Shown: positions 1 through 64,000 of the stretch, piece after piece
Position numbering within the stretch: the stretch's first letter is position 1
Layout: each line of letters begins with the position of its first letter
Assembly (NCBI GenBank): GCA_963749655.1
Contig: CAVVOB010000030.1
Span: 224,001 to 288,000, forward strand
Origin: Nitrospirota bacterium
GTDB lineage: Bacteria > Nitrospirota > UBA9217
Length of the DNA stretch: 64,000 nt
Direction of reading: 5' to 3'
Position numbers and translations under genes: made by a program
Notes under the pieces: model-generated
The model's database searches: none
Seen by the model: only the letters and a program-made list of their open reading frames with translations
What the model was told of the DNA's origin: nothing

Positions 1-897
1 TACATACAGTGGTATCCCACGCTCCGGTGCAATCGGGCCTGCGATTTCTGTTTCAACCGCTCCCTGTCTCCGCTTCCGGACATGACGGCTGCGGATTTCA
101 CGGCGATGCTTTGCACGCTCGACCGGGCCGGTGTCCGGACCCTCGACATCATGGGCGGTGAGCCGACACTGCATGTGGATATCGTCGCTTTTGTGCGCGA
201 GGCTGCCTCGTCGGGCTTCAGCATTAATATCAGTTCGAACGGTTCGAATCCCGGTGTTCTTTCGGAACTCATGGACGCGGGGGAGGCGGTGACGGTCGGC
301 ATTTCGATCAATGATGGGGAAACACTTGTCCGGCTCAGGGATTTCATCCAAGAGCATAGACCGGTGGTCAAATCCCTGTTCAGCCGGAACACAGACCATG
401 ACATGATCGGGGACATTCTTTCGCTCCAGCCGAAGAAATTCTATTTGATCTACCGCGATGCGCTTCATCAACGGGAGCTTGGAGACACCGTCCCGTTCCC
501 CGAGTTTGCGACGACGATAGAAAACAGCTTTCCTTCAGCTCAGGTCGGCACGGTCTTCTGCTCAGGTTTTCTTCCCGATAGGTCGAGCTTGCCCGAGCTT
601 GCGGCTGTCCGGTGCCCCGCAGGTACGACCAAACTGGGCGTGCTGCCTGATGGGTCAGTTTATCCCTGCAACCTCTTTTTCGGCATGAAGGACTTTTTTC
701 TCGGCAACCTGCTTCGCAGTCCCTTTGAACATATCCTGCAGCACCAGGCGCTTGCCTGTTTCCGCAGTTTTGCCGGAAACCCCTGCACACAGGCGGTCTG
801 CCGGTTCCATGCGCAATGCCACGGCGGTTGCCCGGCCCAAAGCCTTTTACTCGCCGGCAATCTGAGCGCGCCGGATCCGCGATGCAATCCCTGTTGA
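1..897 (+). CDS. Radical SAM/SPASM domain protein (5'-truncated by window edge)
   Basis: Frame 1 is open from base 1: YIQWYPTLRCNRACDFCFN gives CxxxCxxC. GGEP motif present. C-terminal SPASM cysteines (CPAG...DGSVYPC...CxxxxCxxxxxCxGGCP...PDPRC). Confidence 0.9.
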   Translation, partial: YIQWYPTLRCNRACDFCFNRSLSPLPDMTAADFTAMLCTLDRAGVRTLDIMGGEPTLHVDIVAFVREAASSGFSINISSNGSNPGVLSELMDAGEAVTVGISINDGETLVRLRDFIQEHRPVVKSLFSRNTDHDMIGDILSLQPKKFYLIYRDALHQRELGDTVPFPEFATTIENSFPSAQVGTVFCSGFLPDRSSLPELAAVRCPAGTTKLGVLPDGSVYPCNLFFGMKDFFLGNLLRSPFEHILQHQALACFRSFAGNPCTQAVCRFHAQCHGGCPAQSLLLAGNLSAPDPRCNPC

Positions 898-985
898 CCG
901 CTGGACAGGGCAAATCCGATATTCCTGCAGTGTGATGGTGCGCTTCTGATATAATAATGAAAACTTGAACAGAGGAGGCTTGTTT

Positions 986-1261
986 ATGGTTACAGCCCTG
1001 GTACTGTTGACTGTGGCGCGAGACAAGGTAAACAAGGTCGCAGAGACGCTGGCGGACATGGACGGCATCACCGAAGTTTATTCAGTGGCAGGACGCTTCG
1101 ATCTGGCCGTGATCATCCGCGTCAAGGATAACGACCAGATGGCGGAGATGGTGACGAATCACATGCTGAAGGTGGATGGGATTCTTACTTCGGAGACGCT
1201 TATAGCCTTCCGTGTCCACTCCCGCCACGATCTGGAAAGTATGTTCTCCATCGGCCTGTAA
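986..1261 (+). CDS. Stand-alone Lrp/AsnC ligand-binding (RAM) domain protein, no HTH
   Basis: EVYSVAGRFDL...GILTSETLIAF pattern; GGAGG SD before ATG 986. Confidence 0.85.
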   Translation: MVTALVLLTVARDKVNKVAETLADMDGITEVYSVAGRFDLAVIIRVKDNDQMAEMVTNHMLKVDGILTSETLIAFRVHSRHDLESMFSIGL

Positions 1262-1464
1262 GAGACATACAAGCATCAGGACCCGACCTACCCACCCTTC
1301 CTCAGGATATTCATGTCCGCTATCATGCATTTGCGGAACCGGAGGAATGCCGCTTTGCGCCTGAGCGAGCCGCAAAATATCGTTGTGTGCGTTCTCGAAA
1401 TAGTATAAAATGACTGCACTTTTTGTTGCAGTTCTCCATTTCCCAAATTCGTTCAGGAGGTAAC

Positions 1465-2823
1465 ATGAGACAGACGAAGATCACCCTTTCAGACAAGGAA
1501 ATTCCGACCAAATGGTACAATATCATGGCCGATATGCCGAATCTGCCCAAGCCGCCGCTCCATCCGGCGACCAAGCAGCCTGTGGGACCCGATGACCTCA
1601 AGCCGATTTTCCCCATGGACCTGATCCTTCAGGAAGTGAGCCGGGACCGCTGGATCGATATCCCAGAGGAAGTGCTCGACATCTATACTCTCTGGAGGCC
1701 GTCGCCGCTCTTTCGCGCCCACCGGCTCGAAAAGGCCCTCGGCACGCCTGCCAAGATCTATTACAAGTACGAAGGCGTGAGCCCTGCCGGCAGCCACAAG
1801 CCGAATACCTCCATTCCGCAGGCCTTCTACAACAAGAAGGCGGGCATCAAGCGCATCGCCACCGAGACGGGAGCGGGCCAGTGGGGCTCGTCCATGGCGC
1901 TCGCCGGCAAGCTCTTCGGCCTCGACGTGACGGTCTACATGGTGAAGGTGAGTTTCGGCCAGAAGCCTTACCGCAGGATGATGATGGAGACCTGGGGCGC
2001 TACGGTGCACGCGAGCCCGTCTACGTTGACCAATGCGGGCAGGAAGATCCTCGAGGTTGATCCCAACAGCACGGGCAGTCTCGGCATCGCCATCTCCGAG
2101 GCTGTGGAGGACGCGGCAACGCACAACGATACGAATTATGCTCTCGGGTCGGTCCTGAACCATGTGTGCCTCCACCAGACGGTCATCGGCCAGGAAGCAA
2201 AGAAGCAGCTGGAAATCGCCGGCGATTATCCCGATGTGGTCATTGCCTGCTGCGGCGGCGGGAGCAACTTCGCGGGGATCGCGTTCCCCTTTCTCCAAGA
2301 CAAGCTGACCGGCGGAAAGAAGAATCTCCGGGCCATCGCGGTGGAGCCGACGTCCTGCCCGACGCTCACCAAGGGGGAGTTCTGCTACGACTACGGAGAC
2401 GTGGCGGGCATGACGCCGCTGCTGACCATGTACACCCTGGGCCACGACTTCATGCCCTCGGGCATCCACGCCGGCGGGCTGCGCTACCACGGCGACTCCC
2501 CGCTCGTTTCCCAGCTCTACCACGACAAGATCATCGAGGCCCGGGCTTACGGTCAGACAAAATGCTTTGAGGCGGCGGTGCTCTTTGCCGGGACGGAGTC
2601 GATCATTCCGGCGCCGGAAAGCAGCCATGCGGTACGGGCGGCGATCGACGAAGCGCTGCTGGCCAAGCAGGAAGGGAAGCAGAAGACCATCCTCTTCAAC
2701 CTGAGCGGCCACGGATACCTCGATTTGCAGGCCTATGCCGATTACCGGGAAGGCAAGTTGTTCGACCACGAGCACCCGGAAGCGGACATCAAGAAGGCGC
2801 TCGAGAAACTGCCAAAAATCTGA
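1465..2823 (+). CDS. trpB2: TrpB-like PLP enzyme (TrpB2, tryptophan synthase beta type 2)
   Basis: [41 protein letters not shown] motifs; AGGAGG SD before ATG 1465; no adjacent trpA. Confidence 0.93.
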
Positions 2824-2837
2824 ATGAGAGAAATTTC

Positions 2838-2871
2838 AAAGCTCCCCGCTTTCCGGCGGGGAGCTTTTTTT
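2838..2871 (+). terminator. Rho-independent terminator after trpB2
   Basis: AAAGCTCCCCGC-loop-GCGGGGAGCTTT followed by T-run. Confidence 0.9.
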
Positions 2872-3045
2872 GTCTGTGGGTCCGGCCTGGTTACGGCTGC
2901 GGCAGGGAAGGAACAGCTTCACGCGGATGAAACATTTCCCTAATGCATTACGACCGGTCTTTTGTATCGGAGGGTCAGCTAGGAGGTTTGCAGCAGCGAA
3001 ACGGAACTGCGCAGGCAGTTGGTGCGGGATTCGCAGATGCGATCT

Positions 3046-3723
3046 TTACACTTTATCCTTCAGATGGTCGAGGGCATTGCGGGCAACCAGGAAGTTACCG
3101 CCGACTTCCTTGATGATGCCCTTGGTATAAAGAACTTTCATGCATTTCGAGACAGCCTCCCTCGATGAACCGATGCGGGCCGAGAGCTCCTTGTGGGTCA
3201 GCTTTGTCGCTTTGAGATACCCTTTCATGTCGGACTGGTCCGCGGCCGATCCATCGAGAAGCGTTCTGATGAGCCGCTCGCCCACTTCGAGAAAAGCGAG
3301 GGATTCGATCATGTCGTCTGCCTTGCGCAGCCGGTCGGCAAGCGTTGCCATGAGTTCGACCGCCAGCTTCGGTTCCTTGTACACCAGGTCGAGGAAGACG
3401 TCCTTTTTCAGAACAGCGAGTTCGGAGTCGTCGTCGGCCACAATGGTGGCCGAGCGTCCTTTGCCGTCGAGGAGGCTCAGTTCGCCGAAGAAAGCCCCCT
3501 TTTCGAACTGCGCAAGGACGATCTCGTCACCTTCCTCGTCGATAAGCACTGCTTTGAGCTTTCCTGAATTGACGATGTAGAGGTCGGTGCTGAGATCAGT
3601 CCGGTGGAAGATCACATCGCCCTTCCGGTACCGGGCGCTCTTGCAGCGTACGGCGATCTCCTTGACCTGAGAATCCTTGAGGTGTTTGAAAAGCGGAATG
3701 TTCCTGATGTATTCGGTGAGCAT
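3046..3723 (-). CDS. Crp/Fnr family transcriptional regulator
   Basis: cNMP-binding motif FFGELSLLDGKGRSAT; C-terminal HTH LTHKELSARIGSSREAVSK. Confidence 0.92.
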   Translation of the reverse strand: MLTEYIRNIPLFKHLKDSQVKEIAVRCKSARYRKGDVIFHRTDLSTDLYIVNSGKLKAVLIDEEGDEIVLAQFEKGAFFGELSLLDGKGRSATIVADDDSELAVLKKDVFLDLVYKEPKLAVELMATLADRLRKADDMIESLAFLEVGERLIRTLLDGSAADQSDMKGYLKATKLTHKELSARIGSSREAVSKCMKVLYTKGIIKEVGGNFLVARNALDHLKDKV

Positions 3724-3896
3724 GTTTTCTGCGGCGTGAAGGTTTCGCTCCCGGGAAATGAAGCGCCATCCCCTCCCTGCCTCCCCCCCTCGTCAGTGAA
3801 AAGAATTTCGGAGACGGACCTGACCGGATATGCCCGTCCCCGAGCAGCACGCTCACACGGCACAGTAAGTCAGCAGCCGCACCGGCATCGGCAGCG

Positions 3897-4928
3897 TTAC
3901 ATTTTATGGCAGTTCACGCACAGGGTTTCCGAGGACATGGCCTTGAATCTGAAAAGACGCCCGCCTTCCGAGCTGTGCGGTTCGTGGCAGCTGCCGCAGT
4001 AAAAAGGCCTGCCTTTGCGCGCCGGGTCCTTCAGGTCTCTCAGCTTGCCCGCTTTATTTTTTTTGACGATCCCTCCCAGCGGGTGGCGGCCCCCCGTAAA
4101 GCCGGAAACCGCATGGGGGTTGTTCGGCACATCAGGGTGGCAACCCAGGCAGAGATCATAGGGCTTGTTGCTGAGCAGGGCAATTTCGTCGGAGGCGTGC
4201 GGTACATGGCAGCTCAGGCATTCGCCTCCCATGACAGGCGGATGAACGACCTTGCGGGTGAATTCTCCCTTGTCGTGGCACGTGAAGCACAGGTCCGGGA
4301 CCGGGGCTACAGTGAGTTTCGAATTCTGCGATGAATGAGGACTGTGGCACCCCGTGCATCCCATGCCGACGGCCGCGTGGATATTTTTCTTTGTGAAAGG
4401 GGCCTTGTCATGACAGCCGAAACAAAGGTTAGGCTGCTCCGCAGTGAGGAGCTTCGGGGCGTCCGATGAATGAGGATTGTGGCAGCTGGTGCAACCCATT
4501 CCCAGTGCAGCGTGTACGGTCTTCTGCGTGAACAGCGACTTGTCATGGCATTCGTAGCAAAGATCGGGAAGCGCTGATTTCAGGAGCTTCGCGTTTTTTG
4601 TTGCGTGAGGATTGTGGCAGCTGGTGCAACCCATGCCTAGGGCCGCATGCACGGTCTTCTTGCCGAAGATAGCCTTGTCGTGGCAGCTGTAGCACAGCTC
4701 GGGTTGGGGCGCCATGAGCGAACGTGCTATCTTGCCTTTTTTATGCGGAAGTGACTGGAAGTTCTCGGCTTCGTGGCAGGAAACACAGCCCATCTCAAGG
4801 GCCTGGTGCAGGACCGGTTCTTTCTTGAGATAACCATGGCATTTGATGCAGTCCAGCTCCTCGCCTTGCGCGGAGAAGGGAATGAGAACGGCAAATATCA
4901 GGGCCGGGTACAGAAATCGAGACCTCAT
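3897..4928 (-). CDS. Secreted 13-heme cytochrome c with paired (doubled) CxxCH repeats
   Basis: 13 CxxCH motifs counted. Signal peptide MRSRFLYPALIFAVLIPFSAQG. AAGGAG SD 9 nt before ATG 4928, preferred over the ORF-track start at 5033. Confidence 0.92.
   Translation of the reverse strand: MRSRFLYPALIFAVLIPFSAQGEELDCIKCHGYLKKEPVLHQALEMGCVSCHEAENFQSLPHKKGKIARSLMAPQPELCYSCHDKAIFGKKTVHAALGMGCTSCHNPHATKNAKLLKSALPDLCYECHDKSLFTQKTVHAALGMGCTSCHNPHSSDAPKLLTAEQPNLCFGCHDKAPFTKKNIHAAVGMGCTGCHSPHSSQNSKLTVAPVPDLCFTCHDKGEFTRKVVHPPVMGGECLSCHVPHASDEIALLSNKPYDLCLGCHPDVPNNPHAVSGFTGGRHPLGGIVKKNKAGKLRDLKDPARKGRPFYCGSCHEPHSSEGGRLFRFKAMSSETLCVNCHKM
4155..4697 (-). repeat. Four tandem ~135-bp (45-46 aa) intragenic di-heme repeat units
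   Basis: Unit LCxxCHDK..F.KK.VH.A.GMGCTxCHxPH repeated; GAGGATTGTGGCAGCTGGTGCAACCCAT recurs 135 bp apart. Confidence 0.85.
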
Positions 4929-4986
4929 GGCACGCATCTCCTTTCGGTCGAGCCAAAATACTTTCCGGGCGCCCTTAACGCTGCAA

Positions 4987-5015
4987 AGAATAGCATTGTC
5001 ATCCGCTAAAATCAA
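4987..5015 (-). promoter_or_regulatory. Putative sigma70 promoter for the cytochrome gene
   Basis: Minus strand TTGATT-17 nt-TATTCT with extended TG. Confidence 0.5.
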
Positions 5016-5552
5016 GCAATTTAGTGGCTTCACCTCGGCGAGAAGAAAAGATCCCCCTATCCGGTGAGCGTATCAGCATGTTGTTGCAATGATGCGGAAC
5101 TTTATATGCAATCACCCGTGAACGGCCTGACCTGCTGGACGATCCGGCCAGTAGATGTACAATGCCGAAAGAACTCGTCCTGAACAATGCCCCCGATACG
5201 CTCTGGATCAGGTGTGGGATGGAGTAACGACTGTGGTTGTCAAGAAAGTGGATTGCCGGCGTGCAGATCGCGAGGTCCAACCCAGAAAAGGGCGGCCGGC
5301 AGCGGCTAAGAGCTTGATTGAATTTCTCGACTGCTGGGAAAATATTTCGGTCCTGCGGCTGCGGGAGACAAGCGTCTTTTCTATGCATTCTGGGGCGGAA
5401 CGGCGACAACGGCCTCTATGCAAAGCGAAGGAATGCGAGCAGTGGTCGGAGGGCAACAAAGACAAGCCGAGCAAACAGGGAAAAGGTGTTGAAGGCGCCC
5501 GAGTCGAAAAACTACCTGGTCTGTCCCAGTGCACTCCGGCTGTCGAGAACAC

Positions 5553-5581
5553 AAAAAGACCGGCGTGCAGCCGATCTTTTT
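5553..5581 (-). terminator. Terminator downstream of tRNA-Leu (possibly bidirectional)
   Basis: Minus strand AAAAAGATCGGC-TGCAC-GCCGGTCTTTTT. Confidence 0.75.
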
Positions 5582-5594
5582 AGGTGATATTCAG

Positions 5595-5681
5595 TGGTGC
5601 CGGCGGTCGGAATCGAACCGACATGGAGTTGCCCCCGGAGGATTTTGAGTCCTCTGCGTCTACCAATTTCACCACGCCGGC
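5595..5681 (-). tRNA. tRNA-Leu (CAA)
   Basis: Acceptor stem GCCGGCG/CGCCGGC, anticodon loop CTCAAAA, long variable arm, GGTTCGATTCC, encoded CCA. Confidence 0.96.
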
Positions 5682-5855
5682 ACGGAGTAGAAATTACACT
5701 AACGCCACCCTCCCTGTCAAGCGAAAAGGCGCTTCGTAGACCGCGAGAAACGGCCCCTTTTTGCTCTCCCGCCCCGGAACCCTCAGGCAGGTATGGTATG
5801 CTCATGCTCTCGGCTTCGGGACTCTCTCTCGCTGACCAGCAACGGGTAAAAAGGC

Positions 5856-5884
5856 TTGCATCTTCCAACCGCGCTTTGTATAAT
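5856..5884 (+). promoter_or_regulatory. sigma70-type promoter, likely giving a (near-)leaderless mRNA
   Basis: TTGCAT-17-TATAAT; ATG only 8 nt after the -10; no SD. Confidence 0.6.
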
Positions 5885-5892
5885 AACTATCT

Positions 5893-6366
5893 ATGCTTAC
5901 GGGGTACAATACGGACTTCAAGTTCCAGGGCAAGATCTATCATGTCCAAACCGAAGACGGTGGTACCGCCAGTCCATACATAACCTCGCTCCTTTACTAC
6001 CAGGGCGCAATTCTTGCTTCACGGAAGACGAGCTACGCCGACATTCTCAAGGCCGATTGCCTGGATGAGGTCGTCCGGGATCTGATGATGGAGCAGCACA
6101 AGCAGATGATCCGCGACCTGATGCAGGGAAGGCTGGACCTCAATAACGCTCCGCACGAGGCTGCCTATCATGCTCCGTCCGCTTCGAAGGAAGTGAAGAT
6201 CGAGCCCGCAAAGGCCGAAGCCACGAAGCCGGAAGCAGCGAAACCCGCGCCGCCGGCGCCGCCGAAGAAAGAAACGCCGGCAGTGGAAGAAAAGGACAAG
6301 AGTCTGGATGACATCATCCTGGATTTTCTCGCCCAGGAGCAGAGGGACAGGAACGAGAAAAAGTAG
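5893..6366 (+). CDS. Conserved hypothetical protein resembling myxobacterial RomY
   Basis: N-terminal GYNTD..YHVQTED..ILASRKTSYADIL..LM.EQHK.M domain, Pro/Ala/Lys linker, C-terminal SLDDIILDFL motif. Similarity to RomY is from recall, not a search. Confidence 0.6.
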   Translation: MLTGYNTDFKFQGKIYHVQTEDGGTASPYITSLLYYQGAILASRKTSYADILKADCLDEVVRDLMMEQHKQMIRDLMQGRLDLNNAPHEAAYHAPSASKEVKIEPAKAEATKPEAAKPAPPAPPKKETPAVEEKDKSLDDIILDFLAQEQRDRNEKK

Positions 6367-6484
6367 GAAGGAAGTAAACGGCGGAACCGTGGAGAGCGGG
6401 AGCCCGGGAGCAACGTCCGTGCCGCAGTTGCACGGCAACGATGGTTATTAGGAAGGATTCTTCGAATCAGAGGAGGTTTTCTGA

Positions 6485-7328
6485 ATGGCGGCAACTGCTG
6501 AGCAGGTCAAAAAGCTGATGGAAAAAGCGCGGAGGATCAGGATCGACATCCTGAAGATGTTGACCGACTGCGGGTCCGGTCATACGGGTGGGAGTCTCTC
6601 CGCGGCCGATATCGCGACGGCTTTGTACTTCTATAAAATGAAGTACGATCCGAAAAATCCGGGCTGGAAGGGCCGCGACTATTTTATACTTTCCAAGGGT
6701 CATGCGGCGCCGCTGTTGTACACGGTACTGGCCCATGCAGGGTTCATCGAACACGCTGAACTTTGCACGCTTCGTAAGATGGGGTCCCGGTTGCAGGGGC
6801 ATCCTGACAGCAAATACCTTCCTGGCGTCGAAATTTCTACGGGATCTCTCGGCCAAGGGTCTTTCTGTGGCCTGTGGTATCGCTTTGGGGAACAAGCTTG
6901 ATAAAACATCCAGCCGCGTTTATGCTCTTCTCGGCGACGGCGAACAGCAGGAAGGTCAGATCTGGGAAGCCGCCATGACCGCGGCGCACTACAAGCTCGA
7001 TAACCTCTGCGCCTTCGTGGATAACAACGGACTTCAGATCGACGGTCCGGTCGCCAAGGTTATGGGGGTGGAGCCGATTGTGGACAAGTGGCGCGCCTTC
7101 GGCTGGGAGGTCATCGACATCGACGGCCATGACATGGCGAAGATCACGACAGCTCTCGACAGTGCGGAGACGGTGAAGGGCAAGCCGACGATGATCGTCT
7201 GCAGGACCGTGAAGGGCAAGGGATCAAAAGTGTTCGAGGGGAAAGTGGAGTTCCATGGAGCGACGCCTTCGAAGGAAGAACTCGAGATCGCGATGAAGGA
7301 ACTGTCTGAAGAAATAGTTTGTAAATAA
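6485..7328 (+). CDS. Transketolase N-terminal (TPP-binding) subunit, frameshifted at ~6857-6859
   Basis: SGHTGGSLS, LSKGHAAP, LQGHP, GDGE..EGQIWEA. Removing one G from CAAGGGT restores GSLGQGLSVACG. Confidence 0.9.
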
Positions 7329-7417
7329 ATTTGCGGAACGTGGATTTTCGAAGTGCGGTTGAAGAGCTGTTAATCCGCAACCAACAATCCGAAAGTCGAA
7401 ATAAGACGGGGGTCAAT

Positions 7418-8368
7418 GTGAGTCAGGCACAGCAAAAGATTGCCACAAGAGATGCGTACGGGGATGCGCTGGTGAGTCTCGGAAAGAAACGGGACGACGT
7501 GGTCGTCCTCGACGCCGATCTTTCAGGGTCGACGAAGACGTCGAAGTTCGCCAAGGCGTTTCCCGACCGGTTCTTCAACATCGGCATCGCCGAGCAGGAC
7601 ATGGTCGGCACAGCGGCCGGACTTGCCATCGCAGGAAAACTGCCCTTTGCAAGCACGTTCGCGGTCTTCGCAACGGGGAGGGCATGGGAGCAGGTAAGAC
7701 AGTCAGTATGCTACCCGAACCTGAACGTGAAGATCGTAGCGAGCCACGCCGGGATCACCGTGGGTGAGGATGGCGGTTCACACCAGTCCGTGGAGGATAT
7801 AGCGCTCATGCGGGTGCTTCCCCATATGACCGTCATCGTCCCCGCCGACGGGCCCGAGACGCTTCAGGCCATTGAAGCGGCGGCAGAGCATAAGGGGCCC
7901 TGCTACGTGCGCGTGGGAAGAAACAAGGTCCCTACGCTCTTCGGCGACGATTACAAGTTCAGGATCGGCAAGGCCCACGTGTTCAACGAGGGCAAGGACG
8001 TGGCCATCATCGCAACGGGCCTCATGGTGGCCGAGGCGATCAAGGCGCGGGATTTGCTCAAGGCGGAGGGGATCGATGCAGGTGTGATCAACATGTCCAC
8101 CATCAAACCCCTCGACGCGGATGCGGTAATCGCCGCTGCCAAACGGACCGGTGCGATCGTGACGGCGGAGGAGCATTCGATCATAGGCGGCCTGGGCGGG
8201 GCCGTGGCTGAAGTTCTGGCCGAATCGGCTCCCACACCGCTTGTGCGCATCGGCGTCCGCGACGCCTTCGGCACTTCGGGGGACTACGAGGGTCTTCTGA
8301 AACACTACGGCATGTCGGCTGACCACATCGCCGCTGCAGCCAAAGAGGCAATCAGGAAAAAACGGTGA
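7418..8368 (+). CDS. Transketolase C-terminal subunit
   Basis: ATRDAYG, DADLSGST, GIAEQDM, GEDGGSHQ, EEHSIIGGLG; GTG start after GGGGG. Confidence 0.92.
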   Translation: MSQAQQKIATRDAYGDALVSLGKKRDDVVVLDADLSGSTKTSKFAKAFPDRFFNIGIAEQDMVGTAAGLAIAGKLPFASTFAVFATGRAWEQVRQSVCYPNLNVKIVASHAGITVGEDGGSHQSVEDIALMRVLPHMTVIVPADGPETLQAIEAAAEHKGPCYVRVGRNKVPTLFGDDYKFRIGKAHVFNEGKDVAIIATGLMVAEAIKARDLLKAEGIDAGVINMSTIKPLDADAVIAAAKRTGAIVTAEEHSIIGGLGGAVAEVLAESAPTPLVRIGVRDAFGTSGDYEGLLKHYGMSADHIAAAAKEAIRKKR

Positions 8369-8518
8369 TGGCGAAACGATGCAAATCCCCAATCGCAAAT
8401 CGCGATTCCTGAAAAGTACGCCCCATCCAAAATTCCAGGCTCCCGAACACAAGGGGTGTTGGCCTTCGCTCTTGGGAGTGTATTTGACGTTCGGATGTTG
8501 CCATTTGAGATTTGCCTC

Positions 8519-9259
8519 ATGATCCAGCTCTACCGGGTGACCAAATACTATGAGGGCGTCCCCGCCCTGAGCGACGTGAGCTTCGTCGTGGACAAGGGGG
8601 AATTCGTGTTTATCACCGGCCCCAGCGGGGCCGGAAAGACCACGCTCCTCAAAATAATTTTCTGCGCGGAACATGCCGACGAGGGACAGATCATCCTCCA
8701 GGGCATGAACACCTTCCGTCTGAAACCTTCGACCATTCCCTACCTCAGGCGGAACATGGGCTTCGTGTTCCAGGACTACAAGCTTCTTCCCCACAAGACG
8801 GTGTTCGACAACATCACGCTGGCCCTCAAGGTTGTGGGCGCGCCTCGCGGTGAGATTGACCGGCGCGCCTACCTGGTTCTTAAGAAAGTCGGCATGGAGG
8901 AGAAGCGTCACCTGACGCCGCCGAAACTCTCGGGGGGAGAGCAGCAGAAGGTCGCCGTGGCCCGCGCGCTCGTGAATGAGCCGCAGGTGCTTCTTGCGGA
9001 TGAACCGACAGGCAATCTGGATCCGCAAAGCGCCCAGGAGGTGTTCCGATTGTTCCGGGACATCAATATGAAAGGGACGACGGTTCTGGTGGCTACGCAC
9101 GATCGGGAAATAGTGAAAAAAATGCAGCGCAGGATCATCAGCATGGAGGGCGGCAGGGTCATTGACGACGGCAGCCGTTCTACGACGGGCCTCCCCTCCC
9201 TTGCACCGAGGACCGACGTGGCCGCAACCGGGTCATTCCCGCGTGAAGGAGAACCGTGA
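8519..9259 (+). CDS. ftsE: Cell division ATP-binding protein FtsE
   Basis: Walker A GPSGAGKT, VFQDYKLL, LSGGEQQ, ADEPTGNLD; upstream of ftsX. Confidence 0.92.
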   Translation: MIQLYRVTKYYEGVPALSDVSFVVDKGEFVFITGPSGAGKTTLLKIIFCAEHADEGQIILQGMNTFRLKPSTIPYLRRNMGFVFQDYKLLPHKTVFDNITLALKVVGAPRGEIDRRAYLVLKKVGMEEKRHLTPPKLSGGEQQKVAVARALVNEPQVLLADEPTGNLDPQSAQEVFRLFRDINMKGTTVLVATHDREIVKKMQRRIISMEGGRVIDDGSRSTTGLPSLAPRTDVAATGSFPREGEP

Positions 9260-10146
9260 ACGGTTACGGCCTGTTTTATTTCATCGCGGAAGCGTTTCGC
9301 GATCTTCGCGCCAACAGCATTGTGAACCTCCTGGCTCTGGGTACGATCAGCATGGCCATGCTGATCGTCGGATGTTTTCTCGTAATATTTTTAAACCTAC
9401 GTTCTGTCGTGAACACCATGGGCGAACGGCTGGAGATGTCCATTTACCTGAAAAACGGGCTCTCACAGCAGGAACAGGATTTTCTCAGACGACGGATCGA
9501 ACTGGAGCCCGGCGTCAAAACAGTCACTTTCATGTCCAAGGCCGAGGCAGTGGCGCTTCTCAAGAGGGAGCTGAAGAACCAGGAGGCCTTGATCGACGGG
9601 CTGGGAGAAAATCCCCTGCCCGATTCCTTTGAGCTGAAGTTCGACCGCGCCGCGGCCGATCCGGATCGACTGGAAGCCATGGTAAAGAAGCTCAAACGCT
9701 ACGCCGGAGTGGAGGACGTTTCCTATGGGAAGCAGGGCGCTGAGGCGCTTGCGTCTCTGTACCGGCTGCTGACGTACGGAGGGTCGGCGCTTGCCGTTTT
9801 GCTGGGCATTTCGGTTGTTTTTATCATTTCCAACTCGGTGAGGCTTGCGCTGTATTCTCGGGGGCAGGAGATCGAGCTCATGCAGTGGATCGGGGCCACG
9901 CGCAGTTTCATTCTTGGCCCTTTTTTGATCGAAGGCACCGTACTCGCCATGCTGGGTTCGGGGCTCGCCGTGGGCATCCTCGCGGCACTGTATTACTCGT
10001 TACCGCCGGAAATCATCCTCATTTTTTCCCGGCCGGGCGGGCTGGACTTTTTGCCGCTGTCGGTGGTAGCATATATGATAACTGGTGCCGGAGTTCTGGG
10101 ACTAGCCGGCGGGCTCGTGTCGGTAAATAAGTTTCTGGAGTCCTAA
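9256..10146 (+). CDS. ftsX: Cell division permease FtsX
   Basis: ENPLP motif, ISNSVRL..Y.R..EI..M..IGAT..FI..PF..EG; 4 TM segments. Confidence 0.92.
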   Translation: MNGYGLFYFIAEAFRDLRANSIVNLLALGTISMAMLIVGCFLVIFLNLRSVVNTMGERLEMSIYLKNGLSQQEQDFLRRRIELEPGVKTVTFMSKAEAVALLKRELKNQEALIDGLGENPLPDSFELKFDRAAADPDRLEAMVKKLKRYAGVEDVSYGKQGAEALASLYRLLTYGGSALAVLLGISVVFIISNSVRLALYSRGQEIELMQWIGATRSFILGPFLIEGTVLAMLGSGLAVGILAALYYSLPPEIILIFSRPGGLDFLPLSVVAYMITGAGVLGLAGGLVSVNKFLES

Positions 10147-10158
10147 AGTCGTGAAGGC

Positions 10159-11332
10159 ATGAAGAAGAGTTCCCGCACTGCTGACGATCACGCTGACCAC
10201 GATGGTCACGTGTTCCCTGGCTTTCGGAGACGATGGAACGTCGGCCAGCACAAGGGAACTGGACCGGATCAGGCAGGAAATGCGGAAGAAGAAGACCGAG
10301 ATCACCCGGGCGAACCGGAAGGAACGGTCGGTGCTCGCTGCTCTTGAAATAATTGACCGGGATATTCAAGAACGGACCGATGAACTTATCGACCAGCAGA
10401 AAACGCTGCAGGAATCGGAATCAGCGCTGCGTCAGATAGAATCGGCCAGCACCCTGATTGCGCGGGAACTTGAGGCCCAGAAGCAGGCTTACGGCATGAG
10501 ACTCCGGGCTCTCTATAAAATGAGACGCAACGGTATTGCTCCGACCTACGGGATGGTGGGGCTTGGGAGCCCGGCCAAAGAGACGCGGTATCTGGGCATC
10601 ATTGCGGACCGTGATCGGGCCATCATCGAGGATTATCGCAATGCCCTCAACTTGCTCATTCGTCAGCAGGGCGAGCTTCTGGGAAAAAAGAATGAAATTA
10701 TTGACCACCGGCATGCTGTAGAGGCCAAAAAAGCCGAACAGGAGTCCATAAGGCGTCAAAAAGCCGTGTTACTCGCTAGTGTACGCCAGAAAAAAAACTT
10801 ATATGAGCAGACCTATCGTGAGCTTGAAGAGGCGTCGGCAAGCCTCTGGTCCATGATCAGAGAGGATGAAGGAGAACGGCGTACCGCAAAGGAACTGCAC
10901 AGCGCTAATGCCAGCTCAATAAAAAACGTTCAATCCCCGAAGGGCGGATTCCCGTGGCCACTGGAAGGAAAAGTTCTGACCCAGTTCGGCATGCAGCGGC
11001 ATCCTCAGTTCGGGACCTTGGTTTTCCGTCGCGGTATCGAGATCGAGGCCCATGTAGGCCAGGAAGTTCATGCTATGGAGGGCGGGCAGGTTGCATATGC
11101 CGATTGGTACCGGGGGTATGGAAAGCTGTTGATTCTTGACCACGGCGACGGTTTTTACTCTCTCTACGGGAACCTTTCCCGACTTCATCTGGCCAAGGGT
11201 GAACGGGTCGTCAGGGGCCAGGCGATCGGTTTGGCAGGAGAGACAGGAAGCCTGAAAGGCTCTAAACTATATTTCGAGATAAGGAGGAACGGGGAGGCGC
11301 AGGACCCTCTCGGCTGGCTCGCGAAAAAATAG
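10159..11332 (+). CDS. envC: Murein hydrolase activator EnvC (coiled-coil + degenerate M23), probable frameshift at 10162
   Basis: Long coiled coil, WPLEG, ADWYRGYGKLLILDHG, LYFEIR. ATG 10159 plus one extra A precedes in-frame signal peptide RRVPALLTITLTTMVTCSLAFG. Confidence 0.88.
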
Positions 11333-11487
11333 ATAAAACTTCCCAGCGCACTGAACAGACGCTTGAAGGGGAGGAAAGACTGCTATACTCTATATTGAAC
11401 GGAGCCGTGACAATTTGCGCATAGATATTCTGCTTATCAAGCATAGTGAGGAGAGTAATTATGCAGAACCCGGTGGAGGAAGACGAC

Positions 11488-12868
11488 ATGATTAGGATCA
11501 ATAAGAAAAAATTTATTATAGCGGCTCTGGTCATTTTGCTGATGGGTGTTTTGATCGGTCAGCAGATGGCCCAGGCACAAAAGTCCGACACGACTTACGA
11601 GGACCTGAAGACGTTCACGCAGGCGCTGGAACTCGTAAAGAAAAATTACGTTGAAAATCCCGACAGCAAAGAACTGATCCAGGGAGCCATTCGGGGCATG
11701 ATTGCAGGCCTAGATCCCCACTCGTCCTATATGACCGAGCGGCAGTTCAAAGAGATGAACATGGACATCAAGGGCGAGTTCCAGGGCGTTGGGATCCAGA
11801 TCGGCATCAAAAACCAGCAGCTGACGATCATCGCGCCTATCGAGGATACGCCGGGATTCCGCGCCGGGCCTTGCTGCCGGTGACAAGATCATGAAGATCA
11901 ATGATGAGTGGACCAAAGACATGACGATCGAGCAGGCCGTCGATAAGATGCGCGGACCGAAAAACACGGCGGTCAAACTGTTGATCTACCGGGAGGGATG
12001 GGACAAACCAAAGGAGTTCAAGATCGTCCGCGACGTCATCAAGGTGCAGAGTGTCAAATCAAAAATGCTCGATGCCTCCATCGGATATGTGAAGATAATT
12101 CAGTTCCAGGGGCAGACAACTGAGGAACTGGAAAAGGCCCTGAAAGGGCTCGAGACTAAAGGCATGAAAAAACTGGTGCTCGATCTCCGGAATGATCCGG
12201 GTGGACTCCTCGATGCCTCTGTGGACGTGAGTAGCAAGTTTCTTTCCAAAGACAGCCTGGTGGTTTATATTCAGGGCAGGCAGAAGTCGGACCGAAAGGA
12301 CTTTTTAACGAGCAGTACGGAGCTGCCGCGCGATTATCCGATGGTTGTATTGGTGAACACCGGGAGTGCCAGCGCTTCGGAGATCGTCGCGGGAGCGTTG
12401 CAGGATTCCAAACGCGCGGTCATTGTGGGGACCCAGACTTTCGGCAAGGGATCGGTCCAGACCGTGTTCCCTGTTGACGGCGGTGGTATTCGACTTACGA
12501 CGGCCAAGTATTATACGCCGAGCGGACGTTCGATCCAGAATGTGGGCATAACCCCGGACATCGAGGTGAAGCTGCCTCCGGTCAAGGAGCCGAAAGACGG
12601 TGAACCAGTGCATGTCGTCGTGCGGGAGAAGGACCTCGAGCGTCACCTGAAAAACGAGACGGTGAAAGAAGAGAAGAAGAAAGAGCAGCCGGCTGCCGAG
12701 GATGACTTCGTCATGGAAGTCATGCCGAAGGACGACAAGGATGACATCCAGATACAGAAGGCGATTGAAATCCTCAAGCCTGCTGTGTTGGCTGCAGACG
12801 TGTTCAAAAACATACCAGCAGCGACAATCCAGGAAAAAGAGAAGGCCAAGGAAAAAGAAACGAAATAA
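11488..12868 (+). CDS. ctpA: Carboxy-terminal processing protease (S41, PDZ), frameshifted at ~11866-11868
   Basis: LDPHSSY, DLRNDPGG, SASASEIVAG, TFGKGSVQ, LTTAKYYTPSG. Removing one G restores RAGLAAGDKI. Confidence 0.9.
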
Positions 12869-12896
12869 CGGCAAAGGCATTATAATAGCACTGTTT

Positions 12897-12940
12897 ACAA
12901 TAAAAGCAGGATACTAATATCCTGCTTTTATTGTTTTTTT
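12897..12940 (+). terminator. Terminator after ctpA
   Basis: Perfect 17-bp stem ACAATAAAAGCAGGATA-CTAA-TATCCTGCTTTTATTGT plus T-run. Confidence 0.88.
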
Positions 12941-13059
12941 ATAATTTTTGCAATAATATCAGAAAAATAGAGATATTCCTCAAAATCAGCCAATTCCGGC
13001 AAATTCCTGCGTAAAACAACCCATAATCGGATTTGCTTTTTTCCTGACCGGGAAATATA

Positions 13060-13086
13060 TTGGCACTCGCCTTGAACGAGTGCTAA
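13060..13086 (+). promoter_or_regulatory. CIRCE element (HrcA operator)
   Basis: TTGGCACTC-N9-GAGTGCTAA directly upstream of groES. Confidence 0.93.
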
Positions 13087-13141
13087 TTATCTGATATACT
13101 AACCACCATCCACTATTACTTCACAGAAAGGAGTTGACTGT

Positions 13142-13408
13142 ATGAGCATCAAATTCAAGCCGTTGAAAGACCGGGTGTTTGTAAGCTATACCGCAGAACT
13201 GGAGAAAACCGCAGGGGGGCTTTATATTCCCGATACTGCCAAGGAAAAACCGCAGAGCGGCAAGGTGGAAGCCGTGGGTGATGATGTGAAGTCCCTTAAG
13301 GTCGGCGACAAGATACTCTTCGACCGGTATTCGGGATCCAAGATCAATCTCGACAATGTCGAGTACCTCATTGTAAAAGAAGAAGACGTGCTGGGGGTCC
13401 TGAGCTAA
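13142..13408 (+). CDS. groES: Co-chaperonin GroES
   Basis: KPLKDRV, KTAGGLYIPDTAKEKPQ. Confidence 0.97.
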   Translation: MSIKFKPLKDRVFVSYTAELEKTAGGLYIPDTAKEKPQSGKVEAVGDDVKSLKVGDKILFDRYSGSKINLDNVEYLIVKEEDVLGVLS

Positions 13409-15128
<1,720 letters not shown>

Positions 15129-15166
15129 GAGGTAGAGAAAAACTTTTCCTTTCACGAGGAAAGAGC

Positions 15167-15202
15167 AAGGCTGGCTGGGAGAAATCTCGGCCGGCCTTTT
15201 TT
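15167..15202 (+). terminator. Terminator after groEL
   Basis: AAGGCTGGCTGGGA-GAAA-TCTCGGCCGGCCTT plus T-run (G-U pairs). Confidence 0.85.
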
Positions 15203-15357
15203 GTTTCGGGGTGGTAATAGGGCACGGGCTGTGTGTCGTCAATGGCGATTCGAACAGTTTGCAGCTGTTCCAGGCGTCGTTTAGTTTTATTCAGGGGGAG
15301 GGTTGACTCATGAAAGGTGTTCATCTTGCACTGATATATGACTGAACATTCTTGGTA

Positions 15358-15399
15358 TAAAAAAACAGGCCGAAAAGTTTACTTTCCTACCGGCCTGTC
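15358..15399 (-). terminator. Probable terminator after hemY
   Basis: ACAGGCCG...CGGCCTGT stem followed by T-run on the minus strand. Confidence 0.6.
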
Positions 15400-15433
15400 T
15401 GCAGTGACGGATTCAATTTTTGGTGGATATTCA

Positions 15434-16858
15434 TTAACTTTTTAATATTTTCTCCGCAGCGATCTGTGCCTCATGTACGCAGTCTCCGATCCCGATTCCC
15501 TTGTAGGAGCAACCGATGAGATGCAGTCCGGGATGTGATGCAAGAGTGCGGTCGATCATGGAGATACGGCCCAAGTGGCCTACCGTGTATTTCGGCATTC
15601 CTTTGGGCCAACGGTAGACCTTTGAGAACTGTGCTGCGGCCTTAATACCGAGTATGCCGTCTAGCTCTTCTTGCACCATCCTGACCATTCCGGAATCGTC
15701 CAGATCCCGCACGAGCTCTTCATGATGCCCGCCACCCACAAATACGCGGACCAGGACCTTGTCCTCCGGTGCGCGATGCAGCCATTTGATCGAGCTATAT
15801 GTCGCCGCATTGACCCTCTTGCCCTCTATGCGGGGGACGATGAAACCAAAACCGTTGAGAGGGACACTGACGTCCTCTTTCCGGAAGGCAATGGAGACAG
15901 TTGCCGAGGACGACCACTCAATCTTGTTCATCTGTGCAGCGAGCGTCTCGTCGAACCCTTTTATCATGGCGGCTGCATCATATGCTGCTGAAGCGATCAT
16001 GACGTGGTCTGCTTCCAGTGTCTCGCCGCTTTCAAGCACTACGGCGTATCCTTTCCCCTTGGGTTCAACAGCCTTGACCGGCGCGTTCATGCGCATCGAA
16101 TCCGCGCCGACATAATCGACGCAGGCATGAGCCAGGGTCTGCATCCCGTTTCTGAAGCTCATGGAGAACGTGAGTTTAGGTGCGTTCGTCTTTGGCGGAG
16201 GGCCGTTATGCGTGGCGTGCGTGCGAAGTTTGAGAGCGGCGAGCATGCCCAGGATGAGGCTGCCGCTTTTCTGTTCCATCTGCACAAAACGCGGGAATGT
16301 TGCTAACACGCTCATGTTGTCTGGGTTTGAAGTATGAATACCGGCCACAAGCGGTTCTGCTATCTTCTCAAGGCACTCCCGGCCGAGCCGGCGTGTAACA
16401 AACGATGCAAGGCTTTCGTCCTCCATGACTTTGCGCTTAGGGACGAAAATTTCCATTCCCATGCGGAGTTTTCCTGACCAGGAGATGAGACTGGATTTTG
16501 CCATGGGCCAAAACGATGTCGGCACCATGAGCATCACACCTTCAGGAAGGGAGTGAAGTTTGTTTCTAGAATAGATGAACGTGCCTTTGAAGTCGTCGTT
16601 CGATGGCAGCATTTCCGGTTCAAGACCGAGATGTCTGGCCAGGTTCACGCTCCAGATCTTTTCCGGTAGGAAACTGTCCGGACCCCCCTCGATAAGGAAT
16701 TCGTTGTGCTTCTCGGTTAGAATCTTGCCGCCGAGGCGCCCGTTTTTTTCCAGCACCAGAACTTCGACGGACTTATTGTGGGCCTTGGCCCCGGCTTTCA
16801 GGTGGACGGCGGCTGCCAATCCGGCAATTCCGCCGCCGATGATAATGACTTTCGGCAT
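15434..16858 (-). CDS. hemY: HemY-type FAD-dependent (proto/copro)porphyrinogen oxidase
   Basis: GGGIAGL Rossmann motif, EGGPDSFL, GFGFIVPR, MPKYTVGH, GIGIGDCV. Confidence 0.92.
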   Translation of the reverse strand: MPKVIIIGGGIAGLAAAVHLKAGAKAHNKSVEVLVLEKNGRLGGKILTEKHNEFLIEGGPDSFLPEKIWSVNLARHLGLEPEMLPSNDDFKGTFIYSRNKLHSLPEGVMLMVPTSFWPMAKSSLISWSGKLRMGMEIFVPKRKVMEDESLASFVTRRLGRECLEKIAEPLVAGIHTSNPDNMSVLATFPRFVQMEQKSGSLILGMLAALKLRTHATHNGPPPKTNAPKLTFSMSFRNGMQTLAHACVDYVGADSMRMNAPVKAVEPKGKGYAVVLESGETLEADHVMIASAAYDAAAMIKGFDETLAAQMNKIEWSSSATVSIAFRKEDVSVPLNGFGFIVPRIEGKRVNAATYSSIKWLHRAPEDKVLVRVFVGGGHHEELVRDLDDSGMVRMVQEELDGILGIKAAAQFSKVYRWPKGMPKYTVGHLGRISMIDRTLASHPGLHLIGCSYKGIGIGDCVHEAQIAAEKILKS

Positions 16859-16948
16859 GACAACATCCTTTTTGAGACGCGACGACGTTTAAAGAGGCAA
16901 AGCGCATGTTACTGCGCTACTCGAATTTTCGTGCTTTTGCAGAAAGGC

Positions 16949-17842
16949 CTACAAGACTTTTTTTACTACATCGGCCAGGGACTGAATGAAGAGAGCCGAA
17001 GTATTCAGCGATTCTGCGCGTTCGAAAGTGAGCCCAAGCTTTTTAGCGTGCGCCCGGTGTGCGATATCAATATCGTACAGTGTTTCCATATGGTCGCAGG
17101 TGAATCCGATGGGTACTTCCAAAACCTCTTTAAATCCCTCTCGTGCAATCCTGTCGAGTGTGGATTCCACATCCGGCTCAAGCCACGGTTCCGTCGACCG
17201 CGCACCTTTACTTTGCCAGGCAATACGCCAGTTGTTTATACCTAGCTTTTCGACGACATGACGGACCGTTTCTTCTACCTGCTGCTGGTAAGGATCGCCG
17301 GCCTGAATATAGCGGAGGGGGATGCTGTGGCTTGTAAATATCACGACGACGTGCCTTTGTTGTCCTGTCCAGAAGCGCTTCAAACCCTGAAATACGTGCT
17401 CCTGCCATGCTCGTATAAAAAGGGGGTTGTCGTGCCAGTTCGCGATGAACAGGGGACTTGCGCCGCTCCCAAGGCCTTCGCAGGCTTTTTTGTAAGTGCC
17501 TGTCGTTACTTCTGTCGCATAGGGCGACATGGAGAGTGCAATGACACGGTTTGCACCGTTCCTGACAGCACGCTCGAAGGATTCCGGGATGGTCGGGTGG
17601 GAGTACCGAAAACCTTCATAGACACGAAACTCGCCGCCCATTTCTTGTTCGAGGGCAACCGCCTGTGCGTGCACGAGATCTGGCAGCGGAGACTTCCCTC
17701 CGATCATTTTGTACCGCTCGACAATGGCAGCAACAAGGGGCGGTGCTGCCGGCCTGCCTATGAAGGCGGTCATGAAGGGGCCTACTTCTTCGAGATTCCG
17801 GGGGCCGCCTAACGCGACAAGTATTATTGCAGTGTTACTCAT
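16949..17842 (-). CDS. hemH: Ferrochelatase
   Basis: LGGP, YKMIGGKSPL, FTSHSIP, WQS...WLEP, GFTCDHMETLYDID. Confidence 0.94.
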   Translation of the reverse strand: MSNTAIILVALGGPRNLEEVGPFMTAFIGRPAAPPLVAAIVERYKMIGGKSPLPDLVHAQAVALEQEMGGEFRVYEGFRYSHPTIPESFERAVRNGANRVIALSMSPYATEVTTGTYKKACEGLGSGASPLFIANWHDNPLFIRAWQEHVFQGLKRFWTGQQRHVVVIFTSHSIPLRYIQAGDPYQQQVEETVRHVVEKLGINNWRIAWQSKGARSTEPWLEPDVESTLDRIAREGFKEVLEVPIGFTCDHMETLYDIDIAHRAHAKKLGLTFERAESLNTSALFIQSLADVVKKVL

Positions 17843-17949
17843 TTCAGCTTTTCAATTGTCAATTTTCAATTCTTTCACACTCCATCCATCGACTGGTTCA
17901 CTTGCAACAGATCGGCCTGGACGGTATTCATGACAGGAGATGTAATGCG

Positions 17950-18993
17950 TTATTTGGGATTTGATCGCCTGCTCATTTCGTGGGTAGCATTGATAAATTC
18001 AGCGGCATGATCAAGCGGCGTCTGCTGCAGGATGCCATGCCCAAGGTTCATGATATGGCCGTTTCGACCCGCAGCACGGTCAAGAATTTCCCCCGTGCGT
18101 TTCCTTATAAATTCTTTAGTTCCAAAGAGCGAAACAGGGTCGATGTTTCCCTGAACCGCCTTATCATGGCCGACGCGCTTCCACGCTTCATCAAGATTGC
18201 ACCGCCAATCAAGGCCAATCACGTCGCCGCCGGCTTCCGACACCATCTCCAGCAAGTGCGACGCGCCGTGAGCAAAATGAATAAGGGGAACCGTTTTCTT
18301 AATTCCGGCGATCACGTTCTTCTGATGGGGCAACACGAATTCACGGTAGTCGCTAGGGCCGAGTGCTCCGACCCACGAATCGAAGAGCTGAACGACCTGA
18401 ACGCCCGTATCGATCTGGGCATTCATATAGTTGATGATTACGCTGGTTAGATGTTCCATGAGCCTGTGCCAGGTCTTCGGATCGGAGAACATCAAGGCTT
18501 TTGCATGCTCGAAATTTCGGGATCCACCGCCTTCGATGATGTAGCTTGCAAGCGTGAAGGGCGCGCCGGAAAAGCCGATGAGGGGAACTGTTCCGTTTAG
18601 TTCCCGGAGGACGATCTTGATCGCCTTCATCAGATATTCGATCTGGGTCGCTGAATCGATCTGTCTGAGCTTTGCCACGTCCGCTGCAGTGCGCACGGGA
18701 TTGTGGATCACCGGGCCCTCTCCTTTGGCAAACTCAAGCGCTATTCCCATAGGTTCGAGAGGGAGAAGAATGTCGGCGAAAATTATGGCTGCGTCGATTT
18801 CATACCGGCGCACCGGCTGAATGGTCACTTCGGCGGCAACTTCCGGGGTCTTGCACATTTCCAGGAACGTGTGTTTTGCACGGATTTCCCGATATTCCGG
18901 CAGGTATCTGCCGGCCTGGCGCATCATCCACACCGGCGTACAATCAACCGGTTCGCGACGGCATGCTTTCAAGAACCTGTCTGCTCTCGACAT
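17950..18993 (-). CDS. hemE: Uroporphyrinogen decarboxylase
   Basis: PVWMMRQAGRYLPEY, IGFSGAPFTLASY, NLGHGI. Confidence 0.96.
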   Translation of the reverse strand: MSRADRFLKACRREPVDCTPVWMMRQAGRYLPEYREIRAKHTFLEMCKTPEVAAEVTIQPVRRYEIDAAIIFADILLPLEPMGIALEFAKGEGPVIHNPVRTAADVAKLRQIDSATQIEYLMKAIKIVLRELNGTVPLIGFSGAPFTLASYIIEGGGSRNFEHAKALMFSDPKTWHRLMEHLTSVIINYMNAQIDTGVQVVQLFDSWVGALGPSDYREFVLPHQKNVIAGIKKTVPLIHFAHGASHLLEMVSEAGGDVIGLDWRCNLDEAWKRVGHDKAVQGNIDPVSLFGTKEFIRKRTGEILDRAAGRNGHIMNLGHGILQQTPLDHAAEFINATHEMSRRSNPK

Positions 18994-19263
18994 CCTCGTA
19001 ATCTCCCTGTGACTACAAGAGCGTTCTCCGCTCTCGAGTTATTAATACAAAGGCTCATAATAGTATTTTGTGAGCGAAAAGACAAGATTTTTTTCTAGTC
19101 GTTCCAGAAGCAATGCTTGTTCAACGGAGCTTGGGCCGTATGAGGCATAGCCAATGTATGACGAAGGATTGCGATAAAAGGGCATTTATGCTAATCTTTT
19201 ATTATCTGCAGTGCCCCTGTGCAGTGCCTGCTTTGGCGAGTTTTGAACAAAAGGGAGGACTTC

Positions 19264-19701
19264 ATGTCAGAAGAAGAGAAGGTGGTCGCCCGATTCAAAG
19301 ATGGTTCCCTGGTGAAGGGGTATGTTCGGAACTTTAGGGTTGATGCCGAAACAGTGAGGCTTCGCACACCGAAAAACAGGAATGAAATCACCGTGCCTGT
19401 TGAGAATCTCAAAGCTCTTTTTTTTGTGAAGACGTTCAGTGGATACCGCGAGTATGTGGAGCGAAAGGTGTTCGGCATCAGGAAAAATGCCGGCCGGAAG
19501 GTGTTCGTAAAGTTCGGCGACAAGGAGTCTCTGCTGGGCTTCATTGAAGGAGCTGTTCCGTGGAACAGGGGTTTTTCCCTGACCAAACCGGGCATGAAGG
19601 CAAAGGGATTCTTTCTGGTTCCTGTGGATTCTGACAGCAATAATACCAAGGTCTTTGTCGTCGGGAGCGCTATCAGCGATATTACCATCATGGTTGTCTA
19701 A
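19264..19701 (+). CDS. Conserved hypothetical protein (DUF6982-like) with internal duplication
   Basis: GGAGG SD. KVVARFKDG..VKGY and KVFVKF.D.E.L.GF repeats, LKALFFVK, GFFLVPVD..SNN motifs. Family name from recall. Confidence 0.7.
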   Translation: MSEEEKVVARFKDGSLVKGYVRNFRVDAETVRLRTPKNRNEITVPVENLKALFFVKTFSGYREYVERKVFGIRKNAGRKVFVKFGDKESLLGFIEGAVPWNRGFSLTKPGMKAKGFFLVPVDSDSNNTKVFVVGSAISDITIMVV

Positions 19702-20062
19702 AATATATCTCCCCAGCGCTATTCCTCAGGTGGGCAGCTTTAGCATTTATTATGATTCTTCGCATATCTTCGCGGTTTTCCTCAACTGCGGTCTAGGGCG
19801 GCCGTACTCTGATTGTGACGCTTCAAAGAGGCAAAGGGAAGTCCTCGGACTTTGCGCGGATTACTTTAGGCTTGTGACAATTCTGTTTGGCAGCTGTAGT
19901 AACCGGCAGTAAAGGACGAGAACACCACAGCCGAAGTGTTTTGTCGGGCCATCAAGAGTCTCAGTGCCTTTCGTTTTTTAATGTACTCAGAAACGGAGGG
20001 GCCCGTTTATGATACAATACAAGCGCGGGGGTGAGGGCTTTGTCGCAAATATTCAAAACAGC

Positions 20063-20092
20063 TTGACAAAGTGCGCACTCACCGTATAAAAT
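20063..20092 (+). promoter_or_regulatory. sigma70 promoter for cysS-rlmB
   Basis: TTGACA-18-TAAAAT. Confidence 0.6.
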
Positions 20093-20144
20093 CAACTTTC
20101 CATTTTATCCTATTTAAGCATATTGTATGAGGGTACTGCATCGT

Positions 20145-21620
20145 ATGATCAAGATCTATAATACATTGTCAGGGAAAAAAGAGGAATTTGTTCCTATTCA
20201 TCCCGGCAAGGTGACCATGTATGCTTGCGGCGTTACAGTGTACGACTTTTCGCATCTCGGTCATGCACGGAGCGCTGTAGCATTCGATTTGATTCAGCGT
20301 TATTTCCGCCGCAGGGGATTCGAGGTAAAGTACGTCCGCAACTTCACCGACGTTGACGACAAGATTATAAATCGTGCAAAAGAAGAGTCAATCAGCGCGG
20401 CTGAGGTTGCGCATAAATATATTGAAGCCTACCAAGAGGACATGAGACGTCTAGGTGTCGCCAGGGCAGATGTCGAACCGAGAGCAACGGAACATATAGC
20501 GGAGATGCTCCAGATCATCACGGGGCTACTGGAAAAGGGGCATGCATATGTCATCGACGGCGATGTCTATTTCAGCGTCTCGAGCTTCAGTAACTATGGC
20601 AAACTCTCAAAAAGGAATCTTGAGGACTTGAAGGCCGGCGCGCGTGTGGAAATCGACGAACGCAAAAAGGATCCTTTGGACTTCGCGCTCTGGAAGGCTT
20701 CGAAACCAGGGGAGCCGGCATGGGAAAGTCCCTGGGGGTTGGGCCGGCCGGGCTGGCATATTGAATGCTCGGCTATGGGATTCAAGCATCTGGGCGAGAC
20801 CTTCGATATCCATGCGGGCGGCAAGGATCTTATCTTCCCTCATCATGAAAATGAAATTGCTCAAAGTGAAGCGTATTCGGGTAAGAAATTCGTGAATTAT
20901 TGGATTCACAACGGATTTGTGAACATCAACCAGGAGAAGATGTCGAAGTCCCTGGGGAATTTTTTTACGATCCGCGATATTCTTGATCAGTATGACGCAG
21001 AGGTGGTCCGCCTCTTTCTTCTTTCAACCCATTATCGCAGTCCCATTGACTTTTCCGACGCTAACTTGAAGGATGCCCGTGCCGGACTTGATCGTTTTTA
21101 TACGATGAAAGAGGGCATCATCAAGTTCCTTGCAGGAAAAAGAGCGCCTATGGTAAAGCCCGAAGAGGTCATTGAGTCGAGCGACCGGCCGTTATATGAG
21201 AAGACCGTAAATCTCTCGAAAGCATTCGAAGAGGCAATGGACGACGACTTCAACACTGCTTTCGCGATAGGTGTCGTCTACGACCTGGTTCGCGATATAA
21301 ATAAGTTCCTCTCAGTCGTGGACAAGAAGAATGACGCGGCTTCATTTATCATTCTTTCCCAGGCTCTTTCTTCCTTTGAGGATGTTAGTAAAACTCTTGG
21401 CATCTTCCTCAGAGATCCCGAGGAGTGGTTCAAGGAAAGCCGTCTGACGGATGGCAAGGTAACGCTTTCCGTAGAGCGTATCGAGGAACTCATTCATCTT
21501 CGGAATGAAGCGCGAGCTCGCAAGGATTGGGCTGAAGCAGACAGAGTGCGCAAGATTCTGGATGATGGCGGAGTTGCACTCTATGACCGGCCTGACGGCA
21601 CGGTCTGGAAACCTAAGTAA
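20145..21620 (+). CDS. cysS: Cysteine--tRNA ligase
   Basis: CGVTVYD, HLGH, GRPGWHIECS, FPHHENE, KMSKS. Confidence 0.97.
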   Translation: MIKIYNTLSGKKEEFVPIHPGKVTMYACGVTVYDFSHLGHARSAVAFDLIQRYFRRRGFEVKYVRNFTDVDDKIINRAKEESISAAEVAHKYIEAYQEDMRRLGVARADVEPRATEHIAEMLQIITGLLEKGHAYVIDGDVYFSVSSFSNYGKLSKRNLEDLKAGARVEIDERKKDPLDFALWKASKPGEPAWESPWGLGRPGWHIECSAMGFKHLGETFDIHAGGKDLIFPHHENEIAQSEAYSGKKFVNYWIHNGFVNINQEKMSKSLGNFFTIRDILDQYDAEVVRLFLLSTHYRSPIDFSDANLKDARAGLDRFYTMKEGIIKFLAGKRAPMVKPEEVIESSDRPLYEKTVNLSKAFEEAMDDDFNTAFAIGVVYDLVRDINKFLSVVDKKNDAASFIILSQALSSFEDVSKTLGIFLRDPEEWFKESRLTDGKVTLSVERIEELIHLRNEARARKDWAEADRVRKILDDGGVALYDRPDGTVWKPK

Positions 21621-21757
21621 CCCTGCTAAGCCGAGGACCATTATTTGTCCGGAGCAGCAACCGGCTCTCGTGATGATGAGTGGGTCTTCGCGCGTCTTTG
21701 CCGGTTGAGTGTAAGTTTGCGATTCGTGGCAGTCATTTGAGCCACTTCAACGTGAGC

Positions 21758-22540
21758 ATGACCCCCCCTATGCCGAAAGAACATATCATTGGCATCAATC
21801 CCGTGATGGCGGCGCTTCAGGCCGGTAGACCCATTCACCGACTCCTGATTGCTGAGCAGCGAAAAAGAGACCGCGAAGTCGTTCGTATCATCGAGCTTGC
21901 GAGGGACAGGGGCATCGAGATCCGGATCATGTCACGGGACGCTATGAATCACGAGACTCAGAACCCACACCATCAGGGGATTATGGCTCTTGCGTCGGCC
22001 CGCGAGTATGCTACACTCGATGATGTTCTACGCATACCGGAACAGCGGGGAGAGCCGGCGTTGTTTCTGGTTCTTGACAGTGTAGAGGACCCGAGGAACC
22101 TTGGCGCCCTGGTGCGTACGGCGGAAGCCGCCGGTGTTCACGGCCTGATCATCCCCGAACGTCGCGCTGCCGGGCTCACGGAGACGGTAGCAAAAGTTGC
22201 GGCTGGAGCACTGGAGTTCATTCCGGTGGTCAAGGTTGTGAACATTTCGAATACCCTTGAGACGCTGAAAAAAGCGGGAGTATGGGTGGTCGGTGCCGAG
22301 GCTTCAGGCGGTACGGTTTATTGGGATGCAGATTTTGTGCGACCGACAGCGCTTGTGCTGGGAGGAGAGGACAAAGGGGTGAGGAGGTTGGTTCAAACCC
22401 ATTGTGATTACCTTGTGTCGCTGCCGTTGAAGGGGCAAATCAGCTCCCTGAACGTATCAGTGGCTGCCGGGGCATTATTGTATGAGGTGATGCGACAGCG
22501 CAGAGGCACAGCAGGCACAACAACGCTAAAGTCGTATTAA
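21758..22540 (+). CDS. rlmB: 23S rRNA Gm2251 methyltransferase RlmB
   Basis: HQGI, DPRNLGA..R, LGGEDKG, SLNVSVA (SPOUT); follows cysS. Start may be 21770. Confidence 0.92.
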   Translation: MTPPMPKEHIIGINPVMAALQAGRPIHRLLIAEQRKRDREVVRIIELARDRGIEIRIMSRDAMNHETQNPHHQGIMALASAREYATLDDVLRIPEQRGEPALFLVLDSVEDPRNLGALVRTAEAAGVHGLIIPERRAAGLTETVAKVAAGALEFIPVVKVVNISNTLETLKKAGVWVVGAEASGGTVYWDADFVRPTALVLGGEDKGVRRLVQTHCDYLVSLPLKGQISSLNVSVAAGALLYEVMRQRRGTAGTTTLKSY

Positions 22541-22574
22541 AATTTTGCCCCTTCCTTAAATCTAATCTTTTTGC

Positions 22575-22604
22575 TTGACAAGAGAACATACTTTCTCTTA
22601 TAAT
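22575..22604 (+). promoter_or_regulatory. sigma70 promoter for the tRNA-tuf operon
   Basis: TTGACA-18-TATAAT. Confidence 0.75.
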
Positions 22605-22705
22605 TACAATTCTTTGGCGTGTCAGGATAAGTGCGCGTAAACACAGGAGAAGTGTTTTTTTCGATACAATACGGGCAGCAAGGCGTGGAAGGTACTGAGG
22701 ATTCT

Positions 22706-22781
22706 GCCACCGTAACTCAGCTGGTAGAGTAGCTGATTTGTAATCAGCCTGTCGGGGGTTCGAGTCCCTTCGGTGGCTCCA
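22706..22781 (+). tRNA. tRNA-Thr (TGT)
   Basis: Cloverleaf, anticodon TGT, CCA end. Confidence 0.96.
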
Positions 22782-22837
22782 ATTTTTAGTGCGGTCAGGG
22801 CTTCGCATCGCACGACCAGGCATCTGGTGCTAACATC

Positions 22838-22923
22838 GGGGAGGTGCCCGAGTGGCCAAAGGGAACAGACTGTAAATCTGTCGGCGTCAGCCTACGGAGG
22901 TTCGAAACCTCCCCTCCCCACCA
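22838..22923 (+). tRNA. tRNA-Tyr (GTA)
   Basis: GGGGAGG/CCTCCCC stem, CTGTAAA loop, long variable arm, CCA. Confidence 0.96.
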
Positions 22924-23001
22924 CTTAATTTTCAGCAATTTCGTACGGGTAGCAGAATTGCGGGATGGCGTCTCTCGTGTAATCCATTCCGGCGTTGAGT
23001 T

Positions 23002-23078
23002 GCGGGAATAGCTCAGCTGGCTAGAGCGCAAGCCTTCCAAGCTTGGGGTCGCGGGTTCGAATCCCGTTTCCCGCTCCA
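23002..23078 (+). tRNA. tRNA-Gly (TCC)
   Basis: GCGGGAA stem, CTTCCAA loop, CCA. Confidence 0.96.
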
Positions 23079-23090
23079 TTTTCAGTTTAC

Positions 23091-23166
23091 GCCCATGTAG
23101 CTCAGTTGGCAGAGCACATCCTTGGTAAGGATGAGGTCAGCGGTTCGATCCCGCTCATGGGCTCCA
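23091..23166 (+). tRNA. tRNA-Thr (GGT)
   Basis: GCCCATG stem, TTGGTAA loop, CCA. Confidence 0.96.
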
Positions 23167-23246
23167 GTACTTACGAAGAACTACGTAAAACAAATAGTAA
23201 TAATAATGTACTAAAAATATTCACTTCCTATCAGGAGGGGTACGGC

Positions 23247-24446
23247 ATGGCAAAGGCAAAATTTGAGAGGACGAAACCACACGTGAACGTGGGCACCATC
23301 GGCCATGTGGACCACGGCAAGACGACCTTGACGGCGGCCATCACGAAGGTGCTTTCCTTCAAGAACATGGCGAGTTTTGTATCCTACGATAATATCGACA
23401 AGGCCCCGGAAGAACGCGAGCGCGGCATCACGATCGCAACGGCGCACGTGGAGTACCAGACGGATAAGCGCCACTATGCCCATGTTGACTGCCCCGGTCA
23501 CGCTGACTATGTGAAGAACATGATCACGGGTGCGGCGCAGATGGACGGCGCCATCCTGGTGGTGTCGGCCGCAGACGGCCCGATGCCGCAGACGCGCGAG
23601 CATATCCTGCTGGCCCGCCAGGTGGGCGTTCCGTACATCGTGGTGTACATGAACAAGGTTGACATGGTAGACGATCCCGAGCTGATCGAGCTGGTCGAGC
23701 TGGAAGTTCGCGAACTGCTGTCGAAGTACCAGTTCCCCGGCGACAAGACCCCGATCGTGAAAGGGAGCGCCCTGAAGGCCCTCCAGAGCGAGAGCAAGGA
23801 TGTGAACGCTCCTGAGTACAAGAGCATCATGGAGTTGATGGATGCCCTGGACAGCTACATTCCTCAGCCGAAGCGCGACATCGATAAACCCTATCTTATG
23901 CCGATCGAAGACGTGTTTTCGATTGCCGGTCGCGGAACGGTGGTGACGGGCAGAATCGAGCGCGGCATCGTGAAGGTGAGCGACGAAATCGAGATCGTAG
24001 GCATCAAGCCGACGCAGAAGACGGTGGTCACGGGCGTTGAGATGTTCCGGAAGCTTCTGGACCAGGGAGAGGCAGGAGACAACGTTGGTGTGCTTCTTCG
24101 TGGTGTCAAGAAAGAGGACGTGGAGCGCGGCATGGTGCTGGCCAAGCCCGGGAGCATCACCCCCCATACCAAGTTCAAGGCTGAGGCGTATATATTGACG
24201 AAGGAAGAGGGCGGCCGCCACACGCCGTTCTTCAATGGCTACCGTCCGCAGTTTTACTTCCGTACGACGGACGTGACGGGCGTGGTAAAGCTGGCTGAAG
24301 GAGTGGAGATGGTTATGCCGGGCGATAATATGAGCTGCTCGGTAGAGCTGATCACGCCGATTGCCATGGACAAGGAGCTCCGGTTCGCCATCCGCGAGGG
24401 CGGCCGCACCGTGGGCGCCGGCGTCATCACCGAAGTGATCGAGTAA
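23247..24446 (+). CDS. tuf: Elongation factor Tu (copy 1)
   Basis: [27 protein letters not shown]; AGGAGG SD. Confidence 0.98.
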
Positions 24447-24544
24447 TCAAATTACTGACTGGTAATCGGGGATTGTGAATTAAAAAAATCCTCAATAGCT
24501 ATTTACCAATCTGAAATCTGAAATTGAATGTGAGGCAATAAATC

Positions 24545-24697
24545 ATGCGGGAAATCGTTCTTCTTGCTTGCGGCGAGTGCAAGCGTAAAAACTACTCAAC
24601 TACTAAGAACAAAAGGAATACACCGGACAAGCTGAACCTGGATAAGTATTGCCGGTTTTGTCGTAAACACACAACGCACAAGGAAACAAAAGCGTAG
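24545..24697 (+). CDS. rpmG: 50S ribosomal protein L33 (Zn-ribbon form), not in ORF track
   Basis: Hand translation [50 protein letters not shown]. Confidence 0.95.
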
Positions 24698-24732
24698 CCT
24701 GGATTAGAAATGGCGCTGCGAGGTTAGGACAC

Positions 24733-24808
24733 AGGCCAGTAGCTCTAATGGTAGAGCTCCGGACTCCAAATCCGGCTGCTGGGGGTTCGAGTCCCTCCTG
24801 GCCTGCCA
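24733..24808 (+). tRNA. tRNA-Trp (CCA)
   Basis: AGGCCAG stem, CTCCAAA loop, CCA end; canonical position before secE. Confidence 0.95.
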
Positions 24809-24844
24809 TTTTATTCCGGAACCCTGTGCAGAAAGAGGGCTGGT

Positions 24845-25030
24845 ATGCTGAAGAAGATTGCAGACTTTATTCAGGAAGTAAAGCTGGAACTCAAGAAGGT
24901 TGTGTTTCCGACAAAAAAGGAGGTAATAGGTTCTACCTGGGTGGTAATAACCACCGTACTGATATGCGCCTTTTTTCTAGGACTGGTAGATATGGGGTTG
25001 GGAAGGTTGATGACCCTTGCCTTTAAGTAG
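24845..25030 (+). CDS. secE: Preprotein translocase SecE
   Basis: EVKLELKKVVFPTKKE plus one TM helix. Confidence 0.94.
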   Translation: MLKKIADFIQEVKLELKKVVFPTKKEVIGSTWVVITTVLICAFFLGLVDMGLGRLMTLAFK

Positions 25031-25038
25031 AAATCATT

Positions 25039-25584
25039 ATGCCGAAGAATTGGTATGTCGTCCATACATATGCAGGGTTTGAGAATAAGGTGAAGGCCAG
25101 TGTATTGGAGACCGTATCCAAACTTGGTCTCCAGGAAAAAATCGGCCAGATTCTTGTCCCGACCGAAGAAGTCCTGTCCATCAAAGCGGGGAAAAAACGC
25201 AAATCTCAGCGGAAGTTTTTCCCCGGCTATATCCTCGTTGAGATGGAGATGGACGATAATAGCTGGCATATTATCAAAGAAACCCCAAAAGTCACTGGCT
25301 TTGTCGGCGGCAGTACGAACCCGACGCCGTTGAGCGACGATGAAGTAAAGACCATCCTTAAGCAAACCGAGGAAGGCGCGGTGGCTCCGACACAGCCGAA
25401 GCAGGCGTACCAGAAGGGAGACCGCGTCAGGGTGATAGACGGTCCCTTCAGCAGTTTTATCGGGACGGTCGAGGATGTCAATCCTGCACACGGCAGACTT
25501 CGGGTCATGGTGAGCATTTTTGGCCGCTCTACACCGGTTGAACTTGAGTTTTTGCAGGTAGAGCGGGAAAAAGAAACAAAGTAA
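25039..25584 (+). CDS. nusG: Transcription factor NusG
   Basis: [36 protein letters not shown]. Confidence 0.97.
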
Positions 25585-25640
25585 TGCGATGTAAAATATA
25601 TCGCAGGCTGATAGTTTAATAAACACACAGGAGTCTATAG

Positions 25641-26066
25641 ATGGCTAAAGAAATTACAGCAAAAATCAAACTTCAGGTTCCGGCAGGCAAAGCCAACCCG
25701 GCACCGCCAGTGGGTCCGGCCCTCGGCCAGCATGGCGTCAACATCATGGAGTTCTGCAAATCGTTTAATGCGAAGACGCAGAAGATGGGCGAGACTATCG
25801 TTCCGGTCATCATCACGGTGTATTCAGACCGTTCCTTTACCTTCATTACGAAGACTCCGCCGGCAGCGGAACTATTGAAGAAGGCGGCAGGCATCGTCAA
25901 AGGCTCCGGTGTGCCGAACAAGGACAAGGTCGGGAAAGTTACCCGGTCTCAGATCAGGGAAATTGCCCAGACAAAGCTGCCCGATCTCAATGCTGCTACC
26001 GTAGAGTCTGCTATGCGTATGATTGAAGGCTCAGCAAAAAGCATGGGACTGGAAATCGCTGATTAA
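25641..26066 (+). CDS. rplK: 50S ribosomal protein L11
   Basis: [18 protein letters not shown]. Confidence 0.98.
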
Positions 26067-26139
26067 TTCGGAATGAGGGATTCGGCGGGATGGACCAAAC
26101 GCCTCCGCATCCGCTGTTCCGTATTTCGCTTTTGAGTAT

Positions 26140-26170
26140 GCGGGAGGCTGACAACAGCCGTTTGAACCGC
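26140..26170 (+). promoter_or_regulatory. Putative L1-binding mRNA element upstream of rplA
   Basis: GCGG-GA-GGCTG-ACAA-CAGCC-GTTTGAA-CCGC: outer and inner stems with a GA-rich internal loop abutting the SD, like known L1 operators. Confidence 0.65.
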
Positions 26171-26181
26171 GAGGAGGAACC

Positions 26182-26883
26182 ATGGCAGGGAAGAAGTTCA
26201 AGGCAGTTGCAGCATTGGTGGAGAGGGAAAAGGAGTACGGAATTGAAGAGGCCGTCGGGCTTGCCAAGAAAACGGCGAGGACAAAATTCGATGAAACCGT
26301 GGACTTAGCCCTCAAGCTTGGCGTAGATCCCAAGCAGGCTGATCAGATGGTGCGGGGAACGGTTGTGCTCCCCCATGGAACCGGGAAAAAAGTACGGATC
26401 CTGGTGTTTGTCAAGGGTGAAAAAGAAAAAGAAGCCCGCGATGCGGGTGCAGACTTTGTCGGTGCCGAGGATCTTGCCGATAAAATCCAGAAGGAAGGTT
26501 GGACTGATTTTGACACGGTCGTAGCCACACCGGATATCATGGGCCTTGTCGGCAGGCTTGGCAAGGTACTTGGCCCACGGGGGCTCATGCCGAATCCGAA
26601 AACCGGCACGGTCACATTCGACGTAACAAAGGCGATTAAGGATATCAGGGCTGGCAAAGTTGAATATCGTGTTGAGAAGGCAGGCATTGTCCATGTACCA
26701 GTGGGGAAAGCCTCTTTTGATGAGAACAAACTGACTGAAAACGCAAAGGCCGTCCTTGAATCGATTCTGAAGGCGAAACCTGCATCGAGCAAGGGGAAAT
26801 ACCTCAAAAGTGCCTCGATATCAACGACGATGGGTCCGGGAATCAAGATGGATACGGCCCAGATTGAAAAACTGGTAGGATAA
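26182..26883 (+). CDS. rplA: 50S ribosomal protein L1
   Basis: [28 protein letters not shown]. Confidence 0.98.
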
Positions 26884-26936
26884 TTTTAGCATCACGAAAA
26901 GCAGTGTTTCCATAAGGTCGATCCCTGAAATCCAGG

Positions 26937-27070
26937 GTGAGGTCCGAGACAGCGGGCACCGGCGATGAACACCAACCACCGGTTTAATTCCAACAGGAGC
27001 CTGCCGAGACCCGGGTCAGAAAAAGAGAGTAAGGTTCATCTGCTGCTTTCTTTTGAGATTCCCGGGATGG
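26937..27070 (+). ncRNA. L10 leader (cis-regulatory RNA), boundaries approximate
   Basis: GTCCGAGACAGCGGG...TTAA...CCTGCCGAGAC pattern in the rplA-rplJ spacer. Confidence 0.75.
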
Positions 27071-27104
27071 TCATCGGGAATTCTTGAAAGAAAGGAGGAC
27101 AGGT

Positions 27105-27618
27105 TTGAATAAGGAAGAGAAAAAGGAAGCAATAAGCGAACTCCACGAAAAGTTTGCCCGCGCCAAGGCTGCAGTGATAACTGCGTATTCCGGGATCAAC
27201 GTAGAGCAGATTACGGTATCTTCGCTCAAAGCTGAGAAAAGCTCACGTAGAGTACCGCGTCGTGAAGAACACGCTCGCACGGAAGGCCGTGGAAGGAACC
27301 GGGCTGGAACCGCTCAAGGATCATTTCGTCGGGCCTGTGGGGATCGCCCTCGGCTATGAAGATGTGATTGCACCGGCAAAGGTCCTGTCCGAGTTCAGCA
27401 AGGCGCAAGACAAACTACTGCTCAAAGTCGGCGTCCTTGACGGCAAACTGCTTAAACAGGCCGACATTAAGGCTTTGGCAAGCCTGCCGTCGCTCAATGC
27501 GCTTCGGGGCAAGATCGTCGGTCTTCTTCAGGCACCGGCATCGAGGATGGTTGGCGTTCTCGCAGCACCGGGCGGACAGCTTGCCAGGGTCATGAAGGCA
27601 AAAGCAGATAAGGGCTAA
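27105..27618 (+). CDS. rplJ: 50S ribosomal protein L10, frameshifted at ~27215-27217
   Basis: TTG start after AGGAGG. Removing one base restores QITDLRSKLRKAHVEYRVVKNTL. Confidence 0.94.
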
Positions 27619-27689
27619 TTTAAACAACGCATGCGGCGATTGAGCACGCATAGCACAAGAGTTTATACTCGTTCAGGAGGAACAGGAAG

Positions 27690-28067
27690 ATGGCAGATTT
27701 GGCGAAATTGGTTGATGATCTGAGCGGTTTGACCGTTCTTGAAGCAGCGGAATTGAGCAAAATGCTCGAAGAGAAGTGGGGCGTGTCTGCGGCAGCACCC
27801 GTGGCCGTAGCGGCAGCCGGTGCGGCAGGCGGAGCAGCGGCAGCGGCGGAGGAAAAAACAGCATTCGATGTGATCCTGGTCAATGCTGGCGCACAGAAGA
27901 TCAACGTGATCAAGGTCGTGCGTGAGCTCACCGGGCTCGGCCTGAAGGAAGCAAAAGATCTCGTGGAAGGTGCCCCGAAGCCGGTTAAAACCGGTGTTTC
28001 CAAGGAAGATGCCGAGACCATGAAAAAGAAGTTGGCCGAGGCAGGCGCAACCGTCGAGGTTAAGTAA
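27690..28067 (+). CDS. rplL: 50S ribosomal protein L7/L12
   Basis: [34 protein letters not shown]. Confidence 0.98.
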
Positions 28068-28094
28068 GCGAGCAGCACTTTAGTTGTATCAGCC

Positions 28095-28139
28095 AAGTCC
28101 TTGCCCTCCGGAATCGGTCCGGAGGGCAGAGGACTTTTT
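28095..28139 (+). terminator. Terminator/attenuator between rplL and rpoB
   Basis: AAGTCCTTGCCCTCCGGA-loop-TCCGGAGGGCAGAGGACTT plus T-run. Confidence 0.85.
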
Positions 28140-28299
28140 GCGTTTCTAGATACTGGATGTCTTTACACCGTTTTACAGGCAATTAAAGCGGAAAAATGCG
28201 CAGTGACAAATGCACATGGGCTCCAAAGCGTTGTGCAAGGGCAATTAGCCGGTCTGCATTTTTCATTGTGCATTTAAACGTCGTATGAGGGGTGCGAAT

Positions 28300-31200
28300 A
28301 TGTCAAAAGAAAAAAGAGAACTTGTCCGTGCGAGGAAGGATTTCTCCCGGATTCCGACGATTCTGGAAATCCCCGACCTGATTGAGATCCAAAAGAAGTC
28401 CTATGATTACTTTCTTCAGAAGGACGTTGCGTCGGATAAGAGAAAAGATATGGGCCTGCAGGCGGCCTTTAAGAGCGTCTATCCCATTTACGATTTCAAC
28501 GAAACGGCGATGGTGGACTACCTCGGGTATTCGCTGGGGGATCCGAAATACAGTATTTGGGAGTGCCTTCAGCGCGGCGCCACATATGCTGCTCCGCTCA
28601 AGATCAAGACACGGCTGGTGTTCTTTGAGAAAGATGAACAGACGGCCACCAAGCGCGTCAAAGACATCAAAGAACAGGAGGTCTATGTCGGCGACCTTCC
28701 CCTCATGACCGAAACCGGGACCTTTATCGTCAACGGAACCGAACGCGTCGTGGTGAGTCAGCTCCACCGGTCTCCTGGTGCCTTCTTCACTCATGATAAG
28801 GGCAGAACCCACGCCAGCGGCAAGATCCTCTATTCAGCCCGCATTATTCCCTATCGCGGCTCATGGCTTGATTTCGAATTCGATGTCAAGGACATCGTGT
28901 ATGTGCGCATCGACCGCCGGAGAAAGATCCCCGCCACGATCCTCCTTAAAGCGTTCGGATACTCGAACGAGGATCTGCTGAGGATGTATTACCCTATTGA
29001 GGACATCCGTATCAAGAAAGACGGATTTACTCGCGGAGTACTGGCCGATGTTCTTGCGGGACTCAAGTCACCGGTCACCATCACCGATAAAAATACGCGG
29101 GAACAGATCGTAAAAGAAGGCGCCAAGATAACCCGCGTGGCCATTAAGAAAATGGAAACCGCGGGCATCACCGAGATTCCTATTCCGCGCGAAGAACTGA
29201 TCGACCGTGTTGTTTTGAGAGATGTGATAGATCCTGAGACAGGTGAAGTTCTTCTGCCGGCCAACGAAAAGATCACCGACGCCCTTCTTGCCAAGTTAGC
29301 AGAGACTAAGGTTGAGAAAATGGAAGTCATTTACATGGACGGCATCCATGTGATCGGCGCTATTCGTGATACGCTTCTTTCGGACAAGGTGCAGACGTCT
29401 GACGAGGCACTTCTGGAAATCTACCGCAAGATGCGTCCCGGCGAACCGCCTACGATCGATATGGCACGTAATCTCTTCTCCGGCATGTTCTTCAATGCGA
29501 AGCGCTATGATCTCTCGCCGGTCGGCCGGTTGAAATTGAACAAGAAGCTCAAACTCGACATTCCGATCGAAAAAACCACGCTCACCGCGCAGGACGTCGT
29601 GGAGGTGATCCGCTACCTCGTCAATCTCCGGACCGGCAAGGGTGAGGTGGATGATATCGATCATCTCGGCAACCGCCGAGTGCGGTCCGTCGGAGAACTG
29701 CTCGAGAACCAGATCCGTATTGGCCTGGCCCGCATGGAGCGCGCCATCAAGGAGCGCATGAGCCTTCAGGATATAGATACACTCATGCCGCACGATATCA
29801 TCAATCCGAAGCCGGTCATCGCCGCGATCAAGGAATTTTTCGGATCGAGTCAGCTGTCCCAGTTCATGGATCAAACCAATCCTCTGGCGGAGATCACGCA
29901 CAAGCGCAGGCTCTCAGCGCTGGGACCGGGCGGTCTCACGCGAGAACGGGCGGGTTTCGAAGTACGTGACGTACACACGACCCATTACGGCAGAATCTGT
30001 CCTATCGAAACGCCGGAAGGCCCGAACATAGGACTTATCGTATCGCTCGCGACCTATGCCCGCGTGAATGATTACGGCTTCATCGAAGCGCCGTACCGGA
30101 AGGTAAAAGCCGGGAAGGTGACCGACGAGATCGAATATCTTTCAGCCGTGGACGGCGAAAATTTCGTCGTTGCCCAGGCCAATACGCCGATCGACGGTCG
30201 CGGCAAGATTGCCGTGGAAAGCGTGTCTGCCCGCGTGGGAGGCGAATTCAAGCTGGTCAGCGCCGAAGAAGTGCAGTACATGGACGTTTCTCCGAAACAG
30301 ATCGTTTCAGTGTCCGCGGCGCTCATTCCCTTTCTCGAAAACGACGACGCGAACCGCGCACTCATGGGATCGAACATGCAGCGCCAGGCAGTCCCGCTGC
30401 TCAGACCTCAGGCCCCTGTTGTGGGTACCGGTATGGAGCGCGTTGCCGCCCGTGACTCCGGTGCCATCGTTTCGGCCAAGCGGGACGGGATCGTTGAAGC
30501 CGTTGACTCCACGCGGATCACCGTCAAAGGTGAGGATGCAAAGGGCAGGACGGTCATCGATGCGTATCCGCTCACGAAATTTTATCGGTCGAACCAGAAC
30601 ACCTGTATGAACCAAAAACCGATCGTGCGGATCGGCGATAAGATCAAAAAAGGGCAGGTTATTGCCGACGGTCCGGCGACGGATCTGGGCGAACTGGCTC
30701 TTGGCCAGAATGTGCTCGTGGCATTCATGCCTTGGAGTGGGTACAATTACGAAGACGCGATCATCATCAGCGAGAAGCTTGTGAAGGAAGACCGGTATAC
30801 TTCGATCCATATCGAAGAGTTCGAGATCGAGGCCCGGGACACGAAACTCGGCAAGGAAGAGATCACCCGCGACATACCGAACCTGGGTGAAGAGACACTT
30901 CGGAACCTCGACGAGAACGGCATCATCCGCATCGGTGCGGAAGTGATGCCCGGCGACATTCTTATCGGCAAGGTAACACCGAAGGGGGAAACGCAACTTA
31001 CTCCCGAGGAAAAGCTCCTTCGCGCCATTTTCGGCGAAAAGGCCGGCGATGTGCGGGATGCTTCGCTCTATGCACCTCCGGGCATTGAAGGGACGGTCAT
31101 CGACGTTAAGGTCTTCTCACGGAAAGGTGAAGACAAAAACGAGCGGCTCAAAACACAAGAGAGCGAGGAGATTGCCCGGCTGCAGAAGGAATATCAGGAC

Positions 31201-32292
31201 GAAATGCGCGCCGTCAAGGAAGACAAGTACAAGCGCGTGCGACGGCTTTTGAGCGGCAAGACCGCGGCCGACAAGATAATTAATTCCAAGACAGGCAAGA
31301 CAGAGTTGGCCAAGGGGAAGAAGATCACCGCAGAGATCCTGGACAAGCTGCCTGAGAAGGATCTCGCAAAGATCAAGGTGGAATCGGAGGATTATCCCGC
31401 CAAGCTTCAGGAGATTCTGGACAATTCCGAGAACCAGCTCAGCATTCTCGAAGCCATTTATGACGAGAAGATCGGCAGGCTGAAACGCGGCGACGATCTT
31501 CCCCCCGGAGTGGTCAAACTTGTTAAGGTGTACGTGGCGATGAAGCGTAAGCTGTCGGTCGGTGACAAAATGGCAGGCCGCCACGGGAACAAGGGTGTGG
31601 TCTCTCGAATCGTGCCCGAGGAAGACATGCCCTACATGCCTGATGGAACCCCGGTCGAGATCGTGTTGAACCCGCTCGGCGTGCCCTCTCGTATGAACGT
31701 TGGACAGATCCTCGAGACTCACTTGGGTTGGGCTGCGAAGGCACTCGGCCTGCATGTGGCCACGCCAGTGTTCGACGGCGCCTCGGAAGACCGCATCAAG
31801 GCCATGCTGAAGGAAGCAAAGCTGCACATCAGCGGTCAGTCGCAGCTTTTTGATGGCCGGACCGGAGATCCTTTTGATAAGCCGGTGACCATTGGCTACA
31901 TGTACATGTTGAAGCTGCATCATCTCGTAGACGACAAGCTGCATGCGCGTTCAATCGGACCCTATTCGCTTGTGACACAGCAACCGTTGGGCGGCAAAGC
32001 GCAATTCGGCGGCCAGCGACTCGGTGAAATGGAAGTCTGGGCGCTCCAGGCTTATGGAGCCGCCTATTGTCTTCAGGAATTCCTTACCGTGAAATCCGAT
32101 GACGTTTCTGGTCGCGCAAAAATTTACGAGGCGATCGTCAAAGGTGAGAATACTTTGGAACCGGGTCTTCCAGAGTCATTCTACGTTCTCATCAAGGAGT
32201 TGCAGAGCCTCTGTCTCGATGTTGAGCTGATCGAGCGCAAGAATGAGAAGGAACGGGTGATCGGACTGGAGAAAATCTCTTCAGCACGGTAA
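28300..32292 (+). CDS. rpoB: RNA polymerase beta subunit
   Basis: [41 protein letters not shown]. Confidence 0.99.
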
Positions 32293-32404
32293 TGACGTGT
32301 GGGTGATCGGCCGAAAGGTGTTCACCAGCAGTAACGGATTGCGGTAGACCCACGTAGATGAATGGTCATGGCAAGGGGGCAGTGCCCTCTTCTGGAGGTA
32401 TACA

Positions 32405-36550
<4,146 letters not shown>

Positions 36551-36644
36551 TATTACGTATACAGCCGGGCTTGGTGATAATACGCCAGGAATTGCTGGTC
36601 ACCGTTGCCTGGAATGTTTATGAATACTTATCGGTAAAAAAAGC

Positions 36645-36673
36645 TTGACATTGTAGCCCTATGTCGATATAAT
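36645..36673 (+). promoter_or_regulatory. Consensus sigma70 promoter of the str operon
   Basis: Perfect TTGACA-17-TATAAT. Confidence 0.85.
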
Positions 36674-36737
36674 TACCGGGTTTTGACTCAACGTTTTTAA
36701 AAATGATCTATTTTATTGTTTTTAAGGAGTAAATCTC

Positions 36738-37109
36738 GTGCCTACCGTCAGTCAATTGGTCAGAAAAGGCAGGTCGCTTGCCGCAGGCAAAACCAAGAGT
36801 CCTGCGCTTAAAAGCTGCCCGCAGAAGCGTGGAGTTTGCATCAGAGTGTATACGACCACGCCAAAGAAGCCAAACTCAGCCCTTCGGAAGGTCGCGAGGG
36901 TCAGGCTCACGAATGGGATGGAGGTTACCACCTATATCCCCGGCGTGGGGCATAATTTGCAGGAGCACTCCATTGTGCTTATTCGTGGAGGCAGGGTTAA
37001 GGACCTTCCTGGTGTGCGTTACCATATCGTACGCGGAACGCTTGACACCGTTGGGGTTGCAAACCGCAAGCAGGGGCGTTCCAAGTATGGAGCGAAGAGG
37101 CCGAAGTAG
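36738..37109 (+). CDS. rpsL: 30S ribosomal protein S12
   Basis: [21 protein letters not shown]. Confidence 0.99.
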
Positions 37110-37172
37110 TAGGTCGGACAGTTTAAACGTGTATGCCGCTGATGCGGCGATGAATCTTAAAGAAGGTATGCC

Positions 37173-37643
37173 ATGCCGAGAAAAAGTGTCGTTGTAAAAA
37201 GAGAGACATTACCCGATCCGAAGTACAATAGCAAAATGCTGGCCAAGTTCGTGAATGTTCTTATGCGTAAGGGCAAAAAGAGCACGGCAGAAGCGATTTG
37301 CTATAAAGCGCTGGATCGTATCCAAGCGAAGACTAACGGTGATCCTATTGCTGTCTTCAAGAAGGCCGTCGAAAACCTGAAGCCGGCTCTTGAGGTGAAG
37401 TCCCGGCGGGTAGGAGGAGCATCGTATCAGGTGCCGATCGAAGTCAAGCAACCGAGAAGGCTTTCGCTTGCATATCGGTGGTTGCGGCTTTATGCCTCGC
37501 AGAGGCCGGAGAAGTCCATGGTTGATAAACTTGCAGGCGAGATCATGGATGCATCGAACAACACCGGCGCGGCTGTGAAGAAAAAAGAAGACGTCCACCG
37601 TATGGCCGAGGCCAATAAAGCCTTCGCCCACTATCGCTGGTAA
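37173..37643 (+). CDS. rpsG: 30S ribosomal protein S7
   Basis: [26 protein letters not shown]. Confidence 0.99.
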
Positions 37644-37672
37644 GGTGTTCACGAGGGAGCGGAGGAATTATT

Positions 37673-39766
37673 TTGGCTAGGCAGTATTCACTGGAAAATA
37701 CACGCAACATCGGGATTATGGCCCACATTGACGCCGGGAAAACGACGACGACCGAGCGTATTCTGTATTATACCGGTGTTTCTTATAAGATTGGCGAAGT
37801 GCACGACGGTACCGCGGTCATGGACTGGATGGTCCAGGAGCAGGAGCGCGGGATAACGATTACATCAGCGGCGACGACCTGCTTCTGGCGCGATAAGCGC
37901 ATCAATATAATTGATACGCCAGGCCATGTGGATTTTACGATTGAAGTGGAACGGTCGCTGCGGGTTCTTGACGGCGCGGTAGCAGCCTTCGACTCAGTGA
38001 GCGGAGTAGAGCCGCAGTCCGAGACGGTCTGGCGCCAGGCAGATAAATACAAAGTCCCGCGTATCGCATTCATGAACAAGATGGACCGTATAGGCGCGGA
38101 CTTCTATATGAGCGTTCAGTCGATGATTGACCGTCTCGGTGCGAATGCAGTGCCGATCCAGCTTCCCGTCGGTGCCGAGGATAAGTTCCGCGGCTGCATT
38201 GACCTGGTGAAGATGAAAGCCGTACTGTTCAACGACGAGACGCTTGGTGCAAAATACGTTGTTGAAGATATACCCGCAGACCTCCTCCCTCAGGCGAAAG
38301 AATACCGGGAGCGGATGATCGAAAAGATCGCTGATGCGGATGACACGGTCATGGAAAGGTTCCTGAATGGCGAGGTGCCTACGGAGGCCGAGATCATGAC
38401 CGCAATCCGCAAGGGCACGATCTCCATGAAGATATTCCCGGTCATCTGCGGGTCGGCATTTAAAAACAAAGGTGTGCAGTTGCTGCTCGACGCAGTCGTA
38501 GATTATCTCCCTTCACCGTTGGATATTCCCCCCGTTACGGGTATCGACCCGAAGGGCGGCGGAGAAATAACACGTTTGACGTCTGATAGCGAACCTTTTG
38601 CGGCCGTGGCTTTCAAGATCATGACGGATCCCTTCGTAGGACAGCTGACCTTTATCAGGGTCTACTCCGGGACACTGAACTCCGGATCGTATGTTTATAA
38701 CTCAACAAAAGGGCAGCGGGAGCGTGTCGGCAGGCTGCTCAAGATGCATGCGAACAAACGCGAAGAGATCCAGGAAATCTACTCCGGGGATATCTGTGCG
38801 GCCGTTGGGCTCAAGAGCACACTGACTGGCCATACGCTGTGCGATGAGAATAAACCGGTTATCCTCGAAGCGATGACGTTCCCGGAACCGGTGATCCACA
38901 TCGCTATCGAGCCGAAGACCAAAGCGGACCAGGAAAAACTTGGACTTTCTCTCCAGAAACTGATGCAGGAAGACCCGTCGTTCCGTGTTCATACTGACCA
39001 GGAAACCGGTCAAACCATCATTTCCGGTATGGGCGAATTGCACCTGGAGATCATTGTCGATCGTCTGATGCGAGAGTTCAAAGTTGATGCAAATGTTGGA
39101 AAGCCTCAGGTTGCTTATCGTGAAACGATCAAGAAGAAGGTAACGGCGGAAGGTAAGTTTGTTCGTCAGTCCGGTGGCCGCGGTCAGTATGGGCATGCGG
39201 TGCTGGAACTCGAGCCTCAGGAGCCGGGAAAAGGCTTTGAGTTTGTTAATAAGGTCGTGGGCGGTGCAGTGCCCAAGGAATATGTTGCTCCGATCGGGAA
39301 AGGCATTGAAGAGGCGATGGAGAATGGAGTAATCGCCGGCTACCCAATGGTTGATATAAAGGTTACGCTCATTGACGGCTCCTACCATGATGTCGATTCC
39401 TCGGAAATGGCGTTCAAGATAGCCGGTTCCATGGGCTTCAAGGAAGGTGCGGCAAAGGCCAATCCGACCTTGCTTGAACCTATCATGGCTGTCGAAGTTG
39501 TCTGCGCCGAAGAGTATATGGGCGATATTATCGGAGACCTCAATTCCCGTCGCGGACGGGTACAGGGCATGAATATTCGGGGCTCCGGACGAGTCATTAC
39601 TGCTCAGGTGCCTCTGTCCGAGATGTTCGGTTATGCTACGGACATCCGATCCAAAACCCAGGGCAGAGCTACCTATACTATGCAGTTCGCACATTATGAG
39701 GAAGTGCCTAAGACGATATCCGAGCAGATCATAGCGAAGGTAAAGGGCGAGGCAGTTAAGAAGTAA
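37673..39766 (+). CDS. fusA: Elongation factor G
   Basis: [34 protein letters not shown]. Confidence 0.99.
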
Positions 39767-39812
39767 TTTTTTAGTACATTAAGTTTTCACTTCCCTACAG
39801 GAGGGGTACGGC

Positions 39813-41012
39813 ATGGCAAAGGCAAAATTTGAGAGGACGAAACCACACGTGAACGTGGGCACCATCGGCCATGTGGACCACGGCAAGACGACCTTGACGG
39901 CGGCCATCACGAAGGTGCTTTCCTTCAAGAACATGGCGAGTTTTGTATCCTACGATAATATCGACAAGGCCCCGGAAGAACGCGAGCGCGGCATCACGAT
40001 CGCAACGGCGCACGTGGAGTACCAGACGGATAAGCGCCACTATGCCCATGTTGACTGCCCCGGTCACGCTGACTATGTGAAGAACATGATCACGGGTGCG
40101 GCGCAGATGGACGGCGCCATCCTGGTGGTGTCGGCCGCAGACGGCCCGATGCCGCAGACGCGCGAGCATATCCTGCTGGCCCGCCAGGTGGGCGTTCCGT
40201 ACATCGTGGTGTACATGAACAAGGTTGACATGGTAGACGACCCCGAGCTGATCGAGCTGGTCGAGCTGGAAGTTCGCGAACTGCTGTCGAAGTACCAGTT
40301 CCCCGGCGACAAGACCCCGATCGTGAAAGGGAGCGCCCTGAAGGCCCTCCAGAGCGAGAGCAAGGATGTGAATGCTCCTGAGTACAAGAGCATCATGGAG
40401 TTGATGGATGCCTTGGACAGCTACATTCCTCAACCGAAGCGCGATATCGATAAACCCTATCTCATGCCGATCGAAGACGTGTTTTCGATTGCCGGTCGCG
40501 GGACGGTGGTGACAGGCAGAATCGAGCGCGGCATCGTGAAGGTGAGCGACGAAATCGAGATCGTAGGCATCAAGCCGACGCAGAAGACGGTGGTCACGGG
40601 CGTTGAGATGTTCCGGAAGCTTCTGGACCAGGGAGAGGCAGGAGACAACGTTGGTGTGCTTCTTCGTGGTGTCAAGAAAGAGGACGTGGAGCGCGGCATG
40701 GTGCTGGCCAAGCCCGGGAGCATCACCCCCCACACCAAGTTCAAGGCAGAGGCGTATATTTTGACGAAGGAAGAGGGCGGCCGCCACACGCCGTTCTTCA
40801 ATGGCTACCGTCCGCAGTTTTACTTCCGTACGACGGACGTGACGGGCGTGGTAAAGCTGGCTGAAGGAGTGGAGATGGTTATGCCGGGCGATAATATGAG
40901 CTGCTCGGTAGAGCTGATCACGCCGATTGCCATGGACAAGGAGCTCCGGTTCGCCATCCGCGAGGGCGGCCGCACCGTGGGCGCCGGCGTCATCACTGAA
41001 GTGATCGAGTAA
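39813..41012 (+). CDS. tuf: Elongation factor Tu (copy 2)
   Basis: Protein identical to copy 1. Confidence 0.98.
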
Positions 41013-41033
41013 GAGAGAGAGAAGGGACAGCAC

Positions 41034-41339
41034 GTGACACAGAAGATCAGAATACGCTTAAAAGGCTACGACCACAGATTGCTGGACCAGTCAGCTGTGG
41101 AGATCATGGATACGGCAAAACGGACTGGCGCAAAAGTATCTGGGCCCATTCCGCTTCCGACCAGAATCAACCGTTGGACCGTGCTTCGGTCTCCCCACGT
41201 GGACAAAAAATCCCGTGAGCAGTTCGAGATCAGGACGCACAAACGATTGATGGACATTCTTGATCCGACTCCGCAGACGGTCGATGCTCTGATGAAGCTG
41301 GATCTGGCTGCAGGCGTTGACGTGGAGATAAAATTGTAG
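41034..41339 (+). CDS. rpsJ: 30S ribosomal protein S10
   Basis: [21 protein letters not shown]. Confidence 0.98.
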
Positions 41340-41425
41340 TTCTGGGGCCGGGCTGCTCAGGGAACCGAGATGATGCAAAAATACTCGGGGGAAACTGATC
41401 GGACTGGCGTGTGAAGGGAAATGCA

Positions 41426-42040
41426 ATGAGCAAGGGATTAATTGGGAAAAAAATAGGGATGAGCCAGCATTTCCGCGGCGGTGAACTTATTCCCGTAACG
41501 GTGATCCAGGCCGGACCCTGCACCGTGGTGCAGAAGAAAACCGCAGCAAAGGACGGTTACGATTCCGTTCAACTCGCGTTCAGTGAAGAAAAAAAGAAAG
41601 AGCGAGTGACGAAAGCAATGGCCGGTCATTTTCAGAAGGCGAGTATCAATCCGCACCGGTTTCTCAGGGAATTCCGGACCGCTGAGTACGAGCAGGGGCA
41701 AACCGTTACGGTGGAAATGTTTCAGAAGGGTGAGCGTATTGCCGTTAGCGGCGTAAGCAAGGGAAAAGGATTCGCTGGCGTCATGAAGCGCCATAACTTT
41801 GCCGGAGGACCGGGAGGCCACGGTTCCATGTTTAATCGAAGACCCGGTTCAATCGGCGCCAGTGCTTATCCATCTCGCGTTTGGCCGGGTAAAAAACTTC
41901 CCGGTCACATGGGCACGGTAAACGTTACGATCAAAAATATCGAGATCGTCGAAGTTCGTCCGGACCAGAACCTCTTGTTCGTTCGGGGAGCAGTCCCGGG
42001 CGGTGAGAACGGGCTTGTCCTTATTTATAAGGCTGATTAA
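41426..42040 (+). CDS. rplC: 50S ribosomal protein L3
   Basis: GKKIGMSQ, SKGKGFAGVMKRH, GHMG. Confidence 0.98.
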   Translation: MSKGLIGKKIGMSQHFRGGELIPVTVIQAGPCTVVQKKTAAKDGYDSVQLAFSEEKKKERVTKAMAGHFQKASINPHRFLREFRTAEYEQGQTVTVEMFQKGERIAVSGVSKGKGFAGVMKRHNFAGGPGGHGSMFNRRPGSIGASAYPSRVWPGKKLPGHMGTVNVTIKNIEIVEVRPDQNLLFVRGAVPGGENGLVLIYKAD

Positions 42041-42066
42041 TATTCAGGAAGCAGGGGAATAGGAAA

Positions 42067-42690
42067 ATGCCGTCAGTCGCAATAGTAGACCAGAATAATA
42101 AAAAAGTGAAGGATGTTGAACTTCCCAGCCTTTTTTCCACGGAAGTGAGGCCCTACCTTCTGCACACAGCAGTGGTAAATCAGCTGGCAAACAGAAGGGC
42201 CGGTACGGCTGCCACTAAGAATAAGGCTCTGGTGAGCGGTGGCGGCAAAAAGCCGTTTAAGCAGAAGGGCACAGGCAGAGCGCGTGCCGGCAGCAACCGG
42301 TCCCCTCTGTGGCGGCACGGTGGAACGATTTTCGGACCTATGCCGAGAGATTATTCCTCCGCCCTACCCAAGAAAACGAAGCGGGCAGCACTTATTGATG
42401 CAGTAGCGTCAAAGGTCTCCGAAAACAGGTTGGTCCTCCTCGATAATCTCAACCTGGCGGAACCCAAGACCAAGCTGATGTCGACAATGCTCGAGGCGCT
42501 GGGGATTCAGGAAAACGCCCTTGTGCTTATTTTGGGCGAGAACATCAATCTGCGACTTGCATCGCGAAACATTCCTTCGGTCAAAGTGCTCAAGATGGAT
42601 AACATCAATGTGTATGATCTGCTCAAGTACCGTTACCTCATCACCACGCAGGACGCATTGAACGCCATGCAGGAGGTGTACGGAAAATGA
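42067..42690 (+). CDS. rplD: 50S ribosomal protein L4
   Basis: KPFKQKGTGRARAGS. Confidence 0.98.
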   Translation: MPSVAIVDQNNKKVKDVELPSLFSTEVRPYLLHTAVVNQLANRRAGTAATKNKALVSGGGKKPFKQKGTGRARAGSNRSPLWRHGGTIFGPMPRDYSSALPKKTKRAALIDAVASKVSENRLVLLDNLNLAEPKTKLMSTMLEALGIQENALVLILGENINLRLASRNIPSVKVLKMDNINVYDLLKYRYLITTQDALNAMQEVYGK

Positions 42691-42980
42691 TGGGCGATCT
42701 TTATGATATCATCCGGGTCCCGCGCATTACCGAGAAAGGTGCGCGACTCAAGGAAAAGAACAATGTTCTGACCTTTGAAGTAAGTGTCAGCGCCAACAAA
42801 ATACAGGTAAAAAAGGCGATTGAAGGAATTTTCAAGGTAAAAGTTGCAGATATTACGACCGTTAAGAATGCAGGAAAAAAGAAGCGCGTCGGAACAAGAT
42901 TGGGCCGTCGGTCCGATTGGAAAAAAGCATATGTGACGCTGAAGCCAGGCGAAAAGATAGATATATTTGAGGGTGCTTAA
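42687..42980 (+). CDS. rplW: 50S ribosomal protein L23
   Basis: ITEK, ANKIQVK, WKKAYVTL. Confidence 0.97.
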   Translation: MMGDLYDIIRVPRITEKGARLKEKNNVLTFEVSVSANKIQVKKAIEGIFKVKVADITTVKNAGKKKRVGTRLGRRSDWKKAYVTLKPGEKIDIFEGA

Positions 42981-43808
42981 ATGCCGGTAAAGTCCTACAA
43001 TCCAACATCTCCGGGGAGACGGTTCCAAACAACTTCTACCTTTGAAGAAGTGACAAGAAGCACGCCGGAGAAATCGCTTCTCGTGAAGCTCAGCCAGAGC
43101 GGCGGACGAAATAACCGCGGCAAAGTTACCGTCCGTTATCGGGGCGGCTGGCACAAGAAAAAATATCGGATCGTCGATTTCAGACGTGATAAGATCGGAA
43201 TTCCTGCCAAGATCGCAGCCATCGAATATGATCCGAACCGCACAGCGCGCATTGCCCTTCTTCATTATGCCGATGGTGAAAAGCGGTATATCCTCGCTCC
43301 GCTCGGATTGAAGGTGGGCGATACGGTAGTGTCCGGGCCTGATGCCGACATTAAGCCCGGGAACGCCCTTCCCTTGGCGTCGATTCCCGTTGGCACCATG
43401 CTTCACAACGTAGAGCTCAAGAAGGGCTCCGGCGGACAGCTTGCCCGGAGTGCCGGCGCATCCGCGCAGCTTCTTGCGAGAGAAGGCGAGTACGCGACGA
43501 TACGGCTGAACTCAGGTGAAGTACGCATGGTCCGTTCCGAGTGTATGGCGTCAATCGGACAAGTTGGAAATTTGGATCACGAAAATATCAGCATCGGGAA
43601 GGCCGGTAGATCCCGATGGATGGGCATGCGGCCGAGAGTTCGTGGCGTGGCAAAAAACCCGGTTGACCATCCCCTCGGAGGCGGTGAGGGCAAGTCATCG
43701 GGCGGCAGACCGGGGTGTTCCCCGTGGGGTCTCCCTGATGGAACAAAGACCCGGAAAAACAAGACAACGACAAAGTTTATTATTTCACGAAGAACAAAGA
43801 GCAGGTAA
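42981..43808 (+). CDS. rplB: 50S ribosomal protein L2
   Basis: [22 protein letters not shown]. Confidence 0.98.
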
Positions 43809-43832
43809 ACAAAGAAAAAGCGGAGGAATACG

Positions 43833-44123
43833 GTGCCGAGATCAGTTAAAAAAGGCCCTTTTATCGACGGGAGCCTCATGAAAAAGGTTGAGTCCATGAA
43901 TACGACGGGAGAGAAGAAACTCCTTAAGACATGGTCCCGAAGATCGACGATTACGCCTGAATTTGTTGGGCACACCATCGCGGTACACAACGGCAAAAAG
44001 TTTATCCCTGTGTATGTCGGTGAGAACATGGTCGGACACAAGCTGGGAGAATTTTCGCCGACGCGTACGTTCAAGGCGCACGGTGGATCAAAGGCTGCGG
44101 AAAAGGCGAGCGCTCCGAAGTAA
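43833..44123 (+). CDS. rpsS: 30S ribosomal protein S19
   Basis: [20 protein letters not shown]. Confidence 0.98.
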
Positions 44124-44160
44124 TTCGGATCGCGCCGTTCATGAGAGTGAGGATGTCAGT

Positions 44161-44490
44161 ATGGAAGCAAGCGCAACAGTAAGACATATACGCATCACGC
44201 CGCGCAAGGCGCGACAGGTTATTGATCTTATTCGCGGGAAAAGGGTGGGGGACGCCATTAATATCCTCACCTTTACACCGCTTCATGCAGCACGTATTGT
44301 CAAGAAACTTCTTGATTCCGCAGTGGCCAACGCTGAGCAGAAAAAGGTCGGCGACCTGGATACGCTCACGGTAGCCAAGGCATACGTCAACCAGGGTGTC
44401 ACCATGAAGCGTATGCGGGCAAGGGCTATGGGCCGGGGCAATGTGATTAAGAAGAGGACCAGCCACATAACGGTGGTTCTTTCGGCATAG
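44161..44490 (+). CDS. rplV: 50S ribosomal protein L22
   Basis: ITPRKAR, RARAMGR, KRTSHI. Confidence 0.97.
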
Positions 44491-44510
44491 GTTTACTGAA
44501 CGGAGGCATC

Positions 44511-45155
44511 ATGGGACAGAAGGTACATCCGGTCGGGTTTCGACTGGGGATAATAAAGACGTGGGAATCCCGCTGGTTTTCTCAAAAGAACTACGCAGCG
44601 CTCCTGCACGAGGACATCCGCATCCGTAAGATCGTTAAGGAGCGGCTTATGCATGCCGGAGTTGCCAAAGTGGAGATTGAGCGGGCAGGCCAGAAGGCAA
44701 AAATCAATATTCATACCGCCCGCCCCGGCATCATTATCGGCAAGAAAGGCGCCGAGGTAGACAAACTTAAAAAAGATCTCGAAGCCATGACCGGCAAGCA
44801 GATGTATATCAATATTCAGGAAATCAGACGGCCTGAGCTCGATGCGCAACTTGTTGCCGAGAATATTGCGCTCCAGCTGGAGCGGCGTATTGCGTTCCGC
44901 AGGGCAATGAAAAAAGCTGTCACTTCGGCACTTCGCTTGGGTGCGCAGGGAATCAAAATCACCTGTGCGGGCCGGCTCGCCGGTGCTGAAATAGCAAGGA
45001 CCGAGTGGTATCGCGAGGGCCGCGTTCCTCTCCACACTTTGCGGGCAGATATCAACTACGGATTCTTTGAGGCCAAGACCACGATGGGTCAGATTGGCGT
45101 CAAGGTATGGATTTATCGCGGAGATATTCTTCAGCAGCCGACCAGCGCTGCTTGA
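44511..45155 (+). CDS. rpsC: 30S ribosomal protein S3
   Basis: [25 protein letters not shown]. Confidence 0.98.
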
Positions 45156-45200
45156 GCGCTCAGTGCTGAGCGAATTATAAGGGATTAAAGGACTGCAATC

Positions 45201-45617
45201 ATGTTGGCACCAAAACGAGTAAAACACCGGAAGATGCATAAGGGCAGGATGAAGGGTACGGCCTACCGTGGTGCGGAAGTGAGCTACGGTGAGTTCGGCC
45301 TGAAAGTCATGGAGCCGGGATGGATCACGAGCAGACAAATTGAAGCTGCACGTATCGCTATGACCCGCTATGTAAAACGAGGCGGCAAAATATGGATTCG
45401 AATTTTCCCGGATAAGCCGATAACGAAAAAACCCGCCGAGACCCGCATGGGAAAAGGAAAAGGCGCGCCGGAGTACTGGGTAGCGGTTGTTAAGCCGGGT
45501 CGCGTGCTGTATGAAATGGGCGGCGTTGACGAGTCCGTGGCCAGAGAAGCGTTCCGGTTGGCGGCATATAAATTGCCGATTGCCACAAAGTTCGTCTCCC
45601 GGGAGGCTGAAATATGA
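45201..45617 (+). CDS. rplP: 50S ribosomal protein L16
   Basis: [16 protein letters not shown]. Confidence 0.98.
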
Positions 45618-45814
45618 AAACACGAGCACGGGAATTGAGGGATTTGTCGACCGATGAACTGCAAGCCAAAGCTGTTGAGCTGAAGCAGGAACTTTTTAAC
45701 CTCCGGATTCAGCAGGCAATGGGTCAGATAGAGAACCCCATGCGGTTGAGAACGTTGCGCAAGGATATTGCAAAAGCAAAAACGGTGTTAAAGGAAAAAT
45801 ATGGACGAAGCTAA
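45614..45814 (+). CDS. rpmC: 50S ribosomal protein L29
   Basis: [14 protein letters not shown]; operon position. Confidence 0.96.
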
Positions 45815-46058
45815 AAAGAGAAAAGCGTACATTGGACAGGTCATCAGCGACAAAATGGACAAGACTGTTGTGCTGGCGGTAACGAGGCGCATTGCGCATT
45901 CTCGGTATGGCAAGACCGTCAAGCGCACCACGAAGTTCAAGGCCCATGATGAAAAGAATGAGTGCAAGGTGGGCGATGTTGTGAAGTTCATCGAAACGCG
46001 CCCGTTGTCAAAGGAAAAACGGTGGAAGGTTCTCGAAATTGTCGAGAAAGCCAACTAA
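45801..46058 (+). CDS. rpsQ: 30S ribosomal protein S17
   Basis: SDKMDKT, AHDEKN, ETRPLSK. Confidence 0.97.
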
Positions 46059-46093
46059 TTAATCAGGCGATAGATTTCGCAGAGGATTGAGAG

Positions 46094-46462
46094 ATGATTC
46101 AGCAGCAGACCGTTCTGGACGTTGCCGATAATTCCGGCGCAAAAAAAGTCATGTGCATCAAGGTTCTTGGCGGTACGCGGAAGCGCTACGCCACCCTGGG
46201 CGATGTAATCGTGGTGGCTATTAAGATCGCGATTCCCGAGGGACAGGTAAAAAAAGGGACCGTGGCCAAAGCGGTCGTCGTCCGCACAACGAAGGAAGTG
46301 CGCCGGCAGGATGGGTCCTATATTAAGTTTGACAGGAATGCTGCGGTGCTCATCAATAACTCAAATGAGCCGATCGGAACGCGTATCTTCGGGCCGGTTG
46401 CCCGCGAGCTTCGCAAGAAAAATTTCATGAAAATTATCTCGCTGGCGCCCGAGGTTCTGTAG
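46094..46462 (+). CDS. rplN: 50S ribosomal protein L14
   Basis: [20 protein letters not shown]. Confidence 0.98.
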
Positions 46463-46505
46463 TTTCAGCCGAGAAATCCAGCCGAGGACAAGCAGGAACG
46501 ATAAA

Positions 46506-46817
46506 ATGCTGATAAAGAAAAATGACAATGTAATGGTGATCTCCGGTAAGGAGAAGGGAAAGCGGGGCAGGGTCATCGCCGTTTACCCCACAACCAACAG
46601 GATTCTGGTGGAAAAACTCAACATGATCAAGCGCCATACGCGCCCCAATCAGCAGCTGCGTCAGGGCGGTATTGTTGAGAAGGAAAGCCCCCTTGCCGCA
46701 TCGAATGTCCGTCTGGTATGCTCGAAGTGCGACAAGCCCACGAGCACCGCACGGAAGGACCAAGGGGATGGTACGCGTGCACGAGTGTGCAAGCTCTGCA
46801 GTGAGACGATTGATTGA
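46506..46817 (+). CDS. rplX: 50S ribosomal protein L24
   Basis: VISGKEKGKRG, GGIVEKE. Confidence 0.97.
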   Translation: MLIKKNDNVMVISGKEKGKRGRVIAVYPTTNRILVEKLNMIKRHTRPNQQLRQGGIVEKESPLAASNVRLVCSKCDKPTSTARKDQGDGTRARVCKLCSETID

Positions 46818-46877
46818 GCATGCATGCGCAGCTGAACGGTAGAGATATCAAAGCTCGTTAAATAGGATAAGCAAACC

Positions 46878-47579
46878 ATGGCAGATAAAAAAGACAAAAA
46901 AGAAGAGTCAAAAAGCAGCCCCAAAAAAGCGGCGGCCAAGGCACCGAAAGCCGGTGCCAAGGGCAAGACTTCAGCTGCGGCAGAACAAAAACAGGCGCAG
47001 GACGAAAAGTCCCCGAAAAGCGCACCTGAGCAAATCCCGGTGCCGCGCTTGAAAAAACGGTACCATGACGTTGCCGTTCCTTCACTCATGAAGGAGTTCC
47101 AGTATAAGAACCCCATGCAGGCGCCGAAGCTTGTGAAGATCGTTCTTAACATGGGCATGGGCGAGGCGATTACGAACGCAAAGGCGCTTGACCATGCGGC
47201 AGAGGAAATGACGAAGATTTCCGGACAGCGGCCCGTCATCACTCGTGCAAAGAAATCCATTGCAAACTACAAGCTGAGAGAGGGAATGCCGATCGGCTGC
47301 ATGGTCACTCTTCGGCGGGAGCGGATGTACGAGTTCCTCGACCGGTTTATCAGCGCGGCTTTGCCGAGAATCAGGGATTTCAAGGGCATTTCTTCAAAAT
47401 CCTTTGACGGGAGAGGAAATTACTCCCTGGGTATCAAAGAGCAGGTCATCTTCCCCGAGATAGAAATCGACAAGGTGGATTCGATTCACGGGATGGACAT
47501 TGTGATTGTGACAACGGCAAAAACCGATGAGGAGGGCAGGGCGTTGCTCGGCCACCTCGGCATGCCGTATCGGAAGTAG
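46878..47579 (+). CDS. rplE: 50S ribosomal protein L5 with ~54-aa Lys/Ala-rich N-terminal extension
   Basis: Core [31 protein letters not shown]; extension open in frame from ATG 46878. Confidence 0.95.
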
Positions 47580-47608
47580 TCCGGACAGCCGGATATGATG
47601 GAGGAATA

Positions 47609-47794
47609 ATGGCAAAGAAGTCGCTGATCGCAAAGGCGCAGAGGCCTTCGAAGTTCAAAGTGCGAGATTATCACCGCTGTCCCCTGTGTGGACGCTCCCG
47701 GGGATATCTGAGAAAATTCGATATGTGCAGAATTTGTTTTAGGAACAGGGCGCTCCGGGGAGAGATTCCGGGTGTGACTAAGGCGAGCTGGTAA
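47609..47794 (+). CDS. rpsN: 30S ribosomal protein S14 type Z
   Basis: RCPLCGR...CRICFR, 61 aa. Confidence 0.97.
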
Positions 47795-47812
47795 GTAAAG
47801 GGGTTTGAACCG

Positions 47813-48208
47813 ATGATGACCGATCCGATCGCGGACATGCTGACGCGTATCCGCAATGCCAGTAAGGCAAAACATGAAAAAGTTGATATTCCTTCATCAA
47901 AGCTGAAGATTGAGATCGCGAAGATTCTCAAGGATGAGGGTTATGTGAAGAATGTCAAGCTTGTAAAAGACCGCAGGCAGGGCTTGATCCGGGTGTATCT
48001 CAAATATACCGATGAGGAGCTGCCCGTGATCCAGGGCATCAAGCGGGTGAGCCGCCCAGGGTGCAGGGTTTATACCGGCAACGATTCAATTCCCAAAGTC
48101 TTGGCAGGACTCGGCACGGCGATTCTCTCCACGCCAAAGGGAATACAGACTGGTAAGCAGGCAAAGAAGGATAATGTCGGGGGAGAAGTTATCTGTCACG
48201 TGTGGTAG
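47813..48208 (+). CDS. rpsH: 30S ribosomal protein S8
   Basis: [13 protein letters not shown]. Confidence 0.98.
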
Positions 48209-48253
48209 TTTTTGTAGGATCATCTCGCTCTCATAAAGAGTTTAGGAGTTGTT

Positions 48254-48808
48254 ATGTCAAGGGTTGGTAAAAAACCGATTGAGATTCCATCCGGGGTCGA
48301 AGCAAAGCTCACGCCCGGGAAAATTACGCTCAAGGGACCGTTGGGCGAGATCAGTCAGGACTTGCATCCGAAGATGACGGTCAAAAAGGAGAGCAATCAG
48401 CTCCTCGTCGAACGGCCGACGAACCAGAAAATATATCGCGAACTCCATGGTCTGACGAGAAATCTGATCGCGAACATGGTTACCGGAGTGAGCAAGGGGT
48501 ACGAAAAAACCCTCGAAATTTCCGGCGTTGGTTTCAAAGCTGCGGTCGCGGCCCAGGGGGCGAATTTAATGCTCACTCTCGGCTTCTCTCATCCCATCGT
48601 TTATCCGCTTCCGAAAGGGATTAAAGCGACGGTTGATGCGAAGCAGACGCAGATTACGCTGAAGGGCGTGGACAAACAGCTGGTCGGACAGATTGCCGCT
48701 AACTTGAGGAGTCTCAAGAAGCCGGAACCGTATAAGGGAAAGGGAATCAAGTACAGTACTGAGGTCATTCAGCGCAAGGAAGGCAAAGCAGGTAAAGGCG
48801 GAAAATAA
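48254..48808 (+). CDS. rplF: 50S ribosomal protein L6
   Basis: MSRVGKKPI, PEPYKGKGI. Confidence 0.98.
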   Translation: MSRVGKKPIEIPSGVEAKLTPGKITLKGPLGEISQDLHPKMTVKKESNQLLVERPTNQKIYRELHGLTRNLIANMVTGVSKGYEKTLEISGVGFKAAVAAQGANLMLTLGFSHPIVYPLPKGIKATVDAKQTQITLKGVDKQLVGQIAANLRSLKKPEPYKGKGIKYSTEVIQRKEGKAGKGGK

Positions 48809-48858
48809 ATAACCTGACGTGCAGTTAATATGAGCAGGCAGGACGTGGAGATAGAAAC

Positions 48859-49221
48859 GTGGCACAGAGCAAATTAAAATCCAGGCAAAGACGACACGTA
48901 CGAATCAGAAAAAAAGTGCTCGGAACCGCAAGCAGGCCGAGATTGAGCGTATTTAAAAGCTTAAGCCATATCTACGCGCAGATCATAGACGACGCCACGG
49001 GGACGACGCTCATTACCGCATCTACCACAGAGAAAACCCTCAAGGCGGGCATAAAGCACGGCGGTAACGTTGCAGCTGCAAAAGCTGTCGGCGCCAGCAT
49101 CGCGGATCGGGCGCTTGGCAAGAACATCAAGGCGGTTGTTTTTGATCGTGGTGGTTATCAGTATCACGGATGCGTCAAGGCATTGGCGGAAGCAGCCCGT
49201 GAAAAGGGGCTCAGTTTTTAG
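48859..49221 (+). CDS. rplR: 50S ribosomal protein L18
   Basis: [19 protein letters not shown]. Confidence 0.98.
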
Positions 49222-49247
49222 GACCAGCATTAATATCGGAGGCGGCA

Positions 49248-49763
49248 TTGGCAGAACGATACAACAATACAAAAGATGCGGGTGAGGGAGACGGGCTGAA
49301 GGACAAGCTTGTTTACCTGAACCGGGTCGCCAAAGTGGTAAAGGGCGGCAAGCGCTTTAATTTCAGCGCACTTGTGGTTGTGGGGGATGGCCACGGGAAA
49401 ATCGGTGTCGGCAAGGGGAAAGCAGCCGAGGCGCCAGTGGCTATCAAGAAGGCGGTTGAACGCGCCAAGAAGAATATGGTGCTCGTCTCTCTCAAGGGAG
49501 ATACTATCCCCCATGAGGTGCTGGGACATTATGGCGCGGGCAAGGTATTGCTCAAGCCCGCTTCCGAAGGTACCGGCTTGATTGCCGGCGGTGCAAGCAG
49601 GTCCGTGCTCGAAGTCGTCGGCGTTCGCAATGTGCTCTGTAAGTCCCTCGGATCCAGCAATCCTCACAACGTAGTAAGCGCAACGATAAACGGCTTGACC
49701 AGATTGCGCAGCGTTGAGCAGGTGGCGGCGCTTCGGGGTAGATCAGTGGAGGAGTTTGCTTAA
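49248..49763 (+). CDS. rpsE: 30S ribosomal protein S5
   Basis: [21 protein letters not shown]. Confidence 0.98.
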
Positions 49764-49764
49764 C

Positions 49765-49965
49765 ATGGCGAAGAGCGGAGAAAAGCTGCTGAAGATCACC
49801 CTCGTAAAGAGCGGGATTGCAAGACCGGGAAAGCACAAGGTCGTTTTGATTGGACTGGGCCTTAAAAAACTGAACAAATCGGTGGTACGACAGGATACAC
49901 CTCAGATTCGCGGCATGCTTAATAAGGTCAGTCATCTGATCCATGTTGAGGAAGTAACCAAATAA
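49765..49965 (+). CDS. rpmD: 50S ribosomal protein L30
   Basis: [24 protein letters not shown]. Confidence 0.96.
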
Positions 49966-49994
49966 TCGCCACGATCCAGGACAGGATTATCATT

Positions 49995-50435
49995 ATGAGA
50001 TTAGAAGAACTGAAACCCGCAAAAGGGTCAACAAAAAAATCAAAAAGAGTCGGCAGAGGCCCCGGTTCGGGATCGGGAAAAACGTCGGCAAAGGGTCACA
50101 AAGGTCAGAAGGCCCGGTCCGGCGGTGTGAAGGGAGCCGGATTTGAAGGCGGCCAGATGCCGCTTCAACGCAGGATTCCCAAAAGAGGATTTACGAATAT
50201 TTTCCGGAAGGAATATTCCGTCGTTAATCTATCGGATCTCGACAAGGTTGCAGGTTCCGGATCCGTGACGCCTGAATTGCTCATGCAGAACGGTTTGATC
50301 AAGGACCTGAAGGCGGGCGTGAAGATACTCGGCATGGGAGAGTGTAAAACGAAATTGACCGTGCGCGCCCACAAGTTCAGTAAAAGCGCCGTTGAAAAAA
50401 TCCAGGCCGCTGGCGGCAAGGTTGAGGTGATCTAA
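49995..50435 (+). CDS. rplO: 50S ribosomal protein L15
   Basis: [15 protein letters not shown]. Confidence 0.98.
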
Positions 50436-50438
50436 CCC

Positions 50439-51737
50439 TTGTTCACCGGCCTGAAGAACATATTCAATATCCCCGAACTCCGAAAGCGTATTGTTTTTAC
50501 GCTCTTGATGCTTGCTGTCTATCGCATTGGTGCACACATTCCGACCCCGGGCGTCAAGGGTGAGGCGCTCAGTCAGTTCCTTCATCAGTCTGCAGCCGGT
50601 CTGATGGGATTCTTTGATATGTTTTCAGGCGGTGCGCTGTCGAGAGTAACGATTTTCGCGCTGGGGATCATGCCGTATATTACGGCGTCTATCGTACTGC
50701 AATTGCTGACCGTCGTCATTCCGCGGCTGCAGGCGCTGGCGAAAGAGGGTGAATCCGGCCGAAAGAAAATCACGGAATATACCCGTTACGGCACTGTTCT
50801 CATCGCGGGCTTCCAATCATTCTGGATGGCTGTCGGCATCGAGAAGATGGGCGATGGCGCCTTCGTCGATTCAGCAGGCTGGTCATTCCGCATTCTTACC
50901 ATGATCACGCTGACAGCAGGGACGACCTTCATCATGTGGCTCGGCGAACAGATCACTGAGCGAGGCATCGGCAACGGGATTTCTTTGATCATTTTTGCGG
51001 GCATCGTTGCAGGCTTCCCCCGTGCGGTAACCAATACCATCGGGCTGGTGAGCTCCGGAGAAATTGCCTACTTCATGATTTTCGTCATCATCGCCTTGAT
51101 CATTTCCGTTGTCGCGGCGATTATCGTGATGGAGCGCGGTCAGCGCAAAATTGCGATTCAATATGCCCAGCGGATGGTAGGAAGAAAAATTTACAAAGGT
51201 CAGAGCACGCATCTCCCGCTTAAAATAAATTCGTCCGGGGTGATACCGCCGATCTTTGCATCTTCGATTTTGCTTTTTCCCGCTACCATCGCCGGATTCG
51301 TGCAGGTGGGCTGGCTTCAGTGGGTGGCCCAGCAGCTTTCCCCGGGGAAAGCGCTTTATACTATTGTCTACGTTGTCATGATTGTCGGATTTTCTTACTT
51401 CTACACGGCAATTGTGTTCAACCCCGTGGATATTGCAGACAACTTGAAGAAATATGGCGGATTTATTCCGGGGATCAGGCCGGGCAAGAAAACCTCGGAC
51501 TATCTCTTCAAGGTGTTGAACCGAATCACGCTCGGTGGGGCCTTGTACCTTGCGGCAGTATGCGTACTTCCTGATATTTTTTATAAGTTTTTTAACGTTC
51601 CCTTTTATTTCGGTGGGACGTCGCTGCTGATCGTGATCGGCGTCGCTCTCGATACGGTTTCCCAGATAGAGTCGCATTTAATTCAGAGACACTATGGAGG
51701 TTTCCTGAAAGGCGCTTCGATCAAAGGAAGACGTTAA
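50439..51737 (+). CDS. secY: Preprotein translocase SecY
   Basis: [33 protein letters not shown]. Confidence 0.98.
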
Positions 51738-51751
51738 ATCCTGGAGCGGCC

Positions 51752-52501
51752 ATGATCATTCTCAAGTCCCTGCAAGAGATTGAAAAAATCAGGAAAGCCT
51801 GCCTTGTGGTAGCGGACGCACTCGAAGGGGTACGCGAAGCCCTACGGGCGGGTATCAGTACTCAGGCTCTTGATGATATAGCGGAACGAATTATCATCGC
51901 AGCCCACGCGAAGCCGGCATTCAAGGGGTACCGGGGATATCCCAAGACAGTGTGCACCTCGATTAACAATGAGGTCATCCACGGGATTCCATCCAAGGAT
52001 ATTGTCGTGCGCGATGGCGACATCGTCAGCGTAGATGTGGGAGCAATTGTAGATGGATTCTATGGGGATGCTGCAGTAACCCTGCCGGTTGGAGCGGTTA
52101 CCTCAGAAGCCGAACGACTGATTAAGGTAACCGAGGAATCTCTGTATCGAGGCATTGAGCAGGCAAGACCTGGCAGCAGACTGTATGACATTTCCTATGC
52201 TGTTCAGAGCCACGTTGAGTCCCATGGCTATTCGGTTGTACGGGAATTTGTAGGACACGGAATTGGCCGAAATCTGCATGAAGACCCGCAGATTCCCAAT
52301 TTTGGATCGCATGGACAGGGACCACGGATCAAGCAAGGCATGGTATTCGCAATCGAGCCTATGGTGAACCGGGGCGGAAGCGCTACAGTCGTCAAGGAGG
52401 ATGGATGGACAGCGGTTACCGCGGATGGAAGCCTGTCAGCGCATTTTGAACACACGATAGCGGTTATGCCGGATGGACCTTGGATCCTCACGAAGAAGTA
52501 A
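51752..52501 (+). CDS. map: Methionine aminopeptidase type I
   Basis: HGIP, GHGIG..LHEDP, IEPM, SAHFEHT. Confidence 0.97.
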   Translation: MIILKSLQEIEKIRKACLVVADALEGVREALRAGISTQALDDIAERIIIAAHAKPAFKGYRGYPKTVCTSINNEVIHGIPSKDIVVRDGDIVSVDVGAIVDGFYGDAAVTLPVGAVTSEAERLIKVTEESLYRGIEQARPGSRLYDISYAVQSHVESHGYSVVREFVGHGIGRNLHEDPQIPNFGSHGQGPRIKQGMVFAIEPMVNRGGSATVVKEDGWTAVTADGSLSAHFEHTIAVMPDGPWILTKK

Positions 52502-52558
52502 TGGCGATACCTCCCGAGAGTATTGGGTTTAGGAAAGATTGACGGTACGCAAGATAAT

Positions 52559-52777
52559 ATGGCAAAAGAAGACTCCATAGAGGTTCAAGGTACGGTGCTC
52601 GAGACATTGCCCAATGCGATGTTTCGTGTGGAAATGGAAAATGGGCATAAAATTTTGGCGCACATTTCGGGGAAAATGCGGATGCACTTTATCAAGATAC
52701 TCCCCGGGGATAAGGTAACGGTTGAATTGACGCCCTATGATCTTACGCGGGGCAGGATAACGTATCGTTTTAAGTAA
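52559..52777 (+). CDS. infA: Translation initiation factor IF-1
   Basis: [27 protein letters not shown]. Confidence 0.98.
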
Positions 52778-52836
52778 AACAGGATGCCTTTGTGGCATTG
52801 ATGTTTATACCGCTAGAGAAATGGAAGTGTTGAGAT

Positions 52837-52950
52837 ATGAAAGTTCGCTCATCTGTTCGTAAAATATGCCCCAAGTGTACGATTATCCGCCGCAAGGGAA
52901 TTGTGAGGGTAATCTGCTCAAATGCTCGGCATAAGCAGCGTCAGGGTTAG
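52837..52950 (+). CDS. rpmJ: 50S ribosomal protein L36 (Zn form), not in ORF track
   Basis: Hand translation [37 protein letters not shown]. Confidence 0.96.
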
Positions 52951-53051
52951 CAGGAAGCAGACGCAAGCGCATCGCTATTCATGAACTGTCATGTGAAACC
53001 GCTTTTGCTCGACGTGAAGCATAAGACGGTTCCGCTGACTGAGGAGGAAAC

Positions 53052-53444
53052 GTGGCACGAATTGCCGGGGTAGATCTCCCCAAAGATAAAAAAATCGAGA
53101 TTGCACTCACCTATATTTTCGGTATAGGTCCGACATCCGCAAAAAAAATTCTTGCAGAAGCCGGCATAGATCCGAATATGAAAAGCAGCAATCTGGCAGA
53201 GTCGGATATCGTTAAGATACGAACCATTCTCGATCGAGACTTTACCGTTGAGGGCGATCTTCGAAGAAATGTTACGATGCACATCAAACGGTTGATGGAT
53301 ATCGGAAGCTACCGTGGCCTCAGGCACCGCAAAGGATTGCCTGCACGAGGCCAGCGGACGAAGACAAATGCAAGGACGCGGAAAGGTCCTAAAAAGTCCG
53401 CCATGTCAGGCAAGGGCAAGAAAAAAGGGATGGCTAAGAAGTAA
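53052..53444 (+). CDS. rpsM: 30S ribosomal protein S13
   Basis: [24 protein letters not shown]. Confidence 0.98.
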
Positions 53445-53509
53445 AACGCAGGTGGCGACGCTGGTGGCCGGCATGAACCGGGACTCTGCGTCTTGAATGA
53501 GGAGGAAAG

Positions 53510-53884
53510 ATGGCCAAGAAGGGCAAGGAAAAAAAGAATGTGGCCAATGGAATTGCGCACATCCACGCGTCGTTCAATAACACTATTGTGACGATCACCG
53601 ATACCGCAGGCAATGTCATCACGTGGTCGAGTTCCGGGAATAAGGGCTTCAAGGGTTCGCGTAAAAGTACGCCCTTTGCCTCTCAGCTGGCCGCGGAAAC
53701 AGCCGCGAAAAAGGCCATGGAGCACGGCATGAGGCAGGTAGAGGTTTATGTTAAAGGTCCGGGAACAGGAAGAGAGTCGGCTATTCGGTCGATACAGGCT
53801 GCCGGGCTTGAAATCGTGGCAATCAAGGATGTCACGCCGATTCCGCACAATGGATGCAGGCCGCCAAAGCGGAGACGGGTATAG
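53510..53884 (+). CDS. rpsK: 30S ribosomal protein S11
   Basis: [18 protein letters not shown]. Confidence 0.98.
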
Positions 53885-53917
53885 TTTCGGCACAGGGCTA
53901 ACACAGGAGGAGTACAC

Positions 53918-54547
53918 GTGGCACGGTATATTGGATCAGTTTGTAAACTCTGCAGAAGAGAGGGAATGAAGCTTTTTCTGAAAGCGGAGCGCTGTTATAC
54001 TGACAAGTGCGGGATAACGCGGAGAAGCTATCCGCCGGGACAACACGGGCAGGCGAGGATCAAGCAGTCGGAATACAGCCTGCAGTTGCGTGAAAAACAG
54101 AAAATCCGTAGAGTCTATGGGGTGCTGGAGCGTCAATTCCGGAGCTGTTTTGAAAAAGCGGAACGGATGAAGGGCGTCACCGGTGACAATCTGCTTCAGC
54201 TTTTGGAGCGCAGACTCGATAACGTGGTCCAGCGCATGGGGTTTGCCGGCGCGAAAAAAGAAGCACGGCAGTTTGTTCGTCACGGCCACATTCTGGTAAA
54301 CGGCAAGAAGGTCAACATTCCATCCTATCTCCTCAAAGCCGGCGATGTTGTGGAGTTGCGGGAAAAGAGCAGGGGCATTGTCCAGATTCAGCAGACGCTC
54401 GCCGCTGTTGAGAAGCGAGGATTTCCGTCATGGCTGGAGATTGACAAGACCCAATTCAGGGGGAAAGTACTCTCATTGCCTGCTCGGGACGAGTGCACGT
54501 TGCCGACCGTGAAAGAGCAGCTTGTCGTCGAGCTCTACTCGAAGTAA
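53918..54547 (+). CDS. rpsD: 30S ribosomal protein S4
   Basis: [22 protein letters not shown]. Confidence 0.98.
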
Positions 54548-54657
54548 TATCATCGGATCAGGTAATGTACCGCCGCCGAGGACTGCGTGGGCGCCCCTCA
54601 CCTGGGGTGCTCCTTGGTCTTTATTAATAAGTTTTTTCGCTCCGTTCTGGAGGACCC

Positions 54658-55680
54658 ATGCTCAAGAAAGCCAAAGATTTCCAGATGCCCAAGAAGCTTC
54701 AATACGATTCAAAAAAAATAAGCGACACATACGGGAAGTTCACGGCTGAGCCTTTGGAGCGCGGTTTTGGAACTACGTTGGGCAATTCCTTGCGTCGAGT
54801 TCTGTTATCCTCTTTGGAAGGATCAGCAATTACGTCCCTGAAAATTTCGGGAGTGCAGCACGAGTTCTCAAGCATACCGGGAGTTATCGAGGATACAACG
54901 GACCTGATTCTCAACCTCAAGGAAGTCAGGCTCAAACTGCATACGGACAAGCCTAAAACCTTATATCTCAGAGCCAAAGGTCCGGGCGAGGTCCTGGCTA
55001 AGGACATCGAGTCCGATGCGGAAGTGGAAATCCTGAACCCCGAGCTCCATCTTGCCACAATCGACAAAAACGGCAAGCTTGAACTGGAAATGCGCGCTCG
55101 TCGAGGCAGAGGGTATGTATCCTCTGATAAAAACAAGGAGCCCGGCCAGGCGATTGGTGTCATTCCCATCGACTCGATCTTTTCTCCGATCAGGAAAGTG
55201 AATTTCAAGGTCGAGAATGCTCGCGTAGGGCAGGATACGGACTACGATAAGCTCGTCCTTGAAGTGTGGACCGACGGCAGTATTAAGCCTGATGACGCTG
55301 TTGCCCATGCGTCCAAGCTGCTGAAGGACCACTTGTCTATTTTCATACACTTGCCGGAGGAAGAAGAGGACGTTCCCGTCACGGAGGAAGAGATCAAGAA
55401 GGTGCCTGCGTTCAACGAGAACCTGCTTCGAAGTGTGAACGAGCTTGAACTTTCCGTTCGTGCGGCCAACTGTCTTAAAAATGCGGGAATAGAAACCATT
55501 GCCGAGATGGTTCAGAAAACCGAGAGCGAAATGCTGAAAACGAAAAATTTCGGAAGAAAATCCCTGAATGAAATAAAGGAAATTCTTTCGGAAATGGGCC
55601 TTTCACTCGGCATGAAAGTCGACGATAAAATCGTGGCGGAAGCCAGGCGTCTTCTGGCAGAAAAACCGAGCGAAGCGTAA
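54658..55680 (+). CDS. rpoA: RNA polymerase alpha subunit
   Basis: EPLERGFGTTLGNSLRR, ELSVRAANCL, NFGRKSL. Confidence 0.98.
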   Translation: MLKKAKDFQMPKKLQYDSKKISDTYGKFTAEPLERGFGTTLGNSLRRVLLSSLEGSAITSLKISGVQHEFSSIPGVIEDTTDLILNLKEVRLKLHTDKPKTLYLRAKGPGEVLAKDIESDAEVEILNPELHLATIDKNGKLELEMRARRGRGYVSSDKNKEPGQAIGVIPIDSIFSPIRKVNFKVENARVGQDTDYDKLVLEVWTDGSIKPDDAVAHASKLLKDHLSIFIHLPEEEEDVPVTEEEIKKVPAFNENLLRSVNELELSVRAANCLKNAGIETIAEMVQKTESEMLKTKNFGRKSLNEIKEILSEMGLSLGMKVDDKIVAEARRLLAEKPSEA

Positions 55681-55713
55681 CACTAATTAATACAGGTTGG
55701 TAAGGAAAATACT

Positions 55714-56124
55714 ATGAGACATGGATGCGCAGGCAGACAATTTGGCAGAAACACGGGTCACCGGAAAGCCCTCCTGAAGATGCTCGTGACAGCGCTGCTG
55801 AAGAACGAAAAAATCGAGACGACAACGGCCAAAGCAAAGGAAATTCGTCCTTTGGCGGAAAAAATGATCACGCTGGGCAAGAGGGGCGATCTGCATGCGA
55901 GACGTTTGGCGCAGAGTTTCATTCAGGACGAGTCTGTCGTGAGCAGCCTTTTTTCTAAAATTGCCCCGAGGTTTGCTTCCCGGCAGGGAGGGTATACAAG
56001 GATCACTCCGACTCGAAACCGCCCCGGTGATGCGGCCCCGATGGCAGTGATCGAGCTGGTCGAGCGCGAGCAGCCGTCGTCAAGCGGCGCCAAAAAATCC
56101 GCGGAAAAAACAACGGCAGCCTGA
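55714..56124 (+). CDS. rplQ: 50S ribosomal protein L17
   Basis: [23 protein letters not shown]. Confidence 0.98.
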
Positions 56125-56235
56125 TTGCGGTAAGTCCCCAATTTTCAACCGATGGCTAAATCGTCTGTTCGATCAAGCGGCATAGGCATACGATCTCTGC
56201 ACTTATAGTCGCCGGAATTTCATACAACTGAGCTC

Positions 56236-56266
56236 AAAGGCAAGGGTATTAACCCTTGCCTTTTTT
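56236..56266 (+). terminator. Terminator ending the ribosomal supercluster
   Basis: AAAGGCAAGGGT-ATTA-ACCCTTGCCTTT plus T-run. Confidence 0.9.
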
Positions 56267-56273
56267 ATTTGCA

Positions 56274-56302
56274 TTTACACAAAATTGCTTTTGTGTTAAA
56301 AT
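56274..56302 (+). promoter_or_regulatory. Putative sigma70 promoter of the signalling operon with overlapping palindrome
   Basis: TTTACA-17-TAAAAT; ACACAAAA-TTGC-TTTTGTGT inverted repeat at 56277-56296. Confidence 0.6.
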
Positions 56303-56331
56303 GCCATTCGCGTCGCTGTCAGCGGAGAACC

Positions 56332-58435
56332 ATGGCAGAGGAAATAAGCATAGTCTCGCCTTTCATGTCGCGGGTGCGACGAGCAGCTTCCCGGTGGTGG
56401 GGCGGAATCGGGTGCCGCGTTTCTTTTTTCATGATGGTCGCGCTCATTCTTGTCGCGGCGCTTGTAGGCTCCTTTTTTTTCTGGGAAGAAAAGAAGAACC
56501 TTGATACCGAGATTCGAGGCAGAGCACTGTACGTGGCGCGTGAACTTGCAGCGCTGGCCGCAGACGACATCGTAACCGGCAACCGGTCCGAACTCTATAA
56601 GAAAATTTCCTCCTCCCTTTGTCGCCCACGAAGATTCCCCAGCCGGACGAACCCTCCTTTACTTGATGATTTATGACCGCGATTGTGAGCTCCTGATCGG
56701 AAGTACCGCGAACGAAGTCTTTTTCAACAGCGGTTCATATTTTTACACGCTCCCGTCAGAAAAGAGCGCGGTCCGTGATGAGGTCCAGCTGAAGTGCGAT
56801 CTTGAACAGTTGAACGAACCTTTCTTTACCGTTAAGAAGAATAATGTCTATGACCTGATTCTGCCGATTGCCGATGGAAAGATTACGGTGGGTTATGTGC
56901 GGGTCGGCATTTCAGGACAGCGGTTCGAGCAGCGATTCTCCGCTATCATGAAAAGAGCGGCTGTCGCGCTATTCGGCATCCTGCTCGTGGGGATGGCGTT
57001 CAGTCAGATCATCGCGCACGGCATAACAAAGCCGATCCAGCAGTTGAGCGATGCCGCAGAGAAGCTCAGCCAGCAGAATTGGGACGCACCGCTTCCTGTC
57101 AAAGGAGACGATGAACTGAGCAAGCTGGGGCACACTTTTAACCAAATGGCTCAGACGCTGAAGCAGCGGGAAGCAAGCCTTTCGAGGGGAAACCGGGACC
57201 TGTTCATTCTGCATACCACCGGTTTGGACCTCATGGAGAGCCTGGATCGGAACGCTCTTATCATTAAGGTGGCTGCACGAGTTGAAGATCTTGTGCGTGC
57301 GGATACGACAGCACTGTCTGTTGTGGATTCATCGGACCGGGTACTTACTTATTTGGGCGTGTACGGGCACAGGGCTAGAGTTCTGAAGGAGCGGGAACTC
57401 CCGATCGAGGCCGGCGGCATCTACAATTGGCTTGCGAGTTACGGAACCCCGCTTTTGATTTCGGACGCACAATCCGATTTTCGCCTCGACGGAGATTTGA
57501 TGCGCTCGCTCGGGGTGAGAAGCCTCATGGCTGTACCGCTGTGGTCGTCAAACACGATGATCGGGCTGCTCACGGCAGTGAATAAGAATGGCGGAGCTTG
57601 CTTTGACAAGCATGATCTAAGACTGTTCACGGTTTTCTCCAACCTCGTGTCAGCGGCACTGCAGAATGCGTCGCTCTATAACGACCTGAAGAACAAAATG
57701 GATGAGCTGAAGACAGCCCAGGAACAGCTTGTACGGTCTACCAAGATGGCGGCCATCGGAGAGCTGTCGGCCAATGTCGCACACGAGATAAATAATCCGC
57801 TGACGAGTGTCCTCGGGTATACAACGCACTTGTTGAAAACACTGGAGATGCCTGAACCGTCGAGAAAGATACTCGGGATGATGGAGCAGGAGACGCTCAG
57901 GGTCCGAAAAATAATCAGAAACCTTCTTGATTTCGCCCGTCAGCGGCCGGCATGGATGCGGCCCGAGGATGTGTCGATACCGCTTCGGGAAACGGTCGCT
58001 CTTTTCCAGGGAATCGCTCGCGATACATCCGTTGTCATTCGTGAAGATTATCAGCCTGGGCCGATTCTCGTAAATATGGATCATAATGAAATTAAGCAGG
58101 TCTTCATCAACATCGTCAATAACGCTCTCCAGGCCATGGAGGAGGGAGGGGAATTGAACATCCGCATGTACGGCCTGGACGAGAGCAATATTGTGATTGA
58201 GTTCCGGGATACCGGCACCGGCATCGAGCCGAAGCATCTCCATAGGATCTTTGAACCATTCTTTTCCACAAAAAACAACGGCGACGGAACGGGACTGGGG
58301 CTGTCCATCAGTTATCGCATTGTGCAGCATCATGGAGGGAGAATCGAGACGGAAAGCGTACCCGGGCACGGCACCACGTTCAAGGTTGTTCTTCCCCGGC
58401 ATCGTCACGTCTCGACAGCAGAGCAGTCACTATGA
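56332..58435 (+). CDS. Membrane sensor histidine kinase (TM-periplasmic-TM-HAMP-GAF-HisKA-HATPase), frameshift at ~56600-56660
   Basis: ORFs 56269 and 56663 join by a +1 shift. HAMP KPIQQL..DELSKLGHTFNQM, GAF LMAVPL..IGLLTAVN..FDKHDLRL, H-box AHEINNPL, N/G1/F/G2 boxes. Confidence 0.9.
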
Positions 58436-58451
58436 GCGAGGCGAGGGAAAT

Positions 58452-59375
58452 ATGAAGCGGATCAACTTCATGATTGCGGTCATCATGGTTCTGTCAATGT
58501 CACTGGGCTCCTGCCAGAAGGACAAAACTGATAGCAGGGATGACAAAAAAGTACAGGCTCAGCAGGAGCTGCTGATCGGACTGATTCCCGAGCAGAATGT
58601 GTTCCGGCAACGCGAACGCTACATGGCCTTGCGGAAGTATCTGACCGACAGGCTCGGCATCACCGTGAATTTTACGAGTCTCAGCAGGTACGGGAACATT
58701 CTCGAGCGTTTCACAACAGAAAAAATGGATGGAGCCTTTTTTGGCAGTTTTACCTTTGGCTTGGCCTACAGCCAGATAGGCGTTGAGCCGGTCGCAAGGC
58801 CGGTGAATCTTGACGGCACCTCCACCTACCACGGATACCTGTTTGTTCGAAAAGACAGCGGTATCCGCAGTGCAGCGGATATGCGCGGCAAACGCTTCGT
58901 GTTCGTCGATCGGGCGACGACAGCAGGCTATCTGTTTCCCCTCGCCTGGTTCAGGGAGAAAGGGGTTGCAGATCTGCGAAGCTATCTGGGAGAAACGTTC
59001 TTTGCCGGGAGTCATGACGCAGCCATTCTGGCTGTGTTGAACAGGGAAGCCGATATCGGTGCGGCAAAAAATACGATTTACGATCAGCTGGCATCGGAGA
59101 ACCCCCGTCTCAACAACGAACTGGCTATTCTGGCGACGTCCGGAGTTGTCCCTCAAAACTGTCTCGCAGTTCGCAAGAACCTCGATCCGGAGGTGAAAAG
59201 CGCCCTGAAAAAGGTCCTTGTGGAAATGGATCGGGACCGGGAAGGTGTGGAAGTACTGCGTCGGTTTGGTGCACGGGGTTTCGTCGAAACAAACAACACC
59301 GACTTCGCTTATCTGTATAAACTGACGTCGGAAGTCGGAATCGATCTGAAAACGTACCGGTACAGAAACGAATGA
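58452..59375 (+). CDS. PhnD/PtxB-like periplasmic binding lipoprotein without adjacent transporter
   Basis: Lipobox SLGSC; GLIPEQN, TYHGYLFVRKDSGI, FVFVDRATTAGYLFP, GSHDA. Confidence 0.85.
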   Translation: MKRINFMIAVIMVLSMSLGSCQKDKTDSRDDKKVQAQQELLIGLIPEQNVFRQRERYMALRKYLTDRLGITVNFTSLSRYGNILERFTTEKMDGAFFGSFTFGLAYSQIGVEPVARPVNLDGTSTYHGYLFVRKDSGIRSAADMRGKRFVFVDRATTAGYLFPLAWFREKGVADLRSYLGETFFAGSHDAAILAVLNREADIGAAKNTIYDQLASENPRLNNELAILATSGVVPQNCLAVRKNLDPEVKSALKKVLVEMDRDREGVEVLRRFGARGFVETNNTDFAYLYKLTSEVGIDLKTYRYRNE

Positions 59376-59388
59376 CGGGAACCTCTCG

Positions 59389-60828
59389 ATGAAGAAAAAA
59401 ATCCTGATGGGCTTCGGGCTGCTTCTCGCCATATTTCTCGGCGGAAGTATCATCGCCGTGATTTACATAACGAAGACGTCACAACGCATGGACAAGCTGA
59501 TCATGCTTCACCAGGTGGAAATTCTGCGCGAGGATCTGATCATTCATGTACAGCAGGTCCAGGCCCATATCTACCGGAGCAAGATCAGAAACGGCGGGGA
59601 TGCGGACGTGCTGATCGCACAGGTGCAGGAGATGGATCGCGTCATGGACTCCTGCGTGGGATGTCACCATTCTCCGGAACTGGCGCAGGGGCTGCTCGGC
59701 ATGCAAGACATGGCGAATGATTATAAGGGTGCGATCAGCCGGCTTCTCACGGCATCGGCGAATCCCCAGCGGATACTGGCGCTCGAACGTCGCGCACAGG
59801 ATCTGGGACAGGAGCTGATAACCATGACGCAGGGCATGGCCTTTACTGCCAATATGCGTCTTCAGCAGAAGACCCAGGAAACCATGGCCACCATCCGGGA
59901 AGTTCGTACAACGCTGTACGTCACTCTTCTGCTGGGGTTTGTGCTGGCGGTTCTTATCGCCTATTTCCTGGCAAGAAGCCTGGATCAACGCTTGAAAAAG
60001 CTCATGGAGGCAACCCGACGGATTGCCCGTGGCGAGCTGCAGCATCGGGTCGACATCGATGACAGCCCGGGAGGAGAGTTCGCTGAGCTGGCTGCATCGT
60101 TCAATACGATGACGCAAAACCTGCACCTTTCCCAGCGGCAGCTCGTGCAGAGCGCCAAACTGGCTGCAATAGGCGAACTTGCCACCAATGTCGCCTATGA
60201 AGTCAACAGCCCGCTGACCGGCATATTGGGGTACGCCGGTCTTTTGCTCAAGGCGGATGATATCCCTGATGAAAAGAAGGAACAATTGAGAACGATCGAG
60301 CGGGAAACCCTGAAGGCGAGGGAAACCCTGAAGCACCTGCTGGATTTTTCCCGAAGAAAACCCCCGCGGCTCGTTAACACTAATCTTTCAGCCCTCATCC
60401 AGGACGTTCTCGTCCTGGTCCGGGGACAGGCAAGAATGGGCAGCGTCGAGATCGTGCAGGACTGTTCGATCGGCCTGACGCAGATTGCCATTGACCCCGA
60501 TGAAATGAAACAGGTATTCGTGAATTTGATCAACAATGCTTTTTTTGCCATGCCGAAGGGAGGAAGGCTCTCAATCCGGTGCAGACAGGAGAGGGACCGG
60601 CTGGCCAAGGATGTCGTTGTCGTAGAGGTGACCGATACGGGTAATGGAATTCCGGAAGATCATATGGACAAGATATTTGATCCTTTTTTTACAACGCGCG
60701 CCGACAGCGGGGGAACGGGATTGGGGCTGTCGATAAGCTATATGATTGTCCAGAACCATGGTGGACGAATCGATGTGGAAAGCAAGTTAGGCCAGGGCTC
60801 GACGTTTCGGGTCATACTGCCGGTTTAA
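59389..60828 (+). CDS. Membrane sensor with periplasmic CxxCH and HAMP; kinase-like core with His->Tyr H-box
   Basis: Two TMs flanking CVGCH (codons 89-93); HAMP; H-box AYEVNSPL (TAT at 60196-60198); intact N, G1 (DTGNGI), F and G2 (GTGLGL) boxes. Confidence 0.88.
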   Translation: MKKKILMGFGLLLAIFLGGSIIAVIYITKTSQRMDKLIMLHQVEILREDLIIHVQQVQAHIYRSKIRNGGDADVLIAQVQEMDRVMDSCVGCHHSPELAQGLLGMQDMANDYKGAISRLLTASANPQRILALERRAQDLGQELITMTQGMAFTANMRLQQKTQETMATIREVRTTLYVTLLLGFVLAVLIAYFLARSLDQRLKKLMEATRRIARGELQHRVDIDDSPGGEFAELAASFNTMTQNLHLSQRQLVQSAKLAAIGELATNVAYEVNSPLTGILGYAGLLLKADDIPDEKKEQLRTIERETLKARETLKHLLDFSRRKPPRLVNTNLSALIQDVLVLVRGQARMGSVEIVQDCSIGLTQIAIDPDEMKQVFVNLINNAFFAMPKGGRLSIRCRQERDRLAKDVVVVEVTDTGNGIPEDHMDKIFDPFFTTRADSGGTGLGLSISYMIVQNHGGRIDVESKLGQGSTFRVILPV

Positions 60829-60932
60829 TGGACGGTCGCGCAAAAGGGCAGGGAAGAGTGCCGTTGTACGCTTTTTCAGGTGCATCCCTTCCCCCTGTCC
60901 GATCTTCGGGACCAGGATGAGGAGCTGAGAAG

Positions 60933-62461
60933 ATGGCTGGAGAAAAGATTCTCGTCGTCGATGACGAGGAAATGATCAGAGATCTTTGTTATCATATCCT
61001 GACGGCTGAGGGATACCAGGTGACTACGGTGGCCAACGGCGATGCGGCGCTGGAAGAGCTGTCCCGTTCAGCCGTGGATCTGATGATCACGGACATCAAG
61101 ATGCCGGGAATCGACGGACTCGAGCTCTTCGAGCGGGTGAAGGAGCAGAACCAGGACCTGGTAACGATTTTTATCACCGGCCATGGCACACTCGATACGG
61201 CGATCGAGTCGCTCATGCGCGGCGTTGACGGGTTCGTCCTCAAACCCTTTACCCAGGAGGAATTGCTCGGCGCGGTTGACCGTGCCATCAGCCGGAGCAG
61301 GCTCAAGAAGGAGAACATCAGGCTCAAGGCCTTGATCCCGCTGTTCGAGATCAGCAAGCTGCTGGTGACCGAGATCGATCTCGCGCATTTGTTCAAGATC
61401 ATCACCGAGGTGCTGGTGCAGGAATTCTCCGTGGACCGCGTCTCGCTTATGCTCATGGATGAGGCCAGCGGTACCCTCCTGATCCGCGCGTCCCACGGTC
61501 TGCCGACGGAGACGGCCTTGAAAGCCCGCCGCAGGATGGGCGAGGGCGTTGCCGGACTGGTGCTGAAATACAGAAAGCCGCTCATCATCTCGGCGGGAAA
61601 GCATCCGGACCAGGAGGTGATGGACGTGATCAATCTTGAGAACATGCCGGCATCATCGATGTCGGTTCCGCTCATCGGCAAGAATAAGATTTTCGGCGTG
61701 CTGAACGTGAGCAAATTGTCCGGCCCCCCCTTTACCACGAGCGACCTCCAGGTCGTCCTGATCCTCTCGAGCCAGGTGGTCACGGCCATGGAGAACGCGT
61801 CGTTGTATGAAGACCTGCGCGAGAATTACTTCCGGACCGTACAGGCTCTCGTGGCGGCCGTCGAGGCTAAAGACCCTTATACCCGCTGGCACTCCACCAA
61901 TGTCGCGAAATATGCAGTGGCGATCGCGACGGGATCATCGGCATGAGTCCGTCCCAGCTCGAAGAGATCCACATCGCATCCATTCTCCATGATGTCGGCA
62001 AGATCGGCATCAGCGAGCTCATCATCAGCAAGCCGGAGCGCCTGAGCAGGGAGGAATTCGACATTATGAAGGACCATCCGGCCCATGGTATCAGGATCCT
62101 TGAGCCGATCGGATTTTCTCCCTCCATTACGAGCGCCATTTATCAGCACCACGAGCGCTGGGACGGGAAAGGTTACCCCCGGGGGCTGTCCGGAGAACAG
62201 ATTACGCTTTCCGCCCGCATCCTGAATGTCGCCGATACCGTCGATGCCATGGTGTCCGAGCGTCCCTACCGCGGTACGATATCGAGCCAGCAGGTTCTCC
62301 TGGAGCTGGAGCGGGAGGCGGGACACCAGTTTGATCCGCAGGTTGCCGCATCCGCACGGCGTCTGATTGAAAAGGGCCTGCTCAAACTCGGCATGCATTC
62401 CTACTACCAGTATGCCGCTGCAGCGGATAAAATCGAGAAAAACAGCAAAGAAGCTCTCTAG
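60933..62461 (+). CDS. REC-GAF-HD-GYP response regulator (putative c-di-GMP phosphodiesterase), frameshift at ~61929-61940
   Basis: REC VVDDE..TDIKMPG..TG..KP; GAF; KDPYT..HS, LHDVGKIG, HHERWDGKGYP, VAD..DAM..RPYR. A net +2/-1 shift joins ORFs 60933 and 61943. Confidence 0.9.
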
Positions 62462-62532
62462 CGGCCCGGAGCGTGATTCGCAGCCGCCGTCAGGCGGGGA
62501 GAGTACGTGCCTTGCGAAATGACAGCGAAAAA

Positions 62533-64000
62533 ATGAAAGCAGCGCGCCAGAGAGACATATCCCGGAACGAGGGACGTGATGACATGCTGCACCACCTCGG
62601 CAGTCTCGTGGACAGCGTTACCACGGGGATCATTTCTCTCGATGGCGAAGGACAGGATCCGCGTGTTCAACACTGCTGCCGAAACCTGGTTCGGCCTGCC
62701 GCGGGTCATGGTGATCGGAAGGCACATGGATGAAATCGGCAGGATCATGGGCTTTGACGATCATTCGCTCCGGGCGCTGTGGGAGAGGCTTTCCGACGCT
62801 GTCTGGGCTGCAGGCGCAGCGGTTGATCTCGAGTATGACCTCGTGCTGCAAAGGGGCCGGCGACGGACCATGAGCTACAGTGTCTATCCTCTCGGCCGGA
62901 CGGCGTGGTCGGTCGGCAACGGCGTCGTGATCATGCTGGAGGACATCACTCGAAAAAAGGAAATGGAGGAGCAGATTTCGGACGCCCGCAAGAGGCTGCT
63001 TGCCGTGTTCGACGGGATCACTGATGGAATACAGGTCATTGACGCAGACTTCCGGATCACTGCGGTAAACAAGTCTATGCGAACGCTTCTTGCCAGGAAC
63101 ATCAAGGTCGGATCGCTCTGCTACGAGGCGTGTTCCTTTGGTTCGACGATTTGTATCGACTGCCCGGCCGAGGAGACCTTTCGGACGGGACAGCCTGCGT
63201 CGCTTACAAAAAAGATCATCGATACTGCGGCCGGTCCTGATGAGCGCGTTGTGGAGATCAGCACTTTTCCGCTTCTGGACCGGGTCAATCGTGTCGTCCA
63301 GGTCGTGGAATATATCAAGGAAGTCACCGAAAAGGCGAGGCTCGCAGAACGGCTGGAACATTCCCGCAGGCTTGCCGAACTCGGTGAAATGGCGGCCCGC
63401 GTAGCCCATGAAGTGCGGAATCCGCTGAATGCAATTACCGGAGCCGCGCATTATCTTTCCACCGAACATGCCGACAATGAGACGCTCGTAAAGTTCACCG
63501 ATCTTATCAAGCGGCAGGCGACCAGGGTCAATCAGGTGGCATCGGACCTCCTGTATGTCTCCAAGCCCCTGCGGACCCGGCTTACGCCGGTGCAGGTGAA
63601 CGCCGTAATTGACCAGGTGCTCGATTCCCTCTGCGAGCAGCTCCACGATCAACGGATAGAAGTTGTCCAGTCACCTGCGCCGGACATCCCCCCGATCTTT
63701 GCCGATGAGCTCCAGATAGAACAGGCTGTTCAGAACATTCTCCGGAACGCAGTCGAGGCCATGTCCGGCGGCGGTACGCTCCGGATATCCACCGCGTTGA
63801 CGGCAGGGCGCTCCGTCGTGGAAATCATCATGGAGGACACGGGACAGGGCATTCCGGAACAGGACCGTGAACGGATATTTCAGTCCTTTTTTACCACAAA
63901 GATCAAGGGGACCGGTCTTGGATTGACCATCGTGCAGCGCGTTCTCAAGAACCACGGCGGCGAGATTGTAATGGAGCATCCGGCAGGCGGCGGCACCCGG
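62533..64000 (+). CDS. Cytoplasmic PAS-PAS histidine kinase (3'-truncated by window; +1 frameshift at ~62648), main frame not in ORF track
   Basis: Hand translation after the shift: RIRVFNTAAE (PAS1), AVFDGITDGIQVID..CYEAC..CIDCP (PAS2), AHEVRNPL, NILRNA, DTGQGI, FFTTK, GTGLGL; open to the window end. Confidence 0.88.

Follow-up and report, generated by a model that had tools for sequence, protein, structure and literature searches.

Gene content and layout of the locus

The window, the whole stretch of 64,000 nucleotides that was analysed, ends in five co-directional genes separated by gaps of 16, 13, 104 and 71 bp (Table 1). Re-measurement gave the same gaps that an earlier note on this DNA had reported, and the domain assignments made there match by Pfam, including in intact orthologues. 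That note stopped at five genes; a sixth, encoding a sigma54 activator, starts past the end of the window. It had also given the genes a promoter of their own, and a sigma70-type promoter with a preceding terminator was indeed found, both conserved in the family. Promoter-like sites over the whole region number 7 versus 4.5 ± 2.2 in shuffled sequences, which is no excess, but the site of this promoter is conserved across family loci.

Table 1. Features of the locus. Coordinates are window positions unless a contig (G000:C30) or locus (L001) is named.
Feature	Position	Strand	Details
Intrinsic terminator	56236..56263	+	closes the rpoA-rplQ operon; motif in 48/55 family loci
Sigma70-type promoter	56274..56302	+	extended -10, TTTACA-17-TAAAAT; motif in 42/55 family loci
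K1 (TM-periplasmic Cache-like-TM-HAMP-GAF-HisKA-HATPase)	56332..58435	+	~700 aa; His codon 57782-57784; frameshifted
PhnD/PtxB-fold periplasmic binding protein	58452..59375	+	PF12974 (Pfam); lipoprotein-like signal LGSC
HemeY, haem-motif Tyr sensor (TM-four-helix bundle-TM-HAMP-HisKA(Tyr270)-HATPase)	59389..60828	+	CxxCHH 59653-59670; Tyr270 60196-60198
RGH, REC-GAF-HD-GYP response regulator	60933..62461	+	~509 aa; binuclear-type, RPYR; frameshifted
Soluble PAS-PAS HisKA kinase	62533..64000 in window; ends 64126 (G000:C30:288126)	+	C-x3-C-x6-C-x2-C at 63119-63163; frameshifted
Sigma54 activator, REC-AAA+(GAFTGA)-HTH_8, NtrC family	starts 64123; G000:C30:288123-289529; L001:10124-11530	+	468 aa; outside window

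Judged from the 64 genomes of the family census, the operon is conserved within one family with its gene order fixed. RGH forms its core, a near-universal single-copy gene at the rplQ locus that 62 of the 64 genomes carry there, whereas all five window genes occur together in 14. This rules out the five genes as a fixed unit, so that the co-conservation of all five, which the earlier note had put forward as a check, is not that of an obligatory set. Several relatives carry deletion scars of K1, the PhnD-like gene or HemeY. The flanks of the locus showed no genes for arsenic enzymes.

Three of the five window genes are frameshifted in the assembly, a point absent from the earlier note: K1 near 56600-56607, RGH near 61928-61937 and the PAS kinase near 62652. 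Assessed solely by comparison with the background rate of this assembly, which has 12 frameshifts across 60 kb, affecting 10 of 57 genes, and 2 across 28 kb of conserved genes, one of these in a ribosomal-cluster gene read as L10, the three in 7.8 kb of operon fit its error rate and are probably assembly errors. Two DNA read runs share 0.07 of words with the source.

The HD-GYP regulator and the PAS kinase-activator pair

The residues expected of an active regulator are conserved throughout the RGH orthologues. The receiver positions D10, D11, D54, T82 and K104 are present in 62/62 sequences, and the HD, the HHExxDGxGYP motif and the remaining metal ligands are equally invariant (62/62). With the orthologue from genome G008 as query, RGH aligns to PmGH with an E-value of 4.7e-37. 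A tyrosine occupies the position of PmGH E185 in 62/62 sequences, placing RGH in the binuclear rather than the trinuclear subclass, which needs Glu or Asp there. Its RxY[K/R] motif reads RPYR, the last position being Arg in 61 of 62 and His in one; such a motif is reported to favour c-di-GMP over cGAMP (10.1101/2021.11.05.467447). The intact catalytic and c-di-GMP-type residues support the earlier suggestion of a cyclic-dinucleotide hydrolase, and RGH probably breaks down c-di-GMP to pGpG. The genome has 31 GGDEF matches, some of them split. Because 14 of the 62 genomes have an intact RGH but no K1, phosphodonors other than K1, or none, may serve it.

RGH resembles RpfG-family proteins, REC-PAS/GAF-HD-GYP regulators and PmGH in joining a receiver to an HD-GYP domain with all metal ligands and the RxY[K/R] motif, an architecture described as fairly common (10.1101/2021.11.05.467447). 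It differs from PmGH in its binuclear site and in its proposed control by a kinase and the tyrosine sister of that kinase.

The earlier note held that the only receiver in view lacks a DNA-binding domain and advised reading beyond position 64000. Just downstream lies a sigma54 receiver that does bind DNA by its domain content, and its start overlaps the stop of the PAS kinase by 4 nt. A cognate DNA-binding regulator in this position is what the earlier note had named as refuting its reading, and for the PAS kinase the overlap and co-inheritance point to just such a partner. The activator is present in 28/28 assessable loci with the PAS kinase and 0/28 without it, and the two genes were gained or lost together in 7/7 independent pairs (sign test, p 0.016). 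The PAS kinase shows no link to HemeY or K1, about 6 of 7 independent pairs being unchanged. All four cysteines of the PAS kinase are found in 30 of 31 orthologues; it probably senses redox state through an Fe-S cluster or a metal. Joint loss of kinase and activator could partly reflect their adjacency.

There are two rpoN matches in the genome. A genome-wide pattern scan for sigma54 targets returned 7 perfect sites and, at one mismatch, 187 sites versus 328 in the control, that is, fewer, with no assignable target; no sigma54 site was found in the 350 nt before the neighbouring porin gene in 27 loci. A riboswitch before this porin gene was likewise sought, with no Rfam match in 7 loci, nor by E-value in locus L001. 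The pair is similar to NtrB/NtrC in that a HisKA kinase gene overlaps a REC-AAA+-HTH gene with GAFTGA, and differs in that the input of the PAS kinase is a four-Cys PAS domain.

K1, HemeY and the PhnD-like protein

K1, found in 48 of the 64 genomes, is an ordinary kinase, with the phosphorylatable histidine present in 45/45 DHp domains read. Between its two membrane helices sits a periplasmic domain, not described in the earlier note, whose model has a Cache-like α/β fold with weak matches (best E 1.4e-3). In 15 genomes K1 occurs without HemeY and then stands immediately upstream of RGH.

HemeY is present in 35 of the 64 genomes and was correctly described before as a haem-c sensor-like protein with a His-to-Tyr H-box: its CxxCH spans residues 89-93, and the H-box carries Tyr270. 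The tyrosine is found in 34/35 orthologues, genome G006 having His, and the H-box codons are TAT in 19, TAC in 14 and CAT in 1 (n=34). In the DHp domain, 61 of 70 positions are conserved in at least 80% of orthologues. The N, G1, F and G2 boxes are intact in this genome and largely kept across 33 orthologues. The H+4 Asn of the phosphatase motif occurs in 30 of 34 HemeY sequences, the residue here being Ser. The retention of Tyr with both codons, together with DHp and ATP-lid conservation, indicates that HemeY is under selection; as read from its H-box, it cannot donate phosphate via histidine.

The kinase core of HemeY is 46% identical to that of K1, its best match in the genome. In "quick" IQ-TREE runs on 30 of 80 rows, it groups with K1 as its sister (SH-aLRT 99.6), and the AU test rejects a clade uniting it with the His-type haem kinases (p 1e-4), ruling out HemeY as simply a mutated His-type haem kinase. 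HemeY is retained without K1 in two lineages, G020, where the H-box is intact, and G016, where it has drifted.

The input domain lies between two membrane helices and is confidently modelled (pLDDT 88.7) as four helices with no strand. It has no Pfam match and carries CxxCHH and a conserved His41. About 376 clusters at 50% identity contain this haem-motif domain, and CxxCH is found in 149 of 150 representatives, the exception being an 88-aa fragment. The domain may carry covalent c-haem on this motif in the periplasm; the genome holds 4 PF01578 (cytochrome c assembly) matches. A sequence search for solved relatives gave none that was meaningful, and the Atlas neighbours are unnamed clusters plus 4HB_MCP_1, CHASE3 and TarH clusters. 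The domain shares a periplasmic CxxCH input with sCache_heme proteins (DUF3365/Tll0287) such as GSU0582, which are reported as fused to kinases or GGDEF/EAL outputs and enriched in Nitrospirota (PMC12889525), but these have a Cache fold, whereas the HemeY domain consists of four helices without strands, lacks a Pfam model and has CxxCHH and His41. A search of open-licence PMC and bioRxiv texts found no literature on a CxxCHH sensor histidine kinase or on this system.

The PhnD-like protein had been called an orphan lipoprotein. It is instead the regular partner of the haem-motif sensor, its gene standing immediately before that of the sensor in 20/20 family loci that contain it and preceding 45 of 51 distant His-type haem-motif sensors. 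Together with a PhnD-fold gene, the haem-motif sensor domain turns up next to genes for multihaem cytochromes in several lineages of anaerobes. The binding protein resembles a co-sensor, in line with the earlier note; its gene adjoins a sensor kinase and is unaccompanied by ABC transporter genes. A partnership with K1 through an AioS-like Cache domain is disfavoured, since the PhnD-like gene is missing from 27/27 assessable HemeY-less loci. K1 is present in the genomes of 15 of these 27 loci, and G020 keeps the PhnD-like gene and HemeY without K1. Decay of HemeY after loss of the PhnD-like gene is unsupported (20 versus 13 genomes, p 0.24-0.88).

A PF12974 protein gene beside a sensor kinase recalls AioX/AioS/AioR and ArrX/ArxX, and the His-type relatives of the haem sensor also share a sigma54 regulator with those systems, as far as these are described in PMC5908839 and PMC8050422. 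The closest solved relatives of the PhnD-like protein are PtxB proteins, and its pocket Tyr, Tyr and His are common to AioX-type binding proteins. The position reported as Cys106 in AioX (Gly65 in PhnD), mapped via PtxB/PhnD and not by direct AioX alignment, is Gly in 58/58 PhnD-like sequences. AioS is reported to be modelled as sCache, whereas the partner here, by co-occurrence, is the four-helix haem-motif domain. A binding protein combined with a helical-bundle periplasmic sensor is also seen in TorT/TorS and XylFII/LytS; the sensor domains of LytS (Z 14.5, rmsd 1.7, 117 aligned) and TorS (Z 13.2, rmsd 2.3, 112 aligned) are among the fold matches of the HemeY domain, although for helical bundles Z scores near 13-17 speak for a shared fold and not for related function. 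The TorT/TorS and XylFII/LytS sensors are not known to carry a haem motif. Their binding proteins are described as belonging to other families.

Proposed circuits and their alternatives

We favour, with a probability of about 0.5, a reading in which one promoter serves two circuits, and we infer every phosphotransfer in it, along with haem attachment, ligands and the direction of regulation. In the first, K1, with its periplasmic Cache-like and cytoplasmic GAF domains, would phosphorylate RGH, which would degrade c-di-GMP. HemeY would have arisen by joining a CxxCHH four-helix sensor and its binding-protein gene to a duplicate of the K1 kinase core, with His changed to Tyr. As HemeY keeps the receiver-docking surface of K1, its target would also be RGH, on which it would work as a signal-gated drain, dephosphorylating RGH~P or binding and holding it depending on periplasmic haem state, in a push-pull with K1. 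The PhnD-like protein would add an optional oxyanion input to HemeY. In the second circuit, the soluble Cys-PAS kinase would phosphorylate the overlapping sigma54 activator.

The docking surface is visible at H+7, H+11 and H+12, the positions of T250, L254 and A255 reported to set specificity in EnvZ (PMC2991266). They are T/G/Y in K1 (45, 45 and 44 of 45) and in HemeY (31, 32 and 30 of 34), and N/G/A in the PAS kinase (31/31). Among 15 H-boxes read by pattern in this genome, T/G/Y is confined to K1 and HemeY. Of the 35 genomes with HemeY, 33 also have K1, a link that is not significant on independent pairs. Regarding a drain without histidine, EnvZ H243Y reportedly retains some phosphatase activity. 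Against a phosphatase, the histidine itself is described as participating in phosphatase catalysis in HK853 (PMC5727384), and the known Tyr pseudokinase DivL is reported to have no phosphatase activity and to stabilize DivK~P instead (PMC4211667).

The same two circuits could operate with HemeY as an allosteric co-receptor that complexes with K1 and tunes its kinase activity, never touching the receiver. The sister DHp domains and the frequent company of K1 are consistent with such a complex, the intact ATP-binding boxes of HemeY could phosphorylate the K1 histidine in trans, and the paralogous kinases ChrS and HrrS are reported to heterodimerize in a two-hybrid assay (PMC9491836). We nevertheless consider this unlikely: HemeY persists in G020 and G016, which lack K1, its outward docking residues are conserved as if a receiver were still bound, and kinase heterodimers are reported to be rare.

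The earlier note had three inputs converging on one phosphodiesterase, a model under which all three kinase-like proteins would act on RGH and a branched PAS kinase would phosphorylate both receivers. Six genes in fixed order under one promoter would suit this, as would the four genomes that keep RGH and the PAS kinase without K1 (G004, G011, G074 and G020) and an association of the PAS kinase with HemeY before kinship correction (Fisher p 0.04). However, no assessable locus retains the PAS kinase without the activator, K1 and the PAS kinase have different specificity residues, the PAS kinase is unlinked to HemeY or K1 on independent pairs, and RGH is also retained where K1, HemeY and the PAS kinase are all missing. 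Three-input convergence is improbable because the PAS kinase comes and goes with the activator, irrespective of the other sensors; for K1, the PhnD-like protein and the haem sensor, convergence on RGH is plausible.

Very doubtful is an active tyrosine autokinase, or a specific phospho-dependent contact at Tyr270, with a separate output. Tyrosine and not just any residue is kept, with synonymous codon change, beside intact ATP-binding boxes, and the DivL tyrosine is reported to matter for fitness, yet DivL is described as without autokinase activity in vitro (PMC4211667) and no separate HemeY partner was seen at any locus. DivL of Caulobacter crescentus resembles HemeY in its HisKA fold with a conserved Tyr (Tyr550) for the phosphorylatable His, and is proposed to dock a phosphorylated receiver; it differs in its weak ATP-analogue binding and in controlling the kinase CckA in the cell cycle (PMC4211667). 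HemeY, unlike DivL, has a periplasmic haem-motif four-helix input and a HAMP domain, keeps its ATP boxes intact along with the H+4 Asn, and is encoded beside a sister kinase and a predicted c-di-GMP phosphodiesterase. It is not a DivL orthologue, its core being sister to K1, whereas DivL has PAS inputs and belongs to the DivK/CckA pathway. Hardly credible is an operon decaying in this genome, with real frameshifts and HemeY a dead relic, since despite three broken genes out of five and the deletion scars in relatives, the frameshifts lie within background, the gene pieces match orthologues of the same genus at 62-92% identity, with only the short start of the PAS kinase lower (53%), and HemeY is conserved across the family.

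We propose, more tentatively and with the odds against it, that four-helix domains with CxxCHH form a class of periplasmic c-haem receptor not described before, read with a PhnD-fold protein and controlling c-di-GMP enzymes and the genes of multihaem cytochromes in Nitrospirota and several further phyla of anaerobes, here grafted onto a His-to-Tyr copy of the neighbouring kinase as a haem-gated dedicated phosphatase. The kinase and the phosphatase of one receiver would then belong to two different sister receptors, each with an input of its own. The domain could be how several anaerobic lineages sense respiratory oxyanions or the redox state of the periplasm. Taken as a whole, the operon consists of parts of known kinds; of interest are the four-helix haem-motif sensor domain without a Pfam model, paired with a PhnD-fold binding protein, and a His-to-Tyr pseudokinase unrelated to DivL and kept family-deep beside an active sister kinase. 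K1 and HemeY form a clean natural pair for the role of a Tyr H-box, whether in phosphatase activity, docking or heterodimer formation, and their soluble domains are open to study with no need to grow the host.

Layout of the operon and its surroundings

The operon lies on contig C30 of the source genome (G000), where the rpoA-rplQ genes are followed by a terminator and then by a sigma70-type promoter; the terminator is kept in 48 and the promoter in 42 of the 55 family loci read. The first five genes are separated by gaps of 16, 13, 104 and 71 bp, as the earlier note gave them, and Pfam bears out the domains it described: a HAMP-GAF kinase (K1), a PhnD-like protein, a sensor with a CxxCHH haem motif and Tyr in place of the phosphoacceptor His (HemeY), a REC-GAF-HD-GYP response regulator (RGH), and a soluble Cys-PAS kinase (PAS kinase). 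The note had the last of these feeding the HD-GYP protein. A DNA-binding sigma54 activator that starts at the end of the PAS kinase gene (see table), the kind of neighbour that the note itself named as refuting its reading, speaks against that assignment.

Positions of features in and around the operon and elsewhere in G000
Feature	Position	Strand	Remark
PAS kinase stop	window-equivalent 64126		past window end
sigma54 activator, 468 aa	start at window-equivalent 64123		sixth operon gene; REC-AAA+-HTH with GAFTGA
DUF2301 membrane protein gene	L001:11612-12208	-	downstream of operon
leader of 447-aa gene	L001:12702-12854 (G000:C30:290701-290853)		conserved; past window
447-aa gene	L001:12852-14195	+	downstream of operon
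ribosomal-cluster gene	window about 27042-27615 (G000:C30:251042-251615)		frameshifted
C38 haem-motif copy	L200:7242-11132		PhnD-like gene and CxxCHH sensor, via PAS to GGDEF-EAL; frameshifted in assembly
C18 haem-motif copy	L201:2773-9844		His-type CxxCHH kinase and sigma54 regulator near 961-aa multihaem cytochrome gene
rpoN-like gene	C24:118575-119051
rpoN-like gene	C27:17562-18038

Beyond the operon, the 447-aa gene has no Pfam match and is taken by us to encode an outer-membrane porin. Together with the DUF2301 gene it follows the operon in many relatives, both those that have the PAS kinase and activator and those that lack them. The leader of the porin-like gene, which has no Rfam match, shows in family loci a G-rich box some 130 nt upstream of the start. 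Immediately ahead of the ribosome site it also has a five-pair hairpin, in which four of the five pairs carry changes on both sides (20 of 27 loci aligned).

Three of the five window genes of the operon are frameshifted in the G000 assembly. These three breaks in 7.8 kb are probably ordinary assembly error, because comparison of the assembly with intact genes of a relative gives a background of 12 frameshifts over 60 kb (10 of 57 genes) and 2 over 28 kb of conserved genes. The operon orthologues are mostly intact, with a few relatives' assemblies carrying breaks of their own. The latter two include the break in the ribosomal-cluster gene, presumably L10, a sign of indel errors in the assembly. 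G000 holds two rpoN-like genes, and its contamination estimate is 5.84%.

Distribution and co-inheritance

Of 36 genomes of the family, 20 yielded a HemeY orthologue, while 24 genomes from elsewhere in the phylum yielded none, and 28 of 29 named orthologous loci come from MAGs labelled Nitrospirota, Nitrospirae, Nitrospiria or Nitrospiraceae. This operon is also present, at 75-92% identity, in a record titled 'Betaproteobacteria bacterium' (L052), where wrong labelling seems likelier than transfer. In all 64 family genomes, many of them incomplete so that absence means 'not found', RGH occurs in 62 (61 plus a frameshifted copy in G062), K1 in 48, HemeY in 35 and the PAS kinase in 31, with one remnant each dropped from the K1 and PAS kinase counts; the PhnD-like gene is present in 20 loci, with two loci cut off by a contig edge. 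The five genes are not a fixed unit, being together in only 14 of the 64; their order is constant wherever they co-occur. Short deletion scars of K1, HemeY, the PhnD-like gene or the activator (L159, L166, L174, L175, L179, L181, L198, L170, L199) suggest repeated modular loss from a fuller ancestor, with RGH retained. Outside the family, RGH has matches in only 5 of 207 genomes, at no more than 46% identity.

Co-inheritance was assessed by independent pairs on a tree of 62 genomes. The activator accompanies the PAS kinase in 28/28 assessable loci and is found in 0/28 without it (six contig-limited genomes left out), and all seven independent pairs agree (p 0.016). On the same tree, the PAS kinase has no comparable tie to HemeY or K1. 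The PhnD-like gene always occurs with HemeY (20/20), and in none of 27 loci without it. HemeY is accompanied by K1 in 33 of 35 cases. K1 stands without HemeY in 15 genomes, and 14 of the 62 genomes with RGH lack K1. Tested on independent pairs, the link between K1 and HemeY does not reach significance.

The haem-motif sensor and its PhnD-like partner

The periplasmic domain of HemeY has no Pfam match. Its model is a four-helix bundle (pLDDT 88.7) resembling the sensor domains of Adeh_2942, Vc1313, PcaY and LytS (Z 14.5-16.9). A profile search gave 376 clusters at 50% identity; among the best 150, CxxCH is present in 149, followed by His in 148 of these, and His41 in 143. By helix register His41 is level with CxxCH near the membrane, and it may be the sixth haem ligand. 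The outputs of these 150 are kinase (60), kinase-receiver (24), GGDEF with or without EAL (12), other (8) and fragments (46).

Among 51 distant loci, from Nitrospirota, Deferrimicrobiaceae, Anaeromyxobacteraceae, Acidobacteriota, Syntrophaceae and others, the gene directly upstream of the sensor is PhnD-like in 45. A sigma54 regulator lies downstream of the sensor in 38 of the 41 that could be assessed, and 28 of the 51 have a nearby ORF with at least five CxxCH motifs. The H-box was read in 37 of the 51, and all have His. G000 itself carries two further copies. The C38 sensor has paralogues of similar length (950-980 aa) across the family; the cytochrome near the C18 sensor presumably resembles OmcA/MtrC. 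Since the PhnD-like gene and sensor recur in distant loci and in the C38 copy, they are, judged by sequence, a portable input module. The sensor domain remains conserved where the PhnD-like gene is lost, so HemeY probably works without it. PtxB is the closest match of the PhnD-like protein, which still has the Tyr, Tyr and His of the pocket but not the Cys of AioX, and which is not a member of the AioX family; the ligand of the PhnD-like protein is likely an oxyanion.

Together the two would work like the binding-protein and four-helix sensor pairs TorT/TorS, XylFII/LytS and AioXSR, as described in PMC8050422 and PMC5908839. The domain is not a member of the sCache_heme family (PMC12889525). 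Our search of open-licence PMC and bioRxiv papers found nothing on the domain or the operon. The four-helix haem-motif domain is apparently undescribed, in an operon otherwise built of known kinds.

The tyrosine core and the proposed signalling routes

Tyr occupies the H-box in 34 of 35 HemeY orthologues, with both Tyr codons in use. A single orthologue, from genome G006 (L034), has His (CAT); as its sequence clusters with the Tyr forms, it may have reverted and could serve as a natural control. The kinase core of HemeY is sister to that of K1 (support 99.6; 46% identity), and derivation of HemeY from a His-type haem kinase by mutation was rejected (AU p 1e-4). The ATP boxes are largely intact. 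The protein resembles the Tyr pseudokinase DivL but is not a DivL family member.

Four Cys of the PAS kinase are kept in 30 of 31 orthologues; we take them to be a probable Fe-S or metal site, and our literature search brought up nothing on the motif. RGH is an RpfG-like regulator whose receiver residues and HD-GYP metal ligands are all invariant (62/62). It is predicted to be of the binuclear type because Tyr stands at the E185 position, and it has an RPYR motif, which favours c-di-GMP (both by 10.1101/2021.11.05.467447).

We give a probability of about 0.5 to a reading in which K1 would phosphorylate RGH, HemeY would act on the RGH receiver as a haem-gated drain with the PhnD-like protein as an optional input, and the PAS kinase would drive the sigma54 activator. 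K1 and HemeY share T/G/Y at H+7, H+11 and H+12, and the PAS kinase has N/G/A; these are the specificity-rewiring positions of EnvZ (PMC2991266).

The drain might be a true phosphatase. The phosphatase-motif Asn at H+4, retained in 30 of 34 HemeY sequences (Ser in G000), favours this, and EnvZ H243Y reportedly retains activity. Against it, His is catalytic in HK853 (PMC5727384) and DivL has no phosphatase activity (PMC4211667).

Alternatively, HemeY could pair with K1 as a heterodimer, for which PMC9491836 offers a precedent; we hold this unlikely, though it is the likeliest rival. Full convergence of three sensory inputs on RGH, as the earlier note proposed, is improbable beside the pairing of PAS kinase and activator. 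That HemeY is a tyrosine kinase is very doubtful, and decay of the operon is the least credible of all.

Follow-up and report, generated by a model that had tools for sequence, protein, structure and literature searches.

DivL of Caulobacter crescentus, which carries Tyr550 in place of the phospho-acceptor His, is to our knowledge, and as far as our searches reached, the sole well-studied natural histidine kinase with a Tyr acceptor site. According to excerpts of PMC4211667, DivL binds ATP weakly, has neither kinase nor phosphatase activity, binds a phospho-regulator and controls another kinase, while its HisKA/HATPase_c core retains the docking surface. HisKA cores without the His also exist as laboratory mutants. 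CrdS H371A keeps most of its phosphatase activity, with a CrdA~P half-life of 2.6 min versus 0.7 min for the wild type and 53.5 min without kinase; the substitution N375A, at the matching H+4 residue, abolishes it, and the Glu equivalent to Glu271 of the protein described here is required for kinase, not for phosphatase, activity (excerpts of PMC3510030). CrdS-type mutants can dephosphorylate their regulator if Asn or Thr is present at H+4. For PleC the same excerpts state that the His is required for phosphatase activity, so that loss of the His can abolish this activity, too.

On the input side, several types of system are comparable. In the AioX/AioS/AioR and ArrX/ArxX systems the gene for a binding protein of the PhnD/PtxB family lies beside a sensor kinase gene, and the binding protein is the first signalling component, as stated in excerpts of PMC5908839. 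XylFII-LytS (5xsd), QseG-QseE (9m08) and GlnH-GlnX place a periplasmic or lipoprotein partner on a helical-bundle sensor (PMC9769921, in part). A single CxxCH haem-c motif in an extracytoplasmic sensor domain is known from GSU0582, GSU0935 and sCache_haem; these have a Cache/PAS-like fold in which an inserted helix bears the motif, and sensors of this type occur in kinases, chemoreceptors and GGDEF proteins (PMC12889525 and PMC3460858, both in part). Finally, Adeh_2942 (4k0d), Tar/Tsr, PcaY and NarQ represent the four-helix bundle located between two transmembrane helices.

Here we describe a sensor from an uncultured Nitrospirota bacterium that can be compared with these systems. The window, i.e. 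the whole stretch of DNA that was analysed, comprises 64,000 nt, and all features given below are on its forward strand. The gene at 59389..60828, an intact full-length open reading frame, encodes a Tyr-for-His sensor of 479 aa, in the following YHK. According to Pfam and the two hydrophobic segments (aa 5-27 and about 174-195) its architecture is TM-4HB-TM-HAMP-HisKA-HATPase_c. The sensor domain, a four-helix bundle (4HB), comprises aa 28-175 (59470..59913). It is followed by HAMP (aa 193-246, 59965..60126; PF00672, 45.7 bits), HisKA, the DHp domain (aa 262-324, 60172..60360; PF00512, 42.5 bits at a cut-off of 26.9), and HATPase_c, the CA domain, with N, G1, F and G2 boxes (aa 369-478, 60493..60822; PF02518, 99.1 bits). 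The Pfam search found no PAS domain, and NCBIfam yielded generic kinase families alone, each under its cut-off. Thus, the domains of a HisKA-type kinase are present and the phospho-acceptor His is absent: the H-box reads GELATNVAYEVNSPL, with the codon TAT for Tyr270 at 60196..60198, whereas those of the adjoining kinases read ANVAHEINNPL (His codon CAC, 57782) and ARVAHEVRNPL.

The earlier note on this DNA had pointed out this Tyr, with the caveat that a single-base error could turn CAT into TAT, and had proposed to align orthologues at codon 270. Such an alignment of 115 full-length relatives (the YHK of the window and 114 database proteins with a length of 470 aa or more) shows Tyr in 111, His in three and Cys in one, and 23 of 24 family-level genomes have the Tyr type. 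Of 18 DNA copies (17 from MAG loci and that of the window), ten have the codon TAT, six TAC and one CAT; the remaining copy, missed by the pattern search, has Tyr according to tblastn. His is found at this site in remoter relatives that share the sensor domain of YHK. Tyr270 is therefore genuine and kept across a family of uncultured Nitrospirota. Since the Tyr is fixed and both TAT and TAC are used, His autophosphorylation must have been lost under selection. As to source reads, no public run contains more than 0.13 of the sampled words of the stretch, and no RNA match was listed. Four public runs yielded just short contigs of low depth from relatives; one of them, 258 nt long and from run X1, spans 60027-60284 with three differences, none of which lies at 60196-60198 among those listed. 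That the Tyr is a base-calling error, or YHK a pseudogene in an error-rich assembly, might be suspected because a gene on either side of YHK and also its paralogues in the same genome carry frameshifts, and because TAT and CAT are one base apart. Against this stand the many independent assemblies with synonymous codons, the intact reading frame and a domain conservation equal to that of a true kinase. The codon survey, the alignment and the family-genome counts have already refuted this explanation, which we regard as extremely improbable, and with it the caveat falls.

The remainder of the catalytic core is conserved, too. Glu271 and Asn273, behind the Tyr, occur in 115 of 115 rows, and position 274 (H+4) is Asn in 110 of 115, the YHK of the window itself having Ser. 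In the regulator-docking stretch past the site, T277 is found in 107, G278 in 111 and L280 in 114 of the 115 rows; Thr277 and Tyr282 correspond to the DivL docking positions +7 Thr and +12 Tyr (PMC4211667, in part). The intact ATP-binding boxes seen before hold for the family as well. In the 112 rows not of the His type (111 Tyr, one Cys) N383 is kept in 107, D416, G418 and G420 as well as F430, D431 and F433 in 112 each, G442 in 95, G444 in 111 and G446 in 105. The neighbouring true kinase HK1 allows for a direct comparison: over the same 12 genomes, mean pairwise identity is 0.887 (DHp) and 0.721 (CA) for YHK and 0.837 and 0.694 for HK1. Judged by these alignments, YHK is as conserved as HK1 around the acceptor site, in the ATP-binding boxes and along the regulator-docking helix. 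Within a locus the two cores are 46-50% identical, and DHp helix 1 is near-identical around the acceptor site. We also compared six positions of specificity type (H+7, +8, +11, +12, +14 and +15), some of which we take to be such positions in YHK; YHK agrees with HK1 at three of the six (T, G, Y) and with the downstream PAS kinase at one. The set was drawn in part from PMC3892784. One lineage that descended within the family, P0124, has Gly in place of the acceptor, and its H-box and G2 box have decayed, with the haem domain kept.

The sensor domain contains the motif CVGCHH (Cys89, Cys92, His93 and His94; 59653..59670), which is located between the two hydrophobic segments and is therefore periplasmic. 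The AF2 model of aa 28-175 is all-helical (mean pLDDT 92.4, pTM 0.84), with helices at 2-36, 42-63, 69-94 and 99-147. It forms an antiparallel four-helix bundle between TM1 and TM2 and matches the Adeh_2942 sensor 4k0d (TM-score 0.81; Z 15.7, rmsd 2.2 over 141) and 8bsa (Z 16.0). This assignment is based on the TM-score, the VIA-align Z and the model itself; Foldseek against the PDB gave no match at E ≤0.001 (best 6e-3), and Pfam none at E ≤0.01 for this domain, including 4HB_MCP and TarH. Language-model neighbours include clusters of 4HB_MCP_1, TarH, CHASE3 and KinB_sensor at 0.94-0.97. The bundle distinguishes the domain from GSU0582 and sCache_haem with their Cache/PAS-like fold, as described in the parts of the literature cited above. 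Conversely, none of the matched four-helix-bundle structures is haem-bearing by its title, and 4k0d is 14-16% identical to the YHK domain. All 87 rows of the family alignment A1 have the four residues C89, C92, H93 and H94, which lie at the end of helix 2, and CxxCH occurs in 120 of 120 close relatives. The genome of YHK also has four PF01578 matches for cytochrome c assembly. Hence the CVGCH noticed earlier stands as a family trait, and haem c is probably attached covalently to it. His41 in the LHQVE motif of helix 1 (59509..59511), kept in at least 90% of the 87 rows and in 111 of 112 Tyr-type rows, is a candidate distal ligand; helix lengths alone would place the haem level with it. The same domain occurs on other kinases and, in the genome of YHK, on a GGDEF protein. 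In the main texts of the open-access and bioRxiv literature we found no description of a four-helix-bundle haem-c sensor or of a Tyr-type kinase in Nitrospirota.

Directly upstream, at 58449..59375, lies the gene for a PhnD-like periplasmic solute-binding protein (PF12974, 209.6 bits; TIGR01098, 180.9 bits versus a cut-off of 112), probably a lipoprotein, with an LGSC lipobox-like motif near aa 18-21 of the translation. Its stop codon precedes the ATG of YHK by 13 nt. The closest solved relatives are PtxB (5o2j, 3e-44), AioX (6esk, 2e-25) and ArrX, the AioX/ArrX structures matching at 2e-25 to 5e-24. Unlike in the AioX system, the protein is thus nearer to PtxB and the phosphonate binders, and unlike in the AioX/ArrX systems its partner sensor has a haem motif and lacks the acceptor His. 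No arsenic genes were seen near it in the window; it is flanked by kinase genes, without genes of a transporter. Among 23 assessable genomes of the Tyr type, 14 have a binding-protein gene directly upstream, as have 11 of 13 loci of His-type homologues and one of two paralogue loci in the genome of YHK; our literature search found no description of such a habitual pairing of a CxxCHH bundle with a PhnD-type binding protein. A model of the binding protein with the YHK sensor reached a median ipSAE of 0.63 versus 0.00 for the best control, with at least 83% contact agreement between runs and a partner pLDDT of at least 88; of the 80 solved complexes 58 came up to the calibration mark, as did two of the 110 mismatched pairs, the model having used, unlike the calibration, its own alignments and a ligand riding along. 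This control-backed model places the binding protein at the membrane-distal tip of the bundle. Solved complexes of binding proteins with helical sensors exist (5xsd, 9m08), and the ipSAE result may reflect likeness to these; they belong to other partner families and have neither a haem motif nor a Tyr core. In the nine genomes without an adjacent binding-protein gene the conservation of the predicted interface is 0.560 versus 0.744 for the rest of the domain, and in the other 14 genomes 0.701 versus 0.713, both being small groups of related genomes.

The gene context is informative, too. Behind rplQ a consensus scan detected a terminator-like hairpin with a 12-bp stem (56236..56263) and a promoter-like site (56274..56302), and this region probably is the start of a signalling operon; the same scan detected no terminator-like site of comparable stem between the downstream operon genes. 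HK1 (56332..58435) consists of TM, HAMP, GAF, HisKA with His and HATPase_c, its periplasmic part being weakly single-Cache-like. In the window it is broken by a frameshift near 56663-56676, whereas orthologues have one frame (in locus L011 positions 3787 and 4117 are 330 nt apart, versus 331 nt in the window). Downstream of YHK follows a response regulator of the type REC-GAF-HD-GYP (60933..62461; Response_reg 108.5, GAF_2 56.8 and HD_5 120.7 bits in Pfam), from its domains a probable c-di-GMP phosphodiesterase. It is split near 61943, again in contrast to orthologues, in which the distance between two starts is 1008 nt, versus 1010 nt in the window. A PAS-PAS histidine kinase with His, a conserved neighbour, comes next (62576..64000) and runs off the window. 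The operon therefore holds true kinases and one response regulator besides YHK. Five out of five examined family genomes without YHK show the order rpoA-rplQ-HK1, directly followed by the regulator gene, and at 15 of 17 YHK loci HK1 is located upstream and the regulator downstream. Thus HK1 and the regulator are the core pair, and the Tyr-sensor together with its binding protein is an optional cassette inserted between them. At one locus, L022, YHK and the regulator are kept and HK1 is absent.

The nearest kin of YHK are His-type kinases of Nitrospirota with the same haem-motif sensor, and, judged by these kin, its origin is independent of DivL, which belongs to the Alphaproteobacteria. In a FastTree analysis of 54 rows, the three His-type sequences P0015, P0016 and P0042 (loci L025/L032) were nested inside the Tyr clade with a support of 96. 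However, the AU test of IQ-TREE on 37 rows, with the H-box columns taken out, did not reject a single Tyr clade with this trio outside (p-AU 0.555), so that a reversion from Tyr to His is not established. A possible second Tyr family was given up: P0137 (HAMP-PAS-GAF-HisKA, AYEINNP) is one sequence from a single contig, and His is found in the three relatives nearest to it (59-66% identity). We treat its Tyr as sporadic or an error.

How does such a protein work? What computation shows is the Tyr and its conservation, that of the motifs, the fold, the linkage of the genes and their arrangement as a cassette. As YHK shares an operon with true kinases and one regulator, a modulatory role other than that of a phosphodonor is the most economical. 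Our preferred, still tentative reading, plausible on the grounds of sequence, is that YHK is a kinase-dead modulator of c-di-GMP signalling, binding the regulator or acting in the manner of a phosphatase, and resembling DivL in function, not in descent. YHK would then be an accessory sensor in a three-component input module. The lipoprotein would dock on the membrane-distal tip of its bundle, and a c-type haem, held covalently by CxxCH, would sit near the membrane-proximal end. Both signals could travel via TM2 and HAMP and reach a HisKA/HATPase_c core that is unable to take phosphate on His, presumably still binds nucleotide and would still dock the REC-GAF-HD-GYP regulator. HK1 would be the phosphodonor of this regulator, which YHK may share, and YHK would lower or buffer its phosphorylation through a phosphatase activity of the HisKA type and/or by binding the regulator or its phosphorylated form, in this way setting c-di-GMP hydrolysis. 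Counted for a modulator were the fixed Tyr, the cassette, the H+4 Asn, the DHp conservation, the three of six HK1-like positions, the sensor and the binding protein. Counted against it were that Glu271 is invariant and the ATP boxes are kept, since it is not obvious why a protein acting only as phosphatase or binder should need the Glu, that the YHK of the window has Ser, neither Asn nor Thr, at H+4, that PleC requires its His for phosphatase activity (PMC3510030), that just three of six specificity-type positions are HK1-like and locus L022 lacks HK1, and that DivL, the precedent, is a weak ATP binder without phosphatase activity (PMC4211667, in part). Unlike the CrdS mutants, the state of YHK is natural and fixed.

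The retained kinase features could also mean that the intact CA domain phosphorylates Tyr270 itself, yielding a slow, stable phospho-Tyr mark which alters the dealings of YHK with HK1 or the regulator without making it a phosphodonor. Every kinase-specific feature except the His is kept (Glu271 in 115 of 115 rows, the N, G1, F and G2 boxes in 95-112 of 112), the CA identity of 0.721 is not below the 0.694 of HK1, the residue fixed in 111 of 115 relatives is Tyr and not just any non-phosphorylatable one, and DivL was reportedly autophosphorylated on Tyr in vitro in an early study. However, in some kinases nucleotide is a cofactor for the phosphatase conformation, and the P0124 lineage, with its Gly, decayed H-box and G2 box and preserved haem domain, indicates that the family can function without an acceptor. 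Later work furthermore describes DivL as being without autokinase activity (PMC4211667, in part). We therefore consider Tyr autophosphorylation unlikely. Its signal-gated form, in which the haem state and the binding protein with its ligand would govern the ATP-dependent phosphorylation of Tyr270, and a long-lived phospho-Tyr decides whether the c-di-GMP regulator is released, sequestered or dephosphorylated, appears quite improbable; if true, it would explain why the kinase-specific residues except the His are kept as tightly as in HK1. Signalling could also run in the reverse direction, with YHK sensing the phospho-regulator, or pairing its DHp with that of HK1, and switching HK1 allosterically or trans-phosphorylating the HK1 His, haem and binding protein adding their inputs. 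The 46-50% identity of the cores within a locus, the near-identical DHp helix 1 around the site, the adjacency of both genes at 15 of 17 loci and the precedent of DivL, a Tyr pseudokinase controlling another kinase (PMC4211667, in part), speak for this. Locus L022, with YHK and no HK1, speaks against it. Moreover, paralogous kinases usually evolve to avoid heterodimers, and this arrangement, too, seems rather doubtful to us.

The term DivL-like used in the earlier note is thus appropriate as an analogy alone. The binding-protein gene and the cassette arrangement had escaped the note. YHK shares with DivL the conserved Tyr at the His position of a HisKA/HATPase_c core, the docking surface and, likely, a modulatory role beside true kinases (for DivL, PMC4211667, in part). 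It departs from it as a membrane sensor of another phylum with a periplasmic haem-motif bundle and HAMP and without PAS, and its family keeps the ATP boxes, like those of HK1, and the H+4 Asn, whereas DivL is described in the same excerpts as a weak ATP binder without phosphatase activity. YHK represents a Tyr clade that is independent of DivL and widely conserved. It keeps the ATP site and the phosphatase motif and would be informative for that reason. It would show either that Tyr is a general route from a kinase to a one-way modulator or that such cores phosphorylate Tyr. The haem-motif bundle and its pairing with a PhnD-type binding protein suggest a receptor with two inputs, a redox or gas signal and a ligand of the oxyanion type, which in this way sets c-di-GMP in Nitrospirota of sediment and groundwater.

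The open reading frame 59389-60828 (+) translates into the 479 aa Tyr-for-His sensor protein YHK. An N-terminal transmembrane segment precedes a periplasmic domain of about 146 aa, which is followed by a second transmembrane segment, a HAMP domain (aa 193-246), a HisKA domain (aa 262-324) and a HATPase_c domain (aa 369-478). The H-box reads GELATNVAYEVNSPL, with codon 270 (TAT, 60196-60198) at the acceptor site, and the periplasmic CVGCHH is encoded at 59653-59670. The same H-box motif has His in both neighbouring kinases of the window. All elements of YHK described in the earlier note were found in place.

The Tyr read by the earlier note at codon 270 is real. With aa 1-260, the sensor half, as query, 401 relatives were found, of which the 120 listed share 69-84% identity with YHK over this half. 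Together with the window, the 114 full-length sequences among these 120 gave an alignment of 115 rows, with Tyr at the acceptor site in 111, His in three and Cys in one. Glu271 and Asn273 are invariant, and the H+4-type Asn at position 274 is kept in 110 of 115 rows, Ser being found in the window's own copy. In the window and 17 syntenic MAG loci, codon 270 is TAT ten times, TAC six times and CAT once; the remaining locus was missed by the codon pattern and has Tyr by tblastn. The use of both TAT and TAC points to selection on Tyr. Among 201 sampled genomes of the phylum, YHK orthologues of at least 56% identity are confined to one family, where 24 of 45 genomes (the own genome among them) have one; the 156 genomes searched outside this family gave none. 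Tyr is present in 23 of the 24 and His in one. His is also found in all six of the more remote full-length homologues (31-41% identity) that were taken as loci. Among the best 150 representatives of 50% clusters, 82 have CxxCH at positions 70-110, with His in the H-box of 38, Tyr in a single one (P0121, 57% identity) and no pattern match in 43, which are other outputs, fragments or divergent motifs. The database protein P0137 (648 aa), a HAMP-PAS-GAF kinase with the H-box AYEINNP, was rejected as a Tyr-type kinase and considered sporadic or an error: it is a single sequence on one contig and its three closest relatives have His.

In a FastTree phylogeny of 120 rows the His outgroups fall outside and every Tyr row lies within one clade, with three His-type close relatives nested in a 54-row set (support 96), perhaps by reversion from Tyr to His. 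On a better-modelled tree of 37 rows with the H-box columns removed, an AU test did not reject a topology with one Tyr clade that excludes this His trio (p-AU 0.555). Hence, one change from His to Tyr is proposed for the YHK family from these trees, with reversion as a possible later step. Among the syntenic orthologues, a single lineage has His (L025/L032, genome G063; H-box GELAAIIAHEVNNP). This lineage also carries the changes N267I, N382D and G446E/L447M, with GLEMS as its G2 box, so that the His, whether restored or retained, occurs within an altered ATP lid.

The core of YHK is free of decay. Of the ATP-binding residues, D416, G418, G420, F430, D431 and F433 are each present in all 112 non-His-type rows (111 Tyr, one Cys), N383 in 107, G442 in 95, G444 in 111 and G446 in 105. 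Over 12 genomes, mean pairwise identity is 0.887 for the DHp and 0.721 for the CA domain of YHK, and 0.837 and 0.694, respectively, for those of the upstream true kinase HK1. In a high-GC relative of 42% identity (P0124, a database protein of 479 aa), Gly occupies the acceptor site and both the H-box and the G2 box have decayed, whereas the haem-motif sensor domain is kept; this represents a further step of core decay.

In an 87-row family alignment of the sensor domain, C89, C92, H93 and H94 are invariant and H41, R47, L50 and G140 nearly so. No Pfam family matched the periplasmic part. AlphaFold2 predicts a four-helix bundle (mean pLDDT 92.4, pTM 0.84) with helices at 2-36, 42-63, 69-94 and 99-147 in domain numbering (+27 for full length). 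As helix 2 is short, the helix lengths would place the CxxCH at its end at the same height as His41 (helix 1), within the half of the bundle nearer the membrane. The top structural matches are helical-bundle sensors, such as 8bsa (Z 16.0) and Adeh_2942 (4k0d; TM 0.81, Z 15.7, rmsd 2.2, 141 aligned); Foldseek E-values are weak (best 6e-3). Known haem-c sensors are described as Cache/PAS-like (PMC12889525); YHK resembles them in motif but not in fold, and our literature search found no description of a haem-c helical-bundle sensor. In the own genome, the cytochrome c assembly family PF01578 is matched four times.

The gene 58449-59375 (+), which stops 13 nt before YHK, codes for a PhnD-family binding protein (PF12974, 209.6 bits) with what we read from its translation as a lipoprotein-like signal. 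The best solved relatives of its profile are PtxB (3e-44), phosphonate binders, AioX (2e-25) and ArrX. AioX-type proteins are reported to be signalling binding proteins (PMC5908839), and like the AioX/AioS/AioR system YHK has a PhnD-family signalling partner. Of 23 assessable Tyr-type genomes, 14 have a homologue immediately before the sensor gene; in two sets of His-type homologues it lies upstream in 6/6 and 5/7 loci. Three of the six loci of one set (L054-L056) also encode a receiver domain after the kinase, resulting in a canonical three-component layout. Models of the sensor domain with haem and the binding protein gave ipSAE values of 0.74, 0.63 and 0.61 (median 0.63; best of three controls 0.00), with at least 83% of contacts common to the runs and a partner pLDDT of at least 88. 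In a calibration which, unlike our model, ran without own alignments and accompanying ligand, an ipSAE at this mark was obtained for 58 of 80 solved complexes and for 2 of 110 mismatched pairs; the pass may come from likeness to solved look-alike complexes. The modelled interface occupies the membrane-distal tip of the sensor domain (full-length 69-83 and 113-128) and touches both lobes of the binding protein. Its conservation equals that of the remaining domain where the binding-protein gene is adjacent (0.701 vs 0.713, 14 genomes) and is lower where it is not (0.560 vs 0.744, 9 genomes), in small groups of related genomes.

The conserved gene order is rpoA-rplQ-HK1-[binding protein]-YHK-REC-GAF-HD-GYP-PAS kinase; between rplQ and HK1 lie a strong hairpin of terminator type and a site resembling a promoter. 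In five out of five examined family genomes without YHK, the REC-GAF-HD-GYP regulator directly follows HK1. Therefore, HK1 and the regulator form the core two-component pair, and the binding protein and YHK a cassette inserted between them. In one lineage (L022/L048, genome G127; YHK H-box SEVAANIVYEVSSPL), YHK and the regulator directly follow rplQ; no HK1 was found in the locus and no HK1-like match with E <=1e-60 in this 89%-complete genome. In the window both cassette-flanking genes are frameshifted, HK1 near 56663-56676 (56332..56676 / 56663..58435) and the regulator at 61943-61946 (REC-GAF 60933..61946 / HD-GYP 61943..62461), each being one frame in the orthologues. These are likely assembly indel errors, since the own-genome paralogues L002 and L003 are frameshifted, too. 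One orthologous contig (L010), recorded as Betaproteobacteria, shares synteny and 75% identity with the Nitrospirota loci, so that a binning or labelling error is likely.

The most economical reading of YHK is that of a kinase-dead modulator, to which we give somewhat less than an even chance: it would dephosphorylate or bind the regulator shared with HK1, and haem and the binding protein would control it. Besides the Asn at position 274 (Ser in the window), the YHK family retains its docking helix and nucleotide site. According to PMC3510030, the HisKA kinase CrdS, which has the same H-E-I-x-N-P motif, keeps most phosphatase activity as H371A (half-life 2.6 min; wild type 0.7 min, no kinase 53.5 min) and loses it as N375A, E372 being required only for kinase activity. 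A kinase-dead modulator agrees less well with the invariance of Glu271 and with an ATP site kept in full. The same two features keep alive the idea that YHK is a Tyr autokinase, which we consider unlikely, as well as a control of HK1 in the manner of DivL or through heterodimers, for which the likelihood appears similarly low. DivL is described (PMC4211667) as binding an ATP analogue weakly and having neither kinase nor phosphatase activity; in YHK, by contrast, the core ATP-binding residues are kept. In outline YHK would work like the DivL-like pseudokinase proposed in the earlier note, but in architecture and descent it is not a DivL.

One of two own-genome paralogues, a GGDEF protein, also has a binding-protein homologue beside it and forms a second copy of the input module (L003, G000:C38:92759-96295, about 483-3536). 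Here the gene of a PhnD-like binding protein immediately precedes that of a CxxCHH four-helix-bundle sensor, to which HAMP-PAS-PAS-GGDEF is fused. The same pair of sensor and binding protein would also feed c-di-GMP synthesis.
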